Assembly (NCBI GenBank): GCA_951406725.2
Contig: OX597817.1
Location: 27,032,001 to 27,096,000 of the forward strand
Reading direction: 5' to 3'
DNA length: 64,000 nt
Source of the DNA: Octopus vulgaris
Taxonomy: Eukaryota
Shown here: one piece after another, positions 1 through 64,000 of the stretch
Numbering within the stretch: position 1 is the stretch's first letter
Layout of the letters: each line of letters opens with the position of its first letter
Notes under the pieces: generated by a model
Told to the model about the DNA's origin: nothing
Seen by the model: the letters and a program-made list of their open reading frames with translations, nothing else
Database searches by the model: none
Translations under genes and position numbers: made by a program

Positions 1-160
1 TATAGGAGTGGCTGTGTGGTAAGTAGCTTGCTTGCGAACCACATGGTCCAGGGTTCAGTCCCACTGCATGGCATCTTGGGCAAGTGTCTTCTACTATAGC
101 CTCGGGCCAACTAAAGCCTTGTCAGTGGATATAGTAGACGGAAACTGAAAGAAGCCCATC

Positions 161-195
<35 letters not shown>

Positions 196-425
196 GTATG
201 TATGTGTGTGTGTATGTTTGTGTGTCTGTGTTTGTCCCCCAAACATTGCTTGACAACCGATGTTGGTGTGTTTACGTCTCCGTAATTTAGCGGTTCGGCA
301 ATAGGGACCAATAGAATAAGTACTAGGCTTACAAAGAATAAGTCCTGGGGTCGATTTGCTTGACTAAAAGCAGTGCTCCAGTATGGCCACAGTCAAGTGA
401 CTGAAACAAGTAAAAGAGTAAAGAG
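1..425 (+). mobile_element. tRNA-derived SINE family A (CORE-like cttgggcaagt block, internal (TA)n/(TG)n, tail gactgaaacaagtaaaagag)
   Basis: A/B-box-like head ggagtggctgtgtggtaag...gggttcagtccc; more than 10 similar copies in the window. Confidence 0.85.
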
Positions 426-427
426 TA

Positions 428-515
<88 letters not shown>

Positions 516-709
516 AAGAGAGGTGTATGTATATATATGTCTATCGAACATATATATATACATATATATGTACATATATATATATAATGTTAGATCTTTC
601 TTTCTTTCCTTTCCTGAGTGTTCAATAACACTATACTTGTTCCACGTCCTTGTGTCGTTGTGTTTTGTCTTTGCATTTTCATGTTTGGATTAACTTAACC
701 ATATATATA

Positions 710-1113
710 GGTGCAGGAGTGGCTGTGTGGTAAGTAGCTTGTTTACCAGCCACATGGTTCCGGGTTCAGTCCCACTGCGTGCCACCTTGGGCAAGTGTCT
801 TCTACTATAGCCTCAGGCCGACCAAAGCCTTGCGAGTGGATTTGTTAGACGGAAACTGAAAGAAGCCTGTTGTATATATGTATATACATATGCGTGTGTG
901 TGTTTGTGTGTCTGTATTTGTCCTCCTAGCATTGCTTGACAACCGATGCTGGTGTGTTTATGTCCCCGTTACTTAGCGGTTCGGCAAAAGTGACCGATAA
1001 AATAAGTACTGGGCTTACAAAAGAATAAGTCCCGGGGTCGAGTTGCTCGATTAAATGCGGTGCTCCAGCATGGCTGCAGTCAAATGACTGAAACAAGTAA
1101 AAGAGTAAAAGAG
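710..1113 (+). mobile_element. SINE family A
   Basis: Full-length match to the copy at 1-425. Confidence 0.85.
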
Positions 1114-1346
1114 AAAGAGAGAGTATGTATATATATATATATTGATAAATTTCAGGGTAGTAAAAATTATTTAGAAATTTTTTATTACTAGTGGCTTTGC
1201 ATGTAAAAATACTAGTCAATAGACTATATATTATTCATATAAATACAGTGTACAGTTAAACACATAAGAGATGGCCATAATAGGACATCTAACCTGCTAG
1301 AAGGAGTAGTTGGTAATTTTGAAAGGGAATGAAAAATAAAAATATT

Positions 1347-1516
1347 TACCTATTTCTTTATTACCCACAAGGGGCTAAACATAGAGGGGACAAACAAGGA
1401 CAGTCATAGGTATTAAGTCGATTACATCGACCCCAGTACGTAAATGGTACTTAATTTATCGACCCCAAAAGGATGAAAGGCAAAGTCGATCTCGGCGGAA
1501 TTTGAACTCACAACGT
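1347..1516 (-). mobile_element. SINE family B (Nin-domain-like), 5' truncated
   Basis: Minus strand reads tttgcctttcatccttttggggtcgataaattaagtacc...gccccttgtgggtaataaagaaataggta. Confidence 0.8.
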
Positions 1517-2000
1517 TTCCTGGAACATGGTTTCAAGCTCTCTTCAGCAAATAAATTAATTTTCTAGGTGAAGCTTTCACCAGCAGGAAAGCAAAGATTA
1601 ACATATAAGCACGAGGCAATACAGAACATACCACTCAATATAGATTCTTAAATTTTCTAATTTTTAATCATCTCCAGCTCTACAGAATGCAACACAATTA
1701 TTAGATGGCAATGGAAACTAGCACCAAAAGAGAAGAAAAATAATCACCAAATCTGACATTGCATTAAGAAAATGGACGAGTTTATTACTTGAAAATATGA
1801 GGACACTTATGGGCACGTATCTGCCTCAAAAGATATCCTCATCAATCATCAAAGAAGCAATGAAGGCCTGAGTGATTGCACAAGAGTAGATTCTACTGAA
1901 GCAAACCAAGGGTTAAGTGGCTATATTAAGCCAGGTGAGAGAAAAGACTACCACTCACAGAGTGGAAATTTTCTACAGTTGGTCTTCTGCTCAGTATCTA

Positions 2001-2220
2001 TTTACCCTTTTGCTCTTTTACTTGTTTCAGTCATTTGACTGTGGCCATGCTGGAACATCACCTTTAGTCGAGCAAATCGACCCCAGCACTTATTCTTTGT
2101 AAGCCTAGTACTTATTCTATCGGTCTCTTTTGCCGAACCGCTAAGTTATGGGGATGTAAACACACCACCATTGGTCGTCAAGCAATGTTGGGTGGGTGGG
2201 ACAAACACAGACACACAAAC

Positions 2221-2292
<72 letters not shown>

Positions 2293-2451
2293 GGCTTCTT
2301 TCAGTTTCCGTCTACCAAATCCACTCACATGGCTTTGGTCGACCCGAGGCTATAGTAGAAGACACTTGTCCAAGGCGCCACGCAGTGGGAATGAACCCGG
2401 AACCATGTAGTTGGTAAGCAAGCTGCTTACCACACAGCCACTCCTGCACCT
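2001..2451 (-). mobile_element. SINE family A
   Basis: Reverse complement of the family A sequence. Confidence 0.85.
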
Positions 2452-3262
2452 GTAAAGTTTATTGATATGGTTTTGAATGATCAAAAGCTCTGGAAGAAAA
2501 TCCGAGTCAATCTCCCATATTATGAAATCAAACCCAAACCATGTAATTTTCAAACAAATCTATTAACCACAAGGCCATGCTGGCACATATTATACAAATG
2601 GATATACATTGCCTTGGTTTTGTTTTCCTCTTCCTATAATATAAACCTGCTGACTTGGAAGCCTTTTACAGACCCCTAGCTCCAGCCTCAGCTGTGAACT
2701 TGGAACCTAATGGATGACCAATTATAGCACTTACGCAACGTACCTATCAGTTTGAGCATCAGTGTACTAAACCCCTGATATTCTTTATACATGAATGCAT
2801 GTATATCCATTTGTACTTTTGTTTTGTAGAAGTTTTTGTTGTTGCTGTTAATATTACTTATTTATTGCTTTGATGGGATTCTTTGCCACAAATTTTCCGC
2901 TTTTGTACCTTGGTCTAATAAACTGAATCAGAAAACAATATAGAATAGACATCTATTATCTACATGTGTTTAAGCATATGAAATTGAGATAGAATATCAT
3001 TACTTGTGATATTGGCAATTATGTGATGATTCTATAACAGACATTGAATCAATGTATAAACCAAAGTTATTAACATATTTATTTGAAGAGAATTGCTTCT
3101 TTAACTCAGAAAACACTGATCAGTTTTCATCATGTCAATTCTCTTTCTGTGAATTACAAATTACTGATTTAATTTCTTTATATTCAATGAGACTTAATTA
3201 GTTTGTGATTTGAGTTAAACTCAGTTTCAACTATTTTAATTTTAATGCATTTAATAGCAGCC

Positions 3263-3850
3263 ATCATCATTGTTTAACATCTGCTTTCCATGCTAGCATG
3301 GGTTGGATGGTTTGACATGGAGCTAGCTAGCAGGGAACTGTCCAAACACCAACTGTCTGTTGAGGCATGGTTACTACAGCTGGATACTCTTCCTAATACC
3401 AACCACTTTACAGAGTGTGCCGGCCGTTTTTTATGTGTAACTGGCATGGATACATTTATGCAGCAGAATGCATTTACGCCGTATATAACATCATCATCAT
3501 CATCATCATTGTTTAACGTCCGTTTTCCATGCTAGCATGAGTTGGACAGTTCAACCAATGTCTGGGAAGCCAGGAGACTGCACCAGGCTCCAGTCTGATC
3601 TGGCAGTGTTTCTATAGCTGGATGCCCTTCCTACCGTGAGTGTAGTGGGTTCTTTTTACATGCCACCGGCTAAGGGGCCAGAGGATGTTGGCAACAGCCA
3701 TGATCAGTTAGTGCTTTTTACGTGCCACCGGCACGGAAGCCAGCCAAGGCGGAGCTAGCATCGGCCACGTTCAGATGGTGCTTTTTATGTGCCACCGGCA
3801 CAGGTATCACAACTACAATTCCATTTGATTTTGATTTTGATGATGATGTA
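3263..3850 (-). mobile_element. Interspersed repeat family E (SINE/LINE-like 3' end with (GAT)n tail), two adjacent pieces
   Basis: catcatcat...tttaacgtccgttttccatgctagcatg...gctggatgcccttcc recurs at 4273, 11870 and 48068. Confidence 0.7.
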
Positions 3851-4272
3851 CTTGACTCAACATATTTGTATTTTGTTAATAATACAAATTTACATGATAT
3901 AACAAAGTTAACAAACCAGAATAAAGGCAATCAACTTAGGATAGAACCCAATTGGTCATCTTCGTCATTATTTTAAATTCCACTTTTGCATATTCACATG
4001 GGCTAGATGGGATTTCTCAAGGCAGATTATTTTTATGGCAGGATGGCCTTCCTGTCACCAACCCTCACCAGTTTCCAAGTAAGCGATATTTTCAAAAGAG
4101 TTTAGACAGAATGGTCACCACTTGTATGACATGCATTTACAACTATAATGCAATGTCAAGGATATGCGACACTAACATACTCAAAAGCACACATATGCAC
4201 ATGTGTACGTACATATACATATGAACTTTACAAGGAATGACTTCTCTATTTTTGCATTAATACTTTCAATTT

Positions 4273-5075
4273 CATCATCATCATCGCTTAACGTCTGCTT
4301 TCCATGCTAGCATGAGCTACATGGTTTGACTAAGGACTGGCAAGCCAAGAGGCTGTACCAGACTCCAATTTGATCTGGCAAGGTTTCTACAGCTGGATGT
4401 CCTTCCTAACGCCAACCACTCTGAGAGTGCAGTGGGTGCTTTTTACATGCCACTGGCATGGGGGCCAGTCAGGCAGTACTGGCATCAACCACACTTGAAT
4501 GGTGCTTTTTACATGCCACCTGCATGGGGCGGCCAGACAGGTGGTTCTGGCATTGTCTACACTTGAATGGTGCTTTTCATGTGCCACTGGCATGGGAGCC
4601 AGTCAGGCAGCACTGGTATCGAGCACACTTGAATTGTGCTTTTTGCATCCACTTTCCATGCTGGCATGGGTTGGATGGTTTGATAGAGGACTGGCAAGCC
4701 AAGTGGCTGCACCAGGCTCTAGTCTGATCTGGCAAGATTTCTACAGCTGGATGACCTTCCTAATGGCAACCACTACAAGAATGCAGTCAGTGCTTTTTAC
4801 ATGCCACCGGCATGGGGGCCAGTCAGGCAGTAATAGCATCAACCACGCTCAACTGGTGTTTTTTACGTGCCACTGGCATGGAACCAGTCAGGCAGCACTG
4901 GCATTGATCATGCTCATGCGGTGCTTTTTAAGTGCCACTAGCACGGGAACCAGTCTGGTTCCCGTGCATCAATCACACTTGACTGGCACTTTTTACTAGC
5001 CACAGGCATAGGTACCAGTCAGGTAGTACTGGCATTGGCCACAACAATGATTTCTCTTGACTTAACAGGTCCTTT
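4273..5075 (-). mobile_element. Repeat family E with internal ~66-bp tandem units
   Basis: Unit ggtgcttttt(a)catgccactggcatgggagccagtcaggcagtactggcat... repeated about 7 times. Confidence 0.7.
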
Positions 5076-5384
5076 GAGTACCAATATTAATTTGATTAAT
5101 AGAATGAGTAGTTCTGAACCAGACCTGTTTTCAATATAGAAGAATATTTAAATAGCGATATATTTGAATCCGAATTGCTATATTTTTTTTTAAATACCAA
5201 ATACCAAATTATGTAGTAAGTTTAGTACTCATTACTGATGACATTGGGTTTTGCCTAATTTTCATGTTTGAGAATTATTTTAATAAATTTTAAATAAATG
5301 AGAATTCTCCACATGGTTGTTTTTTTTCTTTTTCTGTTTACTATTATAACCTTAACGTACTTTATATGAAGAATTAACTTCTTG

Positions 5385-5605
5385 CAGATGCCATTTACGT
5401 AAAAAAGTTGATAGTATTAAAATATTTAATGCAGAGATAAGTGTTAACATACTTAATACAGAAAACAGTGTTAAAATATTTAATGTACAGAGTATTATAA
5501 CCATTCTTAATGCAGAAGGAAATGCTAACTTATTTCATACTGGGAATAGTATAAAATATTTAATGTATTAACATATCTAATGTATTAATATACTTAATGC
5601 AAGAC
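5385..5605. repeat. Degenerate ~27-bp AT-rich minisatellite
   Basis: Recurrent agtgttaa(c/a)ata(c/t)ttaat(g/a)caga. Confidence 0.5.
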
Positions 5606-6260
5606 ATATCAAAAGCTTAACTAGAAGTAATTAGACAGTGTGGAAAGCCAGTGTTAGTCATTGACCAATGTTATTCTAACTCATTCAGCCAAGGTCAACA
5701 GTAACTTTCATTGTTTTTGTACCAGTTCAGGGCCAAATTATTTGTGGATCAGAAGACATGCTTCACTGTATTTCTATCAACTCTTTACAATCTGTGTTCT
5801 TATTCTGTAAACTTATTTCATTACCTGATGTAATATCATCATTTGGTCCTTGCATCTATTGTGATCTTTCAGCCTGCTTAGGTTTCTGGTTTTGGACAGC
5901 TTTCTTTTATCATCTCATCAGTCTTGAATGCTCTGTCGAGAGCATTTCCCTTCTCTCTTGAGGGTAAAATTTGAGCAGACAGCTCTGGACATGTTTCCTG
6001 AACTTGCTGGAATAATGCAATGTCTAATGGTTTTCTCTGTTGAATAACTACTTCTAGCAAGATTTCTTGGTGTCAACCCACTACAAATATAATGCACTGA
6101 AAAAAAAGTAGTTTTATTATAAACTTTTTTATAATTTATTTCTCTAATTTAGTAATTTTAGTAACTGATACCAAATGCAAGTTTTAGGCTAAATGATAGC
6201 AGTTTATGTATAGTTACTGAGGTAATGTTAAAGATTATGGGATGCATTGACAATAATGGT

Positions 6261-6580
6261 GGAGGCGCAATGGTCCAGTGGTTAGGGCAGCGGACTTGTG
6301 GTCGGAGGATCGTGGTTTCAATTCCCAGACTGGGTGTTGTGTATGTTTATTGAGTGAAAACACCTAAAAGCTCCACGAGGCTCCGGCAGGGGGTGGTGGC
6401 GATTCCTGTTGTACTCTTTCGCCCAACTTTCTCTCACTCTTTCTTCTTGTTTCTTGAGTAATGCTGCGATAGATTGGCATCCTGTCCAGCTAGGGGGGGG
6501 GACACGTATGCCATAGAAACCGGGAAACCAGGCCCATGAGCCTGGCTAGGCTTGAAAAGGGCGCATAAATAAATAAAAAA
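6261..6580 (+). mobile_element. tRNA-derived SINE family C
   Basis: Head ggaggcgcaatggtccagtggttagggcagcggac...gtttcaattccc, matching the copy at 57849. Confidence 0.8.
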
Positions 6581-7002
6581 TTTTTTAATAATAAAAAAAT
6601 TAAATTGACAATAATTGCATAGACTTGGTGGATCAAAGCTCTGTATGTAAAAGGAACAACCCATCCTCTATAGAATAGCTGACTCATATGTACGAAGGTT
6701 GTTTTTGTTGTTTGACTCTTCTTTTAAAATGGTAGCATGTAGTATGAGATTTGGCTATAGTTTCTTGCAAGTCAAGTAACCCTGTATTTGGCTTCTTCAT
6801 TGATAAGTCATTACTTAGTTTCAGACCAGACCTGATCAAGCAGATGTATGATCGAAGGTGTTCCAACCATAATTATTTCAGCATTTTTCATCCACTTATA
6901 GTGCATGTAGAAGTATATTATCCTATGTAAACCCTGGCTTTAAACTACATTTGGTAATGGGAGCATAGTTTGGGAGTTCTAGGGCTTGGGGAAGTGTGGA
7001 AA

Positions 7003-7212
7003 TACCTATTTCTTTATTGCCCACAAGGGGCTAAACATAGAGGGGACAAACAAGGACAGACAAAGGGATTAAGTCGATTACATCGACCCCAGTGTGTAAC
7101 TAGTACTTAATTTATCGACCCGGAAAGGATGAAAGGTAAAGTCGACCTCGGCAGAATTTGAACTCAGAACGCAGCGGCATCCAGCGTGCTAATGATTCTG
7201 CCAGCTCGCCAC
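7003..7212 (-). mobile_element. SINE family B, internally deleted
   Basis: Matches 49824-50058 in reverse. Confidence 0.8.
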
Positions 7213-8509
7213 CTGATACCACTTAGCCACAATAGTTCTTAAGTCTACTCTGACCCACAACAGAAGCACCTGTCAGGGTACCCTACTATGGGTTAACTTA
7301 CATATTACAGCTTGCCCTCCTTTGCATGTAAAGATTGAATCCAATGGATTATGCCGGAGAAAACTTCATAGTTCAATGGAAGAGAAAGCAGTCGCAGCAA
7401 TGCATTGTGGAGTGCAGAGGGCCAGACATCTTGGTCATCCACTGCATCTGTCTCCATCCCCAGTCATTTTGACCGGGTCTTACAACTAGATGCAAGATGG
7501 TTATGGATGAGAGAATTAAGTGGATGCTGTCCAACACTTCACTTTAAATAAAGACACAGCAACAAACATGACCCTATGTATTCTCACTTTGAAATAATAA
7601 AGTGTAACATGAGAAAGATTTAACTGCTATCTTTTCAAATTGAGTGACCATATATAGGGTTCCCCACTGCCATGTTGAAACTATTGATGACAATATCTTG
7701 AAATGGTTGACAATTTCTAAGTTTAAACACATTCTACAATTTAGAATTCTCTTCTTTTTTTTTTACTAAAAGTAGTTTTTTTCTAATGCTAGAATAAATA
7801 TCTCTCCATGTTAATAATTTAAATTCTTTGAATTTATTAACGATATATTCAAATACTTCATTTTTTTTTTTTTTAAGTAGAATAAAAATACATAATCTTT
7901 GAAGGTGAATATATTTCAGACATTGCAATTCAATTTTGATTTTTCCATTCTTTTATTTTTTTTTTGTCCTTAGACATAATGTCTTTATGTCTATCAACAG
8001 AATTTCGGAATGGGAAAACAATAAAAATCATTATTTATGTATTGACTGACATTTTGTTCATATAATCAATAGCATCTGGTTTACTATTGGTGGCTTGCTT
8101 TTCTCATTCTTTCTTTTTTCTTTTCTTTTTTGGTATGTGTATGTATTTAAGAACTGTATCATAAATTTCTGTAAATATTCATGTAGACAAAAGAATTTGA
8201 TTTTTGGTGGAAGTCACTTACATTTTTCTTTAAATCGTTATAGCATATATTTTATTTGTTGCTTTAGTCTATTGTTAGTTTCAGCCAGTAGATTGCAACC
8301 ATGCTGTGGCACAAGCACACGTAAACCCTAAGTCTCTTTGCACACAATACACTTATATATACGAACTAACAAATCAAAGCTTCTATGTTAGAAATAGCAG
8401 CTTCACCCTACTATCTAAAAAACAAAGCAACAAATATTAGAAAGATGGGATGGTCACAGTTGCAATATCTTTTTATCATAAGAGTAAAAGAGTATTATCA
8501 CTGGGAGAT

Positions 8510-9236
8510 AACAGTTTATTCAACGTGACCTCCCTCAGTTTCCATCACAGTCTCAAGAAAGGTCCAGAACCTGGTGTAGGTGTATGTGTTCCTCCTTGTG
8601 TCCCTGGGAAGATCTTCAAACACATCCTTGATCTTGGCTACCAGCTCAGCCTTGGTATTGCAAGCAGAGTGATTGGTGTCTTTCTCAATCACACCCTACA
8701 CATAGTAATCAATGGAATTACAATCAGGTAAATTAGAAGGTGAGAAATGAGGGCAAGCAAAGTCACATACATTCCCCAACAAACACTCATGACTCATTCT
8801 GAAGGTATAGCAAGGAGGAAAATCATATTTTCCACATATATGGCCTTCCAGCAACAATTTTCTCTAGCCAGGGTTTGACCACAGTTTCCAGCAACTTCAC
8901 ATAACTGTCTGAATTGAGCCTAACACCCACAGACCATCACAGTTTGGGGGAAGTTGGTTTTCATGATGTTCCATGTCATGTCTTACAGACCTTAGTGTTC
9001 ACAGAGCATTGAAAAACAGTCATGATGCTGGCATTTTGATACCTAACATGAATCATCACAATACAGGTAACTCTTTTTCTGTACTCCAATGGCTTCCATT
9101 TCTCCACATCAGTTAACTTTTTTCTCAATTACAACTTTAATATTTATGCTCCCCATTGACTGTTCACCAATACATCATGGTGTTTCTGTAAAAAAGGGGA
9201 CATAAAAATCTTCAGATTTAGCTGAACATCCTGTAC
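8510..9236 (-). mobile_element. Decayed Tc1/mariner-superfamily transposase remnant
   Basis: Minus strand translates as PSNLPDCNSIDYYV*GVIEKDTNHSACNTKAELVAKIKDVFEDLP...EGGHVE, like the SPDLNP.DY.VW C-terminus. TIR-like tacaggatgttcag at ~9222-9235. Confidence 0.65.
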
Positions 9237-9559
9237 ATAAAAATGTTGCAGAATAAAAGGTAAGCTCTCAGAACCTCCAATTTTTTGTAGCTATTTCACT
9301 GAGCTTAATGTATTAATATATTAAGTGGTGGTATACAGCTAAAAGAAACATGGAACAATAAAAGTAAAATGTAACTAATGAAGGTTGATATTCCAATTAT
9401 AAGCAAAATTTTACAATAAGAATAACTTGTTGATAGGAAGAGGAATCTGAAGTTTCATTAAGAGTTTATTATCAGATGAATAAAAAATTAATGCCAATGC
9501 TAAATGGAATATAGAATCTTAAATAAGATTTGCAAGTTTGACTCTTGTCATTGGTACTG

Positions 9560-10125
9560 TTTGGTATCCAAGGCCAAAAGACTTAACTCTCCTGGACAAT
9601 TTATCTGGATCTGGATGATGGTTTCATGAACCCTAGATTAAAAAGTTTTGAGGATCCATGAGCACATTCTGTGGGCAACATCAACTTTTTTGTTGATGTG
9701 CACACTCCAGCTAAGGTTGCTACCAACAGTTACACCTAAGTCTCTGCTATTATCCAACGGTTCAAGTAGGTCTCTCTATGGTAGTGTATATGGTTGTTTG
9801 AGTATGCTCTCTTTTCTAAAGTGGATGAGCTCAATTTTTTTTTCGTTCAGCTGCATATTGCTTTTTTGTGCCCACTAGAATACTGCACATAGGTCCTATT
9901 GAAGCATTGTTCGATCATATGCTCCCTTAATGACTTTCTGGAGCTTAGAGTCATCTGCAAATATTTTAATGATGCTAAGCTCAATAGAATTTGTCATGTC
10001 ATTGGTATAGACAATAAAAAGAAGTGGACCAAGTACAGTACCCTGTGGGACTCCACTGATGACTGTTGCTGGTTTTGAGTGGATTCCATCAACCACAACA
10101 TGCTGGGCCCTGTTTGTTAACCACA
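9560..10125 (-). pseudogene. CR1/L2-type LINE reverse transcriptase fragment
   Basis: VISGVPQGTVLGPLLFIVYTND...KIFADDSKL in ORF 9896-10204, with stops downstream. Confidence 0.85.
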
Positions 10126-10902
10126 ACATGCATATACACCCATTACCCACTTTTATCTTCAATCTCATTGTTTGTTTACATCTGATGTCTCGTGTACAAA
10201 ACAATGTAGCAAAAATCAGTGCCGGCTATAATTTCTATCAGATATCTGTAGAAATAACCTTTACAAAATAAAGGATATTTCATAGCCACATGGCCACACA
10301 TGTACTTGATGCTTTTATAATTGTCAGTGATATTCATGAAAATTTTATATCTAAGTTATTGAAGAACTGAAACTAAAAACCAATTTTACATTCATAGCTT
10401 GAGAGTATTTCATAGATAATTTCGGTAATGGAGAATCAGGAAATCATATTAAACCTAATTAAAACACACACATAAAATAAAAGAAATATAATAAAATGAA
10501 TCAATATGAATATTAGAGAAAAAATTACAACAGCAATGGAATAGAGAAGGATAGAGAGAAATTATAATAGAATAAAGATTCTTGATTGAATTGATAATAA
10601 CAAGAATTATAAAACAGAAATAAGTATAAAAAATGTTGGCAGGGTGGGTAATGGTAGTGAGGGTGATGGTAAGGACAGGAAAGTGAAGGGTCGACATTTG
10701 TTTTAGTAGTCATTGTGGTGGTACTGGAGGGAGGTGATGGGGGCCAGATTTTTACAAATTGGTGGTGGTGGTATTGGTAGCATTGGTGAAGGTGGCAAAA
10801 AGAATTGGTGACTGTATCAATTTTGAATCTGGTAATGAGATTGACAATTTGTGATATAGTTAGTGATGCTAGTGGTTGTTCAATATGACAGAGGTAATAG
10901 AC

Positions 10903-11105
10903 TGGTGGTTAGTGGTGATGATGACGACCATGATGATGATGGTGGTGGTGGTGGTGGTGATGGTGGTGGTGGTGGTGGTGGTGGTGGTGGTGGTGGTGGT
11001 GGTGGTGGTGGTGGTGGTGGTGGTGGTGGTGGTGGTGGTGCTGTTTATGGTGGATTGGACAGTTGTTGGCAAATATCCAGCATGGATAATATTGATAGGA
11101 ATGGC

Positions 11106-11158
<53 letters not shown>

Positions 11159-11168
11159 AAGAGAGATA
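10903..11168. repeat. (GGT)n/(GAT)n and (GA)n microsatellites
   Basis: Direct reading. Confidence 0.9.
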
Positions 11169-11869
11169 AAGTAAAAGAGAAAATAAGGGTGATGATATCC
11201 ATGATTAAGATATGTTCTATATGGAATTAGTAATGTGGACGATAATAGTTATGGTGATGGCCAGAATGATAATAATGTTGGCAAAATAATTGTTGAGAGC
11301 AGGATGATGGCATTGCACCTGATGATGGTAATGATGATGAGGATGATGATGATGACGATGATGATGATGTTGTTGGTGGTGGTGACAATTATGATGATGA
11401 CTCTGACAATGGTTTTGATCATGATAATAAAAGCCGAAAATGAGTAATGATGGTGATTACAATGATGATGATAATGTGCTTGATGGTAATGACATCATCA
11501 TGATAAACAACAAAACAAGAATTTGTAGTTTAGCATGTTAAGTGTGCAATACTAAATTCTGAATTATTAAATTTCATTTATATATTAATAACTGTATTGA
11601 AGTAAATCTATGCCCCCAAAAAAGAACACAAGAGACCTACAATCTTTTCCTGCTAGCCATTTTTATCTTATAAAATAGGATAAACATTTCAAGTAACTAG
11701 TTCTCTCACTCTCAGATACACCCAACCTGGTATTTCTACATAATCCCAATCTTGATGCCTTGTTCTTCCTCTCTAGTGTGAATCATATTATATATATCAA
11801 TGTGACCAACACTTCTGATGGAACATCATTTAATGTAATATATTGCAAAATTTGCAAATTCTGAGTGCA

Positions 11870-11870
11870 C

Positions 11871-11924
<54 letters not shown>

Positions 11925-12400
11925 TTAACGTCTGCTTGCCATGTTGGCATGGGTTGGATGGTATGACTGAGGACTGGAAAGTCAGGAGGCTGCACCAGGC
12001 CACAATCTGCTCTGGCAAGGTTACTATACCTGGATGCCCTTCCTAATGTCAAGCACTCTGAGAGTGTAGTGAATGCTTTTTAGATGCCACCAGCACGGTG
12101 GCCAGTCAGACAGTATTAGCAATGACTAGCACTTGAATGGTGCCTTTTATTTGCCACCAGCACAGGAGCCAGTCAGGCAACACTGGCATTGGCTGCACCC
12201 AAATGGTGCATTTTATGTGCCACTTGCATGGGTGCCAGTCAGGCAGAATTGGTATGAGCCATGACAACCATTCATTTAACTCAACAGGTCTTCTCAAGCA
12301 CAGCATATTGCCTGACATAAAAGGGTACTTTTAAAAGGGCTAGTTATGTGACACTGGCATCAGCTGTGGATATGATCTCGCTTGGATTGCTGGGCCTTCT
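11870..12400 (-). mobile_element. Repeat family E with long (CAT)n tail
   Basis: Homologous to 4273-5075. Confidence 0.7.
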
Positions 12401-13954
12401 ATTTAGATGAAACAGATAGTTGAAAGTATTGTAGAATATATAAATTCTAGAATGCAATCAAATAAAAGCCATGTGTCAATAAGGACAAGTCTTGAGGAGA
12501 GAGAGAAAGAAAGTCGAAGATAGAATCAGAAATAGTATAAAAGTGTATTAAGGCCTTGTGCGTAAGAGACTCTCATAAGATTCGCCTTATGTGTTGGTGG
12601 AAATTATAGACTAAAAGAAAGCTGGAGGAGTGGCTGGTTGAGTAAAAGTGTTGGGAGAAGTGTTTGAGGATTCTTTCAGTCTTGTTATGGACTGCACCCA
12701 TGGATGTTGAAATCTACAAATGGATTGGAAAAGCCAAATCTTACCTGGCTACTTTGAGGAAATAATATTTAAGTCTGTGATTGCAACCAAATGATTTTGA
12801 AACTGAAAATAATAGACACACACAACACATGCACATAAACACACACACACACAAATACACAAAAACACACACAGCAGACACACACACACACACACAACAC
12901 ACAAACACACACTCACATCAGGCATATATTGTCGGCATTAGAACAAATGAATCAGCAGGCACATACTCTCAGCATCAAAACAACAGACATTTGATTTGCT
13001 ATGTCTAATTAATGAACTTCGAGAGGACTTTTTAGTTTTGCTGAGGACACGACAAACTCTCTAGGGCTGGTGCTATGATTAAGTACACCCAATACATTTT
13101 TAACAAGTTTCTCGTTAGAATGGACATTAAACCATAGAAACAATATCAAAAATAGGTTTCTTAAGTGAAATAAGGTCCTAAAATTCATATAAAATAGAAG
13201 TGACTCTGTATAAGAACTCACTGATTCAGTGATGCCTTGTGCAGCCTCTGTCAGAATGGAAAGTAGATGTAAAAATTGATATTGGTGGTGATGATGGTAG
13301 TGATGATGATGATGTCAATAATAATGAAGAATCCAGAAGCAGATAAAAGTGATCCGTGTTTACCAGCATACAATGATACACAGTTACAAACATATTACAT
13401 CCTAAATGACATTGCAATAATTAAATGCAAGCATTTTAAAATGATACATAAATACGAGAAAAAACAACATGATTAACACAAAAATTTTTCCATCAAACAT
13501 ATGAAAAATAATTTACGCAGCAGCATGAATTCAGCAAATGATAAATATGCTACGAGAATAATAATAAGAGAAAAATATAAGTCTAGAAAGAGTTCAATGG
13601 GAAATAAATTGTTGATGTATATATTGCAAAACAATAATATGATAATGAAAACAAAAAAAATATTGCTCATGGAAACGCAATAAACATCATAAAACACTGT
13701 CAACACACGCCCATCCACCTACAGAAATAAATGTGTGTAAGAGAGTGAGAGAGAGAGAGAGAGAGAGTTTGTGTGAGTGTGTGTGTGTGTTTGTGTCTGT
13801 GTATATGTGTGTGCATGAGTGTGTGTGTGAGTGTGTATGTATGTGTGTGTATATGAGATCGTATGTGTCTGTTATGAAAGAGACTCTATAAAAGAAAACT
13901 TGAGTAGAAAAATTTGTTACAACTGAACTAAATATATCTTAAAAGTATTACAAT

Positions 13955-14136
13955 ATACATATGTATGTATGTGTGTGTCTGTGTGTGTGCGTGTGTCTGT
14001 ATGTGTGTATGAATATATATACATTTATGTGCACGCACACACGAACTAAGACACATACACATATATATACATAAATATATATATAAATACATATATATAT
14101 ACATACATATAAACATATATACATATATATAGATAG

Positions 14137-14189
<53 letters not shown>

Positions 14190-14206
14190 CATACATATAT
14201 ATATAT

Positions 14207-14255
<49 letters not shown>

Positions 14256-14282
14256 CATATATATATATATACATACATATAT

Positions 14283-14353
<71 letters not shown>

Positions 14354-14460
14354 TTCTGTGGGGTGGGGTGTACATATATCAGATCGTCATAGTAGCTAGA
14401 AAGAACGTTGAGGTATGAAGCAGGTAAACACACACACACACACACACACATATATACACA
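13955..14460. repeat. (TA)n/(CA)n compound microsatellite
   Basis: Direct reading. Confidence 0.9.
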
Positions 14461-14874
14461 AATATTCTATTTCATATTAAGTACAGTATATAAGTGCTTT
14501 ATTTTTATTACTGATATGTAGAGTCAACTTATATATCATTGTATATCTTTCAAGTGATTGATCAATGAATCAAACTGCACATAGTAAAACAGATACTCAC
14601 AAACATAAACCAGAACAAAACACATACACACACCACTCTCATATAACATATGTTATCATTTCATACACAGTTTCTAGTCATCTTTTACTTGTATATTCTG
14701 CACTGATACTGGATTCTATTTGTCTTCTCCAAATAGAGAATGTTCCTATGGTGATTGCAATTTTTTTTTTTATATGTTTAGCATTGTACTTTGCATCTTG
14801 AGTACAATGAGTATAAAGTTAATTTTTCATAAGAGGAAGTTTCTCTGTACTCTCTTAGCCAACAAGAAATATTA

Positions 14875-15103
14875 CTCTTTTACTCTTTTACTTGTTTCAG
14901 TCATCTGACTGTAGCCATGCTGGAGCACTGCTATTTAGTCGAGCAAATCGACCCCAGGACTTATTCTTTGTAAGCCTAGTACTTATTCTATTGGTTTCTT
15001 TTGTCAAACTGCTAAGTTACAGGGATGTAAACATACCAGCTTCGGTTGTCAAGCGATGTTGGGGGCGACAAACACAGACACACAAGCATATACACACATA
15101 CAT

Positions 15104-15138
<35 letters not shown>

Positions 15139-15249
15139 TACATATATATATATATATATATGACTGGCTTCTTTCAGTTTCCGTCTACCAAATCCACTCA
15201 CAAGGCTTTGGTCAGTCTGAGGCTATAGTAGAAGACACTTGCCCAAGGT
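14875..15249 (-). mobile_element. SINE family A, head missing
   Basis: Reverse complement match ending at cacttgcccaaggt. Confidence 0.8.
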
Positions 15250-16084
15250 ACCAGATCTATTTAAATAACATTCTAATGTCTTCAAGAAAGAAGAGGGTGC
15301 ATTGCTTCATTTAGCTCTAGATACACTATGCCTAAAAATGCAGGGTGTTTTGTGTTTGAAGGCTTTTGGTCATATATTTCTTCCATCAGAGCTGGCCTGT
15401 GACTAAATTAATATTACTATTTGTTTCTTCAAACTTTTGATTTTACTCTCATTGCTTGTATCTTTGAACATGTCATTGAACAAGAATTAGATTCTTAATG
15501 TATAACTGAAATTTCAACATTAATTCCTTAGTTGGTATGTGAAAGGTGTAAAAGTCATTTGGTAAATTTTACAGCCTGCTCCAACACTATACTAAAGTAC
15601 AAATTTTCAATTACCATCCAACCCATGATATCATGAGAAAAAAAAAACTTATGTAAAATAATAATTTGATGTATAATAAAAACAACATAAAATGCCAGTG
15701 TTAAATTTTAGTCTGTAGTTTAGCCACTTCCATTCTGAGTAGTTTCTCTTATTTTGAAGATTAATCTTCAAAATACAGACTATTGTCATAATATAAATCT
15801 GGTGTGTGTGTGTGTGTGTGTGTGTGTGTTTAAATAAAACTTGCAGCTGCTTGATATAGATTCTCACCATAAAGTCTACACAGTTTTCTTTTAAAGTTTT
15901 AGATTTTATACACTAACTTGAAACTCAATTACTGTGGTGGTAAAAAGAAAAATGCTAAAAAACAATTCAGAAAAACATATTTGAGTGTCATGACAAAATT
16001 AGAAACAACATTTATACCAAATTCTATAGTACAGCATCCAAACTGTATAGGTATAAAAAGTAATTTTTGTGCTACTTTAATAGT

Positions 16085-16123
16085 AATTATTATTATTATT
16101 ATAATCACTAATGTTGTTGTTGC

Positions 16124-16195
<72 letters not shown>

Positions 16196-16375
16196 CATTA
16201 TAATTACTAATGTTGTTGTTGCTTTAATTTATTATTATTATTGTTATTATTATTATCATTATCATTATTATCATTATTATCATTATTATTATTATTATCA
16301 TCATTATTATTATCCTTATTATTATTATTATTATCATTATTATTATTATTATTATTATCATTACTATTATTATTA

Positions 16376-16436
<61 letters not shown>

Positions 16437-16447
16437 CATTATCATCA

Positions 16448-16478
<31 letters not shown>

Positions 16479-16600
16479 TATCATTATTATTATTATTATT
16501 ATCATTATTATCATTATTATCCTTATTATTATTATCATTACTATTATCATCATCATCATCATCATCATCATCATAATCATAATCATTATCATTATTATTA

Positions 16601-16640
<40 letters not shown>

Positions 16641-16643
16641 CAT

Positions 16644-16692
<49 letters not shown>
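16085..16692. repeat. (TAT/CAT)n and (TA)n microsatellite
   Basis: Direct reading. Confidence 0.9.
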
Positions 16693-16695
<3 letters not shown>

Positions 16696-18908
16696 TTTAC
16701 TTCATCATATGAATTCCAAAAGTAATTACAAGCTTTTCCAAGCAATAAAGTCATTTTAAGTTAAAGGGAGATCTTGCAACTCAGCATACATCATTAAACA
16801 GTTGATATAACTCATGTTAATATTCTCCTTTAATACTTATATTAAATCACTATTTACATAAATGTAGCTTATAGCAAAACAGGCTATCAATTTGTTTGCA
16901 TACTGATTGATAGCCAGGAAAGTAGATTTCGACAAACACTAATATGACTCCTAATAAATTAGTTTATCTGCAATTTCATTTCTAGGAAAGCAGGGCATGC
17001 TGGGATACCTTGCCAACCTTAATATATCTTGATATTGTACGATATTGTACTCTATTGCCTACAGCATGTAACTATGGCCCTTATATAAATCCTATGCATA
17101 GCAACTGAAAATTTAAGCTAAGCAGGTAATAGGCAGCATTTTTCATGTGATTTCATATATTGAAGAAAACGATAGACGTTCTTTATTCGACTTTATGGTA
17201 ATCTGCAACTTTGATATGCTTTTCATGATGCCATTCCACTTACAATAAAATATATAGCTATCAGTATGATCATCATCCTCAAACAGATGATAATAAGGAA
17301 AATAAATATGATAATATCCATTATGTTTATCATGTTCACAATTTGTACATTCTTTGTTTAATGGAATAATTCATCTTGCTTGAGGCAAAAACGAACACTG
17401 GCATGTTATGATGTTAAAAAGTTTGCTTCACAACTTAAATGGTTTGGGGTTCCGTTCCACTAAATGGAATCCTGGGGAAGTATCTTGATTTGACCCAAAA
17501 CTTGTGAGTGTAATTTTCTAGACGAGGTTTTTATGGAAACCTGTCGAAACAACCATTTATTTTTTATGGATCATAATATTAATCCATCACTCAGTTTAGC
17601 ACCATCACTCGGTTCTTTGCCCAATTTAGCAGAGTCCACTTTGTTGTGAACCTCTATGCCTTGTCTCCAAGGGGAAACTAACTTCCTCTCTTCTTCTTAC
17701 CAATTTTGAAGTTTCTGTAAATAACAATGTATACTGCCCTTCCAATTTTGACTAGTCTACTAGAAAAAGTAAAGATAGGTGCTATGTTTCTCTAAATATG
17801 AAGCACACAAAATAGGAAGAATTAGAGAACCGTTTAATTGATATAACTACTTTTTATTATTAGGTTAAATTCTAAAATCACAATATGTACCACTTGTGTC
17901 AAAATCTTTGAATCAGTTTCTTTTTCAGATTCTTATCAGCTATATTGATGACTTCCCTTACTAGGTCTAAATTTAGCTGCTATTAACCCCTTACACAATC
18001 ATATTTTGGATGCAAGGGGATTCAACTGTATTGCAATGAACAAATATTAGATATGAATTGTTCTCTAACCTTCAATGAATGAAAACATCTAACAAAAACA
18101 TAATAATTTAGCCAATTACCTTTCCCTTGAAAGGTGAGTATAGCACCACCAATTCCAGGTAACTAAATAAGATCTATGACAATATTTTAAGTTTAACCAT
18201 TTCCAAAGATAGTAAAGCAGAATTTAGGATAAGTATCCTGCTTTGTTATCAGTTTATATTTTAGGGTTAAATCAATAACTGTAATGTATTTGACACTTCC
18301 TACTGTTTCTGCCAGAGATTTAACCTATTCAAAACGGTGACATTAAGCAACCATAGATCTAAACTTAGAACAGAATTTCTTTCTTTTTGTTAAAGTGAAA
18401 TAATGCTTTGACAATAGTGAAAGATTAATAATTACATTGCAAACAGTCACTTATTTAAGAGTATATATATCATGCATACCTTAAAATAAATTTTCTCTCA
18501 AATAAGTGTAAAGTCTTCTACAGGTTTGCTCAATCTGCTAGAAATAGCATGAGCAAATTACACCCTATCATGTTTAAAGAAAATGAAAGAACACGTTGAT
18601 AATATAGTCAATGCTGAAAAAACACTGGAAGAACTTTGTTCGAATGTCTCTGATTATATATCTTCTTGATCAGACTTCACCAGGTGCTAAACAACAACAC
18701 CCAGAATAGAACTGACCATTAAACCAAAATTGTAGCGATATATTAGATACAGTACAAGAAGATGAATATGGTGGAAATATAGAGAGGTCGTCTCATCTAT
18801 GTTATTGAGTTTACACTCCAACTTTCTAAAATGAATAATAAAAAGAAACCTAAAAAATATTGTGAAGCAAGAGTGTTGGTTTAGAAGAATTGTTAGCCCA
18901 ACATTTTA

Positions 18909-19071
18909 GGTGCAGGAGTGGTTGTGTGGTAAGTAGCTTGCTTACCAACCACATGGTTCCGAGTTCAATCCCATTGCATGGCACCTTGGGCAAGTGTCTT
19001 CTACAATAGCCTTGGGCTGACCAAAGCCTTGTGAGTGGATTTGGTAGATGGAAACTGAAAGAAGCCTGTCG

Positions 19072-19118
<47 letters not shown>

Positions 19119-19339
19119 ATATATATTAGTGTGTTTGTCTGTCTGTGTTTATCCAATATTGCTTGACAACCGATGCTGGTGTGTTTACATCCCCGTAACT
19201 TAGCAGCTGGGCAAAAAGAGACCAATAGAATAAGTACAAGGCTTACAAAGAATAAGTTCTGGGGTCGATTTGCTCGACTAAAAGGCAGTGCTCCAGCATG
19301 GTCGCAGTCAAATGACTGAAACAAGTAAAAGAGTAAAAG
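18909..19339 (+). mobile_element. SINE family A
   Basis: Full-length match. Confidence 0.85.
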
Positions 19340-19555
19340 GTACATCAAACAAAATGCCTTGAAATATTTCTTTTGATTCATTATGTTCTGAGTTTAAACG
19401 ATACTTTTGTCAACCTTGCCTTTCATCCCATGATGAAATAAAACATCAGTAAAGTGCTCAGTTTCCTCAAATTCACTGGCCCTGTGCCTGTTTTAAAACC
19501 ATCAACGTAGTAAAATCAATCCAATGTATGGTGTTTCTCATGAAAATTACTTACT

Positions 19556-19945
19556 CTCTCTTTTTACTCTTTTACTTGTTTCAGTCATTTGACTGCGGCC
19601 ATGCTGGAGCACCGCCTTTAGTCGAGCAAATCGACCCCGGGACTTATTCTTTGTAAGCCTAATACTTATTCTATCGGTCTCTTATGCCGAACCACTAAGT
19701 TACGGGGACGTAAACACACCAGCAATGCTAGGGGGACAAACACAGACACACAAACACACACATACATATATATACATATATACGACAGGATTCTTTCAGT
19801 TTCCGTCTATCAAATCCACTCACAAGGCATTGGTCGGCCCGGGGCTATAGCAGAAGACACTTGCCCAAGATGCCACGCAGTGGGACTGAACCCGGAACCA
19901 TGTGGCTGGTTAGCAAGCTACTTACCACACAGCCACTCCTGCGCC
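19556..19945 (-). mobile_element. SINE family A
   Basis: Full-length reverse match. Confidence 0.85.
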
Positions 19946-20532
19946 TATGTTCCTTTTCAGTTATATTTACTGTGACAGTGATAGAATTTAACGTATTTTC
20001 TTAGATAGAAAACTTACATCTTTAATTTAGCAAACTAAGTACTATTTTGTGAACTAAGCGCTAATACACTACTGCAGCAAACATGACAACTAAAATTAGC
20101 CGTTACTATATCCATATTGAAAGTAGTTAAGTATTCTAGAATGTTTAAATCAAGAAAACATTGTCAATGGCAACAACTGGTCTGATGCATCTGAGACTGA
20201 ATTGATGAAACTTAAAAATTCTAAATGGAGAAAGGTGAAGAATAATCTGAAATTTGAAAGACACAGAAACAACTCTAAACGTATTTTAGTCTTCTTAATT
20301 CTCTTCAGGAAAGCATAGTCGTTCATATGCTTGCTTGGATAACTTAACAAAGCATTCAGCCTAGCTGTTGTTCCTTCATGTTCTAGTAAGCTGCTCTGAT
20401 TTGTGGCGATTATATCACATTATTATTGAACTTGGACTGAAGAGTATTATGTGATTTGGTTCTCGGCAGTGTGCAACATACATGAATATTAAATATGTTG
20501 CACATTGTGCACACAGATCATCAACACAACCA

Positions 20533-20589
<57 letters not shown>

Positions 20590-21339
20590 TACCTACATAT
20601 AGACAGACATATTTTGGGGAGATGAGTCACTGCTGTCTCTAGCGGTCAAGCATCCATCATTGACAAGACCAAGGAAGGTCGAAATCATGTGAACTGATGG
20701 CCTTGGCGTTGTAGATCGTGGGGAATTATCTCTGTCATTTATACTAGCTGCTTAAATGCTTAACGCTTACACTTCTTATGCTTTGATCTTTGAATTGTAC
20801 CTATCTATTGCTACTTTGTTCCTGTTCTTAAGGACACTAAGTCATCGGGATCAAAAATCTCTAGTTCAACCTGTCGCTTAAAGCTATCCCTTTACTGAGT
20901 AAAAATAAATGAGTCTACTAATTCACAGCACCAATGAATTCATTTGCTGTATGAGGTGGAAAGCTTACTTCTTTGTAAATGACTCTTCTTTTAATTCTGA
21001 AAACGGAAACTGTACACTTCAAATTTTCTCTAATTAATTTAGATCTTGTAAAAAATTTTCCTCCTAATTGGGGTCTGAATAATTTCGAAAAAACTTTAAT
21101 CAATTTGATGAGAAAGTTTTTTTTTATTAGCACATGTGTTTAGTATGTGCACAGAGTCCAATTTGTCTGTACTTTGGTGTTCAAAATGTATTGTCATAAG
21201 GACGACACACCACATTTGCTTCCATATACTTTCCTACATATTCTGAAAATATCATTGCATAAATTAGGCTTTCAACTAATTTTTTTAAAAATTGACCTTG
21301 TAGCAATATCGTCTCTTATTGCTATCTTCACTGTTTGAG

Positions 21340-21590
21340 AATAGTATTATTATAACCTCGGTCGAGATTACAAACATCTTCGGCTAGTTCAACATTGTTG
21401 TAAACACTAATTCGATTGGCTGTCACGTTGGTATCTACTACGTTCGCACCGCTGGTTATCACTTGGCGCGATTTGCCTCCGTTTATTTTCGCGCCATAGT
21501 TCCAAGCAGCCAATCACAGCTTTCCATTTCTGAAGTTCATTGGGAGCCACAGAAAGCTTATAAAAGAAGGTTTCTCAGACAAATAGCAGT
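21340..21590 (+). promoter_or_regulatory. Putative Pol II promoter, possibly bidirectional: CCAAT boxes, E2F-like sites, TATA box, start near CAGT
   Basis: gattggctg 21414-21422 and cagccaatc 21507-21515; ttggcgcg 21463-21470 and ttttcgcgcc 21486-21495; TATAAAAG 21559-21566, 29 nt before the A of CAGT (21588); locally CpG-rich. Confidence 0.6.
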
Positions 21591-21719
21591 CTTCGACTTT
21601 TAGTCTTTGAGTTAGTTAGTTGGTGTTTTTCTGGTGTGTTATTCTGGTGTGTTTATTTCAAGAGAAGAGGTTGTGAGTTCGAGTCCGTTGGAGGACGTGG
21701 AATAATTTTTTTCTTGAAA

Positions 21720-23065
21720 ATGCAAGAGCAGACTTACGCGCGAGCGGCAAGCAGAGGCCTAGTCGCCAGTGAAAAGGAAATGGAGGAAGTGGTGGTCGAA
21801 CAGAAGACTTTACAGAAGTATTTCGACAGTTTAAAGAGGGAGGGTGACTGCGTAAGAGTCACACCGTCCGAGGAGGAGGAAAGCAGTGCAGAGAAGCGTA
21901 CTATAACGTACAGGACGTGGTGCGTGGAGTCGAAGAAAATTGAAGTAGCGGAAATAGAAGAAGTAGAAAAGTGTCTGAAGGAAATTGAGGGTGAACCCAC
22001 ATTTTTCAAAGAGGAAAGAAATATGCCACGGTTGTGGTATATTTTGAAACAGAAGATGAGGCAAAAAAGAATGCAACAAGAATTTTGAAGTCGGATAAGT
22101 GGACTTTGTTACCAAGTTACTGCGGAAGGAGAGCAGTGAGGATGAGAATCAATAGAATCTCACCCGAATTTAATATGGAAAGGTTGCTGGCAGCAGTGCT
22201 GTTTAACTGCAAGGATGATGTGGAAGTACTGAAGGTGGAGAAGTCAGCAGAGGTGAAGTGGTGGGGATATACGGTGCAGGTTCTGGCACACATAACCGTG
22301 AGGGACCTGTACAACATCCCGGAGGAGTTGGTCTACCCTGACGAGACTCGGCTCCGAGTTGTGGTAGAGGGAAGACCCCCAATTTGCTATAATTGTAAAT
22401 CGAGGGGCCACATGAAGGATGTGTGCCCTCGGGAAAAAACAAAAGCACCAGAGGTTGTGATAGAGGAGTGTAAAGATGCGTGTGTGGAGGAAGCGAAAGC
22501 GGAGGAAACACGAATGGAGGAGCAGTTAAATGAGGAAGAACGAGCAAGTGCAGAAGAGGAAAAAACAGAAGAGGAAAAAACAGAAGATAGGAAGAGATCA
22601 AGGGTGGAATCACCACCGAAAGATCAAAAAAAGAAAAAAAAAGTCAAAAGTAAGATAGCAGAAGAGAAAACATACAAAGGACAGGAAGTAAAAGAGAAGG
22701 AGAGAGAGCGGCCAAGGACAGAATTTGAACAAAAATGGGAGAAAAGAGTGAACGAACAATTGGAATCGTGTAAATATGGAAGAAGACCTACAGGAAAAAA
22801 CTTGAAGGCAGTTGTGATGTATATCAAGAATACAGAAGTGGAAAAGAGACTGGTAGGTAAGAAAGGGTTGGTCAGGGTGAAGGTGAACCCAAAACTGTAT
22901 GGTGAAGATGTAAAAGGCGTCATTATAGACAAAGAGACATACATAAAATTAAAAAAGATATATAATGCTATGCACATAGTGCATTATGTACGGTATGATA
23001 AATTACCAGATGTAATAGATCAAATGGATCTATTGGATTATATGACGGACGAGCGTCTAACGTAA
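21720..23065 (+). pseudogene. ORF1-like CDS, unit 1, one frameshift in an A run at ~22008 (may be a sequencing error)
   Basis: ORFs 21636-22088 and 22034-23065 join into the same protein as unit 7; tttcaaagagg here versus tttcaaaagagg in units 2, 3, 5 and 6. Confidence 0.75.
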
Positions 23066-23568
23066 AAGAAAAAGAATTAGAATTGTAAATTGTATGATGT
23101 AAAGTTGTATTTTGAACAAGAATATATGTAAGGTTAACATGTAAATTGTAAAATTATTGTACTTTGAACTGAATATATGTAACTGGAAAAACTGTATTTT
23201 GAACTAGAATATATGAAATGTAAAATTGTAAAATTATTGTAACTGTAAAATTGTATTGGAATATATGAAATGTATAATTGTATTTTAAACGGAACTGCGA
23301 GTTGGGGGTTCGTAAGCCGTTCCATCTCATTACATAAAATTCATTCTTACTTCATACTTTATTTTATTTATGTACCCCATGTCCCGTCTTGTAATGTCCC
23401 CCTCTTCGTCGCCCCTTGTGGGTAATAAAGAAATCAGTCTTCGACTTTTAGTCTTTGAGTTAGTTAGTTGGTGTTTTTCTGGTGTGTTATTCTGGTGTGT
23501 TTATTTCAAGAGAAAAGGTTGTGAGTTCGAATCCGTCGGAGGACGTGGAATAATTTTTTTTCTTGAAA

Positions 23569-24919
23569 ATGCAAGAGCAGACTTACGCGCGAGCGGCAAG
23601 CAGAGGCCTAGTCGCCAGTGAAAAGGAAATGGAGGAAGTGGTGGTCGAACAGAAGACTTTACAGAAGTATTTCGACAGTTTAAAGAGGGAGGGTGACTGC
23701 GTAAGAGTCACACCGTCCGAGGAGGAGGAAAGCAGTGCAGAGAAGCGTACTATAACGTACAGGACGTGGTGCGTGGAGTCGAAGAAAATTGAAGTAGCGG
23801 AAATAGAAGAAGTAGAAAAGTGTCTGAAGGAAATTGAGGGTGAACCCACATTTTTCAAAAGAGGAAAGAAATATGCCACGGTTGTGGTATATTTTGAAAC
23901 AGAAGATGAGGCAAAAAAGAATGCAACAAGAATTTTGAAGTCGGATAAGTGGTCTTTGTTACCTAGTTACTGCGGAAGGAGAGCAGTGAGGATGAGAATC
24001 AATAGAATCTCACCCGAATTTAATATGGAAAGGTTGCTGGCAGCAGTGCTGTTTAACTGCAAGGATGATGTGGAAGTACTGAAGGTGGAGAAGTCAGCAG
24101 AGGTGAAGTGGTGGGGATATACGGTGCAGGTTCTGGCACACATAACCGTGAGGGACCTGTACAACATCCCGGAGGAGTTGGTCTACCCTGACGAGACTCG
24201 GCTCCGAGTTGTGGTAGAGGGAAGACCCCCAATTTGCTATAATTGTAAATCGAGGGGCCACATGAAGGATGTGTGCCCTCGGGAAAAAACAAAAGCACCA
24301 GAGGTTGCGATAGAGGAGTGTAAAGATGCGTGTGTGGAGGAAGCGAAAGCGGAGGAAACACGAATGGAGGAGCAGTTAAATGAGGAAGAACGAGCAAGTG
24401 TAGAAGAGGAAAAAACAGAAGAGGAAAAAACAGAAGATAGAAAGAGATCAAGGGTGGAATCACCACCGAAAGATCTAAAAAAGAAAAAAATCAAAAGTAA
24501 GATAGCAGAAGAGAGAAGAGAAAACATACAAAGGACAGGAAGTAAAAGAGAAGGAGAGAGAGCGGCCAAGGACAGAGTTTGAACAAAAATGGGAGACAAG
24601 AGTGAACGAACAATTGGAATCGTGTAAATATGGAAGAAGACCTACAGGAAAAAACTTGAAGGCAGTTGTGATGTATATCAAGAATACAGAAGTGGAAAAG
24701 AGACTTGTAGGTAAGAAAGGGTTGGTCAGGGTGAAGGTGAACCCAAAACTGTATGGTGAAGATGTAAAAGGCGTCATTATAGACAAAGAGACATACATAA
24801 AATTAAAAAAGATATATAATGCTATGCACATAGTGCATTATGTACGGTATGATAAATTACCAGATGTAATAGATCAAATGGATCTATTGGATTATATGAC
24901 GGACGAGCGTCTAACGTAA
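23569..24919 (+). pseudogene. ORF1-like CDS, unit 2, frameshift in AG-rich tract at ~24510
   Basis: ORFs 23563-24582 and 24602-24919 together reconstitute the protein. Confidence 0.75.
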
Positions 24920-25428
24920 AAGAAAAAGAATTAGAATTGTTAATTGTAAATTGTATGATGTAAAGTTGTATTTTGAACAAGAATATATGTAATGTTAACA
25001 TGTAAATTGTAAAATTATTGTACTTTGAACTGAATATATGTAACTGGAAAAACTGTATTTTGAACTAGAATATATGAAATGTAAAATTGTAAAATTATTG
25101 TAACTGTAAAATTGTATTGGAATATATGAAATGTATAATTGTATTTTAAACGGAACTGCGAGTTGGGGGTTCGTAAGCCGTTCCATCTCATTACATAAAA
25201 TTCATTCTTACCTCATACTTTATTTTATTTATGTACCCCATGTCCCGTCTTGTAATGTCCCCCTCTTCGTCGCCCCTTGTGGGTAATAAAAAAATCCGTC
25301 TTCGACTTTTAGTCTTTGAGTTAGTTAGTTGGAGTTATTCTGGTGTGTTATTCTGGTGTGTTTATTTCAAGAGAAGAGGTTGTGAGTTCGAGTTCTTTGG
25401 AGGACGTGGAATAATTTTTTTCTTGAAA

Positions 25429-26780
25429 ATGCAAGAGCAGACTTACGCGCGAGCGGCAAGCAGAGGCCTAGTCGCCAGTGAAAAGGAAATGGAGGAAGTG
25501 GTGGTCGAACAGAAGACTTTACAGAAGTATTTCGACAGTTTAAAGAGGGAGGGTGACTGCGTAAGAGTCACACCGTCCGAGGAGGAGGAAAGCAGTGCAG
25601 AGAAGCGTACTATAACGTACAGGACGTGGTGCGTGGAGTCGAAGAAAATTGAAGTAGCGGAAATAGAAGAAGTAGAAAAGTGTCTGAAGGAAATTGAGGG
25701 TGAACCCACATTTTTCAAAAGAGGAAAGAAATATGCCACGGTTGTGGTATATTTTGAAACAGAAGATGAGGCAAAAAAGAATGCAACAAGAATTTTGAAG
25801 TCGGATAAGTGGACTTTGTTACCAAGTTACTGCGGAAGGAGAGCAGTGAGGATGAGAATCAATAGAATCTCACCCGAATTTAATATGGAAAGGTTGCTGG
25901 CAGCAGTGCTGTTTAACTGCAAGGATGATGTGGAAGTACTGAAGGTGGAGAAGTCAGCAGAGGTGAAGTGGTGGGGATATACGGTGCAGGTTCTGGCACA
26001 CATAACCGTGAGGGACCTGTACAACATCCCGGAGGAGTTGGTCTACCCTGACGAGACTCGGCTCCGAGTTGTGGTAGAGGGAAGACCCCCAATTTGCTAT
26101 AATTGTAAATCGAGGGGCCACATGAAGGATGTGTGCCCTCGGGAAAAAACAAAAGCACCAGAGGTTGTGATAGAGGAGTGTAAAGATGCGTGTGTGGAGG
26201 AAGCGAAAGCGGAGGAAACACGAATGGAGGAGCAGTTAAATGAGGAAGAACGAGCAAGTGTAGAAGAGGAAAAAACAGAAGAGGAAAAAACAGAAGATAG
26301 AAAGAGATCAAGGGTGGAATCACCACCGAAAGATCTAAAAAAGAAAAAAACCAAAAGTAAGATGCAGAAGAGAGAGAAGAGAAAACATACAAAGGACAGG
26401 AAGTAAAAGAGAAGGAGAGAGAGCGGCCAAGGACAGAGTTTGAACAAAAATGGGAGACAAGAGTGAACGAACAATTGGAATCGTGTAAATATGGAAGAAG
26501 ACCTACAGGAAAAAACTTGAAGGCAGTTGTGATGTATATCAAGAATACAGAAGTGGAAAAGAGACTTGTAGGTAAGAAAGGGTTGGTCAGGGTGAAGGTG
26601 AACCCAAAACTGTATGGTGAAGATGTAAAAGGCGTCATTATAGACAAAGAGACATACATAAAATTAAAAAAGATATATAATGCTATGCACATAGTGCATT
26701 ATGTACGGTATGATAAATTACCAGATGTAATAGATCAAATGGATCTATTGGATTATATGACGGACGAGCGTCTAACGTAA
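25429..26780 (+). pseudogene. ORF1-like CDS, unit 3, frameshift at ~26363
   Basis: ORFs 25231-26406 and 26463-26780. Confidence 0.75.
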
Positions 26781-27291
26781 AAGAAAAAGAATTAGAATTG
26801 TTAATTGTAAATTGTATGATGTAAAGTTGTATTTTGAACAAGAATATATGTAATGTTAACATGTAAATTGTAAAATTATTGTACTTTGAACTGAATATAT
26901 GTAACTGGAAAAACTGTATTTTGAACTAGAATATATGAAATGTAAAATTGTAAAATTATTGTAACTGTAAAATTGTATTGGAATATATGAAATGTATAAT
27001 TGTATTTTAAACGGAACTGCGAGTTGGGGGTTCGTAAGCCGTTCCATCTCATTACATAAAATTCATTCTTACCTCATACTTTATTTTATTTATGTACCCC
27101 ATGTCCCGTCTTGTAATGTCCCCCTCTTCGTCGCCCCTTGTGGGTAATAAAAAAATCAGTCTTCGACTTTTAGTCTTTGAGTTAGTTAGTTGGTGTTATT
27201 CTGGTGTGTTATTCTGGTGTGTTTATTTCAAGAGAAAAGGTTGTGAGTTCGAATTCGTCGGAGGACGTGGAATAATTTTTTTTTCTTGAAA

Positions 27292-28641
27292 ATGCAAGAG
27301 CAGACTTACGCGCGAGCGGCAAGCAGAGGCCTAGTCGCCAGTGAAAAGGAAATGGAGGAAGTGGTGGTCGAACAGAAGACGTTACAGAAGTATTTCGACA
27401 GTTTAAAGAGGGAGGGTGACTGCGTAAGAGTCACACCGTCCGAGGAGGAGGAAAGCAGTGCAGAGAAGCGTACTATAACGTACAGGACGTGGTGCGTGGA
27501 GTCGAAGAAAATTGAAGTAGCGGAAATAGAAGAAGTAGAAAAGTGTCTGAAGGAAATTGAGGGTGAACCCACATTTTTCAAAGAGGAAAGAAATATGCCA
27601 CGGTTGTGGTATATTTTGAAACAGAAGATGAGGCAAAAAAGAATGCAACAAGAATTTTGAAGTCGGATAAGTGGTCTTTGTTACCAAGTTACTGCGGAAG
27701 GAGAGCAGTGAGGATGAGAATCAATAGAATCTCACCCGAATTTAATATGGAAAGGTTGCTGGCAGCAGTGCTGTTTAACTGCAAGGATGATGTGGAAGTA
27801 CTGAAGGTGGAGAAGTCAGCAGAGGTGAAGTGGTGGGGATATACGGTGCAGGTTCTGGCACACATAACCGTGAGGGACCTGTACAACATCCCGGAGGAGT
27901 TGGTCTACCCTGACGAGACTCGGCTCCGAGTTGTGGTAGAGGGAAGACCCCCAATTTGCTATAATTGTAAATCGAGGGGCCACATGAAGGATGTGTGCCC
28001 TCGGGAAAAAACAAAAGCACCAGAGGTTGTGATAGAGGAGTGTAAAGATGCGTGTGTGGAGGAAGCGAAAGCGGAGGAAACACGAATGGAGGAGCAGTTA
28101 AATGAGGAAGAACGAGCAAGTGTAGAAGAGGAAAAAACAGAAGAGGAAAAAACAGAAGATAGAAAGAGATCAAGGGTGGAATCACCACCGAAAGATCTAA
28201 AAAAGAAAAAATCAAAAGTAAGATGGCAGAAGAGAGAGAAGAGAAAACATACAAAGGACAGGAAGTAAAAGAGAAGGAGAGAGAGCGGCCAAGGACAGAG
28301 TTTGAACAAAAATGGGAGAAAGAGTGAACGAACAATTGGAATCGTGTAAATATGGAAGAAGACCTACAGGAAAAAACTTGAAGGCAGTTGTGATGTATAT
28401 CAAGAATACAGAAGTGGAAAAGAGACTTGTAGGTAAGAAAGGGTTGGTCAGGGTGAAGGTGAACCCAAAACTGTATGGTGAAGATGTAAAAGGCGTCATT
28501 ATAGACAAAGAGACATACATAAAATTAAAAAAGATATATAATGCTATGCACATAGTGCATTATGTACGGTATGATAAATTACCAGATGTAATAGATCAAA
28601 TGGATCTATTGGATTATATGACGGACGAGCGTCTAACGTAA
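27292..28641 (+). pseudogene. ORF1-like CDS, unit 4, several single-base indels
   Basis: ORFs 27286-27660, 27606-28268 and 28312-28641. Confidence 0.75.
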
Positions 28642-29152
28642 AAGAAAAAGAATTAGAATTGTTAATTGTAAATTGTATGATGTAAAGTTGTATTTTGAAC
28701 AAGAATATATGTAATGTTAACATGTAAATTGTAAAATTATTGTACTTTGAACTGAATATATGTAACTGGAAAAACTGTATTTTGAACTAGAATATATGAA
28801 ATGTAAAATTGTAAAATTATTGTAACTGTAAAATTGTATTGGAATATATGAAATGTATAATTGTATTTTAAACGGAACTGCGAGTTGGGGGTTCGTAAGC
28901 CGTTCCATCTCATTACATAAAATTCATTCTTACCTCATACTTTATTTTATTTATGTACCCCATGTCCCGTCTTGTAATGTCCCCCTCTTCGTCGCCCCTT
29001 GTGGGTAATAAAAAAAATCCGTCTTCGACTTTTAGTCTTTGAGTTAGTTAGTTGGAGTTATTCTGGTGTGTTATTCTGGTGTGTTTATTTCAAGAGAAGA
29101 GGTTGTGAGTTCGAGTTCGTTGGAGGACGTGGAATAATTTTTTTTCTTGAAA

Positions 29153-30500
29153 ATGCAAGAGCAGACTTACGCGCGAGCGGCAAGCAGAGGCCTAGTCGCC
29201 AGTGAAAAGGAAATGGAGGAAGTGGTGGTCGAACAGAAGACTTTACAGAAGTATTTCGACAGTTTAAAGAGGGAGGGTGACTGCGTAAGAGTCACACCGT
29301 CCGAGGAGGAGGAAAGCAGTGCAGAGAAGCGTACTATAACGTACAGGACGTGGTGCGTGGAGTCGAAGAAAATTGAAGTAGCGGAAATAGAAGAAGTAGA
29401 AAAGTGTCTGAAGGAAATTGAGGGTGAACCCACATTTTTCAAAAGAGGAAAGAAATATGCCACGGTTGTGGTATATTTTGAAACAGAAGATGAGGCAAAA
29501 AAGAATGCAACAAGAATTTTGAAGTCGGATAAGTGGACTTTGTTACCAAGTTACTGCGGAAGGAGAGCAGTGAGGATGAGAATCAATAGAATCTCACCCG
29601 AATTTAATATGGAAAGGTTGCTGGCAGCAGTGCTGTTTAACTGCAAGGATGATGTGGAAGTACTGAAGGTGGAGAAGTCAGCAGAGGTGAAGTGGTGGGG
29701 ATATACGGTGCAGGTTCTGGCACACATAACCGTGAGGGACCTGTACAACATCCCGGAGGAGTTGGTCTACCCTGACGAGACTCGGCTCCGAGTTGTGGTA
29801 GAGGGAAGACCCCCAATTTGCTATAATTGTAAATCGAGGGGCCACATGAAGGATGTGTGCCCTCGGGAAAAAACAAAAGCACCAGAGGTTGTGATAGAGG
29901 AGTGTAAAGATGCGTGTGTGGAGGAAGCGAAAGCGGAGGAAACACGAATGGAGGAGCAGTTAAATGAGGAAGAACGAGCAAGTGTAGAAGAGGAAAACAG
30001 AAGAGGAAAAAACAGAAGATAGAAAGAGATCAAGGGTGGAATCACCACCGAAAGATCTAAAAAAGAAAAAATCAAAAGTAAGATAGCAGAAGAGAGAAGA
30101 GAAAACATACAAAGGACAGGAAGTAAAAGAGAAGGAGAGAGAGCGGACAAGGACAGAGTTTGAACAAAAATGGGAGACAAGAGTGAACGAACAATTGGAA
30201 TCGTGTAAATATGGAAGAAGACCTACAGGAAAAAACTTGAAGGCAGTTGTGATGTATATCAAGAATACAGAAGTGGAAAAGAGACTTGTAGGTAAGAAAG
30301 GGTTGGTCAGGGTGAAGGTGAACCCAAAACTGTATGGTGAAGATGTAAAAGGCGTCATTATAGACAAAGAGACATACATAAAATTAAAAAAGATATATAA
30401 TGCTATGCACATAGTGCATTATGTACGGTATGATAAATTACCAGATGTAATAGATCAAATGGATCTATTGGATTATATGACGGACGAGCGTCTAACGTAA
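29153..30500 (+). pseudogene. ORF1-like CDS, unit 5, indels in A-rich tracts at ~29995-30100
   Basis: ORFs 29147-30022 and 30183-30500. Confidence 0.75.
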
Positions 30501-30994
30501 AAGAATTAGAATTAGAATTGTAAATTGTATGATGTAAAGTTGTATTTTGAACAAGAATATATGTAATGTTAACATGTAAATTGTAAAATTATTGTACTTT
30601 GAACTGAATATATGTAACTGGAAAAACTGTATTTTGAACTAGAATATATGAAATGTAAAATTGTAAAATTATTGTAACTGTAAAATTGTATTGGAATATA
30701 TGAAATGTACAATTGTATTTTAAACGGAACTGCGAGTTGGGGGTTCGTAAGCCGTTCCATCTCATTACATAAAATTCATTCTTACCTCATACTTTATTTT
30801 ATTTATGTACCCCATGTCCTGTCTTGTAATGTCCCCCTCTTCGTCGCCCCTTGTGGGTAATAAAAAAATCCAGTCTTCGACTTTTAGTCTTTGAGTTAGT
30901 TAGTTGGTTGGAGTTATTCTGGTGTGTTTATTTCAAGAGAAGAGGTTGTGAGTTCGAATTCGTCGGAGGACGTGGAATAATTTTTTTCTTGAAA

Positions 30995-32348
30995 ATGCAA
31001 GAGCAGACTTACGCGCGAGCGGCAAGCAGAGGCCTAGTCGCCAGTGAAAAGGAAATGGAGGAAGTGGTGGTCGAACAGAAGACTTTACAGAAGTATTTCG
31101 ACAGTTTAAAGAGGGAGGGTGACTGCGTAAGAGTCACACCGTCCGAGGAGGAGGAAAGCAGTGCAGAGAAGCGTACTATAACGTACAGGACGTGGTGCGT
31201 GGAGTCGAAGAAAATTGAAGTAGCGGAAATAGAAGAAGTAGAAAAGTGTCTGAAGGAAATTGAGGGTGAACCCACATTTTTCAAAAGAGGAAAGAAATAT
31301 GCCACGGTTGTGGTATATTTTGAAACAGAAGATGAGGCAAAAAAGAATGCAACAAGAATTTTGAAGTCGGATAAGTGGACTTTGTTACCAAGTTACTGCG
31401 GAAGGAGAGCAGTGAGGATGAGAATCAATAGAATCTCACCCGAATTTAATATGGAAAGGTTGCTGGCAGCAGTGCTGTTTAACTGCAAGGATGATGTGGA
31501 AGTACTGAAGGTGGAGAAGTCAGCAGAGGTGAAGTGGTGGGGATATACGGTGCAGGTTCTGGCACACATAACCGTGAGGGACCTGTACAACATCCCGGAG
31601 GAGTTGGTCTACCCTGACGAGACTCGGCTCCGAGTTGTGGTAGAGGGAAGACCCCCAATTTGCTATAATTGTAAATCGAGGGGCCACATGAAGGATGTGT
31701 GCCCTCGGGAAAAAAACAAAAGCACCAGAGGTTGTGATAGAGGAGTGTAAAGATGCGTGTGTGGAGGAAGCGAAAGCGGAGGAAACACGAATGGAGGAGC
31801 AGTTAAATGAGGAAGAACGAGCAAGTGTAGAAGAGGAAAAAACAGAAGAGGAAAAAACAGAAGATAGAAAGAGATCAAGGGTGGAATCACCACCGAAAGA
31901 TCTAAAAAAGAAAAAAATCAAAAGTAAGATAGCAGAAGAGAGAGAAGAGAAAACATACAAAGGACAGGAAGTAAAAGAGAAGGAGAGAGAGCGGCCAAGG
32001 ACAGAGTTTGAACAAAAATGGGAGACAAGAGTGAACGAACAATTGGAATCGTGTAAATATGGAAGAAGACCTACAGGAAAAAACTTGAAGGCAGTTGTGA
32101 TGTATATCAAGAATACAGAAGTGGAAAAGAGACTTGTAGGTAAGAAAGGGTTGGTCAGGGTGAAGGTGAACCCAAAACTGTATGGTGAAGATGTAAAAGG
32201 CGTCATTATAGACAAAGAGACATACATAAAATTAAAAAAGATATATAATGCTATGCACATAATGCATTATGTACGGTATGATAAATTACCAGATGTAATA
32301 GATCAAATGGATCTATTGGATTATATGACGGACGAGCGTCTAATGTAA
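30995..32348 (+). pseudogene. ORF1-like CDS, unit 6, one extra A at ~31715
   Basis: ORFs 30851-31750 and 31695-32348 overlap across a homopolymer. Confidence 0.75.
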
Positions 32349-32852
32349 AAGAATTAGAATTGTTAATTGTAAATTGTATGATGTAAAGTTGTATTTTGAA
32401 CAAGAATATATGTAATGTTAACATGTAAATTGTAAAATTATTGTACTTTGAACTGAATATATGTAACTGGAAAAACTGTATTTTGAACTAGAATATATGA
32501 AATGTAAAATTGTAAAATTATTGTAACTGTAAAATTGTATTGGAATATATGAAATGTATAATTGTATTTTAAACGGAACTGCGAGTTGGGGGTTCGTAAG
32601 CCGTTCCATCTCATTACATAAAATTCATTCTTTACTTCATATTTTATTTTATTTTATGTACCCCATGTCCCGTCTTGTAATGTCCCCCTCTTCGTGGCCC
32701 CTTGTGGGTAATAAAAAAACAGTCTTCGACTTTTAGTCTTTGAGTTAGTTAGTTGGAGTTATTCTGGTGTGTTATTCTGGTGTGTTTATTTCAAGAGAAG
32801 AGGTTGTGAGTTCGAATTCGTCGGAGGACGTGGAATAATTTTTTTCTTGAAA

Positions 32853-34196
32853 ATGCAAGAGCAGACTTACGCGCGAGCGGCAAGCAGAGGCCTAGTCGCC
32901 AGTGAAAAGGAAATGGAGGAAGTGGTGGTCGAACAGAAGACTTTACAGAAGTATTTCGACAGTTTAAAGAGGGAGGGTGACTGCGTAAGAGTCACACCGT
33001 CCGAGGAGGAGGAAAGCAGTGCAGAGAAGCGTACTATAACGTACAGGACGTGGTGCGTGGAGTCGAAGAAAATTGAAGTAGCGGAAATAGAAGAAGTAGA
33101 AAAGTGTCTGAAGGAAATTGAGGGTGAACCCACATTTTTCAAAGAGGAAAGAAATATGCCACGGTTGTGGTATATTTTGAAACAGAAGATGAGGCAAAAA
33201 AAGAATGCAACAAGAATTTTGAAGTCGGATAAGTGGACTTTGTTACCAAGTTACTGCGGAAGGAGAGCAGTGAGGATGAGAATCAATAGAATCTCACCCG
33301 AATTTAATATGGAAAGGTTGCTGGCAGCAGTGCTGTTTAACTGCAAGGATGATGTGGAAGTACTGAAGGTGGAGAAGTCAGCAGAGGTGAAGTGGTGGGG
33401 ATATACGGTGCAGGTTCTGGCACACATAACCGTGAGGGACCTGTACAACATCCCGGAGGAGTTGGTCTACCCTGACGAGACTCGGCTCCGAGTTGTGGTA
33501 GAGGGAAGACCCCCAATTTGCTATAATTGTAAATCGAGGGGCCACATGAAGGATGTGTGCCCTCGGGAAAAAACAAAAGCACCAGAGGTTGTGATAGAGG
33601 AGTGTAAAGATGCGTGTGTGGAGGAAGCGAAAGCGGAGGAAACACGAATGGAGGAGCAGTTAAATGAGGAAGAACGAGCAAGTGTAGAAGAGGAAAAAAC
33701 AGAAGAGGAAAAAACAGAAGATAGAAAGAGATCAAGGGTGGAATCACCACCGAAAGATCAAAAAAAGAAAAAAATCAAAAGTAAGATAGCAGAAGAGAAA
33801 ACATACAAAGGACAGGAAGTAAAAGAGAAGGAGAGAGAGCGGACAAGGACAGAGTTTGAACAAAAATGGGAGACAAGAGTGAACGAACAATTGGAATCGT
33901 GTAAATATGGAAGAAGACCTACAGGAAAAAACTTGAAGGCAGTTGTGATGTATATCAAGAATACAGAAGTGGAAAAGAGACTTGTAGGTAAGAAAGGGTT
34001 GGTCAGGGTGAAGGTGAACCCAAAACTGTATGGTGAAGATGTAAAAGGCGTCATTATAGACAAAGAGACATACATAAAATTAAAAAAGATATATAATGCT
34101 ATGCATATAACGCATTATGTACGGTATGATAAATTACCAGATGTAATAGATCAAATGGATCTATTGGATTATATGACGGACGAGCGTCTAATGTAA
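32853..34196 (+). CDS. ORF1/Gag-like nucleic-acid-binding protein (Tx1-ORF1/ZCCHC3-like), unit 7, 447 aa open frame
   Basis: ATG at 32853 (MQEQTYARAA), motif IPEELVYPDETRLRVVVEGRPPICYNCKSRGHMKDVCP (CCHC knuckle), E/K-rich linker, stop at 34196. A compensated -1/+1 indel pair near 33140-33200 replaces RGKKYATVVVYFETEDEA with EERNMPRLWYILKQKMRQ. Confidence 0.8.
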   Translation: MQEQTYARAASRGLVASEKEMEEVVVEQKTLQKYFDSLKREGDCVRVTPSEEEESSAEKRTITYRTWCVESKKIEVAEIEEVEKCLKEIEGEPTFFKEERNMPRLWYILKQKMRQKKNATRILKSDKWTLLPSYCGRRAVRMRINRISPEFNMERLLAAVLFNCKDDVEVLKVEKSAEVKWWGYTVQVLAHITVRDLYNIPEELVYPDETRLRVVVEGRPPICYNCKSRGHMKDVCPREKTKAPEVVIEECKDACVEEAKAEETRMEEQLNEEERASVEEEKTEEEKTEDRKRSRVESPPKDQKKKKIKSKIAEEKTYKGQEVKEKERERTRTEFEQKWETRVNEQLESCKYGRRPTGKNLKAVVMYIKNTEVEKRLVGKKGLVRVKVNPKLYGEDVKGVIIDKETYIKLKKIYNAMHITHYVRYDKLPDVIDQMDLLDYMTDERLM

Positions 34197-35654
34197 AAGA
34201 ATTAGAATTGTTAATTGTAAATTGTATGATGTAAAGTTGTATTTTGAACAGGAATATATGTAATGTTAACATGTAAATTGTAAAATTATTGTACTTTGAA
34301 CTGGAATATATGTAACTGGAAAAACTGTATTTTGAACTAGAATATATGAAATGTAAAATTGTAAAATTATTGTAACTGTAAAATTGTATTGGAATATATG
34401 AAATGTACAATTGTATTTTAAACGGAACTGCGAGTTGGGGGTTCGTAAGCCGTTCCATCTCATTACATATAATTCATCTTTACTTCATATTTTATTTTAT
34501 TTTATGTACCCCATGTCCCGTCTTGTAATGTCCCCCTCTTCGTCGCCCCTTGTGGGTAATAAAAAAACTTTAGTTCTTCTCAGAGCTCTTAGGCTTTTAG
34601 TTTCAGTCCTTCTCAGGGCGAACCTCTGACCACACAGCTCGTCTTAGGCTTTTAGTTCTTTTAAGAACTAAGTCTCTGACCACACAGAGAATACTCGACC
34701 AAGTTCCAGTTCGAGGCAGGCGACCACCATTAATACAAGATGTTACAGATACCTCTCATACTGTTAGTGTGAAATATCACCATGAAGAAAACGGTTACAA
34801 GATATCTATAACTAGAGAAAAATAACCAAGCAGAACATATAATGAAGAAGCAGCAAGAACCAATCGACAAACATCGAAGATTTAAATTGTACACGAGACA
34901 ACTACAGATTCAACTATAGCGGTTAGGTGAAATTCTCGCCACGAAGAAAACGGCTACAGTAACATGTCTGGAAGTATATTCATATCAAGAGAAAGATAAA
35001 CACAACGAGTGATTCAATTAATCTCAACTGCGACACGCAATATCTTGATATGGAACTCTTACGCTGTACCTCTTGAAACGGTAAATCAATTATCTGTTCT
35101 TGGGTTCTAGTTTCTTCTAAGAACTACCTTAAGCCATCTGTTATTACCTGTTGCCAAGCCGATACCAACAACATTAACTGTGAATCAAATCCCATCGTCT
35201 TTCACTGGTCAGTACCTTTTTACGCCTAACGAACACACAGACACAAAAACATGCGAACACTTACAAACTTCCAACATCAAACATGATTGTAAAATATGTA
35301 AAATAAATAATGTATATATCTTAAAAAGAAATCTTGTTGTCATTCCAAACTTATGTGTATTGCCGCTGCATGTATTATATAGTCAGTAAATAAATTATTA
35401 AGAATGGGATCGCGTGCGATGGTATATTCTATACGATGCGACCGCATGTGATCCTATTTTTATAACCTTATTTGAAATGGATCTCCAATCCTTCTGACAG
35501 ATTTAAACCTATACTACCACAATTAGACCCCTCCCCACGTATTTTACTGTTGGTTCTGTTCTTATTGTGTAGTTTGGTTTTATTTAATATTTTCTCATTG
35601 ACTCAAGATGCTTTCTGCTTTCTATACTAGAAGCCGCTTTCTTTACTAGAAGCC

Positions 35655-35916
35655 TGTGTCATCTCTTGTGAAAGGTAGGAGAGTCCAGTTTGCTGGACAT
35701 TGTTGTAGAGCTGAAAAAGAGGTAATTTCTACTCTTCTCCTCTGGAAGCCATCTACCCGCAATACCAGAGGGCGCACACTCTCCTACCCTGATGTAATCT
35801 CCAGGAATACAGGCATCCAGCAACAGGACCTCCGTAATGATATGATGGACCGTGAAGTCTGGCGTAGCATGGTAAATTCCATTGTCTCGACCACGGTCGA
35901 ACAATGATGAATGATG
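35655..35916 (+). mobile_element. 5'-truncated RTE-clade LINE 3' end with target-site duplication
   Basis: RRVQFAGHCCRAE...LLLWKP...RGR..SYPDVI...DREVWR is typical of RTE ORF2 C-termini; tgatgaatgatg tail; agaagcc at 35648-35654 and 35917-35923. Confidence 0.8.
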
Positions 35917-36044
35917 AGAAGCCGCTCCAGCTTCTATCACCTTAGCAACTATTACGACCTCTGTTATTGTTGTTACTAATGCTGATGCCACTGGTTATGA
36001 AATGAACAGAACAAAACAATGTGCAAATAAATGCCTATAAGCAT

Positions 36045-36079
<35 letters not shown>

Positions 36080-36917
36080 ACCATGTGATGTTTGTCAATG
36101 AACAAGCAAAATTACACCAAAACACCGGTGCCAAACTCCTCAATGATGCCATATGGCACTTGTGTTTTCTTTTTTGGTTTTTTTTTGTAAACCCTTGTTG
36201 CTGTCTGATTTTGTCCATTGCTCAACACCTTTAATCCTTTCCATGCCCATCTCTCAGGTTTTACGGTTCTGTTGACAGAACCGTTCGCTCTCATGTCACC
36301 TTCCAGCCTGAAGGAACTCCCTCCCCCATCCAGTGATGTGCCGCCGTATCTATTACTGCACATTCGTCTCATAGAAACTCACCGTTTTCTTCCTTATTAC
36401 ATATGTTTCTGTGCATGCATATGTACGTACGTACGCAAGTATACACAAACACACATATAATATATATCGTGAAAGCTAGTTACTCATAGCCAATTTAACT
36501 AAAACCTTGCCATATATATTCATACATTAAAGTTATTTACACAACAACATCAGTTCTCCTGTTTGTTTGCCAAACGTTTTGGCTTGCATGGTGCCAGAAG
36601 TTATGTGGTATTGGTTTTTTGCTGGGAATACCATTGTAAAGTGCTTTTTTATTGAAGCACTGAGTGAAACGCATATCTCAGCCACTGCTATTTAATTTGA
36701 AGTGTTTGTAACATAATACGGAGTGGAGCAAATAAAATATCAATGAATGCTCTCATAAGCAAGCCTTCCTTTAATAGATATTGTTTTTGTTTTTTTTCCT
36801 GTTTTCTGTTTTCTTTTCATCTACTTCTTCATGGTGACACTCAAACACTTTCCATTGCGGTTCACAAGTGGATTTGTTTCTGTTTGCACATGTGTGCATA
36901 TATCTATTACCTTCTTT

Positions 36918-37705
<788 letters not shown>

Positions 37706-38215
37706 CGTGCATGCACATACTCACATGTACACACATATATATGAAGGTTTAAGTCTTTGTGGGTAGACATGTGTGACCTGTATAGTTGTAAGTTTATATA
37801 TATGTGTGCATGTTTATATATGTACTTGTGTGAATGAATACACTATGTGTGTGCAATTCCATTTTTGTTTTTGTTTTTGTTTTTACATCATTCCACTGCT
37901 TTGAATTCTTTTTTTTTAAATTTTTTTTTGTCAATATAAATTTATTTCAGCTTCTCTTTCAATATTTAGTTACCAATAACGTTTCAATAAGGTATTTCTT
38001 TCTTTTTGCATGAAATGTTAACACCTTCATAAATTTGATAAATATATATATATTCACAGTTGTCACCACTCACTTATAAAACAAGCCGAGTATCTTAACA
38101 TTGCATTGTTTTCCACCATTAGTGAAATGACTCACCTTGCCCAGGTGTTAATAAGTAAAGTTGAAATCCCTTCTAGTCTTCGAGGTTTAAAAGTTTAAAG
38201 CTTGTGACTAGCACC

Positions 38216-38597
38216 TTTACTCTTTTACTCTTTTACTTGTTTCAGTCATTTTTTACTGCGGCCATGCTGGAGCACCGCCTTTAGTCGAGCAACTCGACCC
38301 CGGGACTTATTCTTTGTAAGCCCAGTACTTATTCTATCGGTATCTTTTGCCGAACCGCTAAGTGACGGGGACGTAAACACACCAGCATCGGTTGTCAAGC
38401 AATGCTAGGGATATACATATATATACATATATACGACAGGCTTCTTTCAGTTTCCGTCTACCAAAATCCACTCACAAGGCATTGGTCGGCCCGGGGCTAT
38501 AGCAGAAGACACTTGCCCAAGATGCCACGCAGTGGGACTGAACCCGGAACCATGTGGTTGGTAAACAAGCTACTTACCACGCAGCCACTCCTGCGCC
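38216..38597 (-). mobile_element. SINE family A
   Basis: Reverse match. Confidence 0.85.
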
Positions 38598-38741
38598 TTT
38601 ATGTGCAATTAATTCATCCGATGCTCAATGCTATCTTAAATATTACAAGTTCTAATCCAATAAGATTTTTCTTTGATAGACAAATGATAAGTAATGCATA
38701 AGAAATTAAATGTAACTGTGGAGAAATTAAAACAAAAATGA

Positions 38742-38922
38742 GGCGTAGGAGTGGCTGAGTGGTAAGTAGCTTGCTTAAGAACCACATGGTTCCGGGTTCA
38801 GTCCTACTGCGTGGCACCTTGCACAAGTGTCTTCTACTATTGCCTCGGGCTGACCAAAGCCTTGTGAATGGATTTGGTAGACGGAAACTGAAAGAAGCCC
38901 ATCGTATATATGTGTATATATG

Positions 38923-38969
<47 letters not shown>

Positions 38970-39158
38970 TTGTGTGTCTGTCTTTGTCCCCCCAACGTCT
39001 CTTGACAACCGATGCTGGTGTGTTTACGTCCCGGTAACATAACGGTTTGGAAAAGAGACCGCTAGAATAAGTACTAGGCTTACAAAGAATAAGTCCTGGG
39101 GTTGATTTGCTCGACTTAAGGCGATATACTCCAGCATGACTAAAACAAGTAAAAGAGT
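38742..39158 (+). mobile_element. SINE family A
   Basis: Forward match. Confidence 0.85.
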
Positions 39159-39840
39159 ATATATATATATATATATCTTTTTTTCTTTTTATTACCTACA
39201 TGCTTATAAAAAAAACAGACATCTAGTCTTATTGGTAAAATAACGAAATAATTATGATATAGAGCATTTTGTGAATTCAAATTTGAAACAGGACATAATT
39301 CAACGTGGAATATAACTAATTTTTATTTAAAAGGTCAATGAAAACAACGCTTTCATAAACAAACTTCGATATTTACGAACATTTAATTAGACTAGACAAT
39401 TTATGCCGCAGACAATATATACACATAAATTTTCGTGGATGCAATACAGTCATGTAAATGACTATGAGTGAAGCGGAAATCAGATAACGTATCTACATTG
39501 AAACTAGAAGAAATTATTTTGTTGTGGTTAGACTATGACTAAAGTATAGCTGGGGAGTAATAGAGAAGAAGATATTATATAGTTTATCAATGACTGTTGA
39601 ATGAAAAATCTCAAGGAGAGAAGAGATTGGCAAAAACTTTGTTTCTCTTCGAATAGCCACAATGTGGTCTCACAAGATAATGTCGAGGAGGTGGATGATT
39701 TGAACGACTTATAGCATATTATGTTCTACTGTTTCATTTATGCTACTTTTATACAATATTTATTTTCCAATCCTTGTATCATTCAGTCAGTCAGTCAGAC
39801 AGTAATTCATTCATACATACATACATACATACATACATAC

Positions 39841-39871
<31 letters not shown>

Positions 39872-39881
39872 CATACATACA

Positions 39882-39912
<31 letters not shown>

Positions 39913-40156
39913 GTTTCATCTTCCGTGATGTTATACATGTATATTCTATGTGAAAGAAAAAGCATTATGGGATTAAATGTTCGAGATATGAAAATGTTAC
40001 GTGGATGATCTTGTATTTGTTTGTTCTGCAACCATAGTTTAATATATTTGTCTCATTTAATTGAGCACTTCTATAGCAGTCCTATTAAACATTTTGCTCC
40101 TGATAAGAAACAATCACTGTATTATTGATACATACATACATACATATATTTGAGTA

Positions 40157-40500
40157 GTTGAATGAATTATCTTATTAAGGATAATTCGAAAGATAACCGA
40201 TACCTGGTAGCAAATTCACATCAGAAAGAACACGGTTGAAGCTACATCCCTAGGGCATAGACTACGTGTCTTCGTGCGGAAATTTGTATGTTTATTTTAA
40301 AATTATAAGTACATGAAAGAATGGAGTTGAACGACTAGTTAACAAATATCCTTTATTCTCGACATATGTTTCGAAGGCTGCATATTCCTAATTCCGAAGG
40401 AATATGCAGCCTTCGAAACATACGTCGAGAATAAAGGATATTTGTTAACTAGTCGTTCAACTCCATTCTTTCATGTACTTATAATTTTAAAATATACATA
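40157..40500. mobile_element. Penelope-like remnant ending in a ~210-bp fold-back palindrome
   Basis: Arms 40287-40389 and 40398-40500 are almost perfect inverted repeats; related sequence at 40942-41200 and 54895-54975. Confidence 0.6.
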
Positions 40501-40717
40501 CATACATACATACATAGAAAAGCAAGAAAGTTTGTTTAAAATATTAAATATGAGGATGAGAAGACCGAACAAAAATGGAGTAACAGGTAGTCAGCTTTCG
40601 TTCAATTCTCACATTGTTGCGAGAAAAGCATCTACGTAATGGTTATCATATATTGTAAACTCTTTTATGGATAGTGCAGCTAAAATTATTTGCAAACCAG
40701 TTGTTTATATATATATG

Positions 40718-40920
40718 TGACCGCGTGTGTGTCGTTGGCGATTTTCTTTCTCCGTCTTCCCTTCCTTAGACCTTTCCTTTTCCTATGTTTCTGACTAAGA
40801 GCTCCGCTCAAAACGTTGAATCCTCCTTCTTTCTTTCCTTTCCTGAGCGTCCAATAACACTATACTTGTTCCACGTCCTCACATTGTTGTGTTTTCTCTT
40901 TGTTTATGTTTAGATTATCT
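40718..40920 (+). mobile_element. Penelope-like pLTR-derived repeat with degenerate hammerhead motif
   Basis: ctgactaagagctccgctcaaaacg; the same family occurs at 590-695 and 49365-49575 (minus). Confidence 0.55.
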
Positions 40921-40941
40921 AATATATATATATATATCAAT

Positions 40942-41200
40942 AGGTGAATGAATTATCCTATGTTTATCGGCAGCATGGAAAATTCGTTGAACCGATACCA
41001 GGGTAGCAAATTCGCGTCAGAAACACGGTCGAAGCGACCTGTCCAAGGGTAGAAACTCCGGGTTCATTTGCAGAAATTTGTGTGTTATATATGAATAAAT
41101 GAAAGAATGGAGTCGAACGAAGATGTTAACAAAATTCCTTTACTCTCAATTTTGTTAACATCTTCGTTCGACTCCATTCTTTCATTTATCCATATATATA
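40942..41200. mobile_element. Second Penelope-like remnant with a ~50-bp-arm palindrome
   Basis: Arms 41087-41137 and 41148-41197; upstream part homologous to 40157-40290. Confidence 0.55.
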
Positions 41201-42322
41201 TATATATTGTTTCCAATACTTGTTAGTTTAGTATAGTGAACTTTAATTTTATATTTTATGATGCTTTGTACTGTATTTAATATTACGTTTGTGACATTTG
41301 GTACCGTTTATATTACTTTGAGTTATGTATTTACAATCTTAGAGAAAGAAAGTTTTTTTTGTAAATGGTGTAATTGCTGTCTCATTTTAAATCTTGATCT
41401 GTATACGTGTTATACATAAGCAGTGAACTATGTTGCAATACTAGATGCTTGCTAAGTTAATTTAAATAATAACGTAGTTTTTTCCAATTTTCCAGAGTAA
41501 CTTTAGATCATTAAATTAATTCAATAAACGAAAAAAAACAAGGAAGCTTTCAAATTCTTCAATTTGGAATTTATTACTTTTGATATTTATAAATTCTTCT
41601 TGAGTAAATATTATCAGTTATTGTTTGTTTTTGTTTTGTGATTTTTTTTTTCCAAAAATTACAGAACTTTTTATTATCAAGAGTTGAAAATTCTACATCC
41701 TCATAAATAAATATAACGGTCAGGTTTGTTAAACAATGTGGCAGAATAAGCTGAGCTAATACGTCCTGCAGAATCATTCAATCGAGAAGTAATGAAATTG
41801 GGTAACTGAATACTAACACTCAATAAAGAAGTGCTTTTTACAATATGTATTTACTTTTGCTCTTTGGTAAAAGAGCACCAGCAACTCTTCTAATCTGGTA
41901 ATGAATATTTCATATCAAAACTCTTTATCCATCCAAATCTTTGCTTTTATATTGCAAAGATTATTGAAATTTTTGAACATAGAAAAATAAATTTAAGAAA
42001 CACAGCGAATCGAGAAAAATATGACCATCATACCACCCTCATTCAAGAGCTAAGAATATATAAATGATTCACAAAGAAGCTTCGTTTCCAGTGATCGGTA
42101 GCAACACAGAATTTATTCACGGAATGGCCCATGAAGACGACAAAATAACAGTTTCATTGTCAAATGATATGTTTCGTAAAATAATTGCAGAAATTAGTAA
42201 TAACTAAGTCATACACTTTATTGAAATCATTAAAGATAACTGACTTTGCAATTCAGTTCAATGACTTAATGCAATTCCGTTTCAACTATATATTTACTAT
42301 TATGTTGATCATTATATGAACA

Positions 42323-42721
42323 TAGGAGTGGCTGTGTGGTAAGTAGCTTGCTAACCAACCACATGGTTCCGGGTTCAGTCCCACTGCGTGGCATCTTGGG
42401 CAAGTGTCTTCTACTATAGCCTGGGGCCGACCAATGCCTTGTGAGTGGATTTGGTAGACGGAAACTGAAAGAAGCCTGTCGTATATATGTATATATATGT
42501 ATGTGTGTGTTTGTGTTTCTGTGTTTGTCCCCCTAGTATTGCTTGACAACCGATGCTGGTGTGTTTACGTCCCCGTCACTTAGCGGTTCGGCAAAAGACA
42601 CCGATAGAATAAGCACTGGGCTTACAAAGAATAAGTCTCGGGGTCGATTTGCTCGACTAAAGGTGGTGCTCCAGCATAGCCGCAGTCAAATGACTGAAAC
42701 AAGTAAAAGAGTAAAAGAGAG
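42323..42721 (+). mobile_element. SINE family A
   Basis: Full-length match. Confidence 0.85.
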
Positions 42722-43559
42722 TATAGGACAGATGGAGATGTTTCCCTCAAACTAGACATTTTGTTTTACTTAACCAAGTCTAGAATAGAATAACATTGTA
42801 AATCGATAATGCAGCAGGAATGACAGAGAAGACGTAGGATTTCAAGTTAAAGTTAAACCTGAAAGCGAGGCTTCTGTAACATTGCCTGAAAGTAGGGCTC
42901 CTATAACATTTTATCAATTCGTGCGTGCTTAATTGAAACAATTAGTGATTTAAAAATAGTTTTTTACAACAAAGCATGAAAATATGCAGATTAAATCCTC
43001 AAATTTCTTGGAAGTTGAGCCGTTAATCCGCACATCTATTACGGAATATCAGTTCAACAAACTTTTATTACATACAGTAGAAGGAAAAGATGGTAGATTA
43101 AAAAAAAAACAATGTTATTTTTATAACGAAGTGAAATCTTGCAGAATTAATTAATGATGACAATTGGCTTTGCAAATTATGCTAATTGTCACACATATTT
43201 GTTAAGCTTAATGAAGTTATTATGTTGATGCAAGGGATGAATACAAATATTTTTAAATTGAAAAGTAAAACTAGTCTTCATGGAAACAATAAATAAATGC
43301 ATAAATGAATAAATGGAAATATGCAATAGGAAACTATAAATTTGAAATGTTTCTTTTTTATCTCTGATTATTTTGATAACGAAAAATAAGGATTTCAATT
43401 CGATTAAACTGATCATATCAATTATGAGCAAAAGCACACCCCTCATCCAATGGTCGGTGCTGAGTTTTCAAACATTTAAGCCAAATTTTCTCAAAACAAC
43501 TTGTCCGACCGTCCCATAGGCCTCCCCTTTGAGAAACACTGATTCAACCTAAATTTGTG

Positions 43560-43798
43560 ACACCAGCAAAAGACGGATTTCGACTGATGTACTTGCGCGT
43601 ACAAATGCACGTTCCCACGGCTTTATCGATCGCATTCTCACCTGGAATCGATTTTTGTAAATTTTTCAAGACTTATACACGCCCTGATACCGTCGGTATC
43701 TACTTATCAAATTTGAGCGCAATCGGATGGAGGATGCCCGAGATCCTACAAGACACACACACACACAGACAGACAGAACGGATTTTATATAATAGATT
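43560..43798 (+). mobile_element. Helitron/Helentron-like non-autonomous element 3' part
   Basis: caaatttgagcgcaatcgg...cagacagacag...ttttatataatagat layout resembles DINE-1/Lep1-type elements. Confidence 0.45.
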
Positions 43799-44591
43799 TG
43801 TCATGTATGATAAAACACTTCCGCAAATATTTTCTACAAGACGTAAACAGTTGTAAATTGAACTGAGTTCAAATCCCATTTCTTGTAACAAGAGAAACGT
43901 CGTTATTTTAATTATTCAATGAGAGTTTGAAGAGATGTTGTATGATTCAAGATTCAAGCTTGAACTTTTAAAAGCAAATTGAAGTATCTTTTTTTTTTCT
44001 TTTTTTCTTTTTGATGGGTGTGCCTAAGTCAGTATCTTAAATTATCTGAGTTGGTATTGGCACCTCTTCTATTATTTCTTTTCATATACTTAATAAGGTG
44101 AATCTGTATTTTTTGTCTTTAAAAGAAATAAAGTGAAAATACCGAAACTGCTCAGAGTAGTGTCTTCCATCCTATTTTCACCCAGGCCCTACTATAACTT
44201 TCCGATGGTTGGTAAAAAACGACTTTATATTTAATATTCATTTAATATTAAAGAATCTATTGGTAAGTCTTTTATTAAGTACTGAGTATCGACTTCCCAT
44301 AATTATATACATTTCTTAAAGAAATATCCACACTGGGACATTAAAATAGTGCTATCCTGTAGCAGACTGTCTTCACGCAGTATACTTGGTCGGAGGGGTT
44401 TGCTTGGCTAGGCTGAGTATAGGTGTACTATGTTTGCTGCAATAGAAACATTTTCGTAATTCTATGTTCCGCTGAAAAAAAAAAAAGAAATTTTGGATCC
44501 CGTGCCAAACCACAATTTTCCCAGATACCACTAGTGGGAATCACTGGCTTTTAGTATACATTATGCTCAAGCGTACAATATATTTTAGTCA

Positions 44592-44811
44592 TTAACCCTT
44601 TCGTTACCGTATTTATTTTGAGATGTTTTGTGTTTCTTTCAATTACTTTAAATATAACAAAGAATTTAGTAAAAGAACTTAGTTATCATTAAGCTTGAGT
44701 TGGGAACATAAATTGTGACTAAGGTTTGGTGGAAGATTTTAATTCAATACTTATGAAAGTAAGACATTTGCACCACAAAGCCAGGGGCGGTTTTGGCCGG
44801 GTTGGTAGAAA
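44592..44811. mobile_element. piggyBac-like MITE (degenerate right end)
   Basis: TTAA-ccctttcgttacc at left; ggtagaaag at right. Confidence 0.45.
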
Positions 44812-44996
44812 GCCTTCTGTGGTATTTTTTTAATCATGAACCACAAACATTAAAATTTATTTGTAATGTTTGCTTAAAATAATCACACACATTTAGATTC
44901 TTTCAATAACTATTGAGTTTTATTTAACAGAAAGTGGATTACAAGAAAATTCTTCAGCTTTGTGATTGTAGAAATATTTCAAACCATGTTCTAGAC

Positions 44997-45717
44997 CAAA
45001 GGTTTTCAAAGGGGGTGGGGTAACTTTTTGGAACAAAGGGGCGCTGGAAGACCCTCAACTTTGGTAAGTTTAATTTGAAATTAATGAGTAGTAGCCATAT
45101 TTTCACATCTCTGTGACAGTCAGTTAAAAAATATGTCTTTTTGTTTCAAATTTTCAAACTCATGAAACACTTTTTCAAATTTAGATACACCAAGCAAATT
45201 CCTGGTACCAAGTAAGTGGTGTTGCTAAAATCAAACTCCCAAAACAAAAACTAAAAATAGATGAATAGTGACAGACGCCTGAAAGAAAAAAGGGTAATGA
45301 ATAAGAGTGAAAAGCTGAATGGTGGTCAAAATTTTGGAACGAACAAACTGACTTTTGGGAGTGGCCGATAGGTATGTATTTTTGTATGTGTGTGTATGTA
45401 TGGGTACGTTTGCATGTATATGATTGCGTGTGTTGCCATTTTGAATTATGTTCTGCGATTGAACTTAAACTGACCCCTGGCTATTAAAGACCCAACCACA
45501 CACACGCACACACAGTTGTTTTAGGTTTTATACCCATTTGAACTGCAACCATACACAAGATAACGTGGTAAGTCTGATGTTCTGAAATTGAAATTTTGAA
45601 TTTGTTTTGATTTATAAAATCAAAAACACATCTTTTGGCTTTGGGAAAACAAAAAACATATTTGTGACTCCATGGGTCAAAAGGGGGCCTTTGGCCAAAA
45701 TGGGTTGAGAACCTTTG
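44997..45717. mobile_element. hAT (Charlie-type) non-autonomous element
   Basis: TIRs caaaggttttcaa and ttgagaacctttg; 8-bp TSD ttctagac / ttcttgac (NTCTAGAN-like). Confidence 0.75.
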
Positions 45718-46354
45718 TTCTTGACTAAATAAACGACACTAACATGTACAGAAGATCAATCTTCTGAGAATATCTACATTTACCAAATAGCGTTAATATT
45801 TACGAAGCTAAAGTCTTCTTTCTAATTTTCTTCTCCGCCCCATTCTTTTACCTACTAGTTGATCTTCTAGTACTATTTTAAGTTTATGTGTACTGTTGAG
45901 AGTTTCTGGTCTATTAGATATTTATTTTGGGGTTACTGCTCATCGAATAATAATTTATTCATTCTACGTAGCTAAAACATATTTATGTATTTATGACGGA
46001 AACATGCAGAAAACGCGTGTCAATGTTAGTGTGTATGTATGTGTGCGCGCACTGGCACTTATGTGCTGGCATTTGTCAATCTTCGAAACTATTAAGAGTT
46101 ATTGGTATTGCATTGTCACTATGGAAGTGGCTCTGCGGTTCCATTTTGCCATAGCAGCCTCTTCTAAACTTGTTGCATGTGAAAGCTGAAGAAAGCAAGC
46201 ATTTCTAGCGGTGTTATTTTTATTTTTATTTATTTTAGTTTAGCTTCAATTGATCATCTACTACCGTTCCCATTCTCTCTTCTCCAAAAGCATCAATCAT
46301 CTCCAACTGTCTAAGAACTAGCAGTGTCAATTACAGTCAGCTTCAGGTGTCTCT

Positions 46355-46389
46355 AAATATATATATATATATGCATGTATGTATATATG

Positions 46390-46471
<82 letters not shown>

Positions 46472-46548
46472 TATGTATGTATGTATGTATATATATATAT
46501 ATATTATGTTTGTATATATATATATTTATACCTACATACATATATATG

Positions 46549-46589
<41 letters not shown>

Positions 46590-46595
46590 ACATAG

Positions 46596-46639
<44 letters not shown>

Positions 46640-46811
46640 TATATGTCCATGCATGTGTGCGTATTTAATATAATATATATATAGGCACGCATATGTACAT
46701 ACAAACGCATGTAGAAGAGAAGGGGAGAGACATGGATATTAGTGTGTTCGTATACAGATATGCATATATACTTATATAAGTACATAAACATATATATATA
46801 TATATATATAT

Positions 46812-46844
<33 letters not shown>

Positions 46845-46975
46845 AACATACATACATACATACATACATACATACATACATACATACATACATACATACA
46901 TACATACATACATACATACATACATACATACATACATACATACATACATACGTGCGCGTGTGTGTGTATGTGTGT
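46355..46975. repeat. (TA)n, (GATA)n and (CATA)n microsatellites
   Basis: Direct reading. Confidence 0.9.
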
Positions 46976-47073
46976 GAGCTGTTTACATTTCCAAACAGAA
47001 ATGTTAAATAAAAGGTGTGAGAAACACTTCTTTCCTCGTGATAACGACGACGACGACGACGACGATGATGATG

Positions 47074-47109
<36 letters not shown>

Positions 47110-47681
47110 GTGACGATGATGGATGAAGATCACCTTTACAGTATAGTCATCACAGCAATATGCAATAACGATGTTGATCATGAGAACAACGCTGATATCG
47201 CTGCCACTGACAGTGCCGAGGCGGATGAGGTTTACAAAGGAGAAGAAGGAGATGAAGAAGTGGTGGTGATGGTAGTGGTGGAGAGTGATGAAGATTTCGT
47301 AGTATTTCTGACGCTACAGATAATGAAGTTAAATGGGAGGTGTTTGACAAAACTATGACTCGACTGACTCGTCTTGGTTCTATGTCAATACTACCATCAC
47401 TATTAACGGTTTTTTTCATCAATGATACAGTTTTTCCAGAATAAATTCATTCACTATTCATGATCTTCACTCCCATTAGGACGGTGTTATGACTTTTAAA
47501 ATCTATTATATACATAAGCCCACTTTATCTTCATCAGAACAGCTAAAATAAATCTTAATCACATTTCCGTTTTATTATGTACAGTGGTTTACATTTTGTT
47601 GTTAAGGCTTTTGTTTTTCCCCCGAATCCAATTCTTAAGTTTCAATCTTGATGTAGTCCGCTCTTTCCAAAACCTTATATA

Positions 47682-47708
47682 TCATCATCATCGTCGCCAT
47701 CATCATCG

Positions 47709-47740
<32 letters not shown>

Positions 47741-47905
47741 GTCATCATCATCATCATCATCATCATCCTCCTCCTCATCATCATCATCATCATCATCATC
47801 ATCGTCATCATCATCGTCATCATCGTCATCATCATCGTCATCATCATCATCGTCATCATCATCATCGTCATCATCGTCATAATCATCATCGTCATCATCG
47901 TCATT

Positions 47906-47989
<84 letters not shown>

Positions 47990-48215
47990 GTCATCCTCCT
48001 CCTCATCATCATCATCATCATCGTCATCATCATCGTCATCATCGTCATCATCATCATCATCATCATCAGTCCGTATTCCATGCTGGTATGGTTTGGTCCA
48101 AGGACAGCATCGTTCTCTAACATTTGTTTTGGCATTATTTCAACAGAAGGATGCTCCTCCTATCGCCAACCACTCTACAATGTAGACTGGGTGCTTTTCT
48201 CGTACCACCTGCACA
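47682..48215. repeat. Expanded (CAT/CGT)n tract followed by a family E fragment
   Basis: (CAT)n at 47682-48066, then gtccgtattccatgctggtatgg. Confidence 0.8.
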
Positions 48216-48299
48216 TTGTGTGTATGTGTATGTATGTGTGTGTATTTGTATGTATGTAAGTATTATGCTTATTTGTATGTGCGTACTTATGTATGTAAA

Positions 48300-48621
48300 G
48301 GCGCATGGCTCAGTGGTTAGAGCGTCGAGCTTACGATCGTGAGGTTGTGAGCTCGAATCCCGGACCGGGCTGCGTGTTGTGTTCTTGAGCAAGACACTTT
48401 ATTTTACGTTGCTCCAGTTCACTCAGATGTATAAATGAGTTACGACGTCACAAGTGCCAAGTTGTTTCTGCCGTTGCCTTTCCCTTGGATAACACTGGTG
48501 GCGTGGAGAGTATGCATGGGCGACTGCTGGTCTTCCGAAAACAATCTTGCCCGGACTTATACCTAGGAGGATAACTTTCTAGGTGCAATCCCATGGTCTG
48601 TGTCGTGACCGAAGGGGGTCT
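48300..48621 (+). mobile_element. tRNA-derived SINE family D (V/CORE-like central block)
   Basis: A box tggctcagtgg, B-box-like gctcgaatcc, block gtgttcttgagcaagacactt. Confidence 0.75.
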
Positions 48622-49364
48622 CAGAACTTATGTACGTACATCTGTGTGCACGATGGAAACGTTTTCTAATAAACTTAGTCTTAAACAGATGATCACAAGT
48701 TCCGTTAAGATATCAAATATTAGGTGTTTCTAAACTTTGGATGTATTTTGACATGGTGACTGATTCTTAATGTCTCACTCAATTTAATTCACTACCTGGC
48801 ACGAAAGTGTCTTCAAAATTGGAATGGTAAAACAGGAAACTGAATCAGTTTACATATAAGAGGGATCTTTTCTAAAAGATGGACAGAATTTTCTAGTTAA
48901 GAAGATCCTATAAGAGCACTAAACTAGTCTCAATTTGAATGAGATAACACCAATGTTCTTGCTTCAAAAAATGCATACATTCCCCGACCTTACTTAACAT
49001 GAGACTTATATACATATACATTTTAGAATACATGTTTATGCATATGTCTTTCTTTTTCGCTCTCACTTTCCTACACCAATCCCTCTACCCAATCTTTCTG
49101 GCGAAAAAAAGAGAACGAAAGACGAAGTAACATAGAAATACTCACATCAGCCTTAAAAGTTTCGTCGCTTTTAAAGTCCAAAGACTTTAAATCCCATGTC
49201 ACTTCTTATCTAGTTTTACGAGTAATATAGGAATATAATTAAGTTTGTGAGGTGATGGACAAACAAAGGTAAAACGAGGAAGACAACAAATTACAAATTG
49301 GATGAAAAATTATAGATAGAATCAATACAGAAACAGAATATCCATATCCATGTATATATACATA

Positions 49365-49575
49365 CAGTTAATCCAAACAAGAAAACACAAAAAAAAAAAA
49401 AATCAACAACGCGAGGACGTGGAACAAATAAAGTATTATTGGACGCTCAGGAAAGAAGGGAAGAAGGAGGGTTTAACGTTTCGAGCGGAGCTCTTCGTCG
49501 GAAACATAGGAGAAGGAAAGATCCCGAGAAGGGAAGACAGAGGAAAAGAAATCGCCAGCGGTACTCACGAGGTCA
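49365..49575 (-). mobile_element. Penelope-like pLTR-derived repeat with hammerhead-like motif
   Basis: Minus strand reads gttt ccgacga a gagc tcc gctc gaaa cgtt aaac. Confidence 0.55.
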
Positions 49576-49823
49576 TACATACATACATATATATATATAC
49601 ATTTGTCAATTGTGGAACACGACTGTCACAGCATAGACCTAATATTTGCGTAAGGCAAAAAGTGTAAAATTGTAAAAATTGCAATTAATAAAACGTGAAA
49701 ATCAGACTAGGCATGGATGAAATTCCTTAGATCATATGTATGTTCGCTCAATCAGAATTGGCCAAGGTTGAAATAAGTAGTGACAGCAATCATCTGGTCA
49801 GTCACCTGTATCGATACGCGTAA

Positions 49824-50058
49824 GGCGGCGAGCTGGGAGAAGCGTTAGCACGCCGAGCGAAATGCATTGCGGTATTTCGTCTGCCGTTACGTTCTGAGTT
49901 CAAATTCCGCCGAGGTCGACTTTGCCTTTCATCCTTTCGGGGTCGATAAATTAAGCACCAATTACGCACTGGGGTCGATGTAATCGACTTAATACCTATG
50001 TCTGTCCTTGTTTGTCCCCTCTATGTTTAGCCCCTTGTGGGTAATAAAGAAATAGGTA
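49824..50058 (+). mobile_element. SINE family B, full length (tRNA-like head, Nin-like domain, tail shared with the array unit)
   Basis: ggcggcgagctgg...gagttcaaattcc...ggggtcgataaattaagcacc...gccccttgtgggtaataaagaaataggta. Confidence 0.85.
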
Positions 50059-51340
50059 TATATATTTCTTTTTGGGTCTGCATAATCCCGAGTGTATACA
50101 AATATACAAATATACAGATGATTATGCTCAAGTAAGTACTCGAAACCCAGGAACTGGTATAAATACGATGCTTTCTTTTACTTTTGATGAGCAAATTCCG
50201 CAAAGGTTGTGACTGACGATAGTACAAAGGTGCTAAGAGGTTTTCTTGGTCGAGATCTGAGTGACATTAAGCTGTGTCCTGTCTTTACAGAAAACGTATC
50301 TGTAATTTTCTCTTTTATTTATTTCCTATTAAATAATTTCTTTCCTTGACTATTGTACTTTCACAGTAAAGACCTGAGTTCAAGAGAATCGCATGTGGTA
50401 CTGACACAAGTTACAGAACTCAGAACGACCAAATATTCTCTACTCAGAATCTCTACTCTGGTATCTGTGATCACTTTCAGCTTTAAGTTAGTGAAGTAAA
50501 CTTTGCCACACTACCTATTTTCGAAATACTAATATTCATCAGATTCTGTTCCCAGGAATTTTATAATGTGACAAAGGTATTAATGATAAAAATGATATAA
50601 AATTTTTTCTGGCTAAGAATTGAAACAGTCATATCACCGATTGCCAACTTCTTAAATCTAGTGTAAAATTCTGATCATGTTCTTAACAAAATAAAAACTG
50701 CATTTTCTTCCTTCATTGTTCAGAATCGATCCACAGCAAAGATATTCTGCAAATAAAGAATTCCCTGTGGAATCAGCGAGTGAGATTTTAAAGAAAGGTG
50801 AAAATAAGAGCATGGGCGGGACTGATATATTTTACAAAACACATTTTGACAGTTGTATCCATTAACAGAAGCCATTCCGCTACTGTTCCTTTTGTACGTA
50901 GATGGGTGGACCGATACAAAGTACTGCCACTGAACGCTAGGATAGCATCATGCTCTCTATTCATTGATTAGTTGATATTATATTTGCGTCAGCTTGCACA
51001 ATCTTTGTATATTTGTATGTGGCTGTCTCACTAAATAATGCATGCTATCTCTGCTGGTCAGATATAATTCTGACATCTAAGATCTTAGCTAGTAGATCAA
51101 TTGCTAACAGTGTCCCTTATGTCCTTGAGTTTATCTCACTTTCTGCATGGCTTGCCATCTGCTCACTGTCAAATTTTCTCATTGCTTTAGAATTCATGTC
51201 CATTCTACTGTACTATGTTAGCTGAGCTATGCCTATCTCTTCTCTTAGAGACTCTGCTAGGTTCAGGGGAGTTCTGATTACAAATATTCTGATTATAAAT
51301 TATTGATCTTCTTCATTCTTACTTTATTATTATCACTTAC

Positions 51341-51428
<88 letters not shown>

Positions 51429-51874
51429 ATGTATATATGTGCATGTGTATCTGTGCATGTATATAGAATTTTGCTGCTTTGCATGATGATGGGATTGACA
51501 GGTTGTAATATAAAACTATACTGCGAGATATGCTTTTTCGTATTTTGACAAAAATAACTCGGTGTACATTTGCATATGAATATACGAACACGTACACACA
51601 CAGACACACATTTACATACAGAGATGCTCGACTACTTTTTAAAAGGATAACTTCTTGGTGTTTGTAAGTCTAAAAGTAATAAGTTATCAGTACTAAATTC
51701 TGCATAGAGTATTTATTAAATGCCCTATATTACTCAACTGTCTGGAACATCATCTTAGAGAATGGGGAGGAGAAGAAGAACTGCCTAATAATAATAATAA
51801 TAATAATAATTTTCTTTGCTCTAGATGTTGGGAAGACACTCGGCAAGAAATGGAAACAAAATTGAAAAAGGAAG

Positions 51875-52444
51875 ATAATGATAATAATAATCCTATCTAC
51901 AATAGGCGCAAGTCCTGAAATTTTCGGGGGGGGGGGATAGTCGATAGTTGACTTCAACGGAATTTGAACTCAGTATATAAAGACGGACGAAATACTGCTA
52001 AATATTTTGCCCGGCGTGTTAATGATCCTGCTAGCTCACCAATAATAATGATTTCAAATTTTTGCCACAAGGGCAGCTTGCAGGAGGAGATTAAGTCGAT
52101 TACATCGACCCCTGTGTTTCGCTGGTATTTAGTTTATCGACCCCAAAAGGATGAAAATCAAAATTGACCTCGGAGGAATTTGAACTCAGAACGTAGCGAT
52201 GGGCGAAATACCTATTTCTTTACTGCCCACAAGGGGCTACAAACAGAAGGGACAAACAAGGACAGACAGACGGATTAAGTCGATTATATGACCCCAGTGC
52301 GTAACTGGTACTTATTTAATCGACCCCATAAGGATGAAAGGCAAAGTCGACTTCGGCGGAATTTGAACTCAGAATGTAGCGGCAGACGAAATACTGTAAA
52401 GCATTTCGCCCGGCGTGCTAACGTTTCTGCCAGCTCGCCGCCAA

Positions 52445-52499
<55 letters not shown>

Positions 52500-53345
52500 T
52501 TTTCTGTTATAGGCACAAGACCTGAAATTTGGCGAAAAGGTACTAGTCGAGATCATCGACTCCAGTGTTTCACTGGTACTTAATTTATCGACCCCGAATG
52601 GATGAAAGGCAAAGACGACCTCAGCGGAATTTAAACTCAAAACGTAAAGATGGACGAAATCCGGCTAACCATTTTGCTCAGCGGGCTAACGATTCTGCCA
52701 GCACACCGCATTTCATAATAATAATGATAAACTTTTCTGTTATAAGCACAAGGCCTGAAATATGGGGGAGGAGAATAGTCGACCACATCGACCCCAGTGT
52801 TTGACTGGTACTTATTTTATAGACCCCTTAAAGGATGAAAGGCAAAGTCGACCTCGGCGGAATTTGAACTCAGAACGTATCGGCAGACGAAATACTTATT
52901 TCTTTACTACCCACAAGGGGCTAAACACAGAAGGGACAAACAAGGACAGACAAACGGATTAAGTCGATTATATCGACCCCAGTGCGTAACTGGTACTTAC
53001 TTTATCGACCCCAAAAGGATGAAAGGCAAAGTCGACCTCGGCGGAATTTGAACTCAGAACGCAGCGGCAAACGAAATACCTATTTCTTTACTACCCACAA
53101 GGGGCTAAACACAGAGGGGACAAACAAGGACAGACAAATGGATTAAGTCGAGTATATCGACCCCAGTGCGTAACTGGTACTTACTTTATCGACCCCGAAA
53201 GGATGAAAGGCAAAGTCGACCTCGGTGGAATTTGAACTCAGAAAGTAGCGGCAGACGAAATACCGCTAAGCATTTCGCCCGGCGTGCTAACGTTTCTGCC
53301 AGCTCGCCGCCTTTCATAATAATCCTTTCTATAATAGGCACCAAA
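51875..53345 (-). mobile_element. Cluster of about 7 head-to-tail family B SINEs with alternative tails
   Basis: Repeated tcgaccc...ggatgaaaggcaaagtcgacctcggcggaatttgaactcag, with a 184-bp period at 52893-53261. Confidence 0.85.
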
Positions 53346-53651
53346 TGTCTTATTATTGTCTTTATTTCCTCTCCAGTCACACATTTTATCTGGTAAGTCA
53401 CACGTGTTGAGAAGAGCATTGTCGCTGTGAATTTTCTTTCTTTCTTCCCCTTTATTTTTTTCTATTTCTTATTTTTTGATTCTTTCTTTCTTTCTTTCTT
53501 CTTCTTTTTTTCTATCACATAACGTGACTTTGTAAATGAGCAATTTGGTGTATTTATTTTAATAGCCTACAAACATACATATTGAGTTTCGTTTCCCTAG
53601 GTATTGGCAATACACACGGCAAGAAATGGAAACAAAATTGAAAGAAGAAGG

Positions 53652-53683
<32 letters not shown>

Positions 53684-54768
53684 TAATAATATTAATAATA
53701 ATAATAATAATAATAATTATGATGATCTTCTCAACTTAAATGATTGGAAGTGTTTTCATGAACGTCTTTTTTTCTTGGTATAAAAGTTGTGCTACAGCAA
53801 ATATTCTGCTCAATACCTCAAATTGGTTTGTCAGTTGTTTGGCCTTAACCAGTTGAGCATGTCCCTTAGTGGCTGACAACATGTGCATCTCTGATCAGAA
53901 GCAGAAGTTGTTGGGGAGTATCATAGCCATGTGTTGAGAGGAATTTCTTTGGAGTTTAAACAATTCACCTCTAGAAACATGGCTGTTTTGTTCCAGATCC
54001 TTAAATAAGCCTTATTCAGAGATCTTTTGAGCGGGATGAGCTACTCGAATTGAAGAAAATTTTTACTGGACCCCATCTGCAAGGTCATGCGCTGTTTATC
54101 TTTATATGAGATCACCATGTTGCGCACATATGGTTGTAGTGCATGTGCTTGGTGCACCCTTATCAGACGGGTAGTCATGATGTTTATGCTGGGTTTCGTA
54201 TATTATTTTCCCCGGTGTTACTTTGATGGCATGCACTGCTCTCTCACTCAATAATAATAATTGTTTCTCCACAAATATTATCATCACATTTACCTTTAAA
54301 TCTTCAACTCACGGCTTCGCATGAATTTAATAAATTTTTATTGTAATATGACATATGGCTTCTTCACCCACAACACTCAGACGTTTTTTCTATTTCTCCC
54401 ATCATTAAAATTAGTTTCATATTAATTATCATGGAATATATTGGAGCAGAACTTTGAAGATATGACATAATGATGTGCTGTTTCTCTTTTAACATTTTCA
54501 CAACACAAGAATAATTAATCCAATGTACACCTGTAGTATTTATCATTTTCTCACATTTTCTACCTTGGTTTCCAACTTAACAATACATAGTTTTTTGTTT
54601 ACACTATCACTACTGGCTCCACGTTCACACATTTGAGTCATGCTGGAGCAAGTGTATAATTAAAAATATAACTATGAATAACATTGTGATGACAAAGAGA
54701 GGCAACAATTGCGTTATGTTCACAAGGTGAAGAAGATAAGTCGCTCATACCATCTATTGTCTGGCAGT

Positions 54769-54865
<97 letters not shown>

Positions 54866-55242
54866 TCTTTATTCTTTTGGAATGAAACCATGTGGTCTTC
54901 GAAACATATGTCGAGAGTAAAGGAATTTTGTTAACATCTTCGTTCGACTCCATTCTTTCATTTATTCATATATAGATAAATATATATATATACATATAAT
55001 GTATCTTTTAATTTTGTATCTTTTCCGCTTACGTTCTAGCGTTTGCTGAATTTTCTTGAGAACAATCTTTCCTTAGTGGTCAGTCCATATGGGATCTACT
55101 TCTAGCATAATGGATGTCCACTTAGAGGTCATCCCTCTTATATGTATGTAATGTAATTTTTCAGAATATTCAGATTTTTCAATATACTATGGCCACTGGT
55201 TTTAAATTTTAAATCAAATTACCATTCAATTTTTCACCCTTA

Positions 55243-55295
<53 letters not shown>

Positions 55296-55296
<1 letters not shown>

Positions 55297-55500
55297 CCAT
55301 GATAGATCGTTAGCCACTACACACAGTTTTTTCTCTCCTTGTTTCTCTCCTTGTTTTTTCTGTGTTCCCTTCTGTAAAAGAGCGTAGGCTCGAAACGTAA
55401 AAGACTTTTTCTATTCCTGAGCGTTATACTAATACATCTGTTTGTTTTGTACACCACCTGTCTTCGTCTTTTGTTTTTTTTCTTTTCGTAAACTCTCCCT
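55296..55500 (+). mobile_element. Penelope-like pLTR-derived repeat with degenerate hammerhead
   Basis: ctgtaaaa gagc gtag gctc gaaa cgta, flanked by (TA)n. Confidence 0.5.
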
Positions 55501-56214
55501 ATATATATACACACACACGATCATATATATGTACGATCATATACATTACGATCAGGCCTAAGTCAAAGATAGCCTTTCTTATAAGCAGCAGCAACGGAGG
55601 ACACAACTGCATAAGTAAATGAAAATTCGCGACTGCTTTGCCTATGCTATATTTACGCTGTGCCACCCAGCTCTCCACCATGAGCGAGGAAACTCCAAAA
55701 GTGGCAGTACTTCATCGTCGCATTTGCAAGTTATACTCTAAAAGCTGCACCAACAACGACCAGTTTTTTGAAGGTCCATTATACATTTATGACTCTGAGA
55801 TGTTTTTATGCACCGAATTCAACATGGCGAATGAAATCCGCACGGGCTTGCATTCACTTTTCGGTCAATCAGTTATTCAGCTTTCCTCCTGGGCCTCAGC
55901 ATTCCTTGTGACAACCAAAAACTGAACAATTCTCAAATTTCACATCAGAGTTTTCTTCACCAAAATCGATGTTTTAAAGGAACTAAGAGTTTAGTACTCC
56001 CGATGAGGTCTTGCAGCACGCTCGTTCGCAAGCTCGATTATTTCAATGTCGTTTTATACTTATTACTTGGTAGGCATTAATAATATGATCAATTTATCTG
56101 TATTCTTGGCAGGTGTTGCTTTTTGTCTTGTGGGCTTCTAACAGGCCTCACCACCAGGTTTACTTAATAAAATCATCGGGCACTTTTGCCTTTTGCCTAT
56201 CTTTTAGAATTTTT

Positions 56215-56384
56215 CACGCGACTCCGGCAGAAAATAATGGCGAACTTCTGCTGACTCTTTCGCCACAACTTTCTCCCACTCTTTCCTCCTGCATCTTGCT
56301 CCCTACCAGGTGGGGAACCTATACGCCAAGGAAACACGGAAACCGGCCCTAGGAGCCAGGCATGGCTCGAGAAGGAACAAACAA
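56215..56384 (+). mobile_element. SINE family C 3' fragment
   Basis: Near-identical to 57560-57722. Confidence 0.75.
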
Positions 56385-56814
56385 TATTACAGTGAGTAAA
56401 TATTGCTTGCCAAGCTAAAATTTTCCGCGTATGTACAATCGTTTGAACCAAATATATGACTGAGGTAATTTACGTTTATTACTAAGTACACATTTTATAC
56501 AAACTGTTAATATTTAACTACCAACAAGATATAAAACATTGGGAATATTTCAAAAATTTCATGTATTATTCATTGATAAACCTATGGTGACGTAATATAA
56601 CACCTACTGATAATATTTAAGCTAAATGAACAAGATACTGAAATACTCTTGGATATCACTTCGAGATCTATTAGAAAATATTCATTCCAGGGCATGAAAT
56701 TTTTCAGGTAGAAAGAAATACCCAATAAGGAGGAAACTAGCGTTTCAAGATAACACATGCCTCATTAACCGTTGATTATTTTCCGTTTCAAGCAATTTCA
56801 TTCTTGGATATCAA

Positions 56815-56940
<126 letters not shown>

Positions 56941-57464
56941 AAAGGCTGAAATAAGATTTTTCTGATTATCTTCCATCTGCACTTCAACAAATTATCAATT
57001 GGTTGATTGTAAGACAACTATTTTGATAGAAAGATCTTCTACATTTCTCTCATAAGACATCTGAAATGCTTATTATCAACTTCTTGAATGACAAATATGA
57101 ACAAGTACAAAGACACTGCACAGAGCAGACTGTAAGACGGAACCTGGAAATTCTTTCTAGAAATAGTTCAACGGGAAAGAGTTTTATATTATGAGGAGCA
57201 AATTTCACAGAGAAAATCTCGAGTCAATTTCAAGGAGGACAAGCTCACCACCACCACCACCACACAGAAAAGATGCATGGGCCAAATTACTCGCCAGGGA
57301 ATCTGAAAGAAGAAATTATATTGAATGACTTAGGAGATATTGATCATAATACTTCATAAAGACATGTATTTTAAAACTTCTTTTATTCTTTAGCATCAAT
57401 CAAAATATTTGATAAAACTTCTTTTACTGTACATAATTTTAATTTAAAGAAATTAATTTTCTGG

Positions 57465-57722
57465 TGGAGGCATATAGTCTAGTGGTTAGAGCAGCGGACT
57501 AACGGTCGAGAGATCGCGGGTTCGAACCTCAGATTCGATGTGAGTGATTATGAGCGAAACACCAGCAGAAGATAATGGCGAATTTCTGCTGACTCTTTCG
57601 CCACAACTTTCTCTCACTCTTTCCTCCTGCATCTTGCTCTCCACCAGGTGGGGAACCTATACGCCAAGGAAACCGGGAAACCGGCCCTATGAGCCAGGCA
57701 TGGCTCGAGAAGGAACAAACAA
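57465..57722 (+). mobile_element. SINE family C variant
   Basis: tRNA-like head ggagggcatatagtctagtggttagagcagcggac...ggttcgaacc. Confidence 0.75.
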
Positions 57723-57848
57723 TATTACTGTGATCGCGGCCCATCGGATATCATCACACACGCGCACGCATAAACACACATGCAAACATATAACCTTTAG
57801 GTACTCGTGTATAACTCATGCTTCATATTCTGCATAGAATATTTAGTA

Positions 57849-58243
57849 GGAGGCGCAATGGCCCAGTGGTTAGGGCAGCGGACTCGCGGTCATAGGATCG
57901 CGGTTTCGATTCCCAGACCGGGCGTTGTGAGTGTTTATTGAGCGAAAACACCTAAAGCTCCACGAGGCTCCGGCAGGGGATGGTGGTGATCCCTGCTGTA
58001 CTCTTTCACCACAACTTTCTCTCACTCTTACTTCCTGTTTCTGTTGTACCTGTATTTCAAAGGGCCGGCCTTGTCACTCTCTGTGTCACGCTGAATATCC
58101 CCGAGAACTACGTTAAGGTTACACGTGTCTGTGGAGTGCTCAGCCACTTACACGTTAATTTCACGAGCAGGCTGTTCCGTTGATTCGGATCAACCGGAAC
58201 CCTTGTCGTCGTTACCGACGGAGTGCTTCTAAAGAAAAAAAAA
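57849..58243 (+). mobile_element. SINE family C with a different 3' half and A-rich tail
   Basis: Head very similar to 6261; diverges after ctttctctcactct; ends aaagaaaaaaaa. Confidence 0.8.
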
Positions 58244-59127
58244 GTATATTTAGTACAGTGCTTCACAGAAGAAATCTGCCCGTAAATTGGTATTTCAGGG
58301 GACTTTCAAGTTAACAGCACCTCGACTGTTATCAGTGAAATTAGGCCAATGTGTAACCACATTGAATGTATTTATTAAGGAAAGAAATTAGGAATATAAT
58401 TATGGAATGGTCGATAAATTCGTGACTTTATACTAAAATATATCAAAGAAATCATTAAAGAAAACTAAATAAAAGAAAACACATTTAAGGTCAAGAACAA
58501 TTATGAAATTGACTATTTATAACAAAAGATAATTAAATACAATTTAAAATCCAGTTAAAAGCCATTAACTTTTTGTATAATTCATCATCACTGATGCTCA
58601 AAGGTTATCAGCATTCTTGAGTCAACTTTTCATCTGCATCCCATAACAATGAAGTAAAGGAAATACTAGTATTGGTATTTCCTTTGCATCATTGTCTCTC
58701 CTCGGTTCTCTTGGCTATTAGCTTAATAATAGTAAGTCTTAGTACCATTCATGCTATATGATATTTTTGCCTTCAAGAAATTCTTCTTCGCTGTCTCAAC
58801 TGGAATGTCTTCCAAGTAATTTTTTATCTACTGAGTTGTTAGAAACAAACTTGGCTTCCTGAGCTTGCCACTTTTGGTAATTTCCTTCTAAATGAGGGAA
58901 TCCAGGTCATTCACTTCTGGCATATTCTATCATAAGTAAAATCTTTATTATGATCATGAGATCGAACATAGAAAAGACATAACAAGACAGACAAATACAA
59001 AAGTGTTATATGAGTTCGAATGAAACTTTTTAAAATTTAATTATAATATGAAATAAACAAATCATTGTCTTACTTTTGCCTTTAAAACGAGCAGTTTTGT
59101 GGGTTTAAAAAAAATTAAAACTAGAGA

Positions 59128-59166
<39 letters not shown>

Positions 59167-59171
<5 letters not shown>

Positions 59172-59467
59172 TATATTACATTAGAGACAAAACCACTATT
59201 ATGCAAATTAAACAAAGAAAGATTTATGCCAATACATAAAATAATTTATATAAATTAAATTTAATTAATTATGAGTTCATAGTTTAAAACTTGCAAAGAA
59301 GGTTTTGAAACCACCTGAAGAATGTCTCATAGAAGTGCTGACACGAAACGATCGTAGTGGTTATTTTAATTAAATTTAATTTATATAAATTATTTTATGT
59401 ATTGGCATAAGTCTTTCTTTGTTTAATTTGCATAATAGTGGTTTTGTCTCTAATGTAATATAATATA
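59167..59467. repeat. ~100-bp inverted repeat enclosing the hammerhead
   Basis: Arms 59167-59268 and 59366-59467 are nearly perfect reverse complements. Confidence 0.85.
59309..59362 (+). ncRNA. Minimal type I hammerhead ribozyme (Penelope-type)
   Basis: aaccac CTGAAGA a tgtc [loop] gaca c GAAA c gatc g TA gtggtt: stem I 6 bp, stem II, palindromic stem III, GUA cleavage triplet. Confidence 0.7.
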
Positions 59468-59542
59468 ATATTTTACTATAAAATTGGATTCAATCCTAAA
59501 TCTGATTTTTCCCCTGTAACTTTGGATTTATTCCCTAATATT

Positions 59543-59605
<63 letters not shown>

Positions 59606-59667
59606 CATACATACATACATACATACATACATACATACATACATACATACATACATACATACATACA

Positions 59668-60713
59668 TTAGGTCATTCCATAAATAATAGTATTTTCAAT
59701 TGCATGAGCTAAAAGTCGGAGAGGTACATGATAAACTATCTGCATCAACTTGCTATAAATGCAGGTAGTAATTTTACCTTGTTCTTATCCTAAGTGCAAG
59801 TTTTGAAGAAATTCCAGAAATTCCGAGTCAGAAACTACAGACTAGAAGATAAACCTCGTCTTGGAAGGTCTGTAGAGCTCGATGAGGACGTTCTGCAAAC
59901 CCTGGTGAAATAAAATCCCATCGGAACTGTTGAGGAACTAGCAGAGAAAGTTGGATTTGGTCATTCAACCATTCATCAACACCAGTGTGCCATCTGAAAA
60001 ATCAGAAAATTGGGTCAATGGGTTCTTCACAAAGTATAATCGTGCGCAGAGGGTGAATGCGTATTCTTGTATGTCACATCTCAGGAATGAACCTTTTTAG
60101 GACCGAACAGTGACTGGTGGTCGAGAAATGGTTCTCTATAAAAATGTCAAGCGCCGAAGACAGTGGGTAGGGAATGGAGAAACACCGGTACCCAGGCTAA
60201 AGACGGTCTTCACCCACGTAAGGTGTTGCTATCAGTTTTGTGGGATATGAAAGGTTTAGTCCACTTTGAGCGTTTAAACCCAAACCAAACGATAACAAAG
60301 ATCTACTCCGAGAAGCTTGAGCAGCTTAAGTCAGTGCTAGAAGAAAAACGCCTATCTTTGGTTTCAAGACGAAAGGTGTCTTTCCCTCAGTATAATGCTC
60401 GGCCATAAACAGTGAGGATGACATTCCAAAGGCTGGAGCAGTTTGAATGGAAAACGATGCCTCATGCCAGACATTGCTCCATCTGATTATTATTTATTCT
60501 GCAGTCTTTAAAATTATTTGAACGGAAAAATATGAATTCTGTAGGCGAGGTGAGAATAGTACTGGAGTACTTTTCCTCACGGACAAATGAATTTTGGAAG
60601 AGAAGCCTTGCAAGTCTACCAGATTTATGGATGAGCATTGTAGAAAATGAAGGAGAGTATGTTTTACATTGAAAAAGAACTTAAAAAACCGCATTATTTG
60701 TGGGATGAGCTAA
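59668..60713 (+). mobile_element. Decayed mariner transposon with both TIRs
   Basis: TIRs ttaggtcattccataaataat and attatttgtgggatgagctaa. Remnant peptides LEDKPRLGRS, KLGQWV, HPRKVLLSVLWDMKG, NARP, PDIAPSDYYLF, with stops and frameshifts. Confidence 0.85.
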
Positions 60714-60812
60714 TACTTTACTTGATGGAAAATGTGTTGCAGTTTGTCGCCTCTCTCTCTTTCTCACTTCTCCTCGCTCTCTCTTTCACACTCTCTCTAT
60801 CCCCCTTATCTA

Positions 60813-60912
<100 letters not shown>

Positions 60913-61377
60913 CACAAAACATTCAAACACTAAGATTTGAAATAAGATGTCACTACTGTTAAAATCATCTGTGGATATTTTTCAAAATTATCCTTTAATC
61001 ATGCTTGGAGCACTAGGCAGGTAAGATTTAAGCAGGTAGGCATAAAAATACTGTCGAAATCTTGGTCATCCAGTTCTTCATTTGGCTGAACATCTTTGTT
61101 CCTCAATCTAATATCAAATATACAAAACTTCGTCACCTTTATACATGACCCAAAATAATGTATTGCCATCTTCTCAGTCTTCAAAAATCAGATAAAATAA
61201 CAAACAATAATATAGCCTAAATAATTTCCATGAATATCTTGTACATATAAATTATTTTATTTCATAAATTTATTCATTTCTTTATTATCAGATTATTGTC
61301 TATGGATATAATTAAATAATGCACAAAACGATAAAATTCGTATTGAATGAATTTTAATTTCTTTTCGTTTATACATC

Positions 61378-61596
61378 TCTTTTACTCTTTTTTCTTGTTT
61401 CAGTCATTTCACTGTGGCCATGCTGGAGCACCGCCTTTTAGTCGAGCAAACGGACCCCAGGACTTATTCTTTGTAAGCCTAGTACTTATTGTATCGGTCC
61501 CTTTGCCGAACAACTAAGTTACGGGGGCATAAACACACCAGCAACGGTTGTCAAGCGACGTTGGGGGGACAAACACAGACAAGCATATGCACACAC

Positions 61597-61656
<60 letters not shown>

Positions 61657-62055
61657 TTTTACTCTTTTACTTGTTTCAGTCATTGACTGCGGCCATGCTG
61701 GAGCACCACCTTTAGTCGAGCAAATCAACCCCGGGACTTATTCTTTGTAAGCCCAGTACTTATTCTATCGGTCTCTTTTGCTGAACCGCTAAGTGACGGG
61801 GACGTAAACACACCAGCATCGGTTGTCAAGCAATGCTAGAGGGACAAACACAGACACAGAAACATATACACATACATATATATTTATATATATACGACAG
61901 GTTTCTTTCAGTTTCCGTCTACCAAATCCACTCACAAGGCATTGGTCGGCCCGAGGCTATAGCAGAAGACATTTGCCCAAGATGCCACGCAGTGGGACTG
62001 AACCCAGAACCATGTGGTTGGTAGGCAAGCTACTTACCACACAGCCACTCCTGCG

Positions 62056-62089
<34 letters not shown>

Positions 62090-62258
62090 TATATACGACG
62101 GGCTTCTTTCAGTTTCCGTCTACCAAATCCACTCATAAGGCTTTGGTCGGCCCGAGGCTATAGTAGAAGACACTTACCCAAAGTGCCACGTAGTGGGACT
62201 GAACCCGGAACCATGTGGTTAGTAAGCAAGCTACTTACCACACAGCCACTCCCACGCC
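61378..62258 (-). mobile_element. Three adjacent SINE family A pieces (3' half, full copy, head fragment)
   Basis: 61378-61650, 61655-62057 and 62093-62258. Confidence 0.8.
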
Positions 62259-63367
62259 TTGTGTTTTAATTTGTTGGTATCACATATCTAAACTACAAAC
62301 GTTAAGTCACTGTTTCAAATTTCTACGAGTGATATTTTGCTCGAATAAATATCCAGAGTGTTCTAGAAGACACACACATACACACACACATGCCCACATA
62401 TAAAGACATATATAAACATACATGCAAATATACATACATTCATGCATGCATACATACGCAGACATGACTCTGTGGATAGACAGGTTGCCTTATGTGATCT
62501 CGATTTCTATCATAATGTATGTCACCTTATCTTTTATGTCGATCAGTTTATGTCGATCAGTGAATGAAATTGGTTGATGGAAAATGTGCTGCAGTTTGTC
62601 GCCTCTCTGTCTTTCTCACTCCTCCTCGCTCTCTCTTTCACTCTCTCTCTATCCCCCTTATCTCTCTCTCTCTCTCTCTTTCTCTATATGTATGTATATA
62701 TATATATATACAAAACTTTCAAACACTAAGATTTGAAATAAGATGTCACTACTGTTAAAATTATCTGTGGATATTTTTATAAATTGGTGGTATTAACACT
62801 AGTAACATAGGTGATCCATAGGCAAATACCATTATTTAGTTAGAAATTACAAATTTGCACGAAGCATAAGGATGCAGAAAGGCTTCAACCTGCCAGAAAT
62901 AAGAGCTAAAGTCTTAATTAAACCAACATACAGCACTAAGATAACAGAGAAATAACAGTAGGCGAAGAAACGGAAAGAATTAATGCATTCAAAAGCACAA
63001 CTATGAAAGATTATGCAGTTTATGACATCTGTATACCCTGGTTTCGGTGTTTGGAAATTTGATCCTTGAGCCTCTTCAGTGTAGCCCACCAAGTAAAAAT
63101 TCAAGGTCATCATGTTAAACTCCGCTAACATACTGGTTTTGTTTTGCACCAAAAACACAGCACATAGGGAAGAAATATTTATAAACAAAACATTCAAACT
63201 CTAGGATTTGGAATAAGATATGTCACTACTGTTAATATCATCTGTGGATTAAAATTATAATTTGATGGTATCAGCAGTAGCAACATAGGTGATCCACAGG
63301 CACATAGCATTATTTAGCTAGAAATTACAAATTTGCATGAAGTGTAAGGATGCAGAAAAGCATATAT

Positions 63368-63405
<38 letters not shown>

Positions 63406-63407
<2 letters not shown>

Positions 63408-63616
63408 TCTTTTATTTGTTTCAGTCATTTTACTGTGGCCATGCTGGAGCACAGCATTTACTCTAGCAAATCGACCCCAGGACTTATTCTTTGTAAGCCT
63501 AGTATTTACTCTATCAGATTCTTTTGCCAAACCACTAAGTTACGGGGACATAAACACACCAGCGTTGGTTGTCAAGCAATGTTGGGGAACAAACACAGAC
63601 ACAAACACATACACAA

Positions 63617-63647
<31 letters not shown>

Positions 63648-63808
63648 CATATATACGACAGGCTTCTTTCAGTTTCCGTCTACCAAATCCACTCACAAGG
63701 CATAGGTCGGCCCGAGGCTATAGCAGAAGACACTTGCCCAAGATGCCACGCAGTGGGACTGAACCCGGAACCATATGGTTGGTTAGCAAGCTACTTACCA
63801 CACAGCCA
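63406..63808 (-). mobile_element. SINE family A
   Basis: Reverse match. Confidence 0.85.
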
Positions 63809-63811
63809 TAT

Positions 63812-63929
<118 letters not shown>

Positions 63930-64000
63930 TAGTGTATTTTTCCCTCACGGGCTATTCTTTACTGGAAAGCAATACCGTAGTATTGCATTGCTAATTTATA

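Follow-up and report, generated by a model that had tools for sequence, protein, structure and literature searches.

An ORF1-only LINE derivative of Octopus vulgaris that probably targets Pol II start sites and grows trains by repeated insertion

How does a retroelement that encodes nothing but ORF1 come to stand seven times in a row, in one orientation, inside a chromosome? This question is raised by a 64,000-nt stretch of the Octopus vulgaris genome (hereafter the window), in which a first-pass annotation had recognised an array of near-identical units and had seen in it either a non-autonomous element piled up at one interstitial site or a recently amplified, domesticated ZCCHC3-like gene. 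Our answer, which we consider probable, is that the array belongs to a promoter-less, ORF1-only element that is aimed at Pol II start sites and grows trains via repeated insertion.

The array and its host LTR

The assembly contains, as had been claimed, seven near-identical head-to-tail units of 1848–1862 bp, which differ pairwise by 7–23 substitutions (Table 1). The structured 3' end described earlier is also there: at the end of each of the seven, GCCCCTTGTGGGT, which can form a hairpin, precedes AATAAA and a short run of A. Likewise, no ORF2 is present in the 5' or 3' flank within the window. Other parts of the first description have to be amended. The CAGT start is present in five of the seven units, units 3 and 5 having CCGT instead, and the supposed direct fusion of units without a spacer gives way to a different picture, in which a unit's first ~18 nt are not element-specific and match the host LTR just past its start site. 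Nor do the units hold a single intronless ORF: reading from the ATG yields frames of different lengths (Table 1), and the longest, in unit 7, takes in an out-of-frame stretch between two compensating shifts.

What the annotation had overlooked is the setting, namely that the array lies within a solo LTR, immediately behind a CCAAT/TATA promoter. This LTR, H1 (21299–35464), is interpreted as solo from its ends and 4-bp TSD, with no internal domain seen; 4-bp TSDs also bracket other copies of it (e.g., L080, L085, L088, L093, L094, L096, L097 and L098). The 5' part of H1 was scored in 40 copies among 446 candidates. Its site is empty, that is, the LTR is without the insertion, in 28 of 30 loci, and in such empty sites the insertion point lies 28–30 nt past TATAAA. 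The window train itself has no clean TSD. In a contig of an independent run (Logan contigs; X2), a unit is joined to LTR R sequence.

Table 1. Coordinates of the array and its host LTR within the window
Feature	Position	Strand	Description or basis
Host-LTR target duplication ACCT, 4 bp	21295..21298, right copy 35465–35468	+	matching flanks
5' (U3-like, promoter) part of LTR H1	21299..21586	+	begins TGTAGC; common to other copies
Putative CCAAT box (reverse)	21415..21419	-	sequence
Putative second CCAAT	21510–21514	+	sequence
TATA box TATAAA	21559..21564	+	28 nt ahead of unit 1; sequence, LTR H1 copies
Unit 1	21587..23434	+	host-derived head ~18 nt, 5'UTR, ATG 21720, ORF1 frameshifted near codon 97 (122 aa), 3'UTR, tail at 23411
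Unit 2	23435..25295	+	ATG 23569; RRM-RRM-CCHC part open, 337 aa, then out of frame
Unit 3	25296..27156	+	ATG 25429, 325 aa
Unit 4	27157..29018	+	ATG 27292, 122 aa
Unit 5	29019..30870	+	ATG 29153, 289 aa
Unit 6	30871..32719	+	ATG 30995, 251 aa
Unit 7	32720..34567	+	ATG 32853, 447 aa with two compensating shifts; tail at 34545
3' (R/U5-like) part of LTR H1	34568..35464	+	AATAAA at 35302 and 35389, ends CCTATTTTTATA; LTR H1 copies

The ORF1-only family, its protein and its LINE relatives

Far from being piled up at one site, the family is spread genome-wide (67 matches; 39 scored among 348 candidates), and the copy search that the annotation had called for returned dispersed copies with TSDs and trains at many loci. 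Several ORF1-only families form such trains, head to tail and with as many as 12 units, in 20 of the 23 regions examined, which argues against a one-off deletion derivative; in every unit examined, ORF1 runs into the 3'UTR and tail. Trains end in an L1/Tx1-type LINE with the common 3' tail in six of the 23 regions, and a seventh ends in the ORF1 of this LINE. The family has TSDs, 5' truncations and the 3' end of an autonomous LINE, as expected of a HAL1-type element that moves by target-primed reverse transcription, and homology links its ORF1 to that of a full octopus LINE. The earlier view of a non-autonomous LINE derivative that would be moved in trans agrees with this homology, with the common tail and with the protein fold. 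One full LINE, LINE D, has the ORF2 layout of the L1 clade, a 1132-aa open frame with Exo_endo_phos (APE endonuclease), RVT_1 and a C-terminal zf-RVT (Pfam), and its reverse transcriptase is closer to human L1 ORF2p (E 1e-60) than to R2 (E 4e-26), a coarse comparison with solved ORF2s of only two clades listed. A LINE with the second tail type was also looked for, and L171 was found to lack ORF2.

The protein motifs named in the annotation are found in the units, and the structure check that it had proposed gives the fold as type I ORF1. Structure comparison places an RRM at residues 50–137 (Z 8.7, rmsd 2.8, 81 aligned) and a second ferredoxin/RRM-like domain at 134–221 (Z about 7). The zf-CCHC match has an E of 0.001, below the Pfam cut-off, and a sequence search against solved structures gave a weak knuckle match only. 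There was no Pfam match to Transposase_22 in the ORF1-only element, and human L1 ORF1p is absent among the fold matches listed. On this predicted model the protein is a type I LINE ORF1 with two RRM-like domains and a CCHC knuckle; an RRM plus CCHC knuckle is what defines type I ORF1 in the account given in PMC5203782, and the element shares this ORF1 type with the Tx1 clade.

ORF1 is under purifying selection, with a dN/dS of 0.08–0.15 in eight of nine comparisons and one comparison saturated. An ORF intact from its ATG is found in none of the seven window units and in 12 of 34 young copies genome-wide, the other 22 being broken. A lesion near codon 97 is carried by units 1, 4 and 7 and by four copies elsewhere, and it looks inherited because the same lesion recurs in 7 of the 34 copies; the other breaks may be homopolymer errors. 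In the tree, the window units form a clade of 11 rows (100/100) with copies 70 Mb away and copies in Helitron hosts. Since a fully intact ORF is lacking from all 11 copies, ORF1 in cis is not required at every step.

Insertion sites and their distance from the TATA box

In most cases the host is a promoter of another mobile element, namely an LTR, a Helitron or a repeat which we take to be Penelope-like from its layout and motifs. In hosts H3–H5, Rfam gave no hammerhead at eight loci, and the RVT_1 match of the ORF downstream of L142 is sub-threshold. Insertion left TSDs of 11–23 bp, and the TSD starts 26–31 nt after a strict TATA motif in 9 of 13 hosts against a background of 5.2% (P about 2e-9), a count that uses one representative per host and in which H3–H5 may be related and not fully independent. 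Of the four hosts without a strict TATA, three have TATA-like variants and L173 has none, but starts at TCAGT. A clear TSD accompanies 24 of 38 trains, and 21 of these 24 have a TATA-like word 22–40 nt upstream (background 7.4%), as counted with a loose motif that was picked after data inspection. The automatic TSD finder missed or mis-called 14 of the 38 trains, including the window, all six trains in Helitron H2 and L133, where the TSD was identified by eye. No common sequence was found at the nick site across the 13 hosts.

The heads and the truncated copies add to this picture. A given unit carries different heads in different hosts, and the second unit of L014 combines the TSD of its own host with a head from LTR H1; heads therefore record the start site of the previous host. 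Two of the four 5'-truncated copies, L133 and L172, show TATAAAT at −30/−31; both are included in the nine hosts with a strict TATA, and such copies could not have been selected for expression. Three copies, L172–L174, were chosen blind through a 3'UTR pattern search, and in L174 the 3' junction coincides with the LTR start site, but a promoter is absent upstream. A SINE with the same tail lacks the TATA bias (3 of 42 copies found by BLAST, the background level).

A proposed mechanism, its alternatives and known systems

In the explanation that we favour, each unit would derive from an L1/Tx1-type LINE, carrying ORF1 alone and no promoter of its own. Its RNA would start at the start site of whichever TATA promoter stands ahead and would end at the unit's own AATAAA, and the ORF2 of a partner, presumably a LINE with the same 3' hairpin tail, would recognise this tail and reverse-transcribe the RNA in trans. 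The first nick would fall ~26–31 nt downstream of the TATA box, at the Pol II start site, leaving the 11–23-bp duplication. With the promoter still in place upstream, a further copy would land at the same spot, ahead of the last, so that trains would build up serially, all in one orientation and made of one family or several. As for targeting itself, the most likely mechanism, to which we give a little less than an even chance, is a tether, probably formed by ORF1p, between the particle and the TBP/TFIID preinitiation complex; this would explain the conservation of an otherwise dispensable ORF1. More tentative still is a broader reading, in which an octopod guild of several ORF1-only families and their LINE partners would dock on the Pol II preinitiation complex with ORF1p as adaptor and insert at active TATA start sites, capturing the promoter, displacing the host transcript and leaving a time-ordered, polarised record.

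The spacing could also arise from sequence specificity of the Tx1 type, with the partner's endonuclease reading a DNA target or the TATA itself, no transcription factor involved, and the TSD regenerating the target so that trains form. We regard this as unlikely for the ORF1-only family, although LINE D comes close to it: its head and TSD are invariant, with ACA(T/C)GG in 20 of 20 copies, and it follows the Helitron TATA, which is deleted in L178, at 39–40 nt instead of 30 nt. This position fits sequence-specific cutting, and LINE D may not be the partner of the ORF1-only family. Furthermore, Tx1L in Tx1D and SINEU-3 in Mariner-N4_AMi are described as insertions into other transposons, with tandems that sandwich the TSD (PMC4494074). 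Yet the single target sequence of LINE D has no counterpart in the ORF1-only family, whose nick sequences vary over 13 hosts at constant TATA spacing, and the same-tail SINE is untargeted. It is improbable that there is no true targeting and that open promoter chromatin is preferred, with only the copies behind a promoter being transcribed and amplified. The element has no evident promoter, hence selection for expression must act, and most loci came from full-length searches; however, truncated stubs of ~260 nt and 1.2 kb, unable to propagate as full units, keep a 30–31-nt spacing, and selection leaves misplaced copies in place; of 29 exact 3'UTR matches, however, 26 belonged to copies known before, and the remaining three are non-random.

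The trains, too, can be read differently. For the window, it is possible, if on balance doubtful, that the seven copies go back mainly to one or two insertions multiplied through unequal crossing-over, or in part to assembly error. Units 2/4 and 3/5 are the closest pairs (7 substitutions) and have common junction types within each pair, unit 7 is a mosaic, and support within the window clade of the tree is low. The close pairs and the mosaic suggest duplication, conversion or assembly mixing, and part of the units may additionally have multiplied through local recombination. Nevertheless, unit 3 has a distance of 0.0012 to a copy at C4:97.9 Mb, against 0.0024 to its neighbours, junction tails vary from unit to unit, and the mixed-family trains elsewhere are not derivable from duplicating one unit. 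A pure assembly artefact was rejected, as was satellite DNA, the units being coding, dispersed and accompanied by TSDs. Template jumping, by which a LINE reverse transcriptase would copy its own RNA and then jump to ORF1-only RNAs, making the train in one event, would suit the trains that end in a LINE and the common tails; it is very improbable, disfavoured by the inner TSDs, since inside the train a separate 15-bp TSD flanks the terminal LINE and inner junctions have host-specific duplications, while the +40 site of LINE D by itself places D last and a LINE stands upstream of an ORF1-only unit in L151 and L152. Finally, purifying selection and the open frame at 22007 in contigs that may represent RNA are what a recently amplified, domesticated zinc-knuckle gene would lead one to expect, but this account is hardly credible beside dispersed copies with TSDs, 5'-truncated stubs, LINE tails and the broken majority of young copies. 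A single fixed locus was also dismissed, with 150 scored protein matches across contigs, many of them broken; 20 further, older copies in this set lie outside the copies examined.

HAL1 proper derives from mammalian L1, and its ORF1 is Transposase_22. The octopus element resembles HAL1 (half-L1), described as a mammalian non-autonomous LINE derivative encoding ORF1p only (PMC5753468), and differs from it in its type I ORF1, cephalopod host, targeting, arrays and apparently external promoter. Tx1-clade elements, as portrayed in the source on SINEU, which also proposes SINEU transcription out of flanking host sequence (PMC4494074), have a single target sequence, determined chiefly by the endonuclease, whereas at least 13 octopus host sequences are alike only in TATA spacing and the passengers encode ORF1. 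Position-specific insertion beside the preinitiation complex is described for Dictyostelium TRE5-A, whose ORF1p binds TFIIIB subunits in vitro, and for yeast Ty3, which inserts 1–4 bp upstream of Pol III start sites (PMC5006619). These elements target Pol III genes, whereas the octopus targets look like Pol II TATA promoters that the element would itself use, and a protein contact is hypothetical. The parallel with the Drosophila HeT-A/TART/TAHRE system lies in Gag- or ORF1-only units that stand head to tail in polarised arrays together with partners encoding an RT; HeT-A is Gag-only, and its Gag is described as the targeting component (PMC5537684). HeT-A is added at chromosome ends and has its promoter in the 3'UTR of the upstream copy; the octopus trains, in contrast, are interstitial, have TSDs, stand behind a foreign TATA box and belong to another LINE clade, and the window array, at 27 Mb of a 177-Mb contig and inside an LTR, is no terminal addition at a telomere. 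We found no description in the literature of TATA-spaced targeting for ORF1-only LINE derivatives.

Target choice by non-LTR elements is usually credited to the DNA preference of the endonuclease. A LINE family that measures its site from the Pol II TATA box would, if true, represent a new targeting rule. In its broader form it would transfer to Pol II the kind of targeting described for TRE5/Ty3 and combine it with a HeT-A-like division of labour. Target-primed insertion (TPRT) directed to start sites could be of interest for gene insertion beneath an existing promoter. It would also offer a reason why selection keeps ORF1 in ORF1-only elements, which is an open point for HAL1-like elements. 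For the octopus genome, it would mean that mobile elements parasitise each other's promoters, possibly holding LTR, Helitron and Penelope elements naturally in check, and that their trains may be readable as ordered records of insertion.

Trains of ORF1-only units and their candidate partner

The array of seven nearly identical head-to-tail units described in the first-pass annotation is real, with units of 1848-1862 bp that differ pairwise by 7-23 substitutions, in a window at C4:27,032,001-27,096,000 of a 2.8-Gb genome. The single intronless ORF that had also been ascribed to each unit did not hold up: from the ATG, units 1-7 encode 122, 337, 325, 122, 289, 251 and 447 aa, and none of the seven is cleanly intact. 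An intact ORF of 439-454 aa occurs in 12 of 34 young copies in the genome-wide sample examined and in 0 of 11 copies of the window's clade. Judging by sequence relationships, local duplication probably added to the unit count, since units 2/4 and 3/5 form the closest pairs and unit 7 has a mosaic pattern; in a tree of low support, however, a copy 70 Mb away stands closer to unit 3 than its neighbours in the array do.

A genome-wide search with the unit returned 67 matches (the best 39 of 348 candidates scored), and a protein search with ORF1 at least 150 scored matches. Head-to-tail chains (trains) of two or more ORF1 elements were present in 20 of 23 annotated regions, reached 12 units and often mixed the ORF1-only families A (that of the window), B, C and E. 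A LINE with a visible ORF2 ended the train in six of the 23 regions and a LINE's ORF1 in a seventh, these element-order statistics being biased because the regions were selected as family A carriers. The candidate partner, LINE D, counts at least 31 copies (98-100%) and also forms its own tandems; of the solved structures, human L1 ORF2p comes nearest to its ORF2 (1132 aa; APE, RT and zf-RVT domains). The last ~40 nt are common to families A, B, C and E, LINE D and an abundant SINE. Older family A subfamilies (L144, L160, L152) carry a different hairpin tail from the window units, and the LINE upstream in L151/L152 bears a third type; tails may have been swapped to suit different partners, and a partner for the second type was looked for and not found. 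Three ENA clusters with 385-732 members (P0009, P0015, P0022) share 51-53% identity with the LINE's RT; close relatives may therefore occur in organisms other than cephalopods.

The best-named ORF1 homologues come from O. bimaculoides, O. sinensis, O. vulgaris and Argonauta, and those of a further cluster (P0135) lie on Logan contigs as long as a single ORF1-only unit (1849-1930 nt). An AlphaFold model was built from a 6-row alignment for L011, a naturally intact copy; it is confident at residues 23-240 only (mean pLDDT 54.8), and Foldseek matched it to tandem-RRM proteins (E about 1e-4). Residues 50-137 match single RRMs (best Z 8.7, rmsd 2.8, 81 aligned) and residues 134-221 form a second ferredoxin-like domain (Z about 7), both Z scores being modest; a zinc knuckle follows C-terminally (zf-CCHC, E 0.001, below cut-off). 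RRM plus CCHC defines type I ORF1 in the part of PMC5203782 consulted, and the predicted build of the unit protein is of this type. Its core can be aligned at 25-30% to the ORF1s of three other octopus elements, one of them a full LINE. Comparisons of subfamilies gave a dN/dS of 0.08-0.15 across the first 238 codons in eight of nine cases, the other being saturated.

Features of the trains, their hosts and associated repeats (plain positions count from the window start)
Feature	Position	Remarks
Window array	21587-34567	seven family A units
Open frame covered by contigs	22007
3'UTR repeats	23070-23290 and equivalents	degenerate, AT-rich, internal, 25-88 bp
LTR H1 (host of window array)	21299-21586 + 34568-35464	446 candidates; ends TG...TA, not TG...CA; 4-bp TSDs
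Common SINE	49822-50055	3' tail as in units and LINE; without TATA spacing
Partial SINE copies	52787-53264; also L045	184-bp tandem; short head-to-tail SINE repeats
Family C inversions	L139; C1:74,665,200-74,686,499	two ORF1 copies in inverted orientation; inversion inside a C unit
LINE D tandem	C32:169025-180041	period about 5.26 kb
LINE D tandem	C3:34854548-34860340	period about 5.26 kb
LINE D tandem	C4:143175885-143181682	period about 5.26 kb
LINE D tandem	C12:75766708-75772496	period about 5.26 kb
LINE D tandem	C19:57852-63639	period about 5.26 kb
Other host: non-autonomous Helitron		5' TC, 3' hairpin and CTAG
Other host: second LTR
Other host: repeats of Penelope-like look		putative label
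Other host: apparently single-copy sites

Host promoters and the heads of units

The flanks of the window array also surround copies at three other loci, and when aligned they yield an element of ~1.2 kb with a 4-bp duplication, which we read as a solo LTR. Of the LTR H1 copies fetched, 28 of 30 are empty; the array sits 28-30 nt past their TATAAA, and the first ~18 nt of every window unit match the LTR sequence immediately beyond that point. Filled sites in the Helitron host lack about 12 nt of empty-site sequence, which could reflect homologous 5' joining or the spread of an already filled Helitron. Helitron H2 (L101-L130; 1941 candidates) has, directly behind its TATA box, a tailless LINE ORF1 relic whose first bases serve LINE D as its constant target.

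An automatic search of 38 trains found a clear target site duplication (TSD) in 24. Upstream of the TSD, at a distance of 22-40 nt, 21 of the 24 carry a TATA-like word (background 7.4%), which was chosen post hoc from the data and counted over hosts that are not independent of one another. When each host was represented once and the motif restricted to strict TATA[AT]A at 22-34 nt, 9 of 13 had it (P about 2e-9 against a background of 5.2%), at 26-31 nt from the nick; of the remaining four, three show TATA-like variants at 21-30 nt. The spacing was tested blind with an exact 3'UTR word search, which gave 29 matches, three of them new and all 5'-truncated: L172, a 260-nt stub with an 18-bp TSD, lies 31 nt after TATAAAT; L173 has a 19-bp TSD beginning TCAGT and no TATA; L174 has its 3' end joined to the LTR start site, the promoter being absent upstream. 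A fourth truncated copy (L133; 19-bp TSD) lies 30 nt after TATAAAT. The SINE with the same tail stays at background (TATA spacing in 3 of 42 copies, and in one of nine with a TSD).

The same unit body bears different heads in different hosts, and several trains have nested double heads. The second unit of L014 begins with its own host's duplication followed by the LTR H1 head, an order as expected if the source RNA had begun at the LTR start site. Contigs from three runs, putatively RNA (they could be DNA), cover the unit and one extends into LTR R sequence, such contigs being unable to reveal start sites.

Targeting and mobilisation

The anatomy of the units, their TSDs and spacing, the heads derived from hosts, the common tail and the selection on ORF1 have been shown. 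We consider it likely, from sequence comparisons, that units would be transcribed from host promoters, mobilised in trans by an L1/Tx1-type ORF2 and inserted repeatedly at the same promoter-anchored site. How that site would be found is a more tentative matter: tethering of the particle to the TBP/TFIID complex, most likely via ORF1p, has a little under an even chance in our estimation. That the endonuclease reads the DNA sequence directly seems unlikely for the units, with no nick-site consensus across the 13 host representatives, and such reading fits best with LINE D. The LINE D head was identical in all 20 copies examined, 16 of which directly follow another tail and four of which lie in the Helitron, three of these 39-40 nt past TATA and one with TATA deleted, a pattern that counts against one single targeting rule.

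Relation to known elements

As far as the consulted parts of the cited articles go, the octopus unit resembles HAL1 in build without being HAL1 proper (PMC5753468), Tx1L and SINEU-3 likewise insert into other transposons and form tandems (PMC4494074), TRE5-A and Ty3 share position-specific insertion (PMC5006619, second-hand there for TRE5-A), and HeT-A shares mixed polarised arrays (PMC5537684). In the titles and abstract openings searched, a set without most subscription journals and Repbase Reports, trains that are TATA-anchored or ORF1-only were not described. Thirteen recently active L1-Tx1 families are reported for O. vulgaris in PMC13282606, the first third of whose text holds no such detail; the octopus families may already be in its supplements or repeat library. 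The octopus trains are real, and would represent a variation on known kinds of element.

Follow-up and report, generated by a model that had tools for sequence, protein, structure and literature searches.

The window, i.e. the whole 64-kb stretch of octopus DNA analysed here, contains an array of seven head-to-tail units of ~1.83 kb each, extending from 21605 to about 34568 inside a repeat designated D, and an 18–19-nt junction separates all of the units (Table 1). When compared with an intact relative, all seven units are frameshifted at least once. At position 22007, one extra A was found in the contigs of four out of four public runs; therefore, part of the frameshifts may reflect misassembly or be peculiar to these copies. 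Contigs of the four runs cover the unit, as a type of data that cannot show transcription starts, and no promoter belonging to the unit itself was seen. The ORF of the unit gave a weak CCHC match and, as a lead, Atlas proteins with two RRMs plus a knuckle resembled it (score 0.90), and among solved structures only its zinc knuckle was matched. No ORF1 homologues were detected outside this genome at E 0.001, with either a single sequence or a 12-sequence alignment as the query, and an Rfam search of the window gave no match. Elsewhere in the window, tandem repeats with a 65–66-bp period occupy 4435–5035 (a related repeat adjoins a SINE in locus L118), and another abundant short repeat family, partly inverted and unrelated to the tail described below, was found at 19000–19960, 61808–62269 and 63348–63893.

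Table 1. Coordinates of the features in the 64-kb window.
Feature	Position	Strand	Description
SINE B copy, 5′-truncated	1352..1516	-	From sequence comparison
SINE B copy, internal deletion	7008..7222	-	5′ end approximate
Host repeat D, 5′ part	21299..21586	+	~1.1-kb solo-LTR-like repeat; CCAAT box 21510-21514, TATA box 21559-21566
Junction sequence, first copy	21587..21604	+	18-19 nt; target-site duplication from D; starts 28 bp below the TATA box; between all units
Unit 1, ORF1-only element	21605..23434	+	ORF1 at 21720-23065, frameshifted once near 22007, with a CCHC knuckle and probably two RRM-like domains
Shared tail	23373..23434	+	Predicted hairpin stem 23411-23414 / 23420-23423, five-base loop, followed by an A-rich terminus that lacks poly(A)
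Units 2-7 of the head-to-tail array	23453..34568	+	0.3-1.3% divergence between units; at least one frameshift each
Host repeat D, 3′ part	34569..35464	+	From repeat comparison
Full-length SINE B	49824..50053	+	tRNA-like head, central domain, shared tail; A and B boxes by eye
SINE B copy continuing into another SINE	52214..52443	-	From sequence comparison
SINE chain	52744..53311	-	Complete SINE B; 184-bp unit that begins again at SINE position 47-48; different tail type on the last unit

The first unit and the full-length SINE B end alike, as the preliminary description had claimed: the 24 terminal bases are identical (23411–23434 and 50030–50053), and 49 of the last 60 positions match in the alignment. 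With up to three mismatches allowed, the 24-mer has 13 matches within the window, corresponding to the seven array units and six SINE ends (1352, 7008, 50030, 52214, 52898 and 53082), compared with none in 100 shuffles. Among the array units, only unit 1 carries the exact 24-mer, units 2–7 deviating by one or two bases inside the A-run. The additional copies reported earlier at 1347, 7003, 52209, 52893 and 53077 do exist, although these minus-strand positions were five bases too low because a short extension beyond the tail had been included.

The SINE is one of the most abundant repeats of this genome, with 73,251 exact matches of a 34-nt SINE-type tail pattern compared with none for the reversed control. 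ARAGORN did not find a tRNA gene in SINE B. When 74 SINE ends were followed into their flanks, 30 continued into SINE position 47 and two into position 14, and the remaining 42 entered other DNA. A duplication of at least 8 bp was present at 17 of these 42 unique-flank ends (lengths 9–23 bp; 0.7 expected from shuffled pairs), a few of the 17 being in AT repeats, and the remaining 25 had none. The chains of SINEs fit insertion into the SINE head, because their last units often have another tail; recombination is the alternative. Two such chains in the window (52744–53311 and 51960–52213) have terminal units with other tail types.

Partner LINEs and ORF1-only lineages

At L031, a locus reached by tracing ORF1 relatives, a train of ORF1-only units terminates in a LINE with an ORF1 and an ORF2 in which endonuclease (1e-14), RT (4.6e-31) and zf-RVT (1.6e-8) domains were identified. 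A search with the C-terminal 250 aa of this ORF2 scored 150 copies at 88–100%, many of them with an open ORF2 of 1132 aa. The shared tail was present at all 30 sampled loci of group I LINEs, although their final few bases are not those of the SINE. A pattern for the exact end of the SINE, outside SINE context, had 14 matches, namely six with ORF2 sequence upstream (one of which, L301/L315, is merely the end of an ORF2, after an ORF1), three with ORF1 only, three SINE variants as judged by eye and two short pieces. Group IV, an older sister LINE family, has exactly the ending of unit and SINE; over the 60-nt tail, it shares 49–50 positions with the unit and 47–51 with the SINE, the latter being the common 3′ tail expected of a stringent SINE–LINE pair. 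A group IV-type end also joins SINE position 14 (L301), as two of the SINE ends do; therefore, LINE and SINE share at least one target site.

Together with groups II (ORF2 of 1134–1148 aa) and III, these LINEs form a single RT clade with 64–100% RT identity, separated by a long branch from another LINE of this genome. The best relative with a solved structure was human L1 ORF2p (4e-65, compared with 1e-25 for R2), in a set of structures that represents few clades, and the closest named ORF2 relative among the matches listed was from Argonauta (62%). Open ORF1s of 440–515 aa are present in the LINEs, and their target duplications are mostly 12–18 bp long. The partners are thus L1-group LINEs, as defined by an AP endonuclease, an RT nearest to that of L1 and a C-terminal zinc domain. 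Their membership of Tx1 is likely, judging from target preference and lack of poly(A) rather than from named Tx1 references, none of which was among the 120 RT matches listed or in the seven clusters. As in Tx1, multicopy targets are preferred, with 24 of 30 ends of the youngest LINE in one repeat and other insertions in U2 genes and hammerhead-like repeats. A published octopus annotation counts 13 recently active L1-Tx1 families (PMC13282606).

The preliminary description had proposed one autonomous LINE, probably of the L1/Tx1 clade, behind both the unit and the SINE, to be found by searching for the tail and extending upstream. Such a search did lead to ORF2-bearing LINEs, and L1-group LINEs with intact ORF2 and an RT nearest to L1 ORF2p do carry the tail, so that this part of the proposal holds. 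The idea of a single LINE does not, as at least four related groups exist and the best match to the very end of the SINE is the older group IV, not the youngest LINE. The group I LINE-type ending has 383 matches in the genome, a count that also takes in the ORF1-only family E, which gives ~190 SINE tails for each group I LINE-type tail; therefore, the bulk of the SINE copies may be older than the youngest LINE. Target-site duplications of ~9–23 bp are found in LINE, SINE and ORF1-only element, and this agreement in length is supported for all three types. As evidence of a common enzyme, the sharing of the tail is circumstantial.

Folding predicted a hairpin with a 4-bp stem and a five-base loop at 23411–23423, and the same hairpin in the SINE tail. 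Its stability did not exceed that of shuffled sequences (z from −1.8 to +0.2, with energies like those of the shuffles), and another structure was obtained for two of six tails. In older unit subfamilies and in LINE groups III and II, the letters of the stem differ while pairing, as read by eye, is kept; the loop is similar across these tail families except for group II LINEs, whose loop differs. At least four tail types occur on SINEs whose head and core are the same, again with a constant loop and varying paired stems (by eye). With a hairpin filter that itself demands pairing, 85 of 115 SINE copies fitted and 30 did not, most of the misfits being decayed. Since the stem changes across families while its pairing, by eye, persists, the hairpin is probably the feature recognised.

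A search of the genome with ORF1 scored 149 places at 44–100%. A phylogenetic tree built from 37 representatives put families A (the unit), B, C and E, which are all ORF1-only, on long branches apart from the LINE ORF1s; two of its rows marked as ORF1-only (L089 and L189) are probably broken LINEs. The ORF1 of family A is 26–35% identical to LINE ORF1s and 30–39% to those of families B, C and E. Within family A, dN/dS was 0.06–0.21 in the 19 of 24 comparisons that could be computed, the other five having saturated dS and one pair in the set being counted twice, and dS was saturated between the ends of the lineage. Therefore, ORF1 has long been selected without an ORF2, and the unit is a member of an old ORF1-only lineage under purifying selection. 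Its ORF1 is homologous to the partner ORF1, it has no ORF2 and its 3′ end is partner-like, as in ORF1-only non-autonomous LINEs. The separate deep ORF1 lineages and the low identity to LINE ORF1s rule out a recent internal-deletion derivative of the current helper.

The ORF1-only element is dispersed with target duplications (14–23 bp), i.e. it has retrotransposed on its own account, and a sister array at L099/L004 has a clean duplication on both flanks. Older family A copies gave 131 tail matches in the genome; among 30 that were sampled, ORF1 was upstream of 27 and ORF2 upstream of none. Together with the different loop of group II LINEs, this weakens the assignment of a particular helper to the older units. 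The tail of the young unit, which occurs 32 times on nine contigs, is nearly equal to that of the sibling ORF1-only family C, which suggests a swap of tails between these passengers.

Host repeats and landing sites

Repeat D gave 40 matches out of 213 candidates in the genome and was uninterrupted ('empty') at 28 of the best 30 loci. It starts with TG and finishes with TA rather than CA, and its fixed ends are flanked by a 4-bp target duplication (21295–21298 and 35465–35468 for the copy in the window), which was exact in 10 of 14 loci with both ends found and also in the window copy. From the fixed ends, the short duplication and the internal TATA box, as read in 3-kb loci, D is classed as a solo-LTR-like element. 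Other elements in turn harbour D, which lies at the end of a Penelope-like ORF in L099 and within a Gypsy-like gag in L100. The former locus raised the identity of D as a Penelope terminal repeat, of which hammerheads are a mark (PMC4209133); this was rejected, as the sense strand lacked a hammerhead motif and a Penelope-like ORF lay beside only one of 30 loci. Family A occupies the same site of D in three further loci (L049, L099 and L100), and in L317 a truncated group IV LINE lies 31 bp below the TATA box of a D-like sequence.

After 19 of 27 old family A units, a motif was found that we take to be hammerhead-like from its core. Rfam did not report a hammerhead at the gathering score in 15 loci, L164 giving only repeat-driven noise. 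The targets of group II LINEs are these hammerhead-like repeats and position +1 of U2 snRNA. At the first base of U2 genes, the group II LINE is also found in tandem (L174, L175 and L224–L227; C23 and C3), and it leaves a complete U2 downstream that is severed from its upstream region. The youngest LINE ends at 24 of 30 loci in a repeat G, presumably Helitron-like from its ends. A decayed ORF1-like fragment within G contains the main target site of this LINE (3′ part in L051, 5′ part in L092). Trains of mixed families are the rule in G, and some may have spread inside this host. A whole train moving as one composite element was disfavoured, because trains differ in the order and identity of their elements and individual units are flanked by duplications of their own.

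Several other insertions were recorded. Long tandem arrays of complete LINEs with a period of ~5.3 kb occupy another repeated target (L151–L156 and L161; C22, C27, C30, C8 and C15), and in L098 a LINE lies within a ~42-bp satellite. In L195 and L220, just the last 23–30 nt of the tail were inserted, with duplications of 16–17 bp. A splice-donor-like word is present 20–70 nt past the target in L158, L160, L162, L183 and L195, as in a short first exon. In L187, a LINE lies 30 bp below the exact TATA of a locally duplicated promoter-like sequence with an ATG downstream, possibly a host gene.

Mobilisation and choice of target

The shared tail, the partner LINEs with intact ORF2, the similar duplications, the selection on ORF1, and the host with its insertion site are observed. 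In the explanation that we consider very probable, the ORF1-only unit and SINE B are passengers of an L1-group (Tx1-like) LINE clade that is predicted to recognise a short 3′ hairpin rather than poly(A). Hairpin recognition, mobilisation in trans and promoter borrowing would then be its main steps. ORF2p of the LINE would bind the hairpin in trans and prime at a nick, and a few read-through bases at the 3′ end of the RNA that match the target may assist the priming. The unit in D, 28 bp below a TATA box, is probably transcribed from the promoter of D. As an insertion duplicates its site, later copies could hit the same place and give rise to head-to-tail trains, often of mixed families, to which unequal crossover may have added units. 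ORF1p of the ORF1-only element most likely acts in cis on its own RNA, which would account for the maintenance of ORF1, and this is the simpler reading because the LINEs have open ORF1s of their own. In TRE5-A.2, the hairpin is essential and ORF1 in cis raises mobility (PMC3159450).

With respect to the choice of targets, start-site targeting and sequence homology plus survival of transcribed copies are about evenly balanced. Active guidance of the clade to Pol II transcription starts, through core-promoter factors or open chromatin and possibly via ORF1p, has in our view just under an even chance; the repeats would be merely the commonest promoters hit, and such guidance would add to the sharing of the tail, not replace it. 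One family lies at U2 snRNA +1 with a duplication from −3 to +14, in at least four places forming two clusters, but U2 is the sole start known independently. The U2-inserted LINE has a 14-nt leader whose match to another host begins at the fourth duplicated base, which is the register of U2 +1, and the hammerhead-like motif after most old units points in the same direction, as does the binding of TBP, Brf1 and Bdp1 by the ORF1p of TRE5-A (PMC5911963).

Of 21 sites, 8 had a TATA-like motif 22–36 bp above the duplication, compared with 2.9 in shuffles (P about 0.003). However, these sites were picked post hoc and are non-independent (related repeats; host G twice), the interval 37–51 bp upstream scored equally high (8/21), and 13 sites had no TATA in the interval. 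Sixteen loci found after the idea was formed yielded eight later sites, six having no usable duplication and two repeating known hosts; three of the eight had an exact TATA, all of them 5′-truncated copies, and four had one with at most one mismatch (shuffles 0.06 and 0.67, respectively), whereas four had none. Against guidance by promoters, the short unique insertions L195, L205 and L220 have a common short motif instead of a TATA box, SINE sites are not enriched (1/9 with TATA), and at the main site of the youngest LINE (24/30 loci), in the ORF1-like fragment of G, the TATA-like word may be coding.

A similar standing, again slightly less than even, is given to target choice by sequence alone, in which a weak endonuclease preference and homology to the read-through end would select the site; promoter positions would then prevail because transcription is limited to copies below a promoter, and these would re-seed their own host repeat. 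The 3′ junction of each family opens with bases that also open its targets, U2 and two hammerhead-repeat hosts have a common short motif at the site, and SINE B enters SINE position 47 in 30 of 74 ends. This reading is opposed by the 5′-truncated copies, which could not be masters and also lie below exact TATA boxes, and by host sites that are otherwise dissimilar. In its broadest form, the start-site idea would describe an animal L1-group clade that homes to Pol II starts in snRNA genes and in repeats unrelated to each other, is expressed from the promoters found there, and moves, via one hairpin tag, both an old promoterless ORF1-only guild and the dominant SINE superfamily of the genome, its passengers switching helper or target by swapping the last 25 bases. 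This is a tentative proposal, which we hold to be rather more doubtful than not.

The earlier suggestion that the ORF1-only element could act in trans as a source of ORF1p for the LINE or the SINE found no support, the LINEs keeping open ORF1s of 440–515 aa. It is compatible with purifying selection on ORF1 without ORF2, with the common trains and targets of units and LINEs, and with the co-assembly proposed for HeT-A, HAL1 and Ag-Sponge (PMC5786205). However, the ORF1 of the unit and those of the LINEs are merely 26–35% identical, and selection on a mobile copy would need a benefit to that copy, which action in cis would provide directly; a helper in trans is thus unlikely. The tail is native to the unit, and its gain as a SINE fragment before local tandem amplification, without a common enzyme, which the preliminary description had kept as an alternative, is highly improbable despite the 24 identical bases and the ubiquity of SINE copies, as neither SINE head nor core precedes the tail, the 3′ UTR of the unit runs continuously into it as in older subfamilies with another stem, sibling ORF1-only families and LINEs end alike, and the young tail occurs on nine contigs.

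Relation to known systems

Passage on L1-group LINEs with a hairpin tail would provide a candidate enzyme source for an exceptionally abundant repeat of this genome, and would extend tail-specific recognition within the L1 group to an animal, a point relevant to the question of whether the poly(A) recognition of mammalian L1 is derived. ORF1-only lineages selected to silent-site saturation beside helpers with their own ORF1 constitute a natural test of ORF1p in cis, and start-site targeting, if true, would parallel TRE5-A on the Pol II side and offer a starting point for promoter-directed insertion. Precedents exist for all of the pieces, whereas their combination was not found in the literature searched, which did not extend to Repbase, Dfam, most subscription journals or supplements.

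HeT-A, a telomeric element of the Jockey clade, forms head-to-tail arrays, and HAL1 pairs with a poly(A)-recognising L1. Unlike HeT-A, the octopus arrays are interstitial and built within other repeats. HAL1, HeT-A and Ag-Sponge are, like the unit, non-autonomous LINE derivatives encoding ORF1p alone (PMC5753468, PMC5786205).

The crocodilian Tx1-Mar/SINEU, Tx1L and Keno elements offer a parallel, since there too other repeats are the targets of LINEs of the Tx1 clade and of a SINE that depends on them (PMC4494074). Tandem copies with the duplication between them, and a proposed transcription from flanking sequence, are described for Tx1-Mar/SINEU, and U1/U2-derived 5′ ends for this group of elements (PMC4494074). 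The crocodilian SINE is linked to its LINE by common targets and 5′ heads, whereas the octopus link is the 3′ tail itself; Keno inserts into U2 genes, whereas in octopus one family lies at U2 +1 and ORF1-only elements participate (PMC4494074).

Tail-specific recognition had been called unusual for the L1 group as known from mammals; it is unusual only in that comparison, being described for the maize/sorghum and Chlamydomonas pairs (PMC3747384) and shown for TRE5-A (PMC3159450). In ZmSINE2/3 with LINE1-1_ZM (maize/sorghum) and SINEX-3_CR with L1-1_CR (Chlamydomonas), an L1-clade LINE and a tRNA SINE share a tail of ~50 nt, in which a hairpin with compensatory changes is present (PMC3747384). 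These pairs belong to plants and algae, and site specificity and ORF1-only partners are not part of their description in that account (PMC3747384). Exchange of tails by SINE superfamilies is known (PMC4824008).

The Dictyostelium pair TRE5-A.1/TRE5-A.2 also consists of an L1-group LINE and an ORF1-only derivative, which there is moved in trans (PMC3159450, PMC5911963). As described in these sources, TRE5-A needs its 3′ hairpin, is helped by ORF1 in cis and inserts position-specifically at promoters. TRE5-A.2 arose from its helper by deletion, whereas octopus has at least four ORF1-only lineages whose identity to the helpers and among themselves is 26–39%. According to the same accounts, TRE5-A.2 targets Pol III genes in the opposite orientation, whereas the octopus elements insert in the sense orientation, and set against TRE5-A as presented there, a SINE with the common tail is a feature of the octopus system.
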